Source: Prasinococcaceae sp. CCMP 1430
Lineage: Eukaryota > Plantae > Prasinodermophyta
Reading direction: 5' to 3'
Length of the DNA: 56,306 nucleotides
Assembly: GCA_013416795.1 (NCBI GenBank)
Contig: RQSC01001015.1
Span: 41,075 to 97,380, forward strand
Each line of letters opens with the position of its first letter. Positions within the stretch are counted from its first letter, which is position 1. A model generated the notes under the pieces. It was given only the letters and a program-made list of their open reading frames with translations. It ran no database searches and was not told where the DNA came from. Below, in pieces: positions 1 to 56,306 of this stretch. Made by a program: the position numbers and the translations under genes.

Positions 1-342
1 CGGCGGCGCTTCGCGCGCGGCGGCGGCAGCAGCTCGTGCGGGCTGCGCATGCCGCGCGCGCGTGCAGCAGCAGCAGGCAGCAGCGGCAGCGGCAGCAGCA
101 GCAGCAGCGGTGTGGCAAGCACCAATCACGCGCATGCGTGCTCGCCCAAGCGCACGCTGACACGCACGGAGGGCCACACGGTCACACGGTCACACGCGCA
201 CGCGCACGCGCCTGCGGGCGCTGTCGCCGGCCGGTTCGCGCGCCCGTTCGCACCCTGCGCGCTCGCGCCGAACGGGCGCGCCAGCGGCCGCGCGCGTGCC
301 CGAATTCGCGGCATCGAATTGGACACTTGGAATTACCTATGA

Positions 343-352
343 TGTAATGTAA
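343..352 (+). terminator. Tandem TGTAA poly(A) signals ending a plus-strand transcript that enters from the left
   Basis: TGTAATGTAA in an AT-rich patch. TGTAA also follows stops at 9186, 24163 and 55296 (plus) and 3199-3208 (minus). UGUAA is the established chlorophyte poly(A) signal. Confidence 0.6.
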
Positions 353-528
353 TCAATTAATATATTTTACGGATGAAAAGTGAAAGAACACTTCTCCGTG
401 AATTACCAGGAAGGTCTCTGGTCAGTCTACTGTACTGTAGCAACATAGTGTACATGCGCGGTCCGTCGAGCCCCCTGCCGAGCGAGCGCGGAGCGTCACA
501 GAGCGCGGGGCGGACGGGGCCACGGGCA

Positions 529-1649
529 CTACCTAGGTAGCCGGGCGCTCTCTTCGGCATTCTCGCCTCCGTCGCCGTACCCGTCCTCATCCGCGGGCGG
601 CTCGAGCAGCGCGCCAACAGCAAGTGCGGACCAGCCGCCCATCATGGCCAGGCCGCCGAACGGCGTCAGATACTGGAACGCGGAGGCACCTGAGAGCACG
701 TATGCCTGCGATCGCTCGCGACGGAAGAAGCACCGCGTGGTCGCGCTCGTCAGCATGCCGCTGCGCATCGGTCGGCGGGAGAGGTGTAGAGGCGCTCTTC
801 GCCGAGGCGCTTAGGCCGTGCGCACGAGGCGAATGGCGAGCTCCGCGCACGACGCAACGACTTGGGGAGCGTACGCACTGAGACGAGCTGGCGCGCGCAC
901 CTGAATTGACCACGAGAACATCGGCACGCCGGCGGTGAGCGCGCCGAGCGCCGTACGCTTCCGCGGAGTGCTTTCTGGTAGGGCTGCGACCGCGGCAATA
1001 GCGGCGGACGTCACCAGGGAATACTGCACGCCTATCTCCCAGATCTTCTGCCACCTCTCGAGGTCCGTGCGGCCGCGCGCCGATAGCATGCGCCGGAGGC
1101 CTGCACCAGCGCCCGCTCGTCAGTCGCCGCGAGGTGGGGGCATGGGTGAGCGGGGCAGCGAGCGAGCGCGACGCGCCTCCGCCGGCGAGGGCGCTGGACG
1201 CACCGTGGAAGCCGAACGCGCCCGATCCAACGCCTACGGCGCCCGCGAGGCCCGCGAAGCCCAGCGCGAGCCGCGTCGCGCGCGCATCGCTGACTGCTGC
1301 GCGTGACTCGGCCGCGTAGCACGCGCCCGCCGAGACGGCGGCGAAGGCCGCCGCGCCTGCGACCTGTGCGACTGGGCCCGCGCGTGACTGCGCGCAGCCG
1401 TTGTACGCGTCAACACGGAGGACGCGACGGAAGCGAGCAAGGGTGCGGCGGGTGTCAGACGCATCGCGCGCGCTCCCCCCCCCTCGCGCAGCTCGCTCGC
1501 GAGCCCCCCCACCCGCCTGCTCACCAGGCACCCGGCTGGCCCCTCACGCCCGCCCGCGCTCGCACCAGCATTCACGCGCCGGCCCGCCCGCGTGCGCGCG
1601 CGCGCGCACCATGAACTTGTTCGTCGCCGGGGCCGCCATCGCCCCTCCG
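529..1649 (-). CDS. TMEM256/DUF423-family small membrane protein, spliced, with N-terminal extension
   Basis: Spliced product reads GAFGFH-G-LRRML...WEIGVQYSL...GVPMFSWSIQ-AYVLSG...LTPFGGLAMMGGW. Introns 1101-1203 and 706-900 are GT-AG and in phase. Start ATG 1649 and the first intron's acceptor are less certain. Confidence 0.75.
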
Positions 1650-2159
1650 CGGCCCCCTCCCTCCTCCTTTCGCCGCTCGCCCGCCGCGCGCGGTGTGCCC
1701 CCACCCCACCCCCACCCCACACCCCGCCCCCACACCAGCCGCCCCCGCCCGCCGGCCCACGCACGGCGCGCGTGGCGCACCGCCAGCGCACCGCCAGACA
1801 GTAGGTTACTGTAAACCACAAAAGTCCTTTTTTTTTCAAGAAGGAGCATTCGGCGTCTGTTGACCACCTCGGCATTGTTGTGCCCGTTAGGGACAGTGCG
1901 TCCTTTTGGCATGCAATTTGACGTGGGGTTTTTGTTGCGTTTTCAAACCCGCGCGGGGGCGCGCGCGCGGGGCCGCGGGCGCGCGGCCACAGCCACAGCG
2001 GCGAAGAGGCGGCGACGCCCATGCCGCCCATGCCCGGCATGCCGCCGCCCATGCCACCGAAAGGCCCCCCCTTCGCCCCTCCAGTCGCAGCGTGGCGTGC
2101 GCTCGCGAGTGCGCTCGCTGCCAGGCTCGAAACCTCGTTCTGGGCGCTGCCCGCGCGCG

Positions 2160-2976
2160 ATGGATGCGGGCGCTGGAGGCGCCGGCGGCACGGCTGGCGC
2201 AGGGGGCGCGGACGGCGCGGCGGCGGGCGCGGTGGCGGCACCGGGTGGCTCGGACGTGGTGCAGCTCGACGTCGGCGGCGTGGCATACCGCACGACGCGC
2301 GCCACGCTATGCACGGACGCGTGCTCGATGCTCACGGCGATGTTCGAGCGGCGCTCCCAGCCCGCGGGCGAGGGGGCGACGGTCTTCATCGACCGCGACG
2401 GCGCGCGATTCCGCCATGTGCTGAACTGGCTGCGCAACGGCACTGTGCACTGCGGGGGCGACGCGCAGGCGCTCGGCGAGCTCCTTGAAGAGGCCGAATG
2501 TGAGTGTCGGAAGCGCTTCGCGAGCGGCGCGAACCTGCAAGAGCGAGTCTGCGCCACGGAGTGCTGACGCGCCCCCGCGCTGGACAGATTTCGCGCTGCA
2601 GGGCCTGGCGGACACCGTGCGCGAGCAGCTGCGAGTGCTCGAAGAGGAGTACGAGCACGAGCAGCTGCGATATCAGGAGCAGCAGCAGCAGCAACAGCAG
2701 CTTCTACAGTCGCACGAGACTGCAGTGGCCATGATGACCCCGATGGGAGCACGCACGCCGCAGTCGCTCAGTCTGCCGGAGTCGCTCGCGCAGGCCCTCT
2801 CCGCCGCGGGCCCGCAGACGCCAATGCACCAGCGCGCGATGCGAGCGGCAGTTGACGCCTACAACTCTGTGGCAACGGGAGGGTCGCTCGCCGACGAGGA
2901 TGTGCTCTCGCCGACCGGGAAGAGACCGCTCACGCTGACGCCCACGGCGTTCTCGCGCGGCGGAATGGACTTCTGA
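2160..2976 (+). CDS. KCTD-type BTB/POZ domain protein
   Basis: VQLDVGG..YRTTRATL..SMLTAMF..VFIDRDGARFRHVLNWLRNG. An intron at about 2500-2588 restores EEAEYFALQGL. Poly-Q region follows. Confidence 0.85.
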
Positions 2977-2978
2977 TG

Positions 2979-2981
<3 letters not shown>

Positions 2982-3032
<51 letters not shown>
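2982..3032 (+). repeat. C51 homopolymer
   Basis: Directly visible just after the BTB stop codon. Confidence 0.9.
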
Positions 3033-3217
3033 AGGTGAGAAGGAGGAGCGCGCCCGCACCCTCCTTCCCCCCCCCAACCCCCCAACCCCCGCCTTTGCCC
3101 GACCCCCACTGATATTCTTTCACGAGCGCCAACCGTGGGCGTGCCAGCGCCACTTGTGTCCATACTAGCGTGGCGAGTGAGTCTGTACTACACATACATT
3201 ACATTACAAAGACGCGC

Positions 3218-6200
3218 TCATGCTCGTGCCCGCTTGCGCGTGCCGTCTGCGGCCTCCTCGCGTCGGGCGCGCTTTGCGGCCTTTCTCGCGGCCTTTCTCG
3301 CGGCCTTGCTGCCTCCCTTGTTGTTCGCGCCCTCGGCGCCCGTCTCCGCTCGTTTGGCGCCTTTCTTTGCAGCCTTCCTCGCCGCCTTGGCGGTCTTCCT
3401 TTCCTCTTTGCTCGCCTTGCGGCAGGCGTACAGCGCACAGCTGTTGGCGCCACCGGTGCCGCGAGCGCGGGGGTGAAGGCCCGCCTGTGGCACACGTTTG
3501 ACCTCAAAGCCAGCCTCGGCAAGAGTGGCACTGAAAAAGCGGTCCTCGCTCAGCGGGTGGTGCACCGGATAGCGCTGCATGTTCGCCAACAAAACCAGCG
3601 TGTGGCGCCCAGACAAGTGCGAGATAGTCTGTACCAAGTCGCGCCTGCAAATGGACGATGCACACGCGGTGCGCGCGAGGGTACGACAATCACATGATGA
3701 TGTCAGCCGCCGCCACAACAGCGGCGCACGCTTGAAAGTTCGCACACTTTGCGGGTGTGAGCACGCGCGCACATGCACGAAAACCCGCACCAACGCACGC
3801 ACACAACACACGTACCACTTGCTCTCATCATTGCCATACACCACATCCGACGCTAGGAGCAGGTCGGGCTTCCTCTCCAGCTCAATGGCCGCAAGCGGGC
3901 GAGCATCGCCCCATCGAAGCTCACGCACAGAGACCGCCTCTATGTCGTCGTCTGCTCGTGAGTTCGCGCGCGCGTTGCGGCGCAGGAAGCTGAGCGTATC
4001 AGCGTCGCCATCGGTGGCGACCATGCGAACGCCCAGCCGCCTCGCGGCGACGATGGAGGGGAGCCCAAGACCCGCACCGAGCTCGACGCCGATGCGGTCT
4101 GCCCACGAAAAGTCCTCGCACGCCCAACCGCCCTTCCGGGGAAGCACCGAGCGCAGCACCGCCGCGCCCTCCTCAATCTGTACGAGTGCAAGCGGCGCGC
4201 GCGGTGGACGCACGCGCAACTAGGTCGTCAGCCGCGCGCGCGCCACCATGGGTGTGGATGCAGACGGCGCGCGCGGGCGTGTGCACGCACCTCCTTTCCA
4301 CCACCCAAGCAGGCACCCACACGCGCGAGCCACTCGGCCAAAAAGTACGACCCTTGCCAGAGTGCCACGCCTGTGTTTGATCGACCCGTACCACCGCAGC
4401 TGTCGTCCACGCGATCCTCGCCTTCGCCGCCCGCGCGTGGCACCGCTGCCGCCAGCTTGACGTCGAACGCATCACCGCACGCGCAGCCATGCGCGCGCGA
4501 GGGCGTCTCCTCAATAGCGGGAAAGTCGTACGAAAGCGTGCGCTCGGCGCTCGCCAGCCCCGCCAGACGCGCGCATTCGCCGCCCGCGCGCTCGTACGCA
4601 GTGAGCAGCTTCAGGAGTTCCTGCGAGTTGAAGCGATCGAATGCGTCGGCGGCGGCCTCGCCGAGCGCCGGCAGCAGCCGCGAGAGCGCGTCGGACGCGC
4701 ACGCCTCCGCCTGCGGCCGCAGCGAACCCAGCGCCCACGCTAGGTCCGACAGGTCACGCGTGGAGGGCATCCGCACTTGCGACTGCTCGCACGCGAGCAA
4801 ATCGGCGAGCGCACACACGAGCGCGCGCACGGCGGACTCCTCGCGGTGCGCAGCAGTGGCGAGCGACCACAAGAGCGTCACCGCGTGTCGTAGTGTCAGC
4901 GTGGACGAAGCTGCGCGACGGGTGGCCTCGACTGCGAGAGGGGCCACCAATCTCTTCGGCGCTCTCTCCCCGCGCAGCTTGGCCACCGCCCACGTCAGAT
5001 TCACCAGGTCCACCGTGTCGGCGCGCGAGAGCACGCCCTCGCCCTCGCCAACACACCCGGCAGCGCCTGCGTCGGCGCCAAGCGCTGTAATGAGCGCATC
5101 AATGAGGCTCGGATGAGCCAGCCCAAGCTTTGCCGCCGCTGACGCGACCATCGAGAGCTGCTGTGCGCTGTATGGAGCCTCGCGCCCGCCAGAAGGAGTG
5201 CACATACCCTCAGCGCACTGGTCAAAGACAGCCATTGTGTCCGGAGAGGCTGCGTCGGCCCCCGATGCGCCCAGGGCGTAGGCGCACATGCACGCCTCCT
5301 GGGCGTTGAATTGCCTGCGCTGCGCGCACGAGCCCACCGCACGCAGCAAGCCACCCAGAGCACAGCCCAGCTTCGCGCAACCCCACACGCAGCTCGCAAG
5401 CTGCCGAGGCGGGAAGACGATTGCACGTCCACGCGCCGCGTCCGAATGCTCGTTGGATGTGCCGGCAGTCGCCTCGGACGCGTGCCCGGCGAGCGCGCGG
5501 GCGTCCGCAGCGAAGGGAGCGTCCGCGCCGCCGGGATTCGCGGAGGCATACGCGTCGACGAGCCTTCCAAAGGCCCACAGTGTGTTGGCGACCTCCTGTG
5601 GGTTGAGCTCCGCTCGGCGCGCTCGCACGCACGTGGCGAGCGCGCGGGCGGCCGGCAACGCGCTGTCGCGCACGCTCCTCTCAGCGGCGGCGATCGTGCC
5701 GAGCGCCCACGCGACGTTGGAGAGCGCCTGCGGTGCCCATGCTTCGCTCTCTCTCGCACGCGCATCAGTCCCTATGCGACGCAGCGACGCCTCCGCTGCG
5801 TTGGCGAGCGCGTCGATGGCCGCCCCGGTGTCTTCTCCTCCCTCCACGACGCGCCCCGACTTGGCGACGGCCCACAGTGCGTTGCTGAGCTCCTGTGGCC
5901 GAAAGTGCGCCCCGAGCGACGCCTCGCGCGCGAGCACGCCTTCTGCCGCCGCCTGTGCGGGAGCGAGACGCGCCCTCAGGCACGCGCCGCGGGCACCGGG
6001 CGCCGCGCCGAGCTTTGCGCAAGCCCACAGGATGCCCGACACCTGGCGTGGAGCGGGCAGCTCGGCAGAGAAGGCGGCGGACGCCCGAGACGCGAGCGCA
6101 TCGAGGGCGTCATCGCTGCCGTCGCCGCCGCCGCCGCGCTCCTGTGCGAGCCTCGCGAGTCTTTGAAGCGTCGTGCAAACGTTCACAGCATTGAATCGCG

Positions 6201-6384
6201 CGACGTCGACGCTGACGACCGCGAGGAGCTCGGCCGCCCCGCGCGCTCCGGTCAGGCGCTTGTTGATCGCCACGTTGCCGCCGCCGCCCCCAACGCCGCC
6301 TCCGCGCGCGGCGGCCGCCGCCGCTTCCGCTTCCGCCGCCCGCCGAACCCCTTCATTCCTCGCCCCCCGCTTTTTTTTTTTCCC
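3218..6384 (-). CDS. OPR (octotricopeptide)-repeat protein fused to a METTL21/MTF16-type lysine methyltransferase; 5' end cut at N 6385
   Basis: About 12 repeats of the PQxLSNxxWAxAKLG type, then TGVALWQGSYFLAEWL, VELGAGLGLP, MVATDGD, LRWG and LLASDVVY. Introns 4220-4290 and about 3645-3815 keep the frame. Lys/Arg/Ala-rich tail. Confidence 0.8.
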
Positions 6385-6385
6385 N

Positions 6386-9055
<2,670 letters not shown>

Positions 9056-9267
9056 GGGGAACAGCCGCGGCAGAGGCCCGGCACGCACGTGCACAGCGCG
9101 CCGCAAAGCACACGCACGCGATAGCGGCACGCGCCATCATGCCACTTTGGCGTCGTGGGAGCATCCCCTGGAGCTCGCACCGCTGTGTAATAATAGCCAG
9201 TTCATACAATGGTACATGATGTCACAGTGTCGGTGAATCCAAGGGCAGCATGGACAGGCCGTGCGTA

Positions 9268-11481
9268 CTACCGCGCAGGTACGCGCCCGACTGCCTCCTC
9301 GTATATGCCGCGCACGATAGCGGCCTGCGCCTCGGCTTGCTCGCGCGCTGCCTGCGTCTCGACTGCCACGCGCTGGGCGGCCAACGCGTACGCTTTGCTG
9401 CCACCTGGCGACGCAGCCTTCGCCTTCAGCTCGATCGCGCGCTTGGCCAGGCTAGCCACCTTGATCTTGAGCTGATCAAGGCGCAGTGCCGCTTTGCGCT
9501 CCGTTGGTGTGAGCACGCCCGCCGCGTCGACGCGCTCGCGCACGCGTGAGGCCGCTTCAGCCGCATGTGCGGCCAACCGTGCTCGCACTTGCTTCGCGCA
9601 GACCACCTCGGGCACCGCAGCGAAGTCGTCCTCTTCGATCGGCACTGCACGGTCGTCGGGCTGCACTACGAGCGCCGATCCGGGCGGCAGCACGTAACCG
9701 TCGGCCCCCGTGCAGGCGCAGCCGCGCTCTACCTCGCTCCTGTCACACGATGCGTGGTAGGGCAGCGCGCATGGACCGCGCGCCCCGCGCGAGAGCAATG
9801 CGCAAGCCGCCTCGCCCACACCGCCCAGCACGCAGCCGCGCCAGTAGAGTCCATGAAGCAGAGCAGGACTCAGCCCGCCCTCGGACATGCAAGCCGCGTT
9901 CACTTCCTCGCCGCGACTGACGAGCAGTAGCGCGTCGACGCCCTCGATCTCGAGCAGCTCCTCGTCGAGTATCGGCCACGCGCGCGTGTGCCACTCACAT
10001 GCCCCATCCGCCACCCCAGCCGCTGCTGCCGCGCAGAGGGCCGCCAGCGCGTCCTCGCACGGCGCCAAAGCGTGGCTGTCGGGCACACACTCGCCGCCTC
10101 CGTAGCGGTCGCAGAAGAGTACCACGCCGCGCATGTGCGCGCGCGTCTGTAGCGAACGCGCTCGCAGCGCCGCGCCCACTGCCTTGCCGGCGAGCGCACC
10201 GCCACCGCTCGAGGCGACGACGGCGTTCAACGGCGCGAGGCAGCTCACCAGCCGCGGGCGAATCTGGTTTGGTCCTGGGACGAGCTCCGAGATGTCTATG
10301 CGCACAATGAGGTCTCCCGGCGCTGGTTTGGCGCTCGTGCGGTCGGGCATACCCGCCCCGTGTACAGCCACCTCGAGCGTGCCCAGCCCTGCAGCGGCGG
10401 CGGGCAGCAGCTCCGCCAGCACAGGACGGTGCACGCCGTCCAGGTGCCAGACGCACTCCCCAAAGAGCACGTCCCCGCGCTTGACCTTGCCTGCGTCGTA
10501 CAGGATGTCGCGCGGGCTGTAATGGCCGCGCGTATCCATGAAGAAGTAGTCGCTGGGCTCGCGTCGCACCTTGAGTACGAAAACGAGGTCTCCTGGCAGG
10601 GTGGTTGGGGACTCATCGCCGGCGTTGGGGAAGACGAATCGCGCGCCGGGGAGCGTGCCAGCAGTGACGACGATTGAGTACGTCTTCGTTTGCTCGACGA
10701 ATCCGCCCTTCGCGTCGAAGATTCGGCGCGTGTGCCGCACGGGCTCCACTACGCCGTGATAGCAGTGGAAGAGACTCACGCTGAATTCCACCTCGGTGGG
10801 CTGCGCGCGCACGCGCCCGCCATATTCGCGCGCCGGTGGCGCTCGGGGCGTCGCTCCATGCGTGCGTCCGCTCTGGCCGTCGAGAAAGTCGTCGTACGCG
10901 CGCCGCGTGGGCTCATCCACGAGCACGTCGAAGGCCTCGCATAGTCGCTCAAATATACGTTCAGCCTCTGCGCGCTCAGCATTGCTCTTTTTTGCCTGTT
11001 TGTCGGGGTGGTAGAGCAGCGCGAGCCTGCGGTACGCGCGCGTCACCTCCTTGGCGCTGCACGCACGATCGAGGCCGAGGGTCGAGTAGTAGTCCTTGGA
11101 CTTGTCAAAGGCCTCGACAGCATCATCGTCTGGCTTGGCATCTGGCGACGGTGGCTGCCAGTTGGCGGGCTCGCGCGCGCGCCTGTCGCGCAAGCGCTGC
11201 GCCTGCGCGTAGGCGCGCGCGTCGACGCCGAACGTGGTTCGTGCACACTCAGTTGCACGTATGCGTGCGATCGCCTCGCGCACGCGCTCTCTCGATCGCG
11301 GCGAGAGCGCCGGCGGCGGCGGGCCGCGCTCTCGCTCGGCGGTCGCCTGAGCCGCACGCCGCCGCTCTTCGGCGTCAAACTCGACGAGCGCCGCTTCCGA
11401 GCGCGCCGCCTGGCCACCGCCCACCCGGGCAAAGTACGCCGCGCGCTCGCGCACGCCCCCCGACGGCCCATGTCGCCTCAT
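9268..11481 (-). CDS. J-domain protein with DnaJ C-terminal domain (DNAJB-like) and an extra C-terminal alpha/beta domain
   Basis: DYYSTLGL..AYRRLALLYHPDK..AFDVL; VSLFHCYHG..GDESPTTLPGDLVFVL; about 300 further residues. Confidence 0.8.
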   Translation of the reverse strand: MRRHGPSGGVRERAAYFARVGGGQAARSEAALVEFDAEERRRAAQATAERERGPPPPALSPRSRERVREAIARIRATECARTTFGVDARAYAQAQRLRDRRAREPANWQPPSPDAKPDDDAVEAFDKSKDYYSTLGLDRACSAKEVTRAYRRLALLYHPDKQAKKSNAERAEAERIFERLCEAFDVLVDEPTRRAYDDFLDGQSGRTHGATPRAPPAREYGGRVRAQPTEVEFSVSLFHCYHGVVEPVRHTRRIFDAKGGFVEQTKTYSIVVTAGTLPGARFVFPNAGDESPTTLPGDLVFVLKVRREPSDYFFMDTRGHYSPRDILYDAGKVKRGDVLFGECVWHLDGVHRPVLAELLPAAAAGLGTLEVAVHGAGMPDRTSAKPAPGDLIVRIDISELVPGPNQIRPRLVSCLAPLNAVVASSGGGALAGKAVGAALRARSLQTRAHMRGVVLFCDRYGGGECVPDSHALAPCEDALAALCAAAAAGVADGACEWHTRAWPILDEELLEIEGVDALLLVSRGEEVNAACMSEGGLSPALLHGLYWRGCVLGGVGEAACALLSRGARGPCALPYHASCDRSEVERGCACTGADGYVLPPGSALVVQPDDRAVPIEEDDFAAVPEVVCAKQVRARLAAHAAEAASRVRERVDAAGVLTPTERKAALRLDQLKIKVASLAKRAIELKAKAASPGGSKAYALAAQRVAVETQAAREQAEAQAAIVRGIYEEAVGRVPAR

Positions 11482-11853
11482 GCGACACCGGCGCGCGCAC
11501 AATGGCACGCCTGCGCGCTCACTCGCAACAGGCAGGCCCTCGCGCCCGCCCATATTCCCGACGCACCCAGCCTCGCCCGGGCCCTCACACGGTCACACCC
11601 GCGCGCCCACCGGCGCCTGCGCTTGGCGCACCCGTTCGCGTTCCCCCGGCAATTCCGTTCGAAGAAGTGCATTGGGATGCAAAACCGTTACGCAAGCTTT
11701 GGCAAGGGTTTGGTTTTAACATATTTAAGGTTTTATTGTCGTTGCAGGGTTTATAGTCACTATGGCGCTACATGCAGCCCACGTACTGTAGTACCATACG
11801 AGACGACTGTAGTATGTACAGTACGCAAGCAGGAACGTCGCGCCGACCTGAGC

Positions 11854-13719
11854 TCACAGCGAGCGTTCGAGCACGTCCCTGGCGCCGGGGTCGAGCGCCG
11901 GCGACACGAGGGGCGGCGCGCAGAAGTAGCTCGGGTAGAGCTCCTGGCTGATCCATTCGTAGAGCATCTGGGCCGCCGCGTAGCAAGCGCGTGGCGTCGA
12001 AAGAGGACATGGGGTGGAAGGGGTCGGATGTGTCAGCGCACGCAGACGCTACCACTTCGCGGTCTACTACGGGCGCACCACGGATGGTGCCGTGCGCGCA
12101 CTCACCAGGTCGTACATGTTATCCGCCTCGAGCATCGCGCGTAGCTCCGGCACTTCCAGTATGCGGAACTCAATACTGCTCTCGTGGCTCCCCGAATCCA
12201 GCCGGAAGTCGGGGTGCATCGACGCGCCTGCATTGCCGCCGAGCAGCGCGAACACCCGCTCGGCGTCGCACTTTAGACGCTCGAGAGGGATCAGGGCGTT
12301 GAAAGACGCCGCGGCTTGCTTTGCCAGCAGGAAGTCCTCATAGGTGACTCGTCGATGATAGTCTATTCCGCACCCAAAATCGCCAGGGTTGTGATCGAGA
12401 AGGTGACCGCTGGGTTTTCTGTCTGCTACCTCTTGCATGTTGCAGGAGCAATTCTGTGAGAGCAGCCTTACAAGGTGGTTGTCGATGTAGCACTTTGGTT
12501 TCATTGTCCCAGCCCGTCCTAAACCGCGTTGCTGCTGACCTGCGGCTGTCATGTCTCTGTCCCGCATTTGCTCGCAACTCTCCTTTTGGTCCCACGTGTT
12601 GTTCATCCACGAGTGAAGGTCACGCACGGCCGCCTCGAGCTCCTCGTCGCTAACACGCTCACGCGGTCTCGGGCTGAGTTTGCCACTGACGGGCTGGATG
12701 TATCGGCTGATACCGCCCATGCCCGTGCACTTGTCGCCTGGCGGGCATGGTCCGCCCAGCGGGGGTGGGTTCTGAGCGAAGAGCTGCCACAGGTTGTCGA
12801 GGTTGGCGATAGATTGGCTCCAAGACATCTCGCTCTGCCAACGGAACAGTGGATGCCGCACGACAGCAACAAAGGTCGAACGATGTGCCACGGCCTCGTC
12901 ATGCATGCACATAACTGGGGCGGCGAAAAACTCGGTGGCGAGCGTGAGCGCTGAGGTGTTCGCGAGCAGCGATTGCGACCGATTGCAGTAGTCCATTCGT
13001 CTGCCTGGCAAGCCTGTATTTTTGACGCCACGTATGCCAAAAGTGTGACCTTCGGAGGGCACGCCAATGCAGCCCTTGACGAGGTCACCACCTGCCTTGC
13101 GCTCGTGCATCCAGTATATTAATGGTCGCTCGGCCTCGTTCGCAGGATGGGCACCGGCGCCGCCGCTCCAAGCGCCGTTGGCCCCACTGGCACTGTCGGC
13201 GGCGCGCACTGCCGCCGCACCGGTGGCCTTGTCGCGCGCAGCGCTCGGCCAGCCGCCCACCTCGCCAGAAAGCAGTGCGCCCCCGCGGTGCGCACCACAC
13301 TCGAAGTGCCGAGGCTCGCGCACCACAGGCACAATCCCTTCGTCGGTCTCCGCTCTGGCCTCCGAATCGCCTCTGCCCTCCCCACTCGCAGACAGGTAGT
13401 TGCCTCGAGCGTGCACCGAGGTAAGGCTGTCGAGCATCGCAGAGCAGTCCCCTTCCTCGGGCCACCAGTCGCTGGCGGTCACACCACCATTTCGCTCTTC
13501 TCGCTGCTGCATTATTCTGCCACCGGCGACGGCCTCGTCTCGACCCACGTGGTCCAAAGACACCTTGCCCTCGAGCCGCACCTCCATTTGCCGCAGGCTC
13601 GACTTCGAAGGCCGCGCGCCATCAACACCCTCAGCCGGCGCGATCAGACCAAGCACCGCGAGTGCCGCGAGCAGGGGGAGGGCGAGGGAGCGAGGTGCGG
13701 CGGCCTCGACGGAGGGCAT
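11854..13719 (-). CDS. Secretory/Golgi sulfotransferase-like protein (Sulfotransfer_2 type)
   Basis: Hydrophobic N-terminus (LALPLLAALAVLGLIA), 5'-PSB-like YWMHERKAGG, 3'-PB-like VAVVRHPLFRWQS, YIDNHLVRLL. An intron at about 11968-12106 gives DNMYDL-MLYEW. Confidence 0.65.
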
Positions 13720-13893
13720 CGCGCGGCCGCGCGCCCCGACGCCGCCCCCGGCGCACGCCGCGTCATCCCCAGCCGGCGGGCGCATCCTGCGGCCGGCCGT
13801 GGCTCTCGACCTCCCACGTGCCGCGCCCCGCCGGTACGAACAACAACAGCCAACAGCCCCCGCCCGCCGCGTCCGCCGCGTCCGCCGCGTCCN

Positions 13894-14350
13894 AGGGGTC
13901 GAAGCGCGCCAGCCACCACGCGCCCACGAGCGGGCGCATGTGGGGCGCGAGGCCCCTCCCCGCGCCGCGGACGAGCACGCCGAGCGCACGGGCCGCCGCT
14001 GCCCGCACCTTCTTGCTCGCGTCGAGCGCGAGGCGGTTGTACGCGTAGGTCCACGCGGGCAGCAGCGCGGCAGCATCGACGGTGGCGGTCCCCTCACCAC
14101 CTTCCGCGCGCGCCACAAGCGCTGCGAGTGCCTTGAGCTTCGTCGTCTCATCGCGCTTAGTGAGGCGGCGCAGTGCGGCAGCGCACTCCGGATCCACCTC
14201 GCCGCCGACGAGCCGCGCGTCCAGGCCCCCCGCGCCGCCAGTGTCGCTGCCCGCGTCACCCCCGGCTCCTCCAGGGGCTTCCGACGCCGCTCCCACTCGC
14301 TGCGACCCGACGAAGCCGCCGAAGCCCACCGAGGCCACTGCGCTGCCGCC
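13894..14350 (-). CDS. LTN1: Listerin (LTN1) E3 ligase, N-terminal fragment only
   Basis: GFGGFVG..LRRLTKRDETTKLKAL..LPAWTYAYNRLALDASKKVR..LAPHMRPLVGAWWLARFDP matches the LTN1 N-terminal domain. No start codon; cut at N 13893. Confidence 0.75.
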
Positions 14351-15046
14351 CGCGCCGCCCGCGGCGGCCGCCGCGTTCGTCGACCTGCTCGCGGGAGGCG
14401 CAGCCGGCGCCGGGTCCGCCAGGGACGCCAAGACGCACGCGCGCAGCAGCCTCAAGGCCATCGGGGTGGCGCTCAGCACGCGAGCGGGGGATGAGGCGGG
14501 CATAGACGCGCTCCTGGGACGCGGGGGCTTTGTGGAGGCGCTCGCAACGCGCGCCGAGGCCGACGCTGCGCGTGGCGTCACCAAGCACTCGACAATGGTG
14601 TTGGAGGAGTTGCGCGAGGTGGGCACACGCTGCGCGCCCGCACTACGCGCGCTGCCGCACCCGCGCTGTCACACGCGCGCGCGCGCCCTGTGCATGGCGC
14701 ACTGACGCGCGCGCGCGCACAGGCGCTGGCAGACCTCCTGGTCAGCGTCGCACTCGCACCTCAGATCAAGGCGCGAATTCTCAACATAGTATGGCGGCGC
14801 GCCAAGGAGGAGCGACTGCGAGCGGGCAGTGGAGGGAGCGGGGCAGGCTACGCCGTCGGCGCGACAACGCCATCGACCTCATCCGGCCACGGCTGGCTCG
14901 CGCAGCTGCGGGGCGCGAGCCAGGCCGGTCGGTCGTGGAGCGCGTGCCTGGAGAGCCTCAAACAGCAGCCCGGGACGAAGGCGTTGCCACTGCTGCTCGC
15001 ACTGCTCGCGGAGGAGTCGGACCTGCGCGCCGCCGCCTCAGATTAA
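14350..15046 (+). CDS. 3' part of an unknown helical protein; 5' end missing
   Basis: Two coding-like blocks joined in phase by a GT-AG intron (about 14620-14722) containing a CTGAC branch point. No recognised domain. Confidence 0.45.
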
Positions 15047-15270
15047 CGTCGCCCGCGCGCAGTTCGTTCGCCAACCCGACCGCACAGCCGACGCGCGCAC
15101 TTGCGAGGGACGCACCACGCCAGATGGGTCACGGTAAGCCGGTCTTTATTAAACATGTATTGCAGCAAAGAATCGGCGGAGCTCGTGCCCGGTTTGCCCG
15201 CGCGCGACGCCCATGCGCGCGCAGCGGGCTGAGTTATGTTGCCCCCAGCTGCGATATGTGTCGTGGTGAT

Positions 15271-16181
15271 CTAGTAGAAGAACTGCAAGCGCAAGAGAGA
15301 GAGAGAGAGAGAGAGAGGAGGGCACGGCACGCACGTCAGCACACGACAGCATGCGGTGCGCGACGACGTCGCGGCGGGGCGAGCGGGTCCAGCGCAACAC
15401 ACTGCTCCGAGCGCAAGCACGCTTTCCCGAGGCGTGGGTTGGGGTGCGACGCGCAATTCAACGCGCCGGCGCGAGCAGCAACAAACGCCCGCGTCCGCGT
15501 CGAAGCGCGCTTCGCAGGCCCTCGCCGCAGGCGCAGGCGCACACTCACCCCAAGGATCTTGCCACCCACGCGCTTGCGGCGGGCCTCCTCGTGGTCCATG
15601 ATGCCGCTGGCGGTGGTGAGCACGATCTTGCCGAAGAGGCGCGACGGCAGCAGGCGGCCCACCCACTCCTCGATGTCGTGGTGCGAAAGATCGTAGCGGG
15701 GCGAGATCACGCCGCACTTGTTGAGGCGGCCGTTGAGCTCCACAACGATCTTCTGCGCGCGGTGGTCGTCGACGACCTCGAACTCGTTGATGTAGCCTGG
15801 GGGACGCGCGGGGGAGGCGGCGACAGAATCGGCGCACAGCGCGTCAGCGCGTGTGCGCAGCGTGCGCAGCCGACCCGCGCTCCGCGCCCTAACAGCGGTG
15901 CTCGACACCAATCGCCCCCGCGCCCGCGCCGCGTTGCGCAATCCTCGTGCGCTGAGTCGCGGGGCCTCCCCGCCGCGTCCACGCCCCGCGGTGGCGCGAC
16001 CCCGACGCCCCGCCCGGCGCGCCGCCCGCGGCGCATCGCCCAACGCACCGTGCTTCATCATCACCTGCAGGAACTTCACCACCACCTTGGACGAGGGGCG
16101 GATGAGCACCTGGCGCTTGCCGCGCTTCTCGGCGTTGCACATGCTGCGAAGCGCATCGTTGAGCACGGAGATGCGCACCAT
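15271..16181 (-). CDS. RPS15A: 40S ribosomal protein S15a (uS8), three exons
   Basis: [57 protein letters not shown]...GGKILG-FFY. Exons 16181-16049, 15796-15549, 15282-15271. Confidence 0.97.
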
Positions 16182-16925
16182 GGTTGCGACTGCGGAGGCG
16201 AGGGAGGCGGGCGGCGCGCGGCTGTCAGCGTCGTCGCGAGCGGATGGAACGGGCGGCGCGCAGTGGCGCGTGGCCTGCGCCGGCGGCTGAGGAAGGGCAA
16301 AACCCGCGGCCGCGCGAAACGCCGGCTGGCAGGCGGCAGGCCACCGCGTGCTGCGTTGCGCGTCGCGCGGCGCGCNCCCCGCCTTACCCACCCCACCCTC
16401 GCGCGCGCGGCGGCTCGCGCAGCCGCCTCGCCTGCAATTTTCCGTGGCAAGAAGAATTTTAAAACCCATCTCCGTAAAATACGCTCGTCGAAGGATTCTA
16501 AATGATTATATTCAAAACCCATTCCTCCGATTTCGTGTGCCGTGCGATGGGGCGCGCGGCCCCGATCGACCGCCGCCGCCTCGAGCGCGGGGCCGCGACC
16601 GTTTTGACGTAGGCGGGCGCAAAAAAAAAGGACGTCAAAACGCATGACTTTTTGATTGCATTTCTCGAGGCTTTTCGATCCGGAAAATGCGCGCGCAAAA
16701 AAAAGGGTGCGCCCGTTCGCGCGGTGCGCCGCTGTTTTACGTCCGTGCGAACCGGGGTGGAACCGGGGCATCGAATCCAAGGGTGGCATGATGACCGGGT
16801 ATGTGTTAACGCTTGGCACGGATATTGCCCCGGAGTCAGACCGGGAGGTGGGTGGATTGATCGTGCGCGACGTTTGATGAATGTCCTTTGTTTGATGAAT
16901 GCTCGCTCGGTGCTGCGCCACACCG

Positions 16926-16963
<38 letters not shown>
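16926..16963 (+). repeat. C38 homopolymer
   Basis: Directly visible about 160 nt upstream of the CARNMT1 ATG. Confidence 0.9.
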
Positions 16964-17125
16964 TGCTCGCCGCCCGGCGGCCCCTCCCTCCGGACTTCAG
17001 ACGCTCAGGCCCGCGCAGGCCTTGCCGCTCTCGTTCGCCCCGCTCCCGCGCGCGCCCGGCGGTCAGCGCGCGCGCGTCGGCGCGCAGGGGAAGAAGCGCG
17101 GCCCGTGGTCCGCGCCGCGCCGGCG

Positions 17126-18313
17126 ATGTCGGTCGAGGCCGCGGCGGCGCGCGTGGCCGAGGCGGGCGGTGCGGGCGCCGATGAGCTCGACCGCGTCGCG
17201 CACGAGGAGATGCTCGCATTGGGCAAGGTGGTTCGCGCGTACGAGGCGTATGAGGAGTCGACGCTGCGCGAGGTGTTTCGCTGGGAGTGGAACCTGTCCA
17301 AGCTGTCGGAGGAGGACAAGGCGCTCGTGCCCAACCTGCCGCGGCGCATCGAGCGCGCGCGGGGCCTGGTCGAGCACAACGCGCGTGCGCTCGCCGCCAT
17401 CACCAGTGCTTTCGATGGCGCGGCGGAGACCGCACGCTGTGTCGACAGGAGTGCGGTGACGCACGGCGACATCGAGAAGGTCCGCTGCGTGATGCGCTCC
17501 ATCGCTCGCGACTGGACGCAGGAGGGCAAGGCCGAGCGCGACGCGAGCTACGGGCCCATAATCAGAGAGCTCGAGCGCGTGCTGCCGCTGAGCGGCGCGA
17601 ACGGAGGGGCACACGGCGCGTCGTGGGGTGGCGCGCACGAGCACGCGCCCCCCAACACGCCGCCGCCGCGCGTGCTCGTGCCGGGGGCGGGGCTGGGGCG
17701 GCTCGCCTGGGAGATCGCCAGGCGAGGATACGAGTCGCAGGGCAATGAGTTCAGCTACTACATGCTGCTCGCGAGCAGCTACGTGCTCAATGGCACCGAC
17801 GCGGCCGAGCCGACGAGCATCTACCCATGGGTGCACTCGACTTCGAACAATGTCACCGATGCGGACGCCGAGAGGCCCGCGACATTCCCCGACGTGTCGC
17901 CGAGCGGCGAGCCGGGCGACCCTCCCCTGAACATGTCGATGTGCGCCGGCGATTTCGTGGAGGTGTACACGGCGGAGGACATGGTGGGCGCGTGGGATGC
18001 GGTGTGCACCTGCTTTTTCCTTGATACGGCCGAGAACGTGCTACAATACCTGCGCACAGTGTACGGGTGCCTGCGGCCGGGCGGCTACCTGATCAATCTC
18101 GGGCCGCTGCTGTTCCACTGGGCGGAGCACGGCGGCGAGCAGCTGAGCCTTGAGATGAGCCTTGAGGATGTGCTGCTCGCCGCCGATCGCATAGGTTTCG
18201 AGCTCGTGAGGCGCGAGGCGGAGCTGCTGCCGTGCGGGTACACCGGCAACGCGAAGAGCATGCTGCGCACAGTGTACCACTGCGCCATGTTCACTCTGCG
18301 CAAGCCGGCGTGA
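17126..18313 (+). CDS. CARNMT1: Carnosine N-methyltransferase-like protein (N2227 family)
   Basis: DIEKVRCVMRSIARDWTQEG..VLVPGAGLGRLAWEIA..QGNEFSYYM..MCAGDFVEVY..TCFFLDTAENVLQY..NLGPLLFH. Confidence 0.93.
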   Translation: MSVEAAAARVAEAGGAGADELDRVAHEEMLALGKVVRAYEAYEESTLREVFRWEWNLSKLSEEDKALVPNLPRRIERARGLVEHNARALAAITSAFDGAAETARCVDRSAVTHGDIEKVRCVMRSIARDWTQEGKAERDASYGPIIRELERVLPLSGANGGAHGASWGGAHEHAPPNTPPPRVLVPGAGLGRLAWEIARRGYESQGNEFSYYMLLASSYVLNGTDAAEPTSIYPWVHSTSNNVTDADAERPATFPDVSPSGEPGDPPLNMSMCAGDFVEVYTAEDMVGAWDAVCTCFFLDTAENVLQYLRTVYGCLRPGGYLINLGPLLFHWAEHGGEQLSLEMSLEDVLLAADRIGFELVRREAELLPCGYTGNAKSMLRTVYHCAMFTLRKPA

Positions 18314-18399
18314 AGGCCTCCCAGCAATACAGTGTACATTGTTGTTATTACATACCATAATGAATGGCGCGCATTTCCTGCCCGCCTCGTCTCGAACGG

Positions 18400-21300
18400 T
18401 CACACGTTGGCCGCGCTGGCGCCGGTTTGCCTGCCGGGCTCGGCCCCGTCGTCTCGCAACCTGCCCATCACGTCCTGCGTTTGCCCCACCATATCGCGAA
18501 CATCCCACATGCGCATAAGCGGCGGCGTCATCCGGTAACTCTTGTAGCGCTTCAGCTGCAACAGCGCGTCCTGGCTGAACTGTCCTAGCTCATACTTGTT
18601 GCCTCGCTGCTTCGCCCTGTCCGTCTGCTGCAACTTCATCCGCCTGCGCATGCTCAGCTTGCGCGCAGCCGCGCGGCATTGTGCGACCGCAATGAGGCCG
18701 GCCAGCACGGCCGCAATGCCGGCACCGAGCATCCACAGCGGGATCGGGAGCTTATCCGCCCAGTTTTCGACGTACACAGGCGGTGGCGGAGCATACACGG
18801 GTGCAAACAAGGTGACGTCGCAGGACGTCGAATTCACCTGCGAGGTCGTCGTGAGGTGAGGGCACGGAAGGCACGCCTTCGTGCCAGTCTCCGGCGCGTA
18901 CGTGTCCATCGGGCAGCCAGCGCACCGCGTTGAGCCGTACGTCTCGGCGGCGTGGCCCACCGGGCACGGGATGCAGCTCATCGAGGTGCCCCGGGGCTGG
19001 TAGGTGCCCGGTGGGCAGTAGAAACACGCGGGCGAGTTGGCCTTCGCGGCAAACGAGCCCGCCTCGCAGCGCGTGCAGTAATCCGAGTCCGCAGGCGCCT
19101 TGATTGCAGGATCGACGGTCCAGAAAGGCGGCGGGCTCGGGCTCGGCGGCGGCGGTGACAGCGAGGTGCCAGGGGGAAGCGGTTTTGGCGGCGGCGACGG
19201 TGGCGGCCCGGGCGGGAGCGGCGGCGGACTCGGCGAGGGTGGCGGTGACGGGCTCGGTGGCGGGTGCGGAGGCGGTGGGCTGGGCGGCGGTGGGCTGGGC
19301 GGCAGATTCGTCGGCGGAGTTGGCGGCGGCGGTTGCGGTGGAGGAGCTGGCGGTGGCTGGGGTGTCGGAGGAGGGGCTGGCGGCAAGAGACCACGGACGT
19401 CATCCGCGCCCTCGCCGTCGCGGCCAGGTGACTGGGCGCCGCTGTCTCCTCCGTCGCCTCCCCCCGCGTCCCCGCCCGCGTCACCTGGCCCACCTTCCGC
19501 TGGCAGCGGCGGTGGGAAAGGCGAGAGCGCCGTCAGCATCGGCGGGGGCGGCCACGTCGGCGGGCGCGGAGCCTCTTTGCCACCGATTTCGCCACCAGTT
19601 TCCTTCGGAGGCGGGGCCACCTCGCTGAGTGGTCCGTCAGGCTCCGTCAGGCGCGTCCCCGGGGGACAGTGACCACGCGCTACTCCGTACACCACCAGCG
19701 CGTTCTCGTCCGAAACGGGCGAGGTCACTGAGGAACCCGATTTTAGCACACTCAGGCCGATGGTGAGCACGTCTTCCGGGCGCACCGTGTTCCATTCCAG
19801 GGGCACAGGTACGACCTTGTCCTCGGAAGCGAAGGGCTCCCAGGACAGAACGCCAGTCGCCAACGCCGTGTCCCTCTTCCAGTCAGGGTAGACCTCGCCG
19901 CGCGCGGCGGTGCCGCCCTCGAGCCTCCAGCGCACCTTCAAGCCGTGCTGAGACGGCGACTGGGGCCGCACGGTGACATACCCGTACTCATCCCCGCGAT
20001 ACGCCTGCGCACCCGGCACAATTGTGACGACGGGAGTCGCATCTTCGTCGGCGATGCTCACCACCGTGACGGTCTCGTTCTCGTTGAGGTCGGCGTTGAT
20101 GGGATCGTACAGCTCGGCGCTGAACTTCTCCTGGAAGAGCTCCAGGACCGCATCGTCAACGAGCAGGACGTCGACCGACCGCACGCCGGGCGAGTGGGGG
20201 GCCCACGACAGGCCCGTCGCGTTGACGACGTAATCGTCCGCAATGGATCCGTTTCCCGGCTGCGCTTTCCTCACACGCTCGAGAGTCCGAGGGAACATGC
20301 TCCCCTCTGCCACGGCCATCTCGACCGCCCTGTCTCCCGCGGTGATGTTGGCGCTCACGTGGACCTCGTCCGTGTTGTCGCCCACGAGCTCGACCTCGAT
20401 CGTCGCGACGGTGGCGTTCTCGAGCACCACAAGCTTGCGCTGCGCCACGCGCAGCGTCGGGCCGGAGGCGTAGAAGCTCAGCGTGTCGTTGGCGTCGCTG
20501 TACTGCTGGCCATTGAGCGAGACCTGCACTGGGTGGACGCCCTCGCGCATTGGCCGAACGACCGATCGCGTCCGAGCGGGGGGCGTCCTGCAGGCGAGCG
20601 ACGTCTCGTCTGCGCGCAGGGAGGCGTTGACGACGATCGGACCACCGCCCTCGTCGAATCCGAGCAGGCAAGTCGCGCGGATGCTGCCCGGGACGACGCC
20701 CACGTGTGACACCGGCGTCGAGTGCTCAGGCATGTACTGCAGGTTGCTCGCGTACACGGTGACATCCTGCGCACCGTACCGTGTGAGCTCCGGCGGCGCC
20801 ACCTTCCTCACGAGCGGCTGCTGGTAGTACACGAACGGCACCGTCACCGCGCACCCCACGCCGTAGGCGCCGTCGACGCCCCATTCGACCGTCACGTTGA
20901 TGACGCCCGCGCCCTCAGGGCTCGCGCAGCGCACCGCGCCGACCGCCCCGTGGCCGTCAGCAGCGTCGCCGCCGCCGTCGTCGTCGACGACGCCCGGCAC
21001 CCGCGTCCCGCCCGGCTCGGGGTACACGTAGAGGCAGCTCATTATGTTCTCGACGAGGCCCAGACCGCGGAACGTCGTGACGGTCCCGCCCACGTCCGGG
21101 CCCGAAACGGGCGCGTAGTCCTCGACGAGGATGCGCCTGACGCTCAGCCTCTCCGCCAGCAGGGCGGCCTCCACTGCCGCGCTCTGCGACGCCGCTAGGT
21201 CCGCGTCGGTGGTCATCTCGTCGAAGACGAGGAGCGCCGGGTCGACGCCGCTCAGGATGGCGTCCTCGGCCATCCCGGTGAAATTGACGAGCGTCACCAT

Positions 21301-21871
21301 GAAGGGCTCCGCGGCGCCCTCCACAAGCGCAAGCGCGACCATGCCACCTCCCCCGGCGGGCAGGCTGCAGCGCAGCCGCGTCAGCTCTGCGCCGCCCTCG
21401 TCCGCGACCTCGGTCGACACGAACTCCGCGGGCACCGCCTGCGCGTAGAGCTCGGCGTGAATGGCGGCATCGGCGGCGAAGGCGCGCAGGCGGCGCGCCT
21501 CGTCGCGTTCGGCGCCGGTGCGCGCCACGGCCTCCCGGTAGTCCCTGCTAAAGTCGCCCCCCTCCGCTTCAATGCGCCGAAGCTCGGCGAGCATGTTGCG
21601 CTCGTACTCCGCGGCGACCAGCGCGCGCGCCTCCTGCGCGAGAGCCGCGTCCGCCGCGCTCGCCGCGTAGAAGCGGCAGCTCATTGGGCGCGCGCCCGGC
21701 GCGGACGGCGACCAGCCCAGGTCAAGCGCGGCCACCTCGAGCGCCGTGCTGCCGTCGGCCTGGCCACACGCGTGCGACACGCTGACGATGGTCCCGCCCG
21801 TTATGTCCGCGACGGGCGGCGGCGGGGGGCTCGGCGGCGGCGGTGGCGGCGGTGGCGGGCTCGGCGGGGGG
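18400..21871 (-). CDS. Large type I cell-surface protein: IPT/TIG-like and Calx-beta-like modules, SPPP Pro-rich stalk, Cys-rich GCC2/ephrin-receptor-like repeats, one TM helix; 5' end cut at N 21872
   Basis: VQVSLNGQQYS (IPT-like); VLENATVATIEVELVG..DDAVLE..FSAEL (Calx-beta-like); CxxCEAGSF and CxxCPPGTYQ repeats; TM LWMLGAGIAAVLAGLIAVA followed by basic residues. Confidence 0.75.
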
Positions 21872-22127
21872 NAACTCCCGAGATGATTTCATAGACTTTG
21901 ACCTAAAACGCTTGATGTAAAAAGTCTATGAAACACGCGGTTCGGACCGTCGAAATTTCGGGAGCCCCGGCGCGCCGCAATTTGCTGGAAACCCTTCCGG
22001 GCGCCCGACCAAACCCAAAGTGGCGCGCGCGCGCGCGCGCCCGCGCGCGCGCGGCGCGGGCCCCGCGAACGTACCAGGAATCCGAACCGACCGACGGGAA
22101 GAGCGAGCAAGAGCGAGACCGCAACCC

Positions 22128-22256
22128 CAATGATACCAAGGTGCGAATTGATGGCATTCCAACCACAGATGTGCAGTGCGAGACCCAACGCCACACGAAA
22201 GCAATGATACCAAGGTGCGAATTGATGGCGTTCCAACCACAGATGTGCAGTGCGAG
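22128..22256. repeat. Direct repeat, two 55-nt copies (22128-22182, 22202-22256), one mismatch, 19-nt spacer
   Basis: CAATGATACCAAGGTGCGAATTGATGGC[A/G]TTCCAACCACAGATGTGCAGTGCGAG occurs twice. Confidence 0.9.
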
Positions 22257-22358
22257 GAGGATTCTCTTTAGGGTTATTAGAGCTTGGTTTATTCGAATGT
22301 TCGAATGCGTTCGACCGAGTGCGGTTTTGGGACTGATGGTGGGGGCCGAAGGCGCGAA

Positions 22359-24149
22359 ATGATCCGGACCTTCGAGTCGTCGCGGGCGGCGCGGCGGGGC
22401 GAGGCGCGGCGACGAGCCTGGGAACGGTTGGGGCGGAGCGCGCGCGCGCGGGAGCGCAGCTCGCCGCACGAGCACCCGGCCTGCCGGCCGCGGCGGGCGC
22501 TCGCGCACGTCGTCGGCGTCGAGGCGCGCAACCTGGCGATGCCGGACGGCGATGGGGAGCGCGCGGCGGGGACGCGCTGTGTGTACTATACGCTCTCGGA
22601 GGGCGGCGACGGCGCCTGCCGGGGTCCGCTCTACTACATGAGCGAGGCAGTGCCCGCGGCGCTCAATCCCGAGTGGCACTCTGTCGACCACGCGCGCGCC
22701 TCCTCGCGCAGCGCGGCCTACAGGGGCAGGGTGCTCCTCGAAATCCGCGCGGTGCGGCCTGGGGAGGTCGGCGCGGCGTGTGAGGGGGCGCACGTGCTGC
22801 GGGCGGCGGTGGATCTCAACGGCCTGGCGTACGCAGGCAGCTCGATGCCTGTGCCCGCCACGCAGTTTCCCCCGAATACGGTCATCTTCGAGCTCACCGA
22901 TGGCTTCTACGTGCCCCCGCAGCACGCGCACGCGTTCGAGCTCGAGCCGCGCGACGCGGACGCCGACATGCCGCCGCTGGTGCCCCCCGCGGCGGAGGAT
23001 GACCTCCTGGCCGGCGACCTCGTTTCGCACAGCGCTGAGGTGGCAGCCGAGGGGACGCAGCTGCTCCTCGGCCAGTACGTGTCGGCGGCCGAAGAGGCGG
23101 CCGGGCTGAAGGGGAAGCTCGACAGCGCGCGCCGCCGAGTGACACAGGCGGAGGCGGCGCTGGCGAGGGAGGCGGGCGAGGGCGGTGGGGGTGGGGACTT
23201 GCAGCGGCGGGTGGCCCTGCGCCACGCGCGAGAGCACAGGCGGGCGGCGCTGCACGAGCGCATCTCGGCGGCCGAACGAGCAGCCGCCCGGTGCCGCGGC
23301 GAGGCTTCTGGCATACAGGCGTCAATCGTGCAGCGCGAGAAGGCCCTCCGCCACGCGGAGCGCGAGCTCCAGGCGTCGAAGCAGCGGCTGAGCGAGGCCG
23401 ACGCTCTCCTTCAAGGCGAAGGGGGGCGCGGGGCGCTCGTTGAAGCCAAAAAGCAACTGCACGTGCGTCGCTGGTCGCTCGTCAGGCAGGTGGCCGATGT
23501 GTATCCCATCCTCAAGGAGTACTTCGACTCTGGCTCGGACGCGAGCGCCGCTGGGGATGCAGGGCCGGGCGCCGGCGTCGGCTCGCCACCGCCGCAGTAC
23601 TCGATCGCGGGGGTCTGCCTCAACTTCCAGAACAAGCCGCACAACGAGGCCGCCCACGCGACCAGCGCCGCTCGGGGGAAGGTCGCGGCGCGCGCCGCGG
23701 GGTCGGGCCGCACCCCGCAGGCCTCGGCCGCGGCCGCAGACATGGAGCCAGACCAGCTGGTGGCCGTCGCGTTCGGATACGTGGCGCACGTGCTCGTGCT
23801 GCTCACTCGTTACCTCGGCATCCTGCCGCGCTACCCCGTGCGCGCGGCCGCGAGCCGGTCCTCCGTGTGCGACACGATGGTGGTCAACAGGCGTGGCGAG
23901 GGCTTCGGCGTGGGCAGGGACGCCGGCAGAAAGCGAGGCGAGCCGCGCCGCGTCACCGTGTCGCTGCCGCTGCACGCCGAGGCGGGCGTGGAGCCGTCGC
24001 ACTTCGCGTTCGCTGTGGTGCAGCTGAACAAGAACATCGAGCAAATACTGCAAATGTTCGGCATGAGCGGCCTCGGGCCAAAGCACACTCTGCACAACCT
24101 CGCGACGGTGATGGACGCGGCCGGCGCGCCTGTTCACCAGGGAGGGTGA
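22359..24149 (+). CDS. UVRAG: UVRAG/VPS38 (PI3K complex II subunit)
   Basis: C2-like YYMSEAVPAALNPEW and FPPNTVIFELTDGFY, a long coiled coil, then VAVAFGYVAHVLVLLTRYLGILPRYP and FAVVQLNKNIEQI. Confidence 0.85.
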   Translation: MIRTFESSRAARRGEARRRAWERLGRSARARERSSPHEHPACRPRRALAHVVGVEARNLAMPDGDGERAAGTRCVYYTLSEGGDGACRGPLYYMSEAVPAALNPEWHSVDHARASSRSAAYRGRVLLEIRAVRPGEVGAACEGAHVLRAAVDLNGLAYAGSSMPVPATQFPPNTVIFELTDGFYVPPQHAHAFELEPRDADADMPPLVPPAAEDDLLAGDLVSHSAEVAAEGTQLLLGQYVSAAEEAAGLKGKLDSARRRVTQAEAALAREAGEGGGGGDLQRRVALRHAREHRRAALHERISAAERAAARCRGEASGIQASIVQREKALRHAERELQASKQRLSEADALLQGEGGRGALVEAKKQLHVRRWSLVRQVADVYPILKEYFDSGSDASAAGDAGPGAGVGSPPPQYSIAGVCLNFQNKPHNEAAHATSAARGKVAARAAGSGRTPQASAAAADMEPDQLVAVAFGYVAHVLVLLTRYLGILPRYPVRAAASRSSVCDTMVVNRRGEGFGVGRDAGRKRGEPRRVTVSLPLHAEAGVEPSHFAFAVVQLNKNIEQILQMFGMSGLGPKHTLHNLATVMDAAGAPVHQGG

Positions 24150-24295
24150 CGTTCGCGCGCCATGTAAACTAGCGCCCCTGCAGGCACCGTTCCGCTCGCA
24201 CGGCGCCTGGCATGTGTGGAGTTCTGTATGGTACGTTACGCCGACGCGCGGCACAGCGACGGCAGGCGCCGCGCGCTGGAACCCTCGGCAATGAC

Positions 24296-24873
24296 CTACA
24301 TGGGCAGAACCGGGTTGGGCGACACGTAGGCCCAGCCCATGCCGAGCGTGATGTTGGCCCAGATCACACCCGACAGCGCGCCGGTGAGGAAGCCACCCGC
24401 GAACGACGACCAGCCCTCAGCAGTCTGCAGCGGATCGGCCGACATGGTGCGGCCGGTGAGCGTCAGCGAGGTCTCGGGGGTCTCCTTGCCCGGCTGGAAG
24501 GTGGCCACGCCGTACATGGCCATGGCGGTCGCAGCGATCAGCACGGTGCCCGCGGCGGAAAGGGTGCCGGCGGTGAGCGCCATGTCGGTGTCACGCAGCG
24601 GGCCGAGCACGTAGAAGGGACCGACCAGGAAGAAGCCGTGGACGAGGCCGATCTCCACACCACGCAGGACGGGGGGCGCCGACGCGCGGTACGCGGGCAG
24701 GCCCGACAGGAAGCTGGCCACCAGCGGCGACGAGGTCACGGGCGTCTCGAACATGCCGATGAAGGGGTCGTCGTTCAGCGGGGCGATCACCTGGTCGGGG
24801 GCGCCGCCGTTGACGTCCGCGGCGGCCTTGGCCGCGGTGCGGAGCGCGCGCGGGGCGCGGGCGCGCGACGCCT
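24296..24873 (-). CDS. PSAL: Photosystem I subunit L; 5' end lies in the N gap
   Basis: VIAPLNDDPFIGMFETPVTSSPLVASFLSGLPAYR..LRGVEIGLVHGFFLVGPFYVLGPLR..DPLQTAEGWSSFAGGF. Confidence 0.97.
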
Positions 24874-25429
24874 NNNNNNNNNNNNNNNNNNNNNNNNNNN
24901 NNNNNNNNNNNNNNNNNNNNNNNNNNNNNNNNNNNNNNNNNNNNNNNNNNNNNNNNNNNNNNNNNNNNNNNNNNNNNNNNNNNNNNNNNNNNNNNNNNNN
25001 NNNNNNNNNNNNNNNNNNNNNNNNNNNNNNNNNNNNNNNNNNNNNNNNNNNNNNNNNNNNNNNNNNNNNNNNNNNNNNNNNNNNNNNNNNNNNNNNNNNN
25101 NNNNNNNNNNNNNNNNNNNNNNNNNNNNNNNNNNNNNNNNNNNNNNNNNNNNNNNNNNNNNNNNNNNNNNNNNNNNNNNNNNNNNNNNNNNNNNNNNNNN
25201 NNNNNNNNNNNNNNNNNNNNNNNNNNNNNNNNNNNNNNNNNNNNNNNNNNNNNNNNNNNNNNNNNNNNNNNNNNNNNNNNNNNNNNNNNNNNNNNNNNNN
25301 NNNNNNNNNNNNNNNNNNNNNNNNNNNNNNNNNNNNNNNNNNNNNNNNNNNNNNNNNNNNNNNNNNNNNNNNNNNNNNNNNNNNNNNNNNNNNNNNNNNN
25401 NNNNNNNNNNNNNNNNNNNNNNNNNNNNN
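24874..25429. other. Assembly gap (N run)
   Basis: Run of N bases. Confidence 1.
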
Positions 25430-26559
25430 CGCGCGCCGCCCGAAATCGCGGCCCGCGAAATCCGCCCCGCGCACGCCGGCCGCGCGACCGCGCCGATACG
25501 CCACCCCGCGGAACGCCCCGCGCCGAAACGGAATCCGCAAACGTTATCCGCCCTCACACAGGCCCATACACACCCGCGAGCAAAAGATATCGCGTGTGCG
25601 CGCGCGCGTGCGTTTTCGTGTGCGTGTAAATGTTGAAGTGTGTTTTCGTGTCTGCGTGTGTTTCCGTGTGTGTTTCCGCGTGAGTGTGTTTTTGATGGGC
25701 CGCACGTCAGAGCGCATGCGAACGCGCGCCCGCGGCCCGCGGCCCGCCCCCGCCCCCGCCCCCTTTTTTTTGCGGCGCGAACGCACAGGTACCAGGTACC
25801 GTAAAAATGACGCGGAAATCGCGCTCGACTCGTATGAGAACGCAGGCGATCGGGAGCGGGACCGGCGGCGTCCGCCGCGCTCCTTTTCCGTTTTTTTTTT
25901 GTTTGTTTTTAAATTTATTTATTTGTGTTTGTTTCCCGTATTTTTAAAACGACGGAAGGGGTGGCGAAATGGTCGCGGCGCGGAGGGAGCTCGCGTCACG
26001 GAGCATCCATCGAGGGCGCCCTCGCGCGGCGAACCGCATGCGAAATTATTTCCACTTGCTTTTCTTTTTCCTTTTTGACCTCATTTCCCTTGCCGGCCCG
26101 ATTTTTTTTCCTTTTCCCGCCGGCGCTCTCGCACGCGGAGTTAGGGGTACCTCACAACATGTTTAGGGTAGGGTTAAATGGGCGATTCTATGTCGTGTCC
26201 TCTGCAACGTGCACAGCAACCACCGAAGGGTGGCAGGCGTCGTTGCTGGTCGAGCGCGCCGCTCGACGAGGGGCACCGCACGCCTCGCCGCGTTGGCTCT
26301 CGCGGCAAGGGGATTGGGGCGTCGCCAGCCGCCGGAGGCGATCGGCGGCGGTGGGTGGGACCCGCCGAGCGCGCGTGCGTCAGGGCCGCGCGCCGAGAGC
26401 GCAGCGAGCAGCCCAGCCGCGACGTCACATGCTTGTCTGTGTGTGTACATGTTGTCTACAATACAAGCGGCGCTGTGCGGGGAGCGACTGCGCAAAGCCG
26501 CGCCCGCCCGCGAGTGGCGAGGGCGTCGCACAACTACTCCGCGCCCGCGCCGCAGCGCC

Positions 26560-26883
26560 TCAGCAGTCGTCGCGCGAGAAGCAGAGGAGATGGTAGCTCG
26601 TCCACGCGACGCGCAGCATTGTTCCCCCGCCTACAATGGCGAGCGTGAGCATGGCCCAAAACAGGAGCGCATTCTGCTCTCGCCGGGGCCTCGACTCGCG
26701 CTTTGCGCGCGCGCGCGCGTACGACTGCTCGACGAGGGCCTTGGCGGCCGCGCGCCGTTGCTGCGCGGCACGCGCGTCGGCCTCGGCGTCGGCCTCACTG
26801 TCGGCACCACCGCCGCCGCCGCCGCCGAGAGCTGCTTCAATGTCTCGCTGCTGTGACCCAGCCGCCGGCAGATGGTCGGACAT
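26560..26883 (-). CDS. Small hypothetical protein with one C-terminal TM helix
   Basis: MSDHLPAAGSQQRDIEAAL...NALLFWAMLTLAIVGGGTMLRVAW; coding-like composition only, no family recognised. Confidence 0.4.
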   Translation of the reverse strand: MSDHLPAAGSQQRDIEAALGGGGGGGADSEADAEADARAAQQRRAAAKALVEQSYARARAKRESRPRREQNALLFWAMLTLAIVGGGTMLRVAWTSYHLLCFSRDDC

Positions 26884-27336
26884 CCTGCAGCGCCCCGAAG
26901 CACCCCTCTCGCCCCCACCAGCGGTCGCCCCCAACCCCTGGGCGGCGCACCGTTTCCACCAGCACGGGCACAGGCGTGCTGCGCGCGTTCGTACCGCGCG
27001 CGCTGGGCGCCGCACGTTCCCCCTTCCCCCACACCCACACCCTCCTTTCCCCCCAGCGCGCACGCAGGCGGCGCCGGCGCCAGTGCCGGCGCGGCGGGGC
27101 AGCCCCTTCCCCGCCCCTCCGGCCGCGGCCCCTCGTGCGCCCTCGCCGCCGCGCGCGCGCTCTGTGGCGTGCCGACCGGGGCAGCGCGTCCCTGGCGATC
27201 GCTCCGCGCCGCCTGCAACAGCCACTTTTTGGCGAGTTTTTTTTTCCCCCACGCTTCCTTCGTCATCCGCTGACCGCATGCACACTGCGCGCGCGGCGCG
27301 GTGCCGCCGCAGGCGCGGCCTGTGCCGGCGTATTGC

Positions 27337-27337
<1 letters not shown>

Positions 27338-27388
<51 letters not shown>
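27338..27388 (+). repeat. C51 homopolymer
   Basis: Directly visible about 70 nt upstream of the PAM ORF. Confidence 0.9.
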
Positions 27389-27455
27389 ATCCATCGAATG
27401 CGGCGTGGGAATCATTGAATGAAAAAATGGCTCTTTTTTTTGCGCGGGGCGTCGC

Positions 27456-29618
27456 GTGGGGGCGGGCGGCGCCGGGGGCGAGGAGGAGTGGTCGACGAAG
27501 CTCGCCACCCAGTGGTCGGGCTTGAGTGTGGCCGGCGAGCGCCATGCGTGCGCCGCGTACAAGCTGCCGCACGCGTCGCAGGGTGTGCGCGCGTTCGTGC
27601 CAGAGGTGACGGGCGGCCGCGGGCTCGGGCGGGCGCACCACCTCGCTATCTACGGATGCGACGCTGTGTACGGTTTCAACGAGGGGGACGTCGATGCGGC
27701 TGGGGTGGGGCAGGTGCCCGTGCCCCGGAAGACGTCATGTGTGTCGCGCTGCGTTGACATGGTCTCCCTGTACGCGTGGCAGCCTCCCGCGGGGCCGCTC
27801 GAGTTTCCCGACGATACCGCGTCGATGGTGGGCGACGCTGTGGGCTCGCCGTACGTCATCCTCGAGGCCCACCTCATTGTGGAGGGCAGTGACGAGGATC
27901 CCGCCGCCTGGGCGGCCGACCCCCTGAGGGCCGCCATCACGCTGCACTTCTCGCGCACCATTCCAACGCGAGTGGCGAGTGCGATCGTCATAGCGAATTC
28001 GAGCTTCGCCCTCGCGCCTCAGAGAGAGAAGGAGGTCGTCCTGGCGGAGTGCTGCATGCCAAACACGCACGCCATGGAGCTGCACGCCATGCGCGTCCAT
28101 GCGCATGCGTGGGGCAGGCGCGTCGCGCTCACTGTCGACGGCAGCGATGTCTACGATGGCGACCCAAGGCAGCCGCAGGCGTACCGCAGCCCGGCTGGCA
28201 CGGCGGTGAAGGTCTCCCCCTTTCGCAAGCTCGGTGCAAGGTGTGAGTACGACACGCGCGGGTCGACCACGCCAATCCACGTGGGCATGAGCGCAACCAA
28301 TGAGATGTGCTGTGCTTACCCGATGTTGCTGAGCCACGTGCCCATACGAGGCATTTGCAACGGCAAATGGGGACTGAACAAGCTGGACCCACAGCTGCCC
28401 ACGGGGAAGAGCAGGAGACCCGTCCGCGGCGCGAGCGAGCACGGCGCGCAGCTGCTCGACACGATACGCTGGGACGGCATGGGCCAGGCATCCGCCGTCG
28501 TGGCGGCGTACCGCGGCGACCGCAACAAACTGCTGATTTTCCATCGGCTTGACCGCATGATGGCAGCCAAGGACCACGCAGAGCCCCTCGGCGGTGCCAC
28601 GCTGTCTGTGTGGGACGAGTCCTCGGGGCGCGTGGTTGAGACGTTCGGCGCGGGCATTTTCCCGCTCCCGCATGGCCTCGCAGTCGACACGTTGAGCGGC
28701 GATGTGTGGACCACCGATGTGGACGCACAGGCAGCCGTGCGCCTGAGTCACGGCGGCAACACGAAGGAGGTCGTGCTGGGCAATTGGGGCCGTCGCGCGA
28801 CAGGCAGCGCCGGCGCTCGCGGTCCAGGTGTGGCCCTGAGAGACCTTGAGGATACGAGCCTGTGCCGCCCCACTTCCGCCGTGGTCGCTGCGGATGGGCG
28901 CGTCTATGTATCGGACGGCTACTGCGCAGCACGTGTGGTTGTGTATGCTCCTGTCGACGCAGAACGCTCCGATTACCGCAGGGAACGCGTCATCGATCTG
29001 CCGGGCGCGATCGTACCGCACGCGCTTGTGCTAGACGAGTGCAAGCACAAGCTGTACGTCGCGGGCCGCGAGGACAAGCAGATTCACGTGGTGGACTTGC
29101 AAAGCGCGGAAGCGAAACCCCTCAGGATCGACACGGGCGTGTATGGCCGTGTATTTGGCCTCACCATGGACGAGTATGGCCAAATGTTCGCGCTTACGCT
29201 GCGGGGAGAAACCAGCCAGGAGGCGCGTGGTCGCCCCAGCTCCCCGTCTGTGTCCATCGTGTGGTTCTCGAGGGCTACGGCCATGCGTATTGGTGGGGTC
29301 TGGGATCTAGGGAGCGAAATGGATGCGCCGCATGACCTTGCAGTGACCATCGACGTCGCCACCGGGGACAGGCTTGCGTACGTCGCGGAGACCGAGGCTG
29401 GAGGCACGGGCGCCATCAGGAAGTACCGGCTGCTGCGCGAGGACCGCCCAGAAGAGGTGCGTACGCTCGGCGCCGGAGGCGCGAGCAAGGGCGGGCAAGA
29501 CGCTTCGGCGTGGCGAGGGGTGAGAGTGAGGGAGCCAGCCTCGGCGCGCGTCGTCCGGAGCGACGGTGGAACAGACGAGTGGCGACCTCGGAAGGAGCCC
29601 GCGTACTATCATGGGTGA
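27456..29618 (+). CDS. PAM: Bifunctional peptidylglycine alpha-amidating monooxygenase (PHM + PAL); both ends uncertain
   Basis: PHM Cu ligands HHLAIYGC, LEAH, RVHAH, EMCCAY. PAL/NHL motifs IFHR, LPHGLAVD, CRPT, SDGYC, VPHAL, GRE, PHDL. Confidence 0.88.
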   Translation: MGAGGAGGEEEWSTKLATQWSGLSVAGERHACAAYKLPHASQGVRAFVPEVTGGRGLGRAHHLAIYGCDAVYGFNEGDVDAAGVGQVPVPRKTSCVSRCVDMVSLYAWQPPAGPLEFPDDTASMVGDAVGSPYVILEAHLIVEGSDEDPAAWAADPLRAAITLHFSRTIPTRVASAIVIANSSFALAPQREKEVVLAECCMPNTHAMELHAMRVHAHAWGRRVALTVDGSDVYDGDPRQPQAYRSPAGTAVKVSPFRKLGARCEYDTRGSTTPIHVGMSATNEMCCAYPMLLSHVPIRGICNGKWGLNKLDPQLPTGKSRRPVRGASEHGAQLLDTIRWDGMGQASAVVAAYRGDRNKLLIFHRLDRMMAAKDHAEPLGGATLSVWDESSGRVVETFGAGIFPLPHGLAVDTLSGDVWTTDVDAQAAVRLSHGGNTKEVVLGNWGRRATGSAGARGPGVALRDLEDTSLCRPTSAVVAADGRVYVSDGYCAARVVVYAPVDAERSDYRRERVIDLPGAIVPHALVLDECKHKLYVAGREDKQIHVVDLQSAEAKPLRIDTGVYGRVFGLTMDEYGQMFALTLRGETSQEARGRPSSPSVSIVWFSRATAMRIGGVWDLGSEMDAPHDLAVTIDVATGDRLAYVAETEAGGTGAIRKYRLLREDRPEEVRTLGAGGASKGGQDASAWRGVRVREPASARVVRSDGGTDEWRPRKEPAYYHG

Positions 29619-29736
29619 GCTGGCCTGCGCTCCGCATACCTTCTGTGGTCACCATCGATGATTCCGGTTACTAGCATTGGGTTCTTGAAACGCCGCGCGA
29701 CAACTACTGTGTGTATATAATATTTCATGTACATAT

Positions 29737-29744
29737 AAACCCTA
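29737..29744 (+). promoter_or_regulatory. Telo-box-like AAACCCTA upstream of the TPR gene; related TTTAGGG/TAGGGTT motifs at 22267, 26162 and 50925
   Basis: Exact motif in an AT-rich intergenic island. Function is inferred from the plant telo-box. Confidence 0.4.
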
Positions 29745-30058
29745 TTTCAAGCCATTGCAGGGGCTCGTGCACACACTATGCGAAATGCTGGTGGACGCCA
29801 AATTGGTGCCACTTGGCGTTCCCCCGCGCGGCGCCGTTACGCGCACCGCCCGGCACCGGCACGCGCAGCTGCCCCCCCCCCCTCCCCGCGCGTGCGTGGC
29901 TTGCCAGCGGCGGGCGGCCAAGGCTCCTTCTCCGCGCGAGGGGACGGCGCGCGGCGGTAGGCGGCGGCGCTGCGCTCGGCCACTCCGCGCGCCGCCTGAG
30001 ACGGGGGCCGGGGCGCGCGCAAAGCGGCACGCTCCAGGGCGGGCCGGCGGTGGGTGCG

Positions 30059-31555
30059 ATGCCACCCCAACAGCAGGTCGTCAGCGCGCACAGCGCTGTC
30101 CTTATGCCACTGCAGGGCGGGGTTGTAGCGGCGAAAGCGGATGGCGGCGCCGAGCGGCAGCAGCAGCAGCCCCGGCAAGCGTCCAAGGGACGGGGCGCGG
30201 CGCGCAGGCCGGTCGACCCGAGCGCGCTGCAACGCGGTGTGCTCGCGGGCATTGAGGAATACGAGCGCGCCAAGGAGAGGCAGGCCACGGCAGACGCAGG
30301 TGCGCAGCGGCGCTCGTATGACGACGTGAGGTTGGAGATGGAGGCGGCTCAGGCGGACGTTCAGGAGGCGGCGCAAACCGTCGAATTCATCAAGGCCGGC
30401 GCGAACGCCGCATTCAAGCGCGCGCTGTCGTCCGAGGATGCCGCGGCGGCCGCCGCGCTTGGCGAGGCGATCAATGCCTGGGCGGAGGCGCTGGATGCGT
30501 GTTCGCGCCCGCCACTGGCGGCGACAGCGACAGCAAACCGCCTGGTGGAGGTGCTCCACTGCAACCGCGCGGCCGCGCTGCTCAAGCTCGAGCGCTTCGC
30601 CGACGCGCGCCGCGAGTGCGAGCTCGCACTCACCATCAACCCCGACTGCGTCAAGGCGCTCTACCGCGCTGCCGAGGCGCTCTACGAGCTCGGTGGCTTC
30701 TCCAAGGCCGTAACATTGCTCGAGCGCGCGCTGCGTCTCGAGCCCAACTCGCATGATGTGCGCACGCTGCTGGACGACTGCGAGGACGCGCTCGAGGAGG
30801 AGGGCGACCAGCTGTTCGAGGCCGAGGCCGCCACGCGAGGCCAGAGCGCGCAGGCGCAGGGCGCGAAGGCGGCGGGTGGGCTGGACGCTGATGCTGGCGA
30901 CGGCCAAGCCGACGACTCCGAGCCCGAAAACGAGGACGACGCCAAGTCCGTCACGTTTGCTCGCGCCGTCATGGCGCAGACAGCTGAGGCGTGGATCGAC
31001 ACCGGCGGAGAGCATGAGGAGGAGATCGTCATGCGGCACGCGCGTCCCGACGGCTCACAGCTAATTGGCAAGTTCCAGGTGGGGCACGCTTTTGATTCGG
31101 AGGCAATGCTCGAGCAATGCACAGGGTGAGGGCTCGCGCTCGTGCGCACGTCGACTGATGCCGCCGTCTATGCATGGCTTGCCTGACAGGCCGACCCTTT
31201 CGTACATGCTCTGACAGCCCGCGCATGCGCGCGCGCTCACGTGTGCCGGGCGCCTCCAAGGTGGATTCGGCAGCAGCACGTGATGACCGCCGCGGACGCG
31301 CTCCTGGTGTACGTTGCCAAGCGCAAGGTGCGCTTTCCGACAGTTTGGTGGGCTGGTGACTGGCCCGAAGAGCTCGACCTTGACGGCGATGGCGTCTTTT
31401 TCGAGCTTGAGACGAAGCGCGGCTTCAAGCGCACGTGGTTTATGCCAGTCGACATGGACGACGCGTCCATCACGAAGGGCCACCTGCTCGGCGCCATCGC
31501 GCTCCCGCACAACTGCAGGCTGCTGACCAAATCGCTCTTCCCGCAGTCGCTTTGA
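30059..31555 (+). CDS. TPR-repeat protein with an uncharacterised C-terminal domain
   Basis: LHCNRAAALLKLERFADARRECELALTINPDCVKALYRAAEAL..ALRLEPNS. Intron 31126-31260 is in phase (CTG-WIRQ). Confidence 0.8.
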
Positions 31556-31860
31556 GCCAGTCGCCTCGCGGCGACCGCGGCTGCCAGCGGCCATGATCAG
31601 CACAGCGGGCCGCGCTGAAGTCTATTGCATGCGCGTGCAACCACACACGCCACGTCATCGGACCCGCGCCGCCCGGGACGCCGCCACAGTAGGGAACATT
31701 CACTGTTCACTGTGCCAATGGCAGCACCGCGCGCTCGCGCCGCGCGGAAGCAAGCGCGGCGCGCCGCGCATCTTCAAAAAATGGACCGCGACGCGCGGGG
31801 TGGCCTCCCGAGTGGCGTACCGCCCGCGCGCGCTGCGATCGCCTCGCCTCACGCACGACT

Positions 31861-33229
31861 TCACTTGGTCACTGCGTGAATCGCTTCCGCGAGGCGGCCG
31901 ACGTTCTTGCTCGTCACGCCGGCCATCGAGATGCGGCCGTTGCGCGTGAGGTAGACGCTCCAGTCCTTGGTGATCTTGTCGCACTGCTCGGGGGTCATGC
32001 CGGAGAAGCAGAACATGCCGATCTGGTCGGTGATATGCTGCCAGTTGTGCTGCGAGCCCAGGCCCTCGAGGTTGGAGCGCAGGGCGGTGCGCATGGAGAT
32101 GATGCGGTCGGCCATACCCTTGACCTCGTCGAACCACTGCGCCTTGAGCGCGGGGTCCGAGAGCACAGTCTTGGCGAGCAGCGCACCATGCAGCGGCGGG
32201 TTGGAGTACATGGCGCGCGCCACGCCCTTGAGCTGGCTCTCGACGCGCGACGCCTCGTCCTCGTCGGCGCACACGAACGACACGGTGCCGATGCGCTGGC
32301 CGTACATACCGAAGTTCTGCAATAAGGGTTCGGCGGGAGGGTCTAATGTCAGACAGACAGAATAGTTGGGGTGTGGGGTGCACGGGTGGGCAACGCACAC
32401 GCACCTTGGCGAACGACTGCGAGAGCGCGAGCTTGTGGCCATCCTCGAGGAACTTGGTCACCGCCGCGCCGTCGCGCACGAAGTCGCCCGACGCGAAGCC
32501 CTGGTACGCGCTGTCGAAGATCGGGAAGAGCTCCTTCTCCTTCATGAGGGCGCTGAGCTCCGCCCACTGCTCGGCCGAGGGGTCGACGCCAGTGGGGTTG
32601 TGCGCGCACGCGTGCAGCAGGAAGAAGGAGCCCTTGGGCGCGGCGTGGACGTCCTCCATCATGCCGGCGAAGTCGAGGCCGCGCGTCGCCGGATCGTAGT
32701 AGCGGAACTTGACCTCCTCGACGCCGGCGTCGCGCCAGATGTTGTGGTGGTTGGACCACGTCGGCGTGGGGATGTAGATTTTGGCGCCGGGCGCGAAGCG
32801 CTGCATGAACTCGGCGATCAGGCGGCAGGAGCCGGTGCCCGATAGCGACTGGATCGCGGCGGTGCGGCCGTCCTTCAGGCACGCGGCGTCGTCGCCGTAG
32901 GCCACCTTGAGCGCCTCGTTGACGAACTCCCTGTCGCCGACGATAGGCAGGTACTCCATGTTGAAGTTGCCCGCGACCTTCTTCTCAGCGGTGCGCACGC
33001 AGTCAAGAACGACGGGCTTGCCGTCGTCGTCGCGGTAAGCGCCCACGCCCACGTTCATCTTGAGCGGGTTCGTGTCCGCCTTGAACGCCTCGGTCACGCC
33101 TAGGATGGGGTCGACCGGCGCCATCGGCACGCCCGCCCAGAACGCGCGCGCACCGTTCGCTGCCGCGGTCGCCGCCGCGCGCGCGCCACGCGCGCCGCGC
33201 GCGCCCGAGCGCGCGAGGAGCGACGCCAT
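31861..33229 (-). CDS. GOT2: Mitochondrial aspartate aminotransferase
   Basis: Arg/Ala presequence; [54 protein letters not shown] (PLP lysine across intron 32317-32404), GRIS. Confidence 0.96.
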
Positions 33230-34212
33230 CGCGACGCCTGGAGGGGGGTGGGGGACAGGGGGTGGGCGGTGTGGGGGCGGCTGCGCTGTCGCTCGCTCGG
33301 CGGCTCTGCCGCACTGCAGACGATCGGGCGCAGCGTCGCTCGCGCACGGTGTGGCCCCGACCGGCCCGCTACCCCACCCTGCTCCCCCCCCATTCCCCCC
33401 CGCCACCTCTCACCCCTGACCCATCCTGGCATGATGGGCGCGGGCGGACGCCCCCCCTCCATTCCCTCGATCGCCCCTGCCCCCTCCTCCCCCCTCCCCA
33501 TCCCCTCCTGCCCCCCCCTGCACACGCGCGCCTGCCGGCTGCAGGCGGCCGCGCGGCACACGCGCATCCCAAACCCAAACCTTTCACCCTTCAGCCACAT
33601 TCAAAATATCGTATCTTTCAGATAATATCAGACCCTACATTCGGCTTCACCCCAACACGCGAGCGCGCGCCCGCCACGCGCGCGCATCCGCCGCCCCCCT
33701 GGCGGCCGCCGCCGACCAAAACGCGGATTGAGCACGAAACCCACAACCTTCCGTTGTTCTCCGAGGCATCCACGCGTACGAGTACCAACCCCGCGCGTCG
33801 CGCGAGCTTCGCGGTTGTCGAAATCCGCCCCGATTGGCTGCGCGCGGATTGCGCCGCGCGGGGGATATCTCGCGCCGCGCCCGCGCGTTGAGGTTCGCGC
33901 GCGCTCTGATACATCGAATTGAACTCGGATGCGAAGAGCGGTAATAAGGGTATGCGTAGGGTCCAGGACAGCAACGCGCGTGCACATCAATTTGAACTCG
34001 CGGGACGCGAAATGGGGCGCTGCGCTTGCGTGGTATCGCGGCGTTCGGCCGGCGCGCCGCGCGCGCCTCCCTCGCTCCTCCCCGTCTTTTTTTTTTTTTT
34101 TTTAATTGAGCGCGCGCGCGGCGTTACGGGACGCGCGGCTTTCGCTCGTCGCTTTCCCATCTCGGGCGGGGCTCGGGGCCGGCGCGCGCCCGCGCGGACG
34201 GCCGCGGGCGCC

Positions 34213-35826
34213 ATGCCGCTGTGCGGCGGCCCGACCGCCACGGAGCGCGCGGCAGCGGAGCGCGCGCGCGTGACCGAGCGGATGCTCGAAGAGGTGCGCG
34301 CAGAGGCGGCCGCTCTCGGCGCCAAGCTCGCGGACTCGCGACAGCGCGAAAACCAGCTCGAGAACGAAAAGGTCGGGCTGCTGAAGCAGCAGGAGGAAGC
34401 CGCCGAGCTGGAGGCGCGTGCTGATGCGCTGGCCGACACTGTGGCGTGGCTGGAGGACGAGCGCGCTGAGCTGAAGCTCGAGATAAACAAGCTGCGCGCG
34501 AGCGCCGCCAGCGCTGCCAAGGCGGCAGAGTCTGCGCGCGCCGAGGCTGAGGAGGCCGCTGAGGAGGCGACCGAGGCGGAGCACGAGCGCGTGCGGCTGG
34601 CGTCGGCGCTGGAGCTCGCATTGCGGGAACGCGACGAGGCGCAGGCCTATCTCAAAACGGCGCAGGCGAGGGCCGAGCGCGCCGAGGATGAGGCTGCCTC
34701 GCTGAAACGTGACGCGGAGCGCATCGCCGGCGAGCTCGCGTCGGCGCGCTCGTCCTCGAGTGAGGGGCGCGACGCGCTCACGCAGGCGAGGCAGGCAGCA
34801 GCCGAGGCTGCGGCGGCAGCCGCCGAACGAGCCGAGGTTGCAGCGTCCGCGCGCGAGGACCTGGTTGGCGACCTGGCCACCGCCCGCGACGAGCGCGATG
34901 CCGCTCAGCGTGCGGCCGACACCGCGCTCGAGCTCGTGGCCACGCTCGAGGACAAAGGCGGCGCCATGGCCGAGCTGCGTAGGCTGCGCGCGGGGCTTGA
35001 GGCCGCCAACGCTGCCAGGGAGGCCGCTGTGTCTGAGACGGAGCTCCTCAAGCGAGAGCTCGACTCCGTCCGCGAGGACGGCGAAACCCTCCAGGCGCAG
35101 CTGGAGGCATTGGAGGCGGAAACCGAGGCGGAGGCTGCTCAGAGAAGGGGAAATGCACGCGGGAGCGCCCTGTCAACGCCTGCGCGCGCGTATGCGTCCT
35201 CGTCGGTGACGACTTCGCCGATTAGTGTCACACAGGCCTTCGCCTCGCGCAGCTCGAGCACGGGGATGGGCGCGGGCGCCGGCACCGGCGCACTGGCCGC
35301 GCTGCAGCGGCTGCGCACGGCAACAGCAGCGGCAACGCACAGCGTGACGAATGCGGGCAAGGCCGCGTATGCTGGAGAGAGCTCAGGCACGAGGGTCACA
35401 AACACGCCCGCGCGAGCGCATGCGGAAGGCGACGAGTGCGCCTCCACCGGCCGCGGCGGGGGCGACGGCGACGAGAGCGCGGGCGCTGGTGGGGGCTCTG
35501 AGACCGCCGCGGCCGTGCGCTCGAGCCTCAAGTCGCTGCAGCTCAGCCGCATGTCGGTGGAGGCGCGGATGGAGAGTGCCAGCCTGAAAGCGGCAGCGGC
35601 GGCAGTCGGCAGGGGAGGAAGGAGCGGTGGAGGCGAGATGCTCGCTCGCTCGCCGATGATGGCGGTAGCGGCCGCTCGTGCGGGAAGGCCTTCGGCGGTT
35701 GACGCGGCGGTTGACGCGCTCCTCGCGGCAGCAGCCGCGCCGTCGCTCAGCCCCCAGAGCACCAGGCTTGCCTATGCACAAACGCGCTGGCTTGGCGCGG
35801 CAGGGGAGCGCGCGCCGTACGCGTAA
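34213..35826 (+). CDS. Long coiled-coil protein with a low-complexity C-terminal half
   Basis: About 320 aa of Glu/Ala/Leu heptads after MPLCGG; upstream AT/T-rich promoter-like island. Confidence 0.65.
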   Translation: MPLCGGPTATERAAAERARVTERMLEEVRAEAAALGAKLADSRQRENQLENEKVGLLKQQEEAAELEARADALADTVAWLEDERAELKLEINKLRASAASAAKAAESARAEAEEAAEEATEAEHERVRLASALELALRERDEAQAYLKTAQARAERAEDEAASLKRDAERIAGELASARSSSSEGRDALTQARQAAAEAAAAAAERAEVAASAREDLVGDLATARDERDAAQRAADTALELVATLEDKGGAMAELRRLRAGLEAANAAREAAVSETELLKRELDSVREDGETLQAQLEALEAETEAEAAQRRGNARGSALSTPARAYASSSVTTSPISVTQAFASRSSSTGMGAGAGTGALAALQRLRTATAAATHSVTNAGKAAYAGESSGTRVTNTPARAHAEGDECASTGRGGGDGDESAGAGGGSETAAAVRSSLKSLQLSRMSVEARMESASLKAAAAAVGRGGRSGGGEMLARSPMMAVAAARAGRPSAVDAAVDALLAAAAAPSLSPQSTRLAYAQTRWLGAAGERAPYA

Positions 35827-35848
35827 CCAAAGATGGTCAATCCGAAAT

Positions 35849-36960
35849 TTACAATGTTGGTGTCTCTTCTGCCGCCGCTGCCGCCACGGCAGCCGTCCTG
35901 CTCCGGAAGCGCTTGCCCGCCGGGGAAAAGAACGTCTTCACGACTCGGCGAGCTTCCTGCCGCTCCTCAACCCACCAGTCGGCAGGCAGGCCCGGCGGTC
36001 CACGCGTCCTTGCGACGATTGTGCCAATTTGTCGCGGAGCGTCCGCGGGCAGCTGAATCTCCACGAGACGCCCCTCCGCCGGCGAGCGCGCGGTCCCGCC
36101 TACCTGGCCGTCGTCATCGCTCGCCTCCAGCGGGCTCGGCTTGGCAGCGGTCTTATCCTGTAGGGCGGTGCCCTCGCCGCTCGCCTTGCCTGAGCCCGGC
36201 GGCTCGTCCCAAAACACTGCGTCACCCTCTGCCACGCGCACTCGCTTCGTCGTCGCGCCGCTATACCGCCACCCGGCGACCATCCCTCCGGCCGCCAGCT
36301 GCGGCCGCTGCCTCGTCTTCTGCCCCGTCTGCTCGTGGGCTGAGGTTGGGCCCTCGCCGAAGCGTGCCTGCTCTTCGCGCTCGAGCAGCTCCTGCCGCTC
36401 GCGCTGCCGCTCGGCGTCTGCTTCCTCCGCCTCTCGCCGCGTGACTGCATCGGCGGCCGCGTCGGGGTCAAAGTCTGGCAGGCGCACTGCACATGACGGC
36501 AGCACGTCGTCCTCAACGAGCTGGCTCACCGACAGGTCACGGGTCGCGACATCATTGGCGACCGCCGCATCGCCGCGCGCTGCCGCGCGCCGTGCCTGGG
36601 CGGCGCGCCACCGGCCCACATTCTCGTCGCGCACTCGGGCCCAGCGCTCCAGGTCCTCGTACGTTGGCTGATGCCACACGCCGTCGCCGTCCACGTACGG
36701 CGACCCCTGGTACGTGTCTTCCCCACTTCCGTCCGATTCTTCCTCCAGATCGTCGCCACCACGCAAGTCCGCGCCCTCGGCCGCACCCCCCTCGCCGCCG
36801 GCCTCGCCGTCGCCGCCGGCTTCGCCGCCCGCCGCCGGACCCCCCACCGCGCGGAAAGCGCTCTCGAGCGCGCCGGCGGCGGCCTCATCGTCGACGGCGC
36901 CATGCCGCGCGCCGCCGCCGCCCCGCCCGGCGGCACCTCTGGCGCGATTCGCGCGCTTTT
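35849..36960 (-). CDS. Hypothetical protein with a C-terminal MBD-like domain; no ATG found
   Basis: PPGLPADWWVEE...FFSPAGKRFRS resembles the MBD core LPxGW...YFSPxGKKFRS. The frame stays open upstream of 36847. The stop overlaps TGTAA. Confidence 0.6.
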
Positions 36961-37110
36961 CCCGCCGCAGGCAACGTCGGCGACCGCGTTGTAAATTGAA
37001 TGCATTTTGCTATGGAAATTTTGCTATGGAAAAGAGTCGCCCGTGGGTACAAGTGGGTACACATTCGAGGTGAGATTAATTGCTATTGGCCTGCTATTGC
37101 GGTAAAACGC

Positions 37111-39276
37111 TCAGAGGGCGCTGACCGATGGGTGGGTGTCGTCGTCGTCGTCGTCGTCGAGGCCGAACTGCGTGGGCCCGTTGTCGACCATGTTGCCGTT
37201 GCGGTCGAGCGGCATGTACTGCGACATGATGGAGCGGATCTCGCCGTCCATCTCGCGGCGCAGCTTGAAGCGATAGAACGCGAAGCCCCCAGCGGCCGCG
37301 AGAAACACGCTGGCGCCCACGATTCCCACCACGCAGGCGAAGTCGGTGCCGCTGCCGCCGCCAGGGATGCGCACGCAGCTGCCCTCTTCGCCCGGGCTGA
37401 TGCCCTCGGGGCGGTAGTAGCCCTTCTTGCACCCGCACTTGAACGGGTTCTCCATCGTAATGGGGCCCGCGCGGCACTGGCAGTGCTTGCACGCGCAGGT
37501 GTCGCGGTTGTCGCACCTGTCGTGGCAGGTGACGCCGTCACCCTCGTAGCCCGCCGGGCACTCGCAGCGGTGCGTGGGCGGCGACGAGCCCACGCGGTCC
37601 ACGTCGTGGCACGTCATGTTGGCGTGGACGCCGTGCTCGGGGTCGGCGAAGCAGCCCTGGAAGCTCTGCGCGGCCGTGCAGTGCGCAGGCTCGAGCGTGC
37701 AGAAGGCTGGATTGAGCGGCCCGCCGGGCACGTTCTCGCACGCGCAGCGCGAGCACGAGCACATCTGCATGCTGGCGCACTCGTCCGCCGGATGACACGA
37801 TTGGCCGTCGCCCACGAAGTGCTCGGGGCACTCGCACGTGTACGAGTCGACCGTGTCCTTGCAAGCGCTGAAGTTGGCGACGCCAGGCACCTCGAGGTGC
37901 CAGCAGCCTCCGTGGTTGTTGCGGCACTCGTTAACTGCGCCCGCGCCGGCGCTCTCGCCGCCCTGCGAGCCCGTCGAGCAGATCTCGGGCGCCGCGCGGT
38001 CGGGGAAGCCCGCGCAGAGCGCGCGCAGCACCGCCGACTTGGTCAGCGATCCACGGTACTGCACATTGTTGAGCACCACCGTCGGTAGGATGGTCACGTC
38101 GCCGCGGCCGGTGGCCGGATCGCCCTCTTGCGCGGCCTGCTCGGCGTCGAGGATGGCGATTGGCGCGTCGTGCGCGGGGTGGCCCACGCAGTCGCGCGTG
38201 GCCTGCATGTCCCAGTCGGGCGACAGGTTTGACAGCACGCGCTCGGCGCACTCCTCGTCGTACGAGGAGTCCTCCATAGTGCACAGCACGCCGAACTGCG
38301 TGACGTACGACCACCACAACCAGGGCTCGCCGGTGGCGTTGGCCTGGCGGAAGACGCACAGCTGGCGCAGGTTCTCAGTCACCACATCCTTGCCTTCATA
38401 TCCGCTCCTCAGGTCGTCGTCGGGATCGGGCGCGCAGTAGCGCCCACCGCCGATGCACTCCGACATGCACTCCTCCGAGTCGCGGTACTCCTCGGGGCAG
38501 AACCACGTGATGTAGTGCGGCGTGAACTGCGTGTAGCCACCCTTCTCGAGCACCTTGGCGATGCCCGCGAACTCGCGAACGAAGGCCTTCTGCGCGTCGC
38601 ACTTCGCTCCGCACGCGTCGTTCGAGTTGCTCCAGAGTTCCCACTCGACGCGTGAGTCCGGGTGCGGCACGCTGTCGGTCCAGTCGAGCGTGAGCAGCAC
38701 GTCCTTGCCGTCGCGCAGCGCGTCCTTCATGGCGTCGCCGGTGGACTTGAGCACCAGCACGCTCGGCACGGTAATGTTCGCCGCCATGTGCGCCAAGTCC
38801 TGCGTGGGATCGCGCGGGTCGTCGTCGGGCGTGTCCATTGTCACGAGCGTGTCGCGCTCGACGTCGTCCGCCACGATGACCGCCATGGCGCCCGCTTGCT
38901 GCGCGTAGTACACCTTCTCGACGAAATAGCAGTCGCCGCGGTCGACAATGGCGATGCGCGCGAGGCCGGTGTGCGGCTCGGGAAACGTGTCGGCGCCGTA
39001 GTGGAACTTCTCGCACGCCCAAGGGCTGTCGGTCTCATGCCTGCTGTTGACGCCCGGGTAGAATGCCTGCCCACTCATCGAGCCCCCGTAGAACACGCTG
39101 CCGAAGTTGCCAATCGACGCGGCGTACGAGCCGCGGATGCCAACGGGGAAGTTGACGCGCAACGCATTTGTCTCGACGATGAAGTCCGCGGCCGCGGGGC
39201 TGGTGCAGAAGGCGGCGGCGAGAAGCGCCAGGGGCGCGGCCGCCAGGCAGGCCCGCGGCCACCCCCCGCGCGCCAT
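37111..39276 (-). CDS. VSR: Vacuolar sorting receptor (BP-80/VSR)
   Basis: Signal peptide; PA domain (IVDRGDCYFVEKVYYAQQAGA); DWTDSVPHPDSRVEWELW; TILPTVVLNNVQYRG; EGF-like repeats; TM; tail IRSIMSQYMPLD. Confidence 0.95.
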   Translation of the reverse strand: MARGGWPRACLAAAPLALLAAAFCTSPAAADFIVETNALRVNFPVGIRGSYAASIGNFGSVFYGGSMSGQAFYPGVNSRHETDSPWACEKFHYGADTFPEPHTGLARIAIVDRGDCYFVEKVYYAQQAGAMAVIVADDVERDTLVTMDTPDDDPRDPTQDLAHMAANITVPSVLVLKSTGDAMKDALRDGKDVLLTLDWTDSVPHPDSRVEWELWSNSNDACGAKCDAQKAFVREFAGIAKVLEKGGYTQFTPHYITWFCPEEYRDSEECMSECIGGGRYCAPDPDDDLRSGYEGKDVVTENLRQLCVFRQANATGEPWLWWSYVTQFGVLCTMEDSSYDEECAERVLSNLSPDWDMQATRDCVGHPAHDAPIAILDAEQAAQEGDPATGRGDVTILPTVVLNNVQYRGSLTKSAVLRALCAGFPDRAAPEICSTGSQGGESAGAGAVNECRNNHGGCWHLEVPGVANFSACKDTVDSYTCECPEHFVGDGQSCHPADECASMQMCSCSRCACENVPGGPLNPAFCTLEPAHCTAAQSFQGCFADPEHGVHANMTCHDVDRVGSSPPTHRCECPAGYEGDGVTCHDRCDNRDTCACKHCQCRAGPITMENPFKCGCKKGYYRPEGISPGEEGSCVRIPGGGSGTDFACVVGIVGASVFLAAAGGFAFYRFKLRREMDGEIRSIMSQYMPLDRNGNMVDNGPTQFGLDDDDDDDTHPSVSAL

Positions 39277-39647
39277 GGCGGCCGCGAGCTGCGAGACCAG
39301 CAGGAAGACGGCCGTCGAGCCCGCAGAGAGGGGGCCGGGGCGCCGCGCGCCGCGCGCGCGCGTGTGGCGCACAGCGCGCAGCAGGGGCGTGAGCACACGC
39401 CGCGCGCTTCTGAGCGCGTGAATCGTTTAAAAAAAAAAAAAAACAGGTGCGAGTTCCCCCTGGCTGGGGCCGGTGACGAGCGAGGACCTCGGGGGAATCT
39501 GGATCAGGTCATGATTTAATCAGGGGTCGGCAACATTCTAGACCTGGGTACCGAGTCGACAATCCGTTTTAGGACGAAGTGGGAGTCGTTGGTCGGTCTG
39601 GCGCCCGCCGTCGGCCGGGTGCCAGTCCTGTCGCCGCCTCGCGCGCC

Positions 39648-42600
39648 TCAAGGAGGCGAGATGGCTTGCTTGACGATGTCGAGCGCGCTGCGCGGCGGCC
39701 CTGCTCCCGGTGCTCGGGGGATCCAGCCCTTGGCCATCTCCTCGTTGTAGCGGTCCTCCATCTGCCGCGCCTCCCTCTCGGCGCCCGCGAGGAGCGCGGC
39801 CGACGCCGCCTCGCCCGCCTCGTCGACGCTCACCTCGACGCCCGGCGCGACGACATGCTGGCATTGCTGCGCTTGGAAGGCCTGCCAGGCCTCCTCTCCA
39901 ATGGCCCGGACGAAGTCCCGCCACGCGGCGGTTCGCAGGTGCTCCGACCGGTCGAGGTACTCCCACTCGTGGTCGGGCCAGCCCGCGTACTCGATGCACG
40001 CCTCAATGGCCGCGTCGCCCGACTCGTCCGTCCTCCAGCGCAGCGCCTTGAAGCGCTCGACATGGTACGGGTGGTACTCCTCCGCCTCGCTGCACGTCTG
40101 GAAAGGGTTCCTCTTGCTGGCGCGCCCAGAGTCTTCGCCGCGGTGCTGGGTGTTGTACGCAACCAGCATCTCTTCGTACGTCATGTGCCTCAGCTGGGGC
40201 CGCTCCTCGAGGTCCTTGGCGTCTGCCGGGTCGCGCCGCGGCACGTCCTGCTCGAGCTCCTCGGCGGGGTTGAAGGCCTCGCAGAACTCGGCGAAGTTTT
40301 GCAGCTCCTTTGAGACGCTCACGAGGCTGACGCGTGGGCGCACGTCGCCGCCAGTGCCCTCCGCCCACTTGGCCTTCTTTGCAGCGATCTTGGCGCGTTC
40401 GGCGAAGTCAGCGCCTGCCGTAGCGGCGGCGCCCGCGTCCGCGTAGGTGGCCACCGTGCCCGCGTGTGCTGTCATAACGGTGCGCGCGAGCGCCTTCGCC
40501 AGCTGCGGTGACACCGCGTTCCCCAGCTGCTTGTACTGCTCGTCGAGGGTGCCGATGAATTCAAAGTCGTCGGGAAAGCCTTGGATGCGCGCCTTTTCCC
40601 GCACACTCGCCACGCGGTGGTCCCAAGGCACCAGATTGATGTCCTTGTGAGGCCTGTGCTGCGAGTGTACGGTGCCGTGCTCCTGGTCGAGATCGTAACG
40701 GCCGTAGCATTCCGTGTCCCTGCCCATCTTCATTACCGCGCAAAAATAGGGGACCATTGGAAAGCGGTGCGACTGCAGCGTCCAGCCGTGCTTGAGCCTG
40801 GGCATGCGCCCGTCGAGCTCGTCGAACCTCTTGCGCTTCTCATCCCACATGTAGTTGGGAATCGAGTTGATCCACCGCGCCCCCATCTGCGCCCACTGCG
40901 CGTCGTTCAGGATCATCATCTTGGGACAATTCATTGTGCCGTCGTGGCCCATCATGTCGCGCCAGCACGCACCTCCCCGCAGCGGCACCGCCTGCACGCG
41001 CAGTCGGTTTGCCAGGCCCATGGGAGCCACCAAGTGTCCGGTGACCTTCCGTCCGGCCTCCATGTTCTGGCGCAGGTACGCCACGAACGGCGTGGGCGGC
41101 TTGCATTCGTAGCTCACGCCACTCTCGGAGGGGTCTAGGGCGTCCTTCACCTCCTCATCCGCGAGACGTGGAAGGTCGGGCGTGAAGGCATCGCCGATCA
41201 CCAGCGCCCGCGCGCGCAGCTTGGGGTGCGGCTGCGCCCGCCGAACGCTGTCCAGGTGCGCCGCTCTCCCGTTTGCTCTGAGCTTGCGCCTCACCACGGC
41301 CTCGCCCGCCAGATACTCCGTCTCGATGGCCTCCTTGGCCCTCTTCCACTCGAGCACACGCCTCTTGAGCAGCGATCCCGCGTCACGGCTGCGCAGGGCG
41401 CGGCCACAACCGCCAATGGGACCCGTCGGTCGGTCACCTCCGTTTGCCTGGGTCGGCTCCGGCCCGAGCGCCTCCAGCATCGCTGCCTTGCGCTCCGTTA
41501 GAGCCTCGAGCTCCTTGTCAGCCGTCTCCTGAGTGCATCGTTCGCCGGTGCCAGTAGCCACCTCCTCCTGAGGCAGCTCCTCCCGAACGATGCTGTCCAG
41601 GAAGTGCGCCCTGTTGCTCGCGCGCAAGGCATCCGAGATGGCGTCCTGATCCCACTTCAGGGAGCTCACCACGGGCTTGGGAGGCTCGGGTAAGTCTACT
41701 TGCCTGAGCGCGCCCAGCATGATGAGGCGGTTGCGCGACTGTGGCACGCCGTAGAGACCGGTCTTCGTCTGCTTCCTCCAGTCGTAGTTGTAGCCGTGGA
41801 TGGTGAGGGCATCGCCCAGGAAGTCCATCACATCCCCCTTGTCAGCCACATCTGGCACCTCCTCCATGACGAGGTACAACGGGCGATACAGCCACACCGC
41901 CTCCATGAAGCGCACGATGTTCCTGTTGTCGGGATCTGCGAGGACCTCCCCGACATCGTGGCTCAGGGTACGACGAAGGTTTGCACCAGTAAAGCCCTGA
42001 CAGGGCGGGCCGCCAGTGATGACATGGACGTCGCCAGGCATGGGCCACAAACCCGGGCTAAAGCCATCGCTGGCAACGAAGGCGCCTGCCTGTCGCTGCA
42101 GATCCAGGTCGCGCATCGCCTCGTCGCTCATCCACTTTTCCGCATCAGAGCCCTTTGTCTGCACGCACCACTCCACCCACCTGAGGGGAACGCCGCCCCT
42201 CGCCTCCTGAACGTTCACGTAGTCCATGAGCTGCCTTGACTGCGATCCCGTGCCCGAAGAGTTGCGCCAGCCCTTGGCGTTGGTCACGAGCACCTTCTCC
42301 GACGCGATCTCCTGGTTGATCCGCATGCCCACCACTGTGCGCTCGCTGCCTTCGCCCTCGCACTCGTCCTCATCGCTAGTGTCGACGGCAGCACGATAGT
42401 CCTTCAGCAGGTGCACGAAGCGCCGCGTCGTCGCCACGAAGCGCCCGACGCCCATCACGACGACATTGACGCTCGGATGATTGTGCTTGAAGGTCTTAGC
42501 GGGTACCTCTTCGATCTCAATCGCCGCCACGGTATCGATGCTCAGGTCGACAACGCGAGTGCCATTGACAGCATATTTGATGGAGCCGTCCATGTTCAAG

Positions 42601-43943
42601 CCGCCGCACCCTGCATACAGCTCGAGAACGCCCAGCCTTGTCACCTCGGCGACGTCCCACTGCGGCGGGTCGAGACACTCGCTCCACAGTGTAACGTCAG
42701 CGTTGGAGAAATTCGACTCCTCTTCGACTGCAGCGTCAACCACGCGCACGGGCCTCGACTGAATCTTGCGGCGTTTCTTCTTCTGCCCGAAGTCTTCATC
42801 TTCGTCATCATCGTCGAAGTCTGTGTCGTAGCACAGGTGTATGACGCTTCTGCGCTCACGCGCGGTGCGCCGCTTGCCCTCGGCATCAATGTACGTGCCG
42901 CCCTCATCGGCTCCGATCCCGCGCAGCCTCGCGTTTGACGCTTGCCGGGCGGCGAGCGCTGCAGCTTCAAGTGACTCCAGCTCGTCGAGAAACTCGTCGA
43001 GCAAGTCTTCGCAGCCGGTAAGGTTCGCGAGGGGCTCCCAGGTATTGTCCTCGTCGCCGTAGCCCTTCCACTTCACCAAAAATTTGGGTACGCCGTCCTC
43101 GCGCACCATCTTCCGGATGGCCTCCACCTCGTATTCGGGCTCGTCCCCGTCAGATCCGTAGGCTGCAGCTTCATTGGACCCAAGCTGGTCGAGAAACTCG
43201 TCGAGCAAGTCTTTGCAGCTCGTAAGGTTCTCCTCGGGCTCCCAGGTCTCCTCGTCGTAGCCCTTCCACTTCACCAAGAATTGTGCTGCGCCGTCCTCAC
43301 GCACCATCTTCCGGATGGCCTCCACCTCGTACTCGGGCTCGTCCCCGTCGGATCTGGAGGAAGTTAAGGACATAACGTCAATGACGTCATCCATGTCCTC
43401 GGAGGGTGCAGCGACTGGCCCCGGACAGCCAGCCTGCTCCGCCGCCAGCGCCATGAGGCTGCCGCGCTGCCAGCGCGGCCGGCCGCTGCCCCGCACGGCA
43501 GGCGCCGCGCGCGCGCGCCTGGACGCATCCTCGGGCGAGCTATTCTCGGCGCCCACTCCGACGCCGATGCCGCCTATGCGCTCGGGTGTCGGCGCCGCAG
43601 CTCCCGCGTAGCCGTCGGCGTAGCCCCCCCCGCCGCCCCCCCCCGCGCCCGCCAGCCGCTCGAAGCGCGCCGCGAGCTCGCGCTTGTGCGCCGGGCGCGC
43701 GTTCGAACGCGCCACGGCGTCGGCGAGCGGCCTGCCGAGGTGCACGTAGAGCTCCTCCAGGCACTCGGCGGCCGCCTCGCGCGGCGCGGGCTGGCCGTCG
43801 CCGAGCAGCTTCAGGAGCTCGGGCACGACGGCCTTCGCGGGCACGACGCCGTCGGCGGCGTTGCCCGCGCCGAAGGTTTCGGCGAGCGTGCGCACGAGCG
43901 TGGCGCACGCGGCGCGCACGCGCGGGTTCTTGTGCGTGAACAT
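39648..43943 (-). CDS. Chromomethylase-type C5 DNA methyltransferase with multiple chromodomains and an in-frame CLASP-like TOG fragment; possible starts 43943, 43454 or 43394
   Basis: Motif I LELYAGCGG; IV PMPGDVHVITGGPPCQG; VI MEEVP; VIII YGVPQSRNRL; IX-X SVREKARIQGFPD..YKQLGNAVS; chromodomains EYEVEAI..FLVKWKGY..TWEP twice. Single intronless ORF, open to 44432. Confidence 0.88.
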   Translation of the reverse strand: MFTHKNPRVRAACATLVRTLAETFGAGNAADGVVPAKAVVPELLKLLGDGQPAPREAAAECLEELYVHLGRPLADAVARSNARPAHKRELAARFERLAGAGGGGGGGYADGYAGAAAPTPERIGGIGVGVGAENSSPEDASRRARAAPAVRGSGRPRWQRGSLMALAAEQAGCPGPVAAPSEDMDDVIDVMSLTSSRSDGDEPEYEVEAIRKMVREDGAAQFLVKWKGYDEETWEPEENLTSCKDLLDEFLDQLGSNEAAAYGSDGDEPEYEVEAIRKMVREDGVPKFLVKWKGYGDEDNTWEPLANLTGCEDLLDEFLDELESLEAAALAARQASNARLRGIGADEGGTYIDAEGKRRTARERRSVIHLCYDTDFDDDDEDEDFGQKKKRRKIQSRPVRVVDAAVEEESNFSNADVTLWSECLDPPQWDVAEVTRLGVLELYAGCGGLNMDGSIKYAVNGTRVVDLSIDTVAAIEIEEVPAKTFKHNHPSVNVVVMGVGRFVATTRRFVHLLKDYRAAVDTSDEDECEGEGSERTVVGMRINQEIASEKVLVTNAKGWRNSSGTGSQSRQLMDYVNVQEARGGVPLRWVEWCVQTKGSDAEKWMSDEAMRDLDLQRQAGAFVASDGFSPGLWPMPGDVHVITGGPPCQGFTGANLRRTLSHDVGEVLADPDNRNIVRFMEAVWLYRPLYLVMEEVPDVADKGDVMDFLGDALTIHGYNYDWRKQTKTGLYGVPQSRNRLIMLGALRQVDLPEPPKPVVSSLKWDQDAISDALRASNRAHFLDSIVREELPQEEVATGTGERCTQETADKELEALTERKAAMLEALGPEPTQANGGDRPTGPIGGCGRALRSRDAGSLLKRRVLEWKRAKEAIETEYLAGEAVVRRKLRANGRAAHLDSVRRAQPHPKLRARALVIGDAFTPDLPRLADEEVKDALDPSESGVSYECKPPTPFVAYLRQNMEAGRKVTGHLVAPMGLANRLRVQAVPLRGGACWRDMMGHDGTMNCPKMMILNDAQWAQMGARWINSIPNYMWDEKRKRFDELDGRMPRLKHGWTLQSHRFPMVPYFCAVMKMGRDTECYGRYDLDQEHGTVHSQHRPHKDINLVPWDHRVASVREKARIQGFPDDFEFIGTLDEQYKQLGNAVSPQLAKALARTVMTAHAGTVATYADAGAAATAGADFAERAKIAAKKAKWAEGTGGDVRPRVSLVSVSKELQNFAEFCEAFNPAEELEQDVPRRDPADAKDLEERPQLRHMTYEEMLVAYNTQHRGEDSGRASKRNPFQTCSEAEEYHPYHVERFKALRWRTDESGDAAIEACIEYAGWPDHEWEYLDRSEHLRTAAWRDFVRAIGEEAWQAFQAQQCQHVVAPGVEVSVDEAGEAASAALLAGAEREARQMEDRYNEEMAKGWIPRAPGAGPPRSALDIVKQAISPP
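42970..43350 (-). repeat. Tandem duplication with 198-nt offset encoding two chromodomains
   Basis: GACGGGGACGAGCCCGA[G/A]TACGAGGTGGAGGCCATCCGGAAGATGGTGCG recurs 198 nt (66 codons) apart. Confidence 0.9.
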
Positions 43944-44435
43944 GTGGCGGCACGCGCGCTCGCACACCGCGGCCGCGCCGAGCTGCTCGGCGCACTCGCC
44001 GAGCACGGCGGCGGCGGCACCATCAGCAAGATCAGTGTTGTCGAGGACCTCAGGACCGCCAAGCGCAACGGCACGTAATCCCCCCCCCCCACACACACAC
44101 ACACACCGCCCTCGGCGGGTGCCGCGGGCGCTCGCGCTGTGGCGCGCCTCGCCCAGGCTGGCGCGCGTTCCCGCCAAATCTGGCAAATCTGCGCGCGCGC
44201 CGCGGCGTTCTCGCCGAACGAGGCAAATCTGCTTTCCAAACCCAAATCCGACACGCCAACGTGCGCGCCAGGCTGCAAATTCTGAACATGTATAGTGGGA
44301 TTCGATCAAATGGGGGGGGTACGTGTACTGGGGGGCGAGCGCTCCCAGGTGTCGCTGCATGCCGCGATGAGGAGGGGCCGCCCGGCCGCCGCGGTGCAGC
44401 CGACCCCGCGGCGGTCGCCATCTGCCTCCCACCCC

Positions 44436-46201
44436 TCACCGCTTGGCGACTTTGCTCGGGCCGCCGCCGTCCCCGCCCTTCCAGTGCCGCTTGCGCATGT
44501 TGATGAGCCAGTTGTCGACCTGGGTCTTGGTGAGGCCGCTCTTCTTGCACAGCGAGGCCTTCTGGCTGTCAGAAGGGTAGGGATTCTTCTGGTTGGCGTC
44601 CCAATAGGTCTTGAGCACGGCGGCGCTCTCCTCGGGCAGCTTGCCCTTGCGGCGCTTGACGGCGAACTGGGAGCGAGCGGGCGCATGCGCCGCTGGTCAG
44701 CTTGCGCGTGCACGCCCGAGCGCCCTGCGCGTCGCTTCGGATGGACGCATTCGCGAGGCATAAACGCGCAGCGCGTCGGTGCGAGGGGCAGGGCGCGCAA
44801 CTCACCCTGGCCTTCCATTCCAGCAGCTCCTTGCGGTAGTTGCGCTTGAGCTCTTCGCGGAACTGTGGCGTGTCCTTCAGAATTGCCAGATCAGGCGTCG
44901 CAGCGGCAGCGACGGTAGCCGTCCTCTTGGCGGCACCACCGGCAGCGACAGCGGCGGCCGCTACGACCTGCTCGTCCCGCGCCGACTGCAGCATGCCAGC
45001 GTCGCCCTCCGCGAGTGCGGCCAGCCTTGCGTCAAAACCCTTGAGCGCAGCTTCCTGCTGCTGGTAGAACTCTTGCACGTTGTGATGGTAGCGGCTAACG
45101 GCCGCCACCAGCCCGTTCATGAACTCGTCCAAGTCAGGGTCGCTACCGGCTCTTTGCAGAAGAGTTAGTGAGAAGGAATGGGGCAGGATGGGTGAGCGTT
45201 TGTGTGCGTGTGGGTACATTCACGCGCATGTGTCAGTGAATGCGTTTTGAAGAGCGGCAGGCGCGCGCTATCGCGTACCTCGTGGTTCCCACACCGCCGG
45301 CTGCGATAGCACGGTTGAGGAGTGCGTGGCGCAGTGCCTCGATGGTGCCATTGACGCCGACGCCCTCCACGCCAGCGCCTCCAGCTGCACCGCCAACGGA
45401 CGGAACTGACGGCGCCGACAGCGCGGCTATTGCCATGTTGAGCTCAACGAGCTTTGGCCACAGCTCGTGCGTGAGGATGGCGATGTCGAGCCCTTCATTG
45501 GCCTGGCCCGCAGGAAGAGCACCGGCAGCAGGCGCCTCTGAATGTCGCGTGGGAGCAACAACATGAATGAGAGCGAGTGCACGTGTCAGCGCGCGGGCAC
45601 GGCTTGGTACACGCATCGCGTCGCACGAACTCTGAGTCTGGTCGATGCAATCACTGCAGCACGTAGGCGCATACATACGCACGTACCTTCCATGGCCACA
45701 TGCGCTGCCATCAGGGGCGCGCTGTGGGGCGGTGCGCCGGCCAGAGGGGTGCCAAATGCTGCAGCTTGGTGAGCGACCGCATGCAGGTGCGCGTGTACCT
45801 GCGCACCATGTTGCGCGTGCGCTCCCGCACTAGGCTCACCGCCAACGGCTGCGTCGAGGCCATCCATCATCAGCAGGTCTTCTGTGAGAAATGCAATGCT
45901 GGGATCCATGCCTGGCGCGATGAGGCCTAAGCGCGTGCGCGTAAAAGCACGAGCGTGTCAACGCGAGCGAGAGTGCATGCTGACGCCCCGCTCCTCGTGA
46001 GCATGGTGATAGTCGGTGCGCATGAGCCAGTTCAAGCGCGCTCGCGTGCACGCGCGCGCGAATGTACACGCAGCGCATGCATGCACGCACGTGCGCGCTC
46101 CCACCTGCGCCGAACCCCACGGACGCGAGTGCAGCATCTTCCCCCGTCGTCGCCGCGTTGCTGTGTGGCGGCAGGTTGTCGCCCATGTGGGGCGGCGCCA
46201 T
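44436..46201 (-). CDS. KNOX-class TALE homeobox transcription factor, about six exons
   Basis: KNOX1-like AILTHELWPKLV; KNOX2-like DPDLDEFM; ELK-like EELKRNYRKELLEWK; homeodomain KRRKGKLP..LKTYW..NPYPSDSQK..WLINMRKRHWK. In-phase GT-AG introns link these blocks. Confidence 0.88.
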
Positions 46202-46344
46202 GGTGCACGCTCGCTTGCACGCTCGCGATGACCGGATTGCTCGCACAGCCGCGCGGCGACGTGCACGCCCCCACCAACTCCTCCCACCCAAGCGATTGGG
46301 ACTGCTCGTTCCCCACCCGCTCCGCACCGGCGCGCCCCTCGCAC

Positions 46345-46622
46345 TCGTCGCTCGCGACTTCCGCACGCCCACGACCTGGTCGACGGCTGTCATCGACCTC
46401 ATTGACCGCCTCCTCACCACGGACGAGCGCGAGCGCATCACGCTGCACCAGGCCAAGGCGCATGCGTTCTTCAAAGGCATGGACTGGGACGCGCTGGACG
46501 GCTTCCGCTCCTCGGTGCCGGCGGAAGCTGCGGACCGCGTTGAGAGGGTGATCGAGGCCAAGCAAGCGAACGACGCCCAGAACGAGGACCTCGTGGGCGC
46601 TGATGACTACAGCGGCGACGAG
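46345..46622 (+). CDS. AGC-type protein kinase, C-lobe tail fragment
   Basis: DLIDRLLTTDERERITLHQAKAHAFFKGMDWDAL resembles kinase subdomain XI and the start of the AGC tail. No upstream kinase motifs; ends at N 46623. Confidence 0.6.
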
Positions 46623-46623
46623 N

Positions 46624-47282
46624 TGTGCAGACCCTCCTCTGACCCGATAACCCATATTAACCGAGGCTGAATATGCCATTATCTTGGAGGGGGTCTCGTG
46701 TTGCCCAATTTAGACTGACGGGGACGCCGCATCCGGCGTCTCCAGTCCTTGCTTCATCCATCCGTAGAGGAAATCCGCATCGGGTGTGTGGGGAAAAAGT
46801 GGGTCGATGTAGTGTTTGCCCACGGTGGGGGACCCCGGCGCCCAACCTCCGACGTACTCGAGTTTGGCGCGGTCCTGCACTACCACGTGCACCCCAGAGG
46901 CGAACGTGGCTCGCGCGCTGTGCGGCAGGTATGCCGTTCCCGGCGGCGCCACTGCGCCAACATGCAACAGCGCGCTGCGCCACCACACACACGCGACGAC
47001 GCTCCCAGGCGTCGCCATGCCGCCACCCGCTCGGTCACCCTATCAGAGTAGACCGAGCCGTGCACAGGTGGCGCGCAGGCGGGCTCTCCTAGCCCCGCCG
47101 TGCCGGCTACTTGGACGGCCTGGCGGCGACCTTAGCCGCCGCGCCGTCACCGAACTTCGTGCCAACGCGCTTCTCGAAGCGCGCGTACAGCGAGGCGCGT
47201 TCAGGGAACGCGCTCGGGGAACGACCCGCCAACACTGCAGTTCCACACGCGCTCGTGTGCAGACCCTCCTCTGACCCGATAA
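46624..47282. repeat. 27-nt perfect direct repeat (46624-46650, 47256-47282) bracketing about 600 nt
   Basis: TGTGCAGACCCTCCTCTGACCCGATAA occurs twice. Confidence 0.9.
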
Positions 47283-47587
47283 AGGCCCGGCGCGCGCGCG
47301 GCGTCGCGGCGGCGCCGCCTCCAGCAGGAGCTCGTAGGCGCTGCGGAGCGACGGCGGCAACGCAGGTGGCGAGGACACGGATCTCGAACTGGACGATAGT
47401 CTGGTCTGTGACGACGGTGGCTCGGGCGAGGCCGGTATCGTTGACGATGCGGGATACGGAGGCGCTGCGCCTCCGGCGCCGTGGCGCTCGTGGACGACGG
47501 GGCCGACGCGCTCGGCAATTTGCCAAGGGTGCTCGCACGCGCGCACGCGCGCACGCGCACATGCATGCGACGCTTCTTTCATTACCG

Positions 47588-48900
47588 CTACCACTGCTCG
47601 CCCACATCGGTGCTGCCCTGCTTGCGCCCGCGCCCGCCGCGCCTGTTGCGCGGCAGGAACCTGTCTGGCCGGAACGCCTCGAGGCTCGCGACGCTGCTCG
47701 CGCCGTCGAGGACAAGCTCGGCCATGGCCGCGCCGGAGACGGGCGCCCAGAGGATGCCCCAGCAGTTGTGGCCGGCGCTCAGGTACGCGTTTGCAAAGCC
47801 CGTCACGCCTCCCATCAGCGGCCTCGCGTCGGGCGCGCAGGGACGCATGCACGCGCCCACCTCGTCCGGCTCGCCCGCCGCTTCGGATGTGAGCGCCGAC
47901 AGGCTGCGCCGCGCCGCTTCCACGCGCGCGGGGTTGGCCTCGACCATCGACGCGGCGGCGCAGTCGCCGCCCTCCCGCAGGCGGTCGCCCTCGACGTAGT
48001 CCGAGCCGCCGATGCCGCAGATGTACATGTCGCCGTTGGCGCGTGGGTACACCTCCAGGTGGCAGCCGTTCTGTGCGCGCGTGTGCGTGTGTGCGTGCGT
48101 GCGTGCGTGCGCGTGCGCGTGCGCGTGCGCGAGAGTGTAAGCGTGCGCGCGTGCGTGTGCGCCGCGCATGTGCACTTGGGCTCTTGCGCACGCACGCGCG
48201 CGCTCGCCGCCCTCACCTCATCCTCGGCGCAGAAGAGCGCGTACGGATCCTCGCGCACGGCCCGCCGCGACTGCCACACGACGTGCGTCGACTTGATGCC
48301 CGTCAGCGGCCACGCATCGCGCGGCAGGCCGAACCACTCGCTGGCCACGGCGCTCCAGACGCCCATGCAGACGAGCACCGCGTCGGCTTCCACCAGCTCC
48401 TCCTCCTCCTTCTCGCCGGCGCCCTCCGTCACGCAACGCACGCCCGTCGCCACGCGCTCCTCGTTCTCGCCGCTGCTCCCCGGTGCCGTCGCCACGCCGA
48501 CGACACGCATGCCCGTCCGAATGTCGGCGCCCAGCCGCCTGGCGCCATCGGCGAGCGCCTCGGTGAGCTCGCGCGGCGTCACCTGCGCTGTCGCGCCGGG
48601 CGTCGGGTCCATGAGCGTCGCCGACGCCACGTCGCCGTCGAGCCACGGCGCCTCCACATGGCCCGCGCCGCGCCGCCCCCCGCGCACGCTCAGTGTGGGT
48701 ATGACGCGGTAGGTCGACAGGCCGAGCTCCTCCGCCAGCTCGGCGTGCATCGCGAACGACGTCTTCTCCCGCGCGCGCGAGTGTGTGCGTGTCAGCGCCG
48801 CGCCCGCACAGGCGCGCCCGCGCGCCCGCGCGCGAGCGCGTCAGCGCGCGAGCGCGCCCCGCGCTCACCTCGTGGAACTCGCGCGTCGCCGAGTCGCCCC
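47588..48900 (-). CDS. FAD-dependent oxidoreductase (DAO/TDA3-like); 5' part in the gap
   Basis: SFAMHAELAEELG; AQVTPRELTEAL; LVCMGVWS; LEVYPRANGDMYICG; CMRPCAPDARPLMG; GHNCWGILWAPVSG. Introns 48071-48216 and about 48766-48868. Confidence 0.85.
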
Positions 48901-49085
48901 NNNNNNNNNNNNNNNNNNNNNNNNNNNNNNNNNNNNNNNNNNNNNNNNNNNNNNNNNNNNNNNNNNNNNNNNNNNNNNNNNNNNNNNNNNNNNNNNNNNN
49001 NNNNNNNNNNNNNNNNNNNNNNNNNNNNNNNNNNNNNNNNNNNNNNNNNNNNNNNNNNNNNNNNNNNNNNNNNNNNNNNNNNNNN
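48901..49085. other. Assembly gap (N run)
   Basis: Run of N bases. Confidence 1.
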
Positions 49086-49409
49086 GGTGGGGGGGGGAGG
49101 ACGCCCCCGGCAGAGGCCGCGGAGACCACGGACGCGCCGACGGCGCTCGCCCCGCGCGCAGTGGCTCCGGGTGGGCACGCCGCACCGTCCGCAGGGGCGC
49201 CCGCCGCCGCGTCATCCGCTCGTCCGCCCCCGTCGTACGCGCACGCAGGCCTCACCAAGCACCTGTAGATCAATACATTCATCTTGAGCTCATAGTTACC
49301 AACGGGAGACTCTTCCCGAGGCGTGTGTTTTGATGTGTGTGTGTGGGTTCACGTTGGTTGTGTGTGCCCGTCGGGGCCGCGTGGCGCGAGCGTGCGCGCG
49401 CGCGCGAGC

Positions 49410-49458
49410 CGCACACACACACGCGCACGCGTTCACGCACGTGCGCGTGTGTGTGCGT

Positions 49459-49521
<63 letters not shown>

Positions 49522-50064
49522 CACAGTGCGCGCGGCAGGCGCGTGCCGCGGTGTGTCTGGGGAGGGGGGGAGGGTGTGTCACACACACACGCGCACACGT
49601 TCACGCACGTGCGTGTGTGTGTGCGTGGTGTGTGTGTGTGTGTCTGTGTGTGTGTGTGTGTGTGTGTGCCACAGTGCGCGCGGCAGGCGCGTGCCGCGGT
49701 GTGTCTGGGGAGGGGGGGAGGGTGTGTCACACACACACGCGCACACGTTCACGCACGTGCGTGTGTGTGTGCGTGGTGTGTGTGTGTGTGTCTGTGTGTG
49801 TGTGTGTGTGTGTGTGCCACAGTGCGCGCGGCAGGCGCGTGCCGCGGTGTGTCTGGGGAGGGGGGGAGGGTGTGTCACACACACACGCGCACACGTTCAC
49901 GCACGTGCGTGTGTGTGTGCGTGGTGTGTGTGTGTGTGTCTGTGTGTGTGTGTGTGTGTGTGTGCCACAGTGCGCGCGGCAGGCGCGTGCCGCGGTGTGT
50001 CTGGGGAGGGGGGGAGGGTGTGTCACACACACACGCGCACACGTTCACGCACGTGCGTGTGTGT
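49410..50064. repeat. Minisatellite with a 148-bp unit built from (GT)n/(CA)n tracts, about 4.5 copies
   Basis: Unit start CCACAGTGCGCGCGGCAGG at 49521, 49669, 49817 and 49965; array ends at N 50065. Confidence 0.92.
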
Positions 50065-50065
50065 N

Positions 50066-50708
50066 GCGCGTGCCGCGCGCGTCGCGCGCCGCGCTGCGCG
50101 ACGCCATGCGCGCCGCCGACGCGGCGGAGCTCGCCGCGTGGCTTACCCTCGAGGAGCACATGCGAGCGCTCGCTTCGGGAGGCGGAGGTGCTGACGCCAA
50201 CGCTGTCGGCGGTGGGATTGAAGACGGCGGTATGGACGGTGATGGTGGCGTCGGCAGCGCGGATGAGGGCGCCACGAGCGGCGTGGACCGCCCCGTCGTG
50301 TGCGGCGAGCGGGCGCGCGCAGATGCACACACACACACCGAGCGCATTGGGTGCGCCGCGGGCGACGGGCTCTACTTCGACGTGCAGGAGCTGCGCGACG
50401 GCGGCGGCGGCGGCGGTGGTCGCGTGCTGCGCATCTGCGACGGCGTCGGCAGCGCGTATCGCCGATTGCTCGTGCACGCGATGGCGTCCTACCACGCGCT
50501 GGCCAGCGTGACGGAGCGCGACGCGGTGCCTCGCGGAGGCACGGGCGGTGGCGGCGATGGCGCCACGATGCGGCTCACGGGGCGGGCAAGCGACGGCGGT
50601 CGCAGCGGCTTTGGCGGTGGGGGAGGGGGAGGAATCGGTGGCAGTGGGTGCGCCGCGGCCGCGACGCCTCCGCTGCTGCCAGTGCTCGCGGGGCTCTGCG
50701 AGGTGTGA
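50066..50708 (+). CDS. R3H-domain protein (R3HDM4-like), 3' fragment
   Basis: SAYRRLLVHAMASYHALASVT is an R-x3-H core. Begins at N 50065. Confidence 0.6.
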
Positions 50709-51135
50709 GCAGGGCGCGTGCGCCCGCTCATATAATCCCACGCGGGCCGAGCCCGCGCCCTCGACTGGCTGCGCACACAGTCCGCCCGAAGCGCGCGCGC
50801 GCACGGCGCCTTCGCGCGCACGCGCCGCGCCGCCTCGGCCTCCGCCACCGCCTCGGCGGACGCCTCGTCGAGGGCCTCCTCGAGCGCCTCGGCGGCAACG
50901 AGCGCGCGCGCGCGCGCACTCGCTTTTAGGGTTAGGTTTCACACATTTGGCAATTAAGGGTTCATAGAGTTGGGATTTCGTCGCTCCGCGGAATTGGTGG
51001 TGGATTCTCCGTTCCGCCATCAAACGCCACGCGTCACCAACGGGAACCTCGACCATCAGATTTTCGGCCATCACTTCGCATGCGTTTTTTCGAACGCCTC
51101 GGGGAGCGCGCTGCAGCGGTCCTTATCCAACCCGC

Positions 51136-51152
51136 GGGGGGGGGGGGGGGGG

Positions 51153-51209
<57 letters not shown>
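51136..51209. repeat. G21 run immediately followed by a C53 run
   Basis: Directly visible; ends 2 nt before ATG 51212. Confidence 0.9.
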
Positions 51210-51211
<2 letters not shown>

Positions 51212-51481
51212 ATGAGATACTGGCAGCATGCCATGGCGGCCGCAGGCGGCGGCGGCAGGCGCGCGGCGGTGTGCGGGAAGTGCGGCGGCACACGGCGAGT
51301 GCGCTGCTGGAGCTGCCGCGGGACGGGCGAGTTCCTGCTGTGGGGGCGGCGCGAGGCGTGCCCGACGTGCTGCGACGGCGAGGCGGAGGGCTGCCTGCCG
51401 GGGGAGAGGCCCTGCCCCGAGTGCGCGGAGGACCGCTCGGGGCTGAACGCGCAGCTGCTGCCGCCGGTGGCGACGCGATGA
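51212..51481 (+). CDS. Small DnaJ-type (CxxCxGxG) zinc-finger protein
   Basis: CGKCGGTRRVRCWSCRGTG..CPTC..CPEC, four CxxC pairs in 89 aa. Confidence 0.65.
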   Translation: MRYWQHAMAAAGGGGRRAAVCGKCGGTRRVRCWSCRGTGEFLLWGRREACPTCCDGEAEGCLPGERPCPECAEDRSGLNAQLLPPVATR

Positions 51482-52158
51482 CGCTCGGCGCCGGCGCCGC
51501 GCTCGCACGGCTCGCAGCTGTGCCCGCGCTGCGCGCCGGCGCGGCGCCGCTGCTTGGCGTGCTCGTGTGCCCGCCGTACGTGGCGCTGGCGAAGGGCTTC
51601 GCAGGGGATGGAGCTTCCCCGCCGACGCCGGTCACCGCACTGCCGATGAAGCCGCGCGGCGCGCGCTCGCACGAGCGCCGCTCCGCCGCGGCTGGACTGT
51701 GGCAGGCGCTCGGCCCTGCGCCCGCGTCGTCGCCAGTCGCGCCGCTCAAGGTGAACGTGGCGGCAATTGCGCGCGCCGCAGATGCGCACGGCGCGGGAGG
51801 CGTCGTCTTCTCGTACACTGCACGCGCGCTCGCGTCGAGCGCCTTCGACCGGCACAGATTGCAGTCGACAGAAGCGGCTGCGGCAGTTGCGGCAGCGGCG
51901 AGCGCGCCCAACGCCGCGTGGCGCGCGACGGTGGAGGCGGCGGCGGACGAAGCGTGGCGCGAGCTCAGCGGCGTGCCTGCGGTGGCGTGGTTGGAGTGGT
52001 CGCCGCCGGATGGCTTCGATCGCGCCGCTGAAGACCTGCGCGAGGCAGGCGACATCGGTGGGCTCTGGGCGCAGCGGCGGTCAGGGGGGGCCGCCGCGGT
52101 GCTCGTGCACGACGCGCTCGAGCGCCTGCAAGCGAACGAGATGGCGAAGGTATGGTAG
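51478..52158 (+). CDS. Hypothetical 226-aa protein whose ATG overlaps the upstream stop (ATGA)
   Basis: Ala-rich coding-like ORF with no recognised domain. Confidence 0.45.
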   Translation: MTLGAGAALARLAAVPALRAGAAPLLGVLVCPPYVALAKGFAGDGASPPTPVTALPMKPRGARSHERRSAAAGLWQALGPAPASSPVAPLKVNVAAIARAADAHGAGGVVFSYTARALASSAFDRHRLQSTEAAAAVAAAASAPNAAWRATVEAAADEAWRELSGVPAVAWLEWSPPDGFDRAAEDLREAGDIGGLWAQRRSGGAAAVLVHDALERLQANEMAKVW

Positions 52159-52344
52159 GCGCGACCCCTGCGCCCGCGCCAAAGGGCGCAGTAATACTTG
52201 GCGGCCCGCGCACTGGGCGCGCACAGAACCTCCGCAGGCGGGAGCGCGCGGCGCGGGCGCGCCCTGGAGTGCGCTCGCGCGTGTGCAAAGGCAGCGTTAT
52301 CTCGATTCCCGAGCGCGCTACCACGCGCCGCGCCGCGCCCACGA

Positions 52345-53151
52345 TCAGAAGACGATTAGCGTGCTGAAGGCGCTGTAGAGCAGCATGAGAGGCACCGCGA
52401 CGAGCACGCGCTGCCCGTGGAAGGGCTTGACCATCGCGCAAAAGTATCTCGAGCCGACGCTCGCCCCCCACAGGCTGGCCGCCAGCGCGATGGCGTTGAG
52501 AGCCATGCCGCGCGGCATGACCAGCGCCAGCGCGGCGGGAGCGAGCAGCGGCAGCATGCAGTAGCCGACCAGGCTCGTGCACGTGTAAAAGTCAACCGAG
52601 TCGCCCTTGCCCGCAAGCAGGTTGAGCGTGGTGTACACGGCCATCGAGCCAACGACAGACCAGCCGTAGATCACGCCGAAGTACACCTTGCCCGTCAGCA
52701 GCAGCAGCGAGCCGAGCGCAAGCAAGAAGGCAATGGGACCGCACAGGTCGCCGTCCTCCATCATCATCGAGTTCACGCGCGACGTCGGCAGCAGGATGTG
52801 CGTGGTCTTCTTCCAAATGATCGGCAGGTTGATGCCGAGCTCCTCCAGCAAAGGCGGCTCGTCGTCGAACGATGCGTACGACTGCACGCGCCCCATGCGC
52901 CCGCTGGTCATGCCGTTGCCGCCCCCGCCGCCCATGCTCCCACCGAAGCCCCCCCCTCCGCCGAAGCCCCCACCCGCGCCGCCCGGCTGCGCGTGCGCCC
53001 CGCCGGCGCCGCCGCCGCCAGCGGCGGCGGCGCCGCTCAGGTCAAAGCTCATGAATGCCATGTCCCCGCCCTGATGCTGCGGCTGCGCGGGGGCTCCGAA
53101 CGGCGCCGGGGCGCCACCCCATTGCGCCTGCTGCTGCTCCCAGGCGGCCAT
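52345..53151 (-). CDS. Yip1-domain ER-Golgi membrane protein (YIPF5/7-like)
   Basis: DEPPLLEELGIN..DGDLCGPIAF..GKVYFGVIYG..SLVGYCMLPL; several TM helices. Confidence 0.92.
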   Translation of the reverse strand: MAAWEQQQAQWGGAPAPFGAPAQPQHQGGDMAFMSFDLSGAAAAGGGGAGGAHAQPGGAGGGFGGGGGFGGSMGGGGGNGMTSGRMGRVQSYASFDDEPPLLEELGINLPIIWKKTTHILLPTSRVNSMMMEDGDLCGPIAFLLALGSLLLLTGKVYFGVIYGWSVVGSMAVYTTLNLLAGKGDSVDFYTCTSLVGYCMLPLLAPAALALVMPRGMALNAIALAASLWGASVGSRYFCAMVKPFHGQRVLVAVPLMLLYSAFSTLIVF

Positions 53152-53240
53152 GCCTGCCGGGGGATCCGCCGCTGCCCTCAGCGACCCCAGCAGGCGTGCG
53201 AGTGCGGCCGGCGGCGCGCGGCGAGCCCGCGGCGCGCGGN

Positions 53241-53880
53241 CGAGGGCGCCGGCCTGCTCTTCTCGGGCGTGGACCTCTCGGTGGACTCGGCCACGCGGCT
53301 GTGCCTGCTGGGCGAGAACGGCGCCGGGAAGTCCACGCTGGTGAAGGTGCTCATGGGCGCGCTCGAGCCCACCGAGGGGCGCGTGTCGCGCGCGCCCGGC
53401 GCGCGCGTGGCGCTCGTCAACCAGCACCACGCCGACCAGCTGGACCTCGACGCCACGCCGCTCGACTTCATGCTGGGGCGCTTCCCCGGCGACGGCTCGG
53501 ACGCCCACGAGCGCGAGCTGCGCGCGTGCATGGCCAGCGCGGGCGTGCTCGCGGAGCAGCAGGGCGCGGTGGTGCGCTCGCTGAGCGGCGGCCAGCGCTC
53601 CCGCGTGGCGATGGCCGCCGTGAGCTACGAGCGGCCGCACTGCCTGGTGCTCGACGAGCCCACCAACAACCTGGACCTCGAGGCGATCGAGGCGCTGGCG
53701 GACTGCATCGAGCGCTTCGAGGGCGCCGTGCTGCTCGTGTCGCACGACCAGTACTTCGTCGAGCGCGTGGCCGAGGCGGTGGTGGTCGTCGGCGGGGGGG
53801 CCGTCAGGAGGGAGGAGAGCTTCGCCGCCTACAAGAAGCGCGTGGTCAGGGGGCTGACGGGCGCCGCCGGGAGGGCGTGA
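53241..53880 (+). CDS. ABCF-family ATPase, second nucleotide-binding domain only; 5' end cut at N 53240
   Basis: GENGAGKST, NQHH, LSGGQRSR, LDEPTNNLD, LLVSHD; no TM segments. Confidence 0.9.
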
Positions 53881-54057
53881 CGCCCGCGCGACGTCCGCGC
53901 GTCGTCGGCGTTGGGGTTGGGGGCGGGTTGTGTGTGGTGTGTGTGTGTGTGTGTGGCGAATGCGGGCGGCGGGGGTGCGGGCGGCGCGTGGTGGGTGCCG
54001 TCGACGGCGGTGGCGGCGTCGTACGACCGCGTGAGGCGTGCGGCGGAGGACGCCGGG

Positions 54058-55171
54058 ATGCTACGCACCGCAGAGGTCTTCATCGCCGGCGCGTGCGCGG
54101 GCGCCGTCTCGCGCACGGCGACGGCGCCCATCGACCGCGTCAAGCTCGTGCTCCAGGCGCACGCGGGGCGCGAAGGCATGTCCATCCGGCAGGCGCTCGC
54201 GCGCATCTCGTCCGAGGGCGGCTGGCGCGCGTATTTCCGCGGAAACGGCACCAACTGCATCAAGATCTCGCCGGAGACCGCCATCAAGGTGCGCGCCTCG
54301 GGCTCTCGCCTCCTCCCACTCGGCGCGCGCGCCTCGAGACCTCACTTCGCTTTTTCGGACCGGACCCCCGGGAGGGGGTGGGTGGGTGGGTCGGTATGCC
54401 CTGCCGGTGTCCGACCCCTGTCCCTCTCTTGCCCGGCCCGCTCGCTCGCTCGTCTTCTGGCTGACTCTCCTGCCCCCACCCCACCCCGCCCCCCCACACC
54501 CCATCCGCTCTGCCACGATCCCGCGTGACACGCAGCTGAGCATGAACGACCGCATGAAGCTGTGGCTGTACGGGCGCACGCACGATATCAGCCCCTCCCA
54601 GCGCATGGTGAGCGGCGGGCTGAGCGGCGCGGCGGCGCAGGCGGCCATCTACCCGCTGGAAATCGTGCGCACGCGGCTGGCGGTGTCGCCAGTGGGCACG
54701 TACACGGGCATTACCCACTGCCTCGCGAAGGTGTACCGCGCTGAGGGGATCCGGGCGTGGTACCGCGGTATGGGCACGGCGATGGTGGGCATCGTGCCGT
54801 ACGCGGGTATAGACATCGCGTGCTTCGAAATGCTCAAGGCGGCGGCGGCGGAGAAACACGGCGCGCATCCCCCCGCGCACATACTGCTGCTGAGCGGCAT
54901 GACGTCGAGTTGCTTCGCGCAGGTCGTGGCATACCCGCTCGCGCTCGTGCGCACGCGCCTGCAGACACAGGGCCTCGACGGCGCGCCCGATCGTTACAGG
55001 GGCATGGTGGACGCCTTTCGGGTCATCCTGCGCGAGGAGGGCCCGCGTGGACTCTACCGCGGCCTGCTGCCCAACTTCATCAAGCTCGCTCCTGCTGCGG
55101 CGCTCTCGTGGCTGACCTTCGAGAAGGTCAAGGAAGCGATGTCGGTCGAGGAGGCCGACGCCTTCAGCTGA
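54058..55171 (+). CDS. Mitochondrial carrier (SLC25, ATP-Mg/Pi-carrier-like)
   Basis: Three PxD/ExxK/R signatures (APIDRVK, YPLEIVR, YPLALVR); GNGTNCIKISPETAIK. Intron 54289-54535. No EF-hand region seen. Confidence 0.9.
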
Positions 55172-55455
55172 GGGAGAGGGGGGGCGACGCCCACGCGTCA
55201 AACGAAACACGGCCGCGCGCGCCCGCGCGGGGGCCGCGCGCACACCGCCGCTCGAGCCCTCTCGAGCGCGAGCGGCGCCTGGGCCAGGGCGGCAATGTAA
55301 TACTAACCATTTTTGTGGCAGGCGCGCTGCGTTGCTGCATGCACGTACAGGTGAGCATGCCCGTGACCCGCTCTATTACCCTTCCCCTCGCCGCTCGCCA
55401 CCCGTCCTGGACTACTCTAGACTACGCGCGCGGCGCTGGCGCCCATTGAGGCGGT

Positions 55456-56034
55456 CTATTCGAGGCGCACGACGAGCGCCTCTCGCGCGCGGGTGCGCAC
55501 GAAGCCAGCCCCCCGAGCAGCGCTCCCCCGCGCGCCACCCTCGATGATGCGGCCGAGCTCGGCGCCGTCGGCGGTGCGCACGACGCGGCCGGAAGCGTCG
55601 ACTGCGACGGCGTCGCCGGTGTGCACGTCCTCCGGCGCGCCGCGCGCGAGGCGCACGCTGACATCTGCGCGCGCTCGCTTGCGCGGCCGCGCGCGCCCCG
55701 CGAATGTGCCAGCGTCGACGTCCGCAGGCAGCCGCAGCTCGACGCGCTCGCGCTCGCAGCCGCCATCCTCCAGGCCACGCGTTGTGCGCACAGTGCGCAC
55801 GTATCCCTCGGGAACGGGCTTGCTCGCGAGCGCATCCTGGACGTCGCGCGCAGCGGAGTCCCGCGCGGCGGCCGCCGCTCGGCGCGCGGTGCTCGCGTCG
55901 TCCTCTCCGAGCGCGCGGCGCACAGCGTGCGCGTGCTCTCGCGCCGCTCTCCGCCGCGCCTTGAGGCGTGCGCGCTCTGCGCGGCCGATGCCCTCAGCCT
56001 CGCCGTCCGAGGACGACCCGTCACTGCCGCCCAT
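55456..56034 (-). CDS. Hypothetical protein
   Basis: MGGSDGSSSDGEAEG...; coding-like, no family recognised. Confidence 0.4.
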   Translation of the reverse strand: MGGSDGSSSDGEAEGIGRAERARLKARRRAAREHAHAVRRALGEDDASTARRAAAAARDSAARDVQDALASKPVPEGYVRTVRTTRGLEDGGCERERVELRLPADVDAGTFAGRARPRKRARADVSVRLARGAPEDVHTGDAVAVDASGRVVRTADGAELGRIIEGGARGSAARGAGFVRTRAREALVVRLE

Positions 56035-56120
56035 CGCGGCGGCGTGGCCCGCGCGCCTGCGCTCGCGCAACCCCACACTCGGGGCGCGCCGCGCAGCGCG
56101 CCGCGGAAGCCGGCAACCAG

Positions 56121-56306
56121 GCTGACGACGAGGCCGTCATCACCACCTCGCAGAAAGTGGTGCTCGACGCACTGACCGCCTACCTGCAGGTGCAGCGCTA
56201 CGACCTGAAGAAGCAGATCGCGCACAAGGCCACCGAGGTGGTCGCCGAGCTCTCCAAGGCCGAAGCCCGCCGCGTCGCGCTGGGCGTGACCGGCGACAAC
56301 GACCTC
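56121..56306 (+). CDS. Exon of an unidentified gene running off the window
   Basis: After CCAG: ADDEAVITTSQKVVLDALTAYLQVQRYDLKKQIAHKATEVVAELSK..., with strongly GC3-biased codons. Confidence 0.5.

Follow-up and report, generated by a model that had tools for sequence, protein, structure and literature searches.

How a DNA methyltransferase might follow histone marks once the BAH domain has been dropped is the question raised by a minus-strand gene of Prasinococcaceae sp. CCMP 1430, located in a 56,306-nucleotide stretch of contig RQSC01001015.1 (the window). In published accounts the BAH domain is kept by all DNMT1-type paralogues (PMC5410703, PMC12344493), and its binding of H3K9me2 is needed for the function of ZMET2 (Bewick 2017, PMC5410703). 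The 1268-residue product of the gene gives no Pfam match to BAH even at E<=1 and neither do any of the 14 relatives scanned, in line with a preliminary description that had seen no recognisable BAH domain. Since BAH is absent and four chromodomain-type modules are present, two of which are seen only by structure prediction, the protein offers a testable candidate for how histone marks and DNA methylation may be linked in a green lineage that branched off early. The explanation favoured here, with moderate confidence, is that the locus is a functional nuclear gene of a marine green alga, Prasinoderma, and that it encodes a C5 methyltransferase of a BAH-less family which works like a chromomethylase (CMT) through its terminal chromo modules.

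The open reading frame spans positions 39648 to 44432 of the window. The coding sequence within it (Table 1) contains no internal stop and its order is colinear with that of its relatives, and the gene therefore appears to be intronless. The start codon is predicted to be either the Met at 43454 or another Met (MDDVIDVMS) located 20 codons further on, at the position where the closest relative, P0002, begins in the alignment; this relative corresponds to PRCOL_00004409 at 99.4%, its flanking genes differ from those of the studied gene, and it may be a paralogue within one genome rather than the orthologue of a sibling species. No called-gene records exist for the EukProt models P0019 and P0032. 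Full-length ORFs on metagenome contigs of Tara Oceans match the product read from Met 43454 with 99% identity, several of these contigs carry the 1268-codon ORF unbroken, and both N-terminal chromodomains are present in these wild populations; the public contigs bearing copies of the gene are metagenomic, not transcriptomic. The gene is under purifying selection: dN/dS (omega) amounts to 0.25 in the comparison with the Tara strain and to 0.34 in that with the closest relative, and is 0.16 in the conserved catalytic blocks. A CLASP/TOG-like HEAT fragment in the upstream part of the reading frame was considered as an N-terminal extension of the enzyme and rejected, because a 99%-identical Tara contig is without those 550 bases, carrying 67 unrelated bases in their place, and no HEAT match was found in its long ORF. 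The fragment is thus a strain-specific insertion outside the methyltransferase gene. A low-GC stretch at 24-26 kb is an assembly gap of Ns.

Table 1. Features of the methyltransferase locus, with positions in the window and residues of the 1268-residue product
Feature	Residues	Position	Strand	Basis or remark
CLASP/TOG-like HEAT fragment		43519..44068	(-)	Pfam; in frame upstream of start codon; absent from conserved gene
Methyltransferase CDS		39651..43454	(-)	uninterrupted 1268 codons, 1268 aa
Chromodomain 1, HP1/Polycomb type	41-88	43191..43334	(-)	Pfam Chromo; Y/W/Y cage positions present
Chromodomain 2	107-156	42987..43136	(-)	Pfam Chromo; cage positions present
C5 DNA methyltransferase domain	263-1000	40455..42668	(-)	Pfam, motifs, PDB matches
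Motif I	277-285			LELYAGCGG
Predicted internal chromo-type module	366-472	42039..42359	(-)	hhalign, AlphaFold2 model, VIA-align; directly ahead of motif IV
Motif IV (PPCQG)	473-487			PGDVHVITGGPPCQG
Motif VI	530-536			MEEVPDV; EEV replaces ENV
Motif VIII	572-577			QSRNRL
Motif IX	952-964			REKARIQGFPDDF
Motif X	978-983			GNAVSP
Family-specific C-terminal domain	1088-1250	39705..40193	(-)	helical lead-in (MTYEE...), chromo-type core, long terminal helix
Predicted chromo-type core, after motif X	1125-1191	39882..40082	(-)	hhalign, AF2, Foldseek, VIA-align
Stop codon		39648-39650	(-)

The catalytic domain is recognised by Pfam (DNA_methylase, E 3.2e-28), and a string search located motifs I to X, bearing out the earlier report of all main C5-methyltransferase motifs with an intact PPCQG. 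Motifs I, IV, VIII, IX and X are intact and the catalytic cysteine (PCQ) is present, while motif VI reads EEV instead of ENV in every member of the family. The target-recognition region between motifs VIII and IX is long and contains large low-complexity inserts.

Ahead of motif I, Pfam Chromo (PF00385) matches in two stretches (E 2.4e-29; 101.5 bits, curated cut-off 25.1) and the alignment retains the Y/W/Y cage positions in both, as had been described from the outset. Direct repeats with a period of 198-204 nt and an identity of 80-89% are located at the chromodomains, and the two domains, between which omega is 0.39, arose via tandem duplication of one 66-68-codon unit. Chromodomain 1 is the extra copy, chromodomain 2 corresponding to the single N-terminal chromodomain of P0002. 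Chromodomain 2 is separated from motif I by only ~110 residues, mostly of low complexity.

The internal module is predicted by the AlphaFold2 model to be composed of strand 1 (RTVVGMRI), an insert, strand 2 (WVEWCVQ), strand 3 and a helix; the sub-insert of ~45 residues bears the family motif RQ..D, and the module is without an aromatic cage. The isolated piece has no Pfam match at E<=0.1, and an HMM profile search of PDB sequences gave nothing useful. With hhalign it can be aligned to the chromodomain profile in the register expected (P 1.5e-4), and in an unbiased VIA-align search that covered 48,161 chains chromo or chromoshadow domains make up nearly all of the top ~30 matches (Z 5-6.2, middling in absolute terms); Foldseek returned weak, mixed matches and VIA-align alone was clear. 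The degenerate, insert-expanded chromo-like segment first noticed between motifs I and IV can therefore be kept as a predicted fold whose cage is gone. Pfam-negative, cage-less and bearing its sub-insert, this fold sits where the chromodomain of CMT is found, and the segments flanking it align to ZMET2 on either side of the ZMET2 chromodomain. Motifs I and IV are 195 aa apart in the family, 177 in CMT, 75-97 in DNMT1 and ~69 in bacterial enzymes, and the insertion of ~100 residues that the family and CMT have in common at one site points to their kinship.

The C-terminal core is predicted to adopt a chromo-type fold, a three-stranded sheet and a helix, with cage positions at Y1130, Y1156 and W1159 (43, 69 and 72 in the numbering of the domain model). 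It aligns with the chromodomain profile (hhalign P 1.8e-4), the AF2 model of the domain has a pLDDT of 86.9, and every entry among the best 50 Foldseek matches contains a chromodomain. In VIA-align the best matches are chromo or chromoshadow domains (Z 5-6.7, ~2 A over 55-58 residues), the two types being tied for both the C-terminal and the internal module (Z within 1), and the Z-scores of 5-7 obtained for these cryptic modules are middling in absolute terms. A search of PDB sequences with an HMM profile of the segment gave nothing useful and Pfam found nothing in the isolated piece at E<=0.1; the module had escaped earlier notice, being missed by sequence profiles. The model and the structure searches thus agree with the preliminary description in placing a fourth chromo-like segment after motif X. 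It had been taken there as one more degenerate piece, but all three cage positions are aromatic in 19/19 aligned family sequences, including those of very distant algae, and the module is the most conserved candidate reader of the family. The core evolves faster than the rest of the protein (omega 0.63).

Within the DNMT1/CMT superfamily the enzyme falls into a small and distinct family of the green lineage, without BAH, whose members occur in Prasinoderma, Pycnococcus/Pseudoscourfieldia, Mesostigma and a euglenid (Eutreptiella). The marks of the family are an insert with RQ..D and W.(E/x)(F/W), the EEV of motif VI and a C-terminal MTYEE...chromo-type...RY.EE..KGW, and the studied protein carries all of them. 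All ~15 family representatives possess both the internal remnant and the C-terminal module, and five of them have a single N-terminal chromodomain, which is probably ancestral to the family; in ~9/15 scanned representatives the C-terminal module is the sole reader-type domain detected. The multi-chromo architecture, at first not recognised from described algal methyltransferases, is therefore not confined to the studied gene, to which the tandem duplication of the N-terminal chromodomain alone is specific.

In a catalytic-domain tree sampled from the 150 closest representatives, with DIM-2, RID, DNMT3 and DNMT5 left out, the family forms its own clade (support 100/99), which is excluded from both the CMT clade (99/96) and the DNMT1 clade (100/99). 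The maximum likelihood tree sets the family beside CMT with a support of 61/40 for the sister relation, a grouping that may be favoured by the shared-insertion columns, which were probably kept; an alternative topology with DNMT1 as the sister group of the family is not rejected by the AU test (p-AU 0.156). CMT, DNMT1/MET1 and the BAH-less family hence appear as a trichotomy in the catalytic tree. The initial assignment as chromomethylase-like holds in so far as ZMET2 scores highest among solved relatives (161 bits, compared with ~100 bits for DNMT1/MET1 structures), but not as regards the catalytic domain, which lies outside the CMT clade. Pfam finds neither RFD nor tandem BAH upstream of the catalytic domain of the studied protein; DNMT1-clade controls show BAH in the Pfam scan and the full-length ones also RFD.

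It is proposed that the reading of methyl-lysine on histone tails would dock or activate the enzyme on marked nucleosomes, probably heterochromatic or repeat ones, and that DNA methylation would thereby follow the histone mark, as argued from the chromomethylases. Two reading surfaces would be supplied by the terminal modules, namely the N-terminal chromodomain or chromodomains and the C-terminal chromo-type domain, whose counterpart in CMT3/ZMET2 would be BAH and the internal chromodomain. The internal module may have been kept to scaffold the catalytic domain, and the tandem duplication would give a third potential reading site. Histone reading may have shifted in evolution from the internal to the external modules, as the preliminary description proposed. 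In keeping with an active enzyme, Prasinoderma coloniale has substantial 5mC, at 14% of all C and 25% of CG, and expresses at least three PF00145 genes (PMC11884799).

Since chromo and chromoshadow structures match equally well, the C-terminal module could instead have a role in dimerisation or partner binding, and a possible though less probable reading is that both cryptic modules serve purely structural or protein-protein functions, with histone reading, if any, left to the N-terminal chromodomains. The tied scores, the loss of the internal cage and the high omega of the C-terminal core all suit such a role, but it does not account for a C-terminal cage kept aromatic throughout the aligned sequences; to our knowledge, chromoshadow domains usually do not keep all three cage aromatics. 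It would also leave ~9/15 representatives without any reader domain. A dead or decaying enzyme, on account of the altered motif VI and the long inserts of the target-recognition region, is very improbable: EEV does replace ENV, but it is fixed throughout the family, the catalytic cysteine and the other motifs are intact, omega is 0.16 in the catalytic blocks and several wild contigs keep the ORF unbroken.

The favoured reading, a BAH-less enzyme acting through terminal chromo modules, has also to be set against the two neighbouring clades. A maintenance CG methyltransferase of DNMT1/MET1 type that has lost RFD and BAH, and whose chromo modules merely tether it to chromatin, is unlikely. The unrejected sister-to-DNMT1 topology would allow it, a survey credits Prasinoderma with DNMT1 orthologues (PMC12344493), and CG is the main methylated context in P. 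coloniale (PMC11884799). Against this, RFD and BAH are absent, DNMT1/MET1 structures score below ZMET2, the insertion between motifs I and IV is common to the family and CMT but not DNMT1, and for the maintenance of CG methylation P. coloniale possesses a DNMT5 candidate (PMC11884799). Quite unlikely, too, is a true CMT orthologue that merely looks unusual and performs CHG/CHH methylation under H3K9me2 control as CMT3/CMT2 do, even though ZMET2 is the best solved relative, a chromo-type fold stands at the CMT insertion site, the maximum likelihood tree sets the family beside CMT and genome papers name the Mesostigma homologue CMT/DMT (PMC6947507). No family member has the BAH domain whose binding of H3K9me2 ZMET2 requires (PMC5410703), the internal module has no cage, and the CMT clade excludes the family, with the sister relation weakly supported.

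The origin of chromomethylases is placed by published accounts after green-algal divergence began, or in streptophytes (PMC5410703, PMC12344493). A more tentative proposal is that the family is a sister or stem relic of chromomethylases which pre-dates the split of Prasinodermophyta, Chlorophyta and Streptophyta and reads via N-terminal HP1-type and C-terminal cage domains, the Prasinoderma enzyme being a trivalent reader that lays down non-CG 5mC. If the stem-relic reading is true, the methyltransferase fold would have received its inserted chromodomain before the crown group of green plants arose. The family spans all three of these lineages, shares the CMT-specific insertion and has dropped BAH, and its chromatin-reading surfaces have apparently been rebuilt from terminal chromo modules as candidate readers; it therefore presents a natural experiment on the rewiring of histone reading and DNA methylation. 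The host alga is culturable and a nanopore methylome exists. Pfam-based surveys under-count the reader domains of algal DNMTs.

Like CMT3/ZMET2 and CMT2, the studied protein has a DNMT1-superfamily catalytic domain with the PLPGDV..I.GGPPCQG form of motif IV and a chromo-type fold inserted before that motif, which sets motifs I and IV ~100 residues further apart than in DNMT1, and the coupling of a histone reader to a DNA writer is likely a shared logic. Unlike these enzymes it has no BAH, a cage-less internal module with a sub-insert, additional N-terminal chromodomains, a cage-bearing domain after motif X and, with its EEV, a catalytic domain in a separate clade. DNMT1/MET1 belongs to the same superfamily but possesses RFD, CXXC and BAH, which the studied protein lacks, and has neither the motif I-IV insertion nor the C-terminal domain. 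Cryptococcus DNMT5 also joins an N-terminal chromodomain to a C5 methyltransferase. Diatom DNMT4 has the same fusion (PMC9998398), but the catalytic families of the two enzymes are unrelated ones (RID/DNMT4, and DNMT5 with SNF2), and both enzymes are without internal or C-terminal chromo-type modules. Fungal DIM-2, also of the DNMT1 superfamily, is weakly similar in sequence (50 bits), and its targeting needs the HP1 chromodomain reading H3K9me3 (PDB 9baq); however, DIM-2 retains BAH and takes its chromodomain in trans from HP1, whereas that of the studied protein is in cis. The CMT-like lineage P0010/P0125, known from sequencing-run assemblies, is likewise BAH-less, with an enlarged strand 1-2 loop in the chromodomain before motif IV; it differs in that the C-terminal module is absent, the internal chromodomain is Pfam-positive and the lineage branches with canonical CMTs (99/96).

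The C5 DNA methyltransferase of Prasinococcaceae sp. CCMP 1430 is a 1268-residue protein that carries the full set of catalytic motifs (see table) and is best read as a predicted chromomethylase (CMT)-like reader-writer belonging to a distinct and small BAH-less family of green-lineage enzymes. Pfam detects Chromo in two stretches (E 2.4e-29) together with a split DNA_methylase match, and finds no BAH domain in the protein even at E<=1. Motif VI contains EEV, which is fixed throughout the family, in place of the near-universal ENV. Of the solved structures, maize ZMET2 scores highest (161 bits), followed by DNMT1/MET1 (about 100 bits) and DIM-2 (50 bits). The preliminary description of a methyltransferase with four chromo-like modules and no BAH domain is borne out by Pfam, the motifs and fold comparisons.

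Features in and around the methyltransferase gene
Feature	Position	Strand	Remarks
Vacuolar sorting receptor gene	37111-39396	-	VSR_TRX E 8.6e-88, with PA and EGF domains; directly downstream of methyltransferase
Motif I			LELYAGCGG
Motif IV			PGDVHVITGGPPCQG
Motif VI	41847-41867	-	MEEVPDV
Motif VIII			QSRNRL
Motif IX			REKARIQGFPDDF
Motif X			GNAVSP
CLASP-type HEAT/TOG piece	43519-44068	-	550 bp; upstream of and in frame with methyltransferase; Pfam match sub-threshold
KNOX/TALE homeobox gene, last exon	44436-44618	-	Homeobox_KN E 2.9e-17; upstream of methyltransferase
First N run (assembly gap)	24874-25429
Second N run (assembly gap)	48901-49085

The gene proper comprises 1268 codons starting with the Met at 43454 and lies within a single long minus-strand ORF (39648-44432); it appears to be intronless, as the coding region is free of stops and colinear with its relatives. 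Several Tara Oceans metagenome contigs carry ORFs of identical length which are 99% identical to it, and the EukProt model P0019 matches the protein with 100% identity across the last 935 residues. The GC content is about 68%, and the first N run accounts for a block at 24-26 kb that seemed low in GC. The genes on either side are ordinary host genes, and only 4 bases separate the end of the KNOX/TALE exon from the start of the long ORF, an arrangement shared by the Tara contig L001. The closest named relative is PRCOL_00004409 of Prasinoderma coloniale, which is 99.4% identical to the closest relative, P0002 (68% identity to the window protein), and whose flanking genes are not those of the window gene. 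The HEAT/TOG fragment is bordered by G-rich/GT and GC simple repeats. In L001 it is replaced by 67 unrelated bases and the contig is elsewhere 97.6-99.1% identical; the fragment is thus a piece of a gene inserted in a strain-specific, polymorphic manner, and L001 rules it out as a conserved part of the methyltransferase gene.

Omega for the window gene is 0.25 against the 99%-identical Tara strain (13 synonymous and 11 non-synonymous differences) and 0.34 over the whole gene against the closest relative, with values of 0.16 for the catalytic blocks, 0.27 for the internal module and 0.63 for the C-terminal core.

Each N-terminal chromodomain retains the three aromatic positions of the cage. The pair is a tandem duplication with a unit of 198-204 nt, the copies being 80-89% identical in DNA (dS 0.31, omega 0.39). 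P0002 has one copy only, as do the family members P0003, P0006 and P0073, and the doubling is best read as lineage-specific. In P0077, from a sequencing-run assembly, a PTM/DIR17-type Tudor domain (E 3.7e-16) takes the place of the chromodomain; the N-terminal reader appears to be swapped within the family. No N-terminal domain is seen in the other members, some of whose models are N-terminally truncated. In a careful tree the chromodomain-bearing members fall on either side of the basal split of the family, whose common ancestor therefore probably had an N-terminal chromodomain.

Motifs I and IV are 195 residues apart in the family and 177 in CMTs, whereas DNMT1 has a spacing of 75-97 and bacterial enzymes one of about 69; some 100 extra residues are thus common to the family and CMTs. 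The flanks of this insertion align with ZMET2 on each side of the ZMET2 chromodomain, and the family conserves the pattern V.DMRI(N/D), a variable stretch, RQ..D..T, G..PL.WLEF.V, W..D, a helix and FPLPGDV. Profile-profile comparison places strand 2 to the helix in register with a chromodomain alignment (P 1.5e-4, probability 51%). The AF2 model of residues 366-472 consists of a strand (7-14), a partly disordered sub-insert, two strands (62-68 and 74-78) and a helix (88-96), with pLDDT >90 in the latter three elements. Foldseek returns weak, mixed matches; VIA-align against 48,161 representative chains places chromo and chromoshadow domains in almost all of the top 30 (Z 5-6.2), with the ZMET2 chromodomain at rank 35. 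All three cage positions are variable and non-aromatic family-wide. The module is a remnant of chromo type, for which homology to the CMT chromodomain is the most parsimonious reading, and its earlier description as a degenerate, insert-expanded chromo-like segment is upheld.

A domain of about 160 residues follows motif X in all family members and is absent from every CMT and DNMT1 compared. Its match to the chromodomain, proposed beforehand, is agreed upon by hhalign (in register, P 1.8e-4), AF2, Foldseek and VIA-align. The AF2 model (pLDDT 86.9) has two lead-in helices, strands at 45-55, 61-69 and 76-79, more helices and a long terminal helix. In Foldseek, each of the 50 best hits is a chromodomain-containing entry (E 0.02-0.15), and VIA-align superimposes 55-58 residues at 1.5-3 A (Z 5-6.7), spanning whole chromodomains including that of ZMET2. 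Positions equivalent to Y24, W45 and Y48 of HP1 are aromatic in 19/19 C-terminal modules (W/Y, Y/F and F/W), the window protein having Y1130, Y1156 and W1159 (domain-model residues 43, 69 and 72). Among the candidate readers of the family, the C-terminal module is the most widely conserved.

In a catalytic-domain tree with bacterial enzymes as outgroup, DNMT1/MET1 form one clade (support 100/99), the family and one long-branch relative a second (100/99), and CMT with a BAH-less CMT-like pair and the protein P0117 a third (89/88). The branching order among the three has no resolution: the family adjoins CMT in the ML tree with a support of just 61/40, from an alignment that probably kept the insertion columns and could be biased toward this grouping, and constraining the family to DNMT1 costs 2.2 log-likelihood units and is not rejected (p-AU 0.156). 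With a separate clade and no resolved order, the catalytic domain groups, in the strict sense, outside CMTs. The initial interpretation is supported in part; the protein is CMT-like, not a CMT. The BAH-less pair, P0010 and P0125, is basal to the canonical CMT clade, and in P0010 the internal chromodomain is Pfam-positive with an enlarged loop between strands 1 and 2. This form may be intermediate between CMTs and the BAH-less family.

No paper was found that reports chromo modules in N-terminal, internal and C-terminal positions together. Algal CMT-like sequences without standard domains were left out by Bewick et al. 2017 (PMC5410703), the Mesostigma homologues have been named CMT/DMT (PMC6947507), and a 2025 survey reports that CMT and DIM2 retain BAH and lists Prasinoderma as one of the promising lineages in which DNMT1 orthologues occur (PMC12344493). 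P. coloniale has five PF00145 genes of which at least three are expressed, and a DNMT5 candidate; in nanopore data 14% of all cytosines carry 5mC, and 25% of CG sites do (PMC11884799). From the site counts of that study we estimate that about 2-6% of non-CG cytosines are called methylated, a raw figure uncorrected for false positives.

HMMER, run exhaustively against 1.84 billion representatives, yields only 38 proteins at E<=1e-30. About 10 full-length clusters lie at 370-690 bits before scores fall to the level of the first CMTs and DNMT1s, about 147 bits. BAH was not found in any member scanned for domains. Named members come from Prasinoderma coloniale, Pycnococcus provasolii / Pseudoscourfieldia marina, Mesostigma viride and the euglenid Eutreptiella braarudii. 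The euglenid protein (P0235) lies in the cluster of the family member P0007, and its presence would fit a transfer from the green alga that gave rise to the euglenid's plastid.
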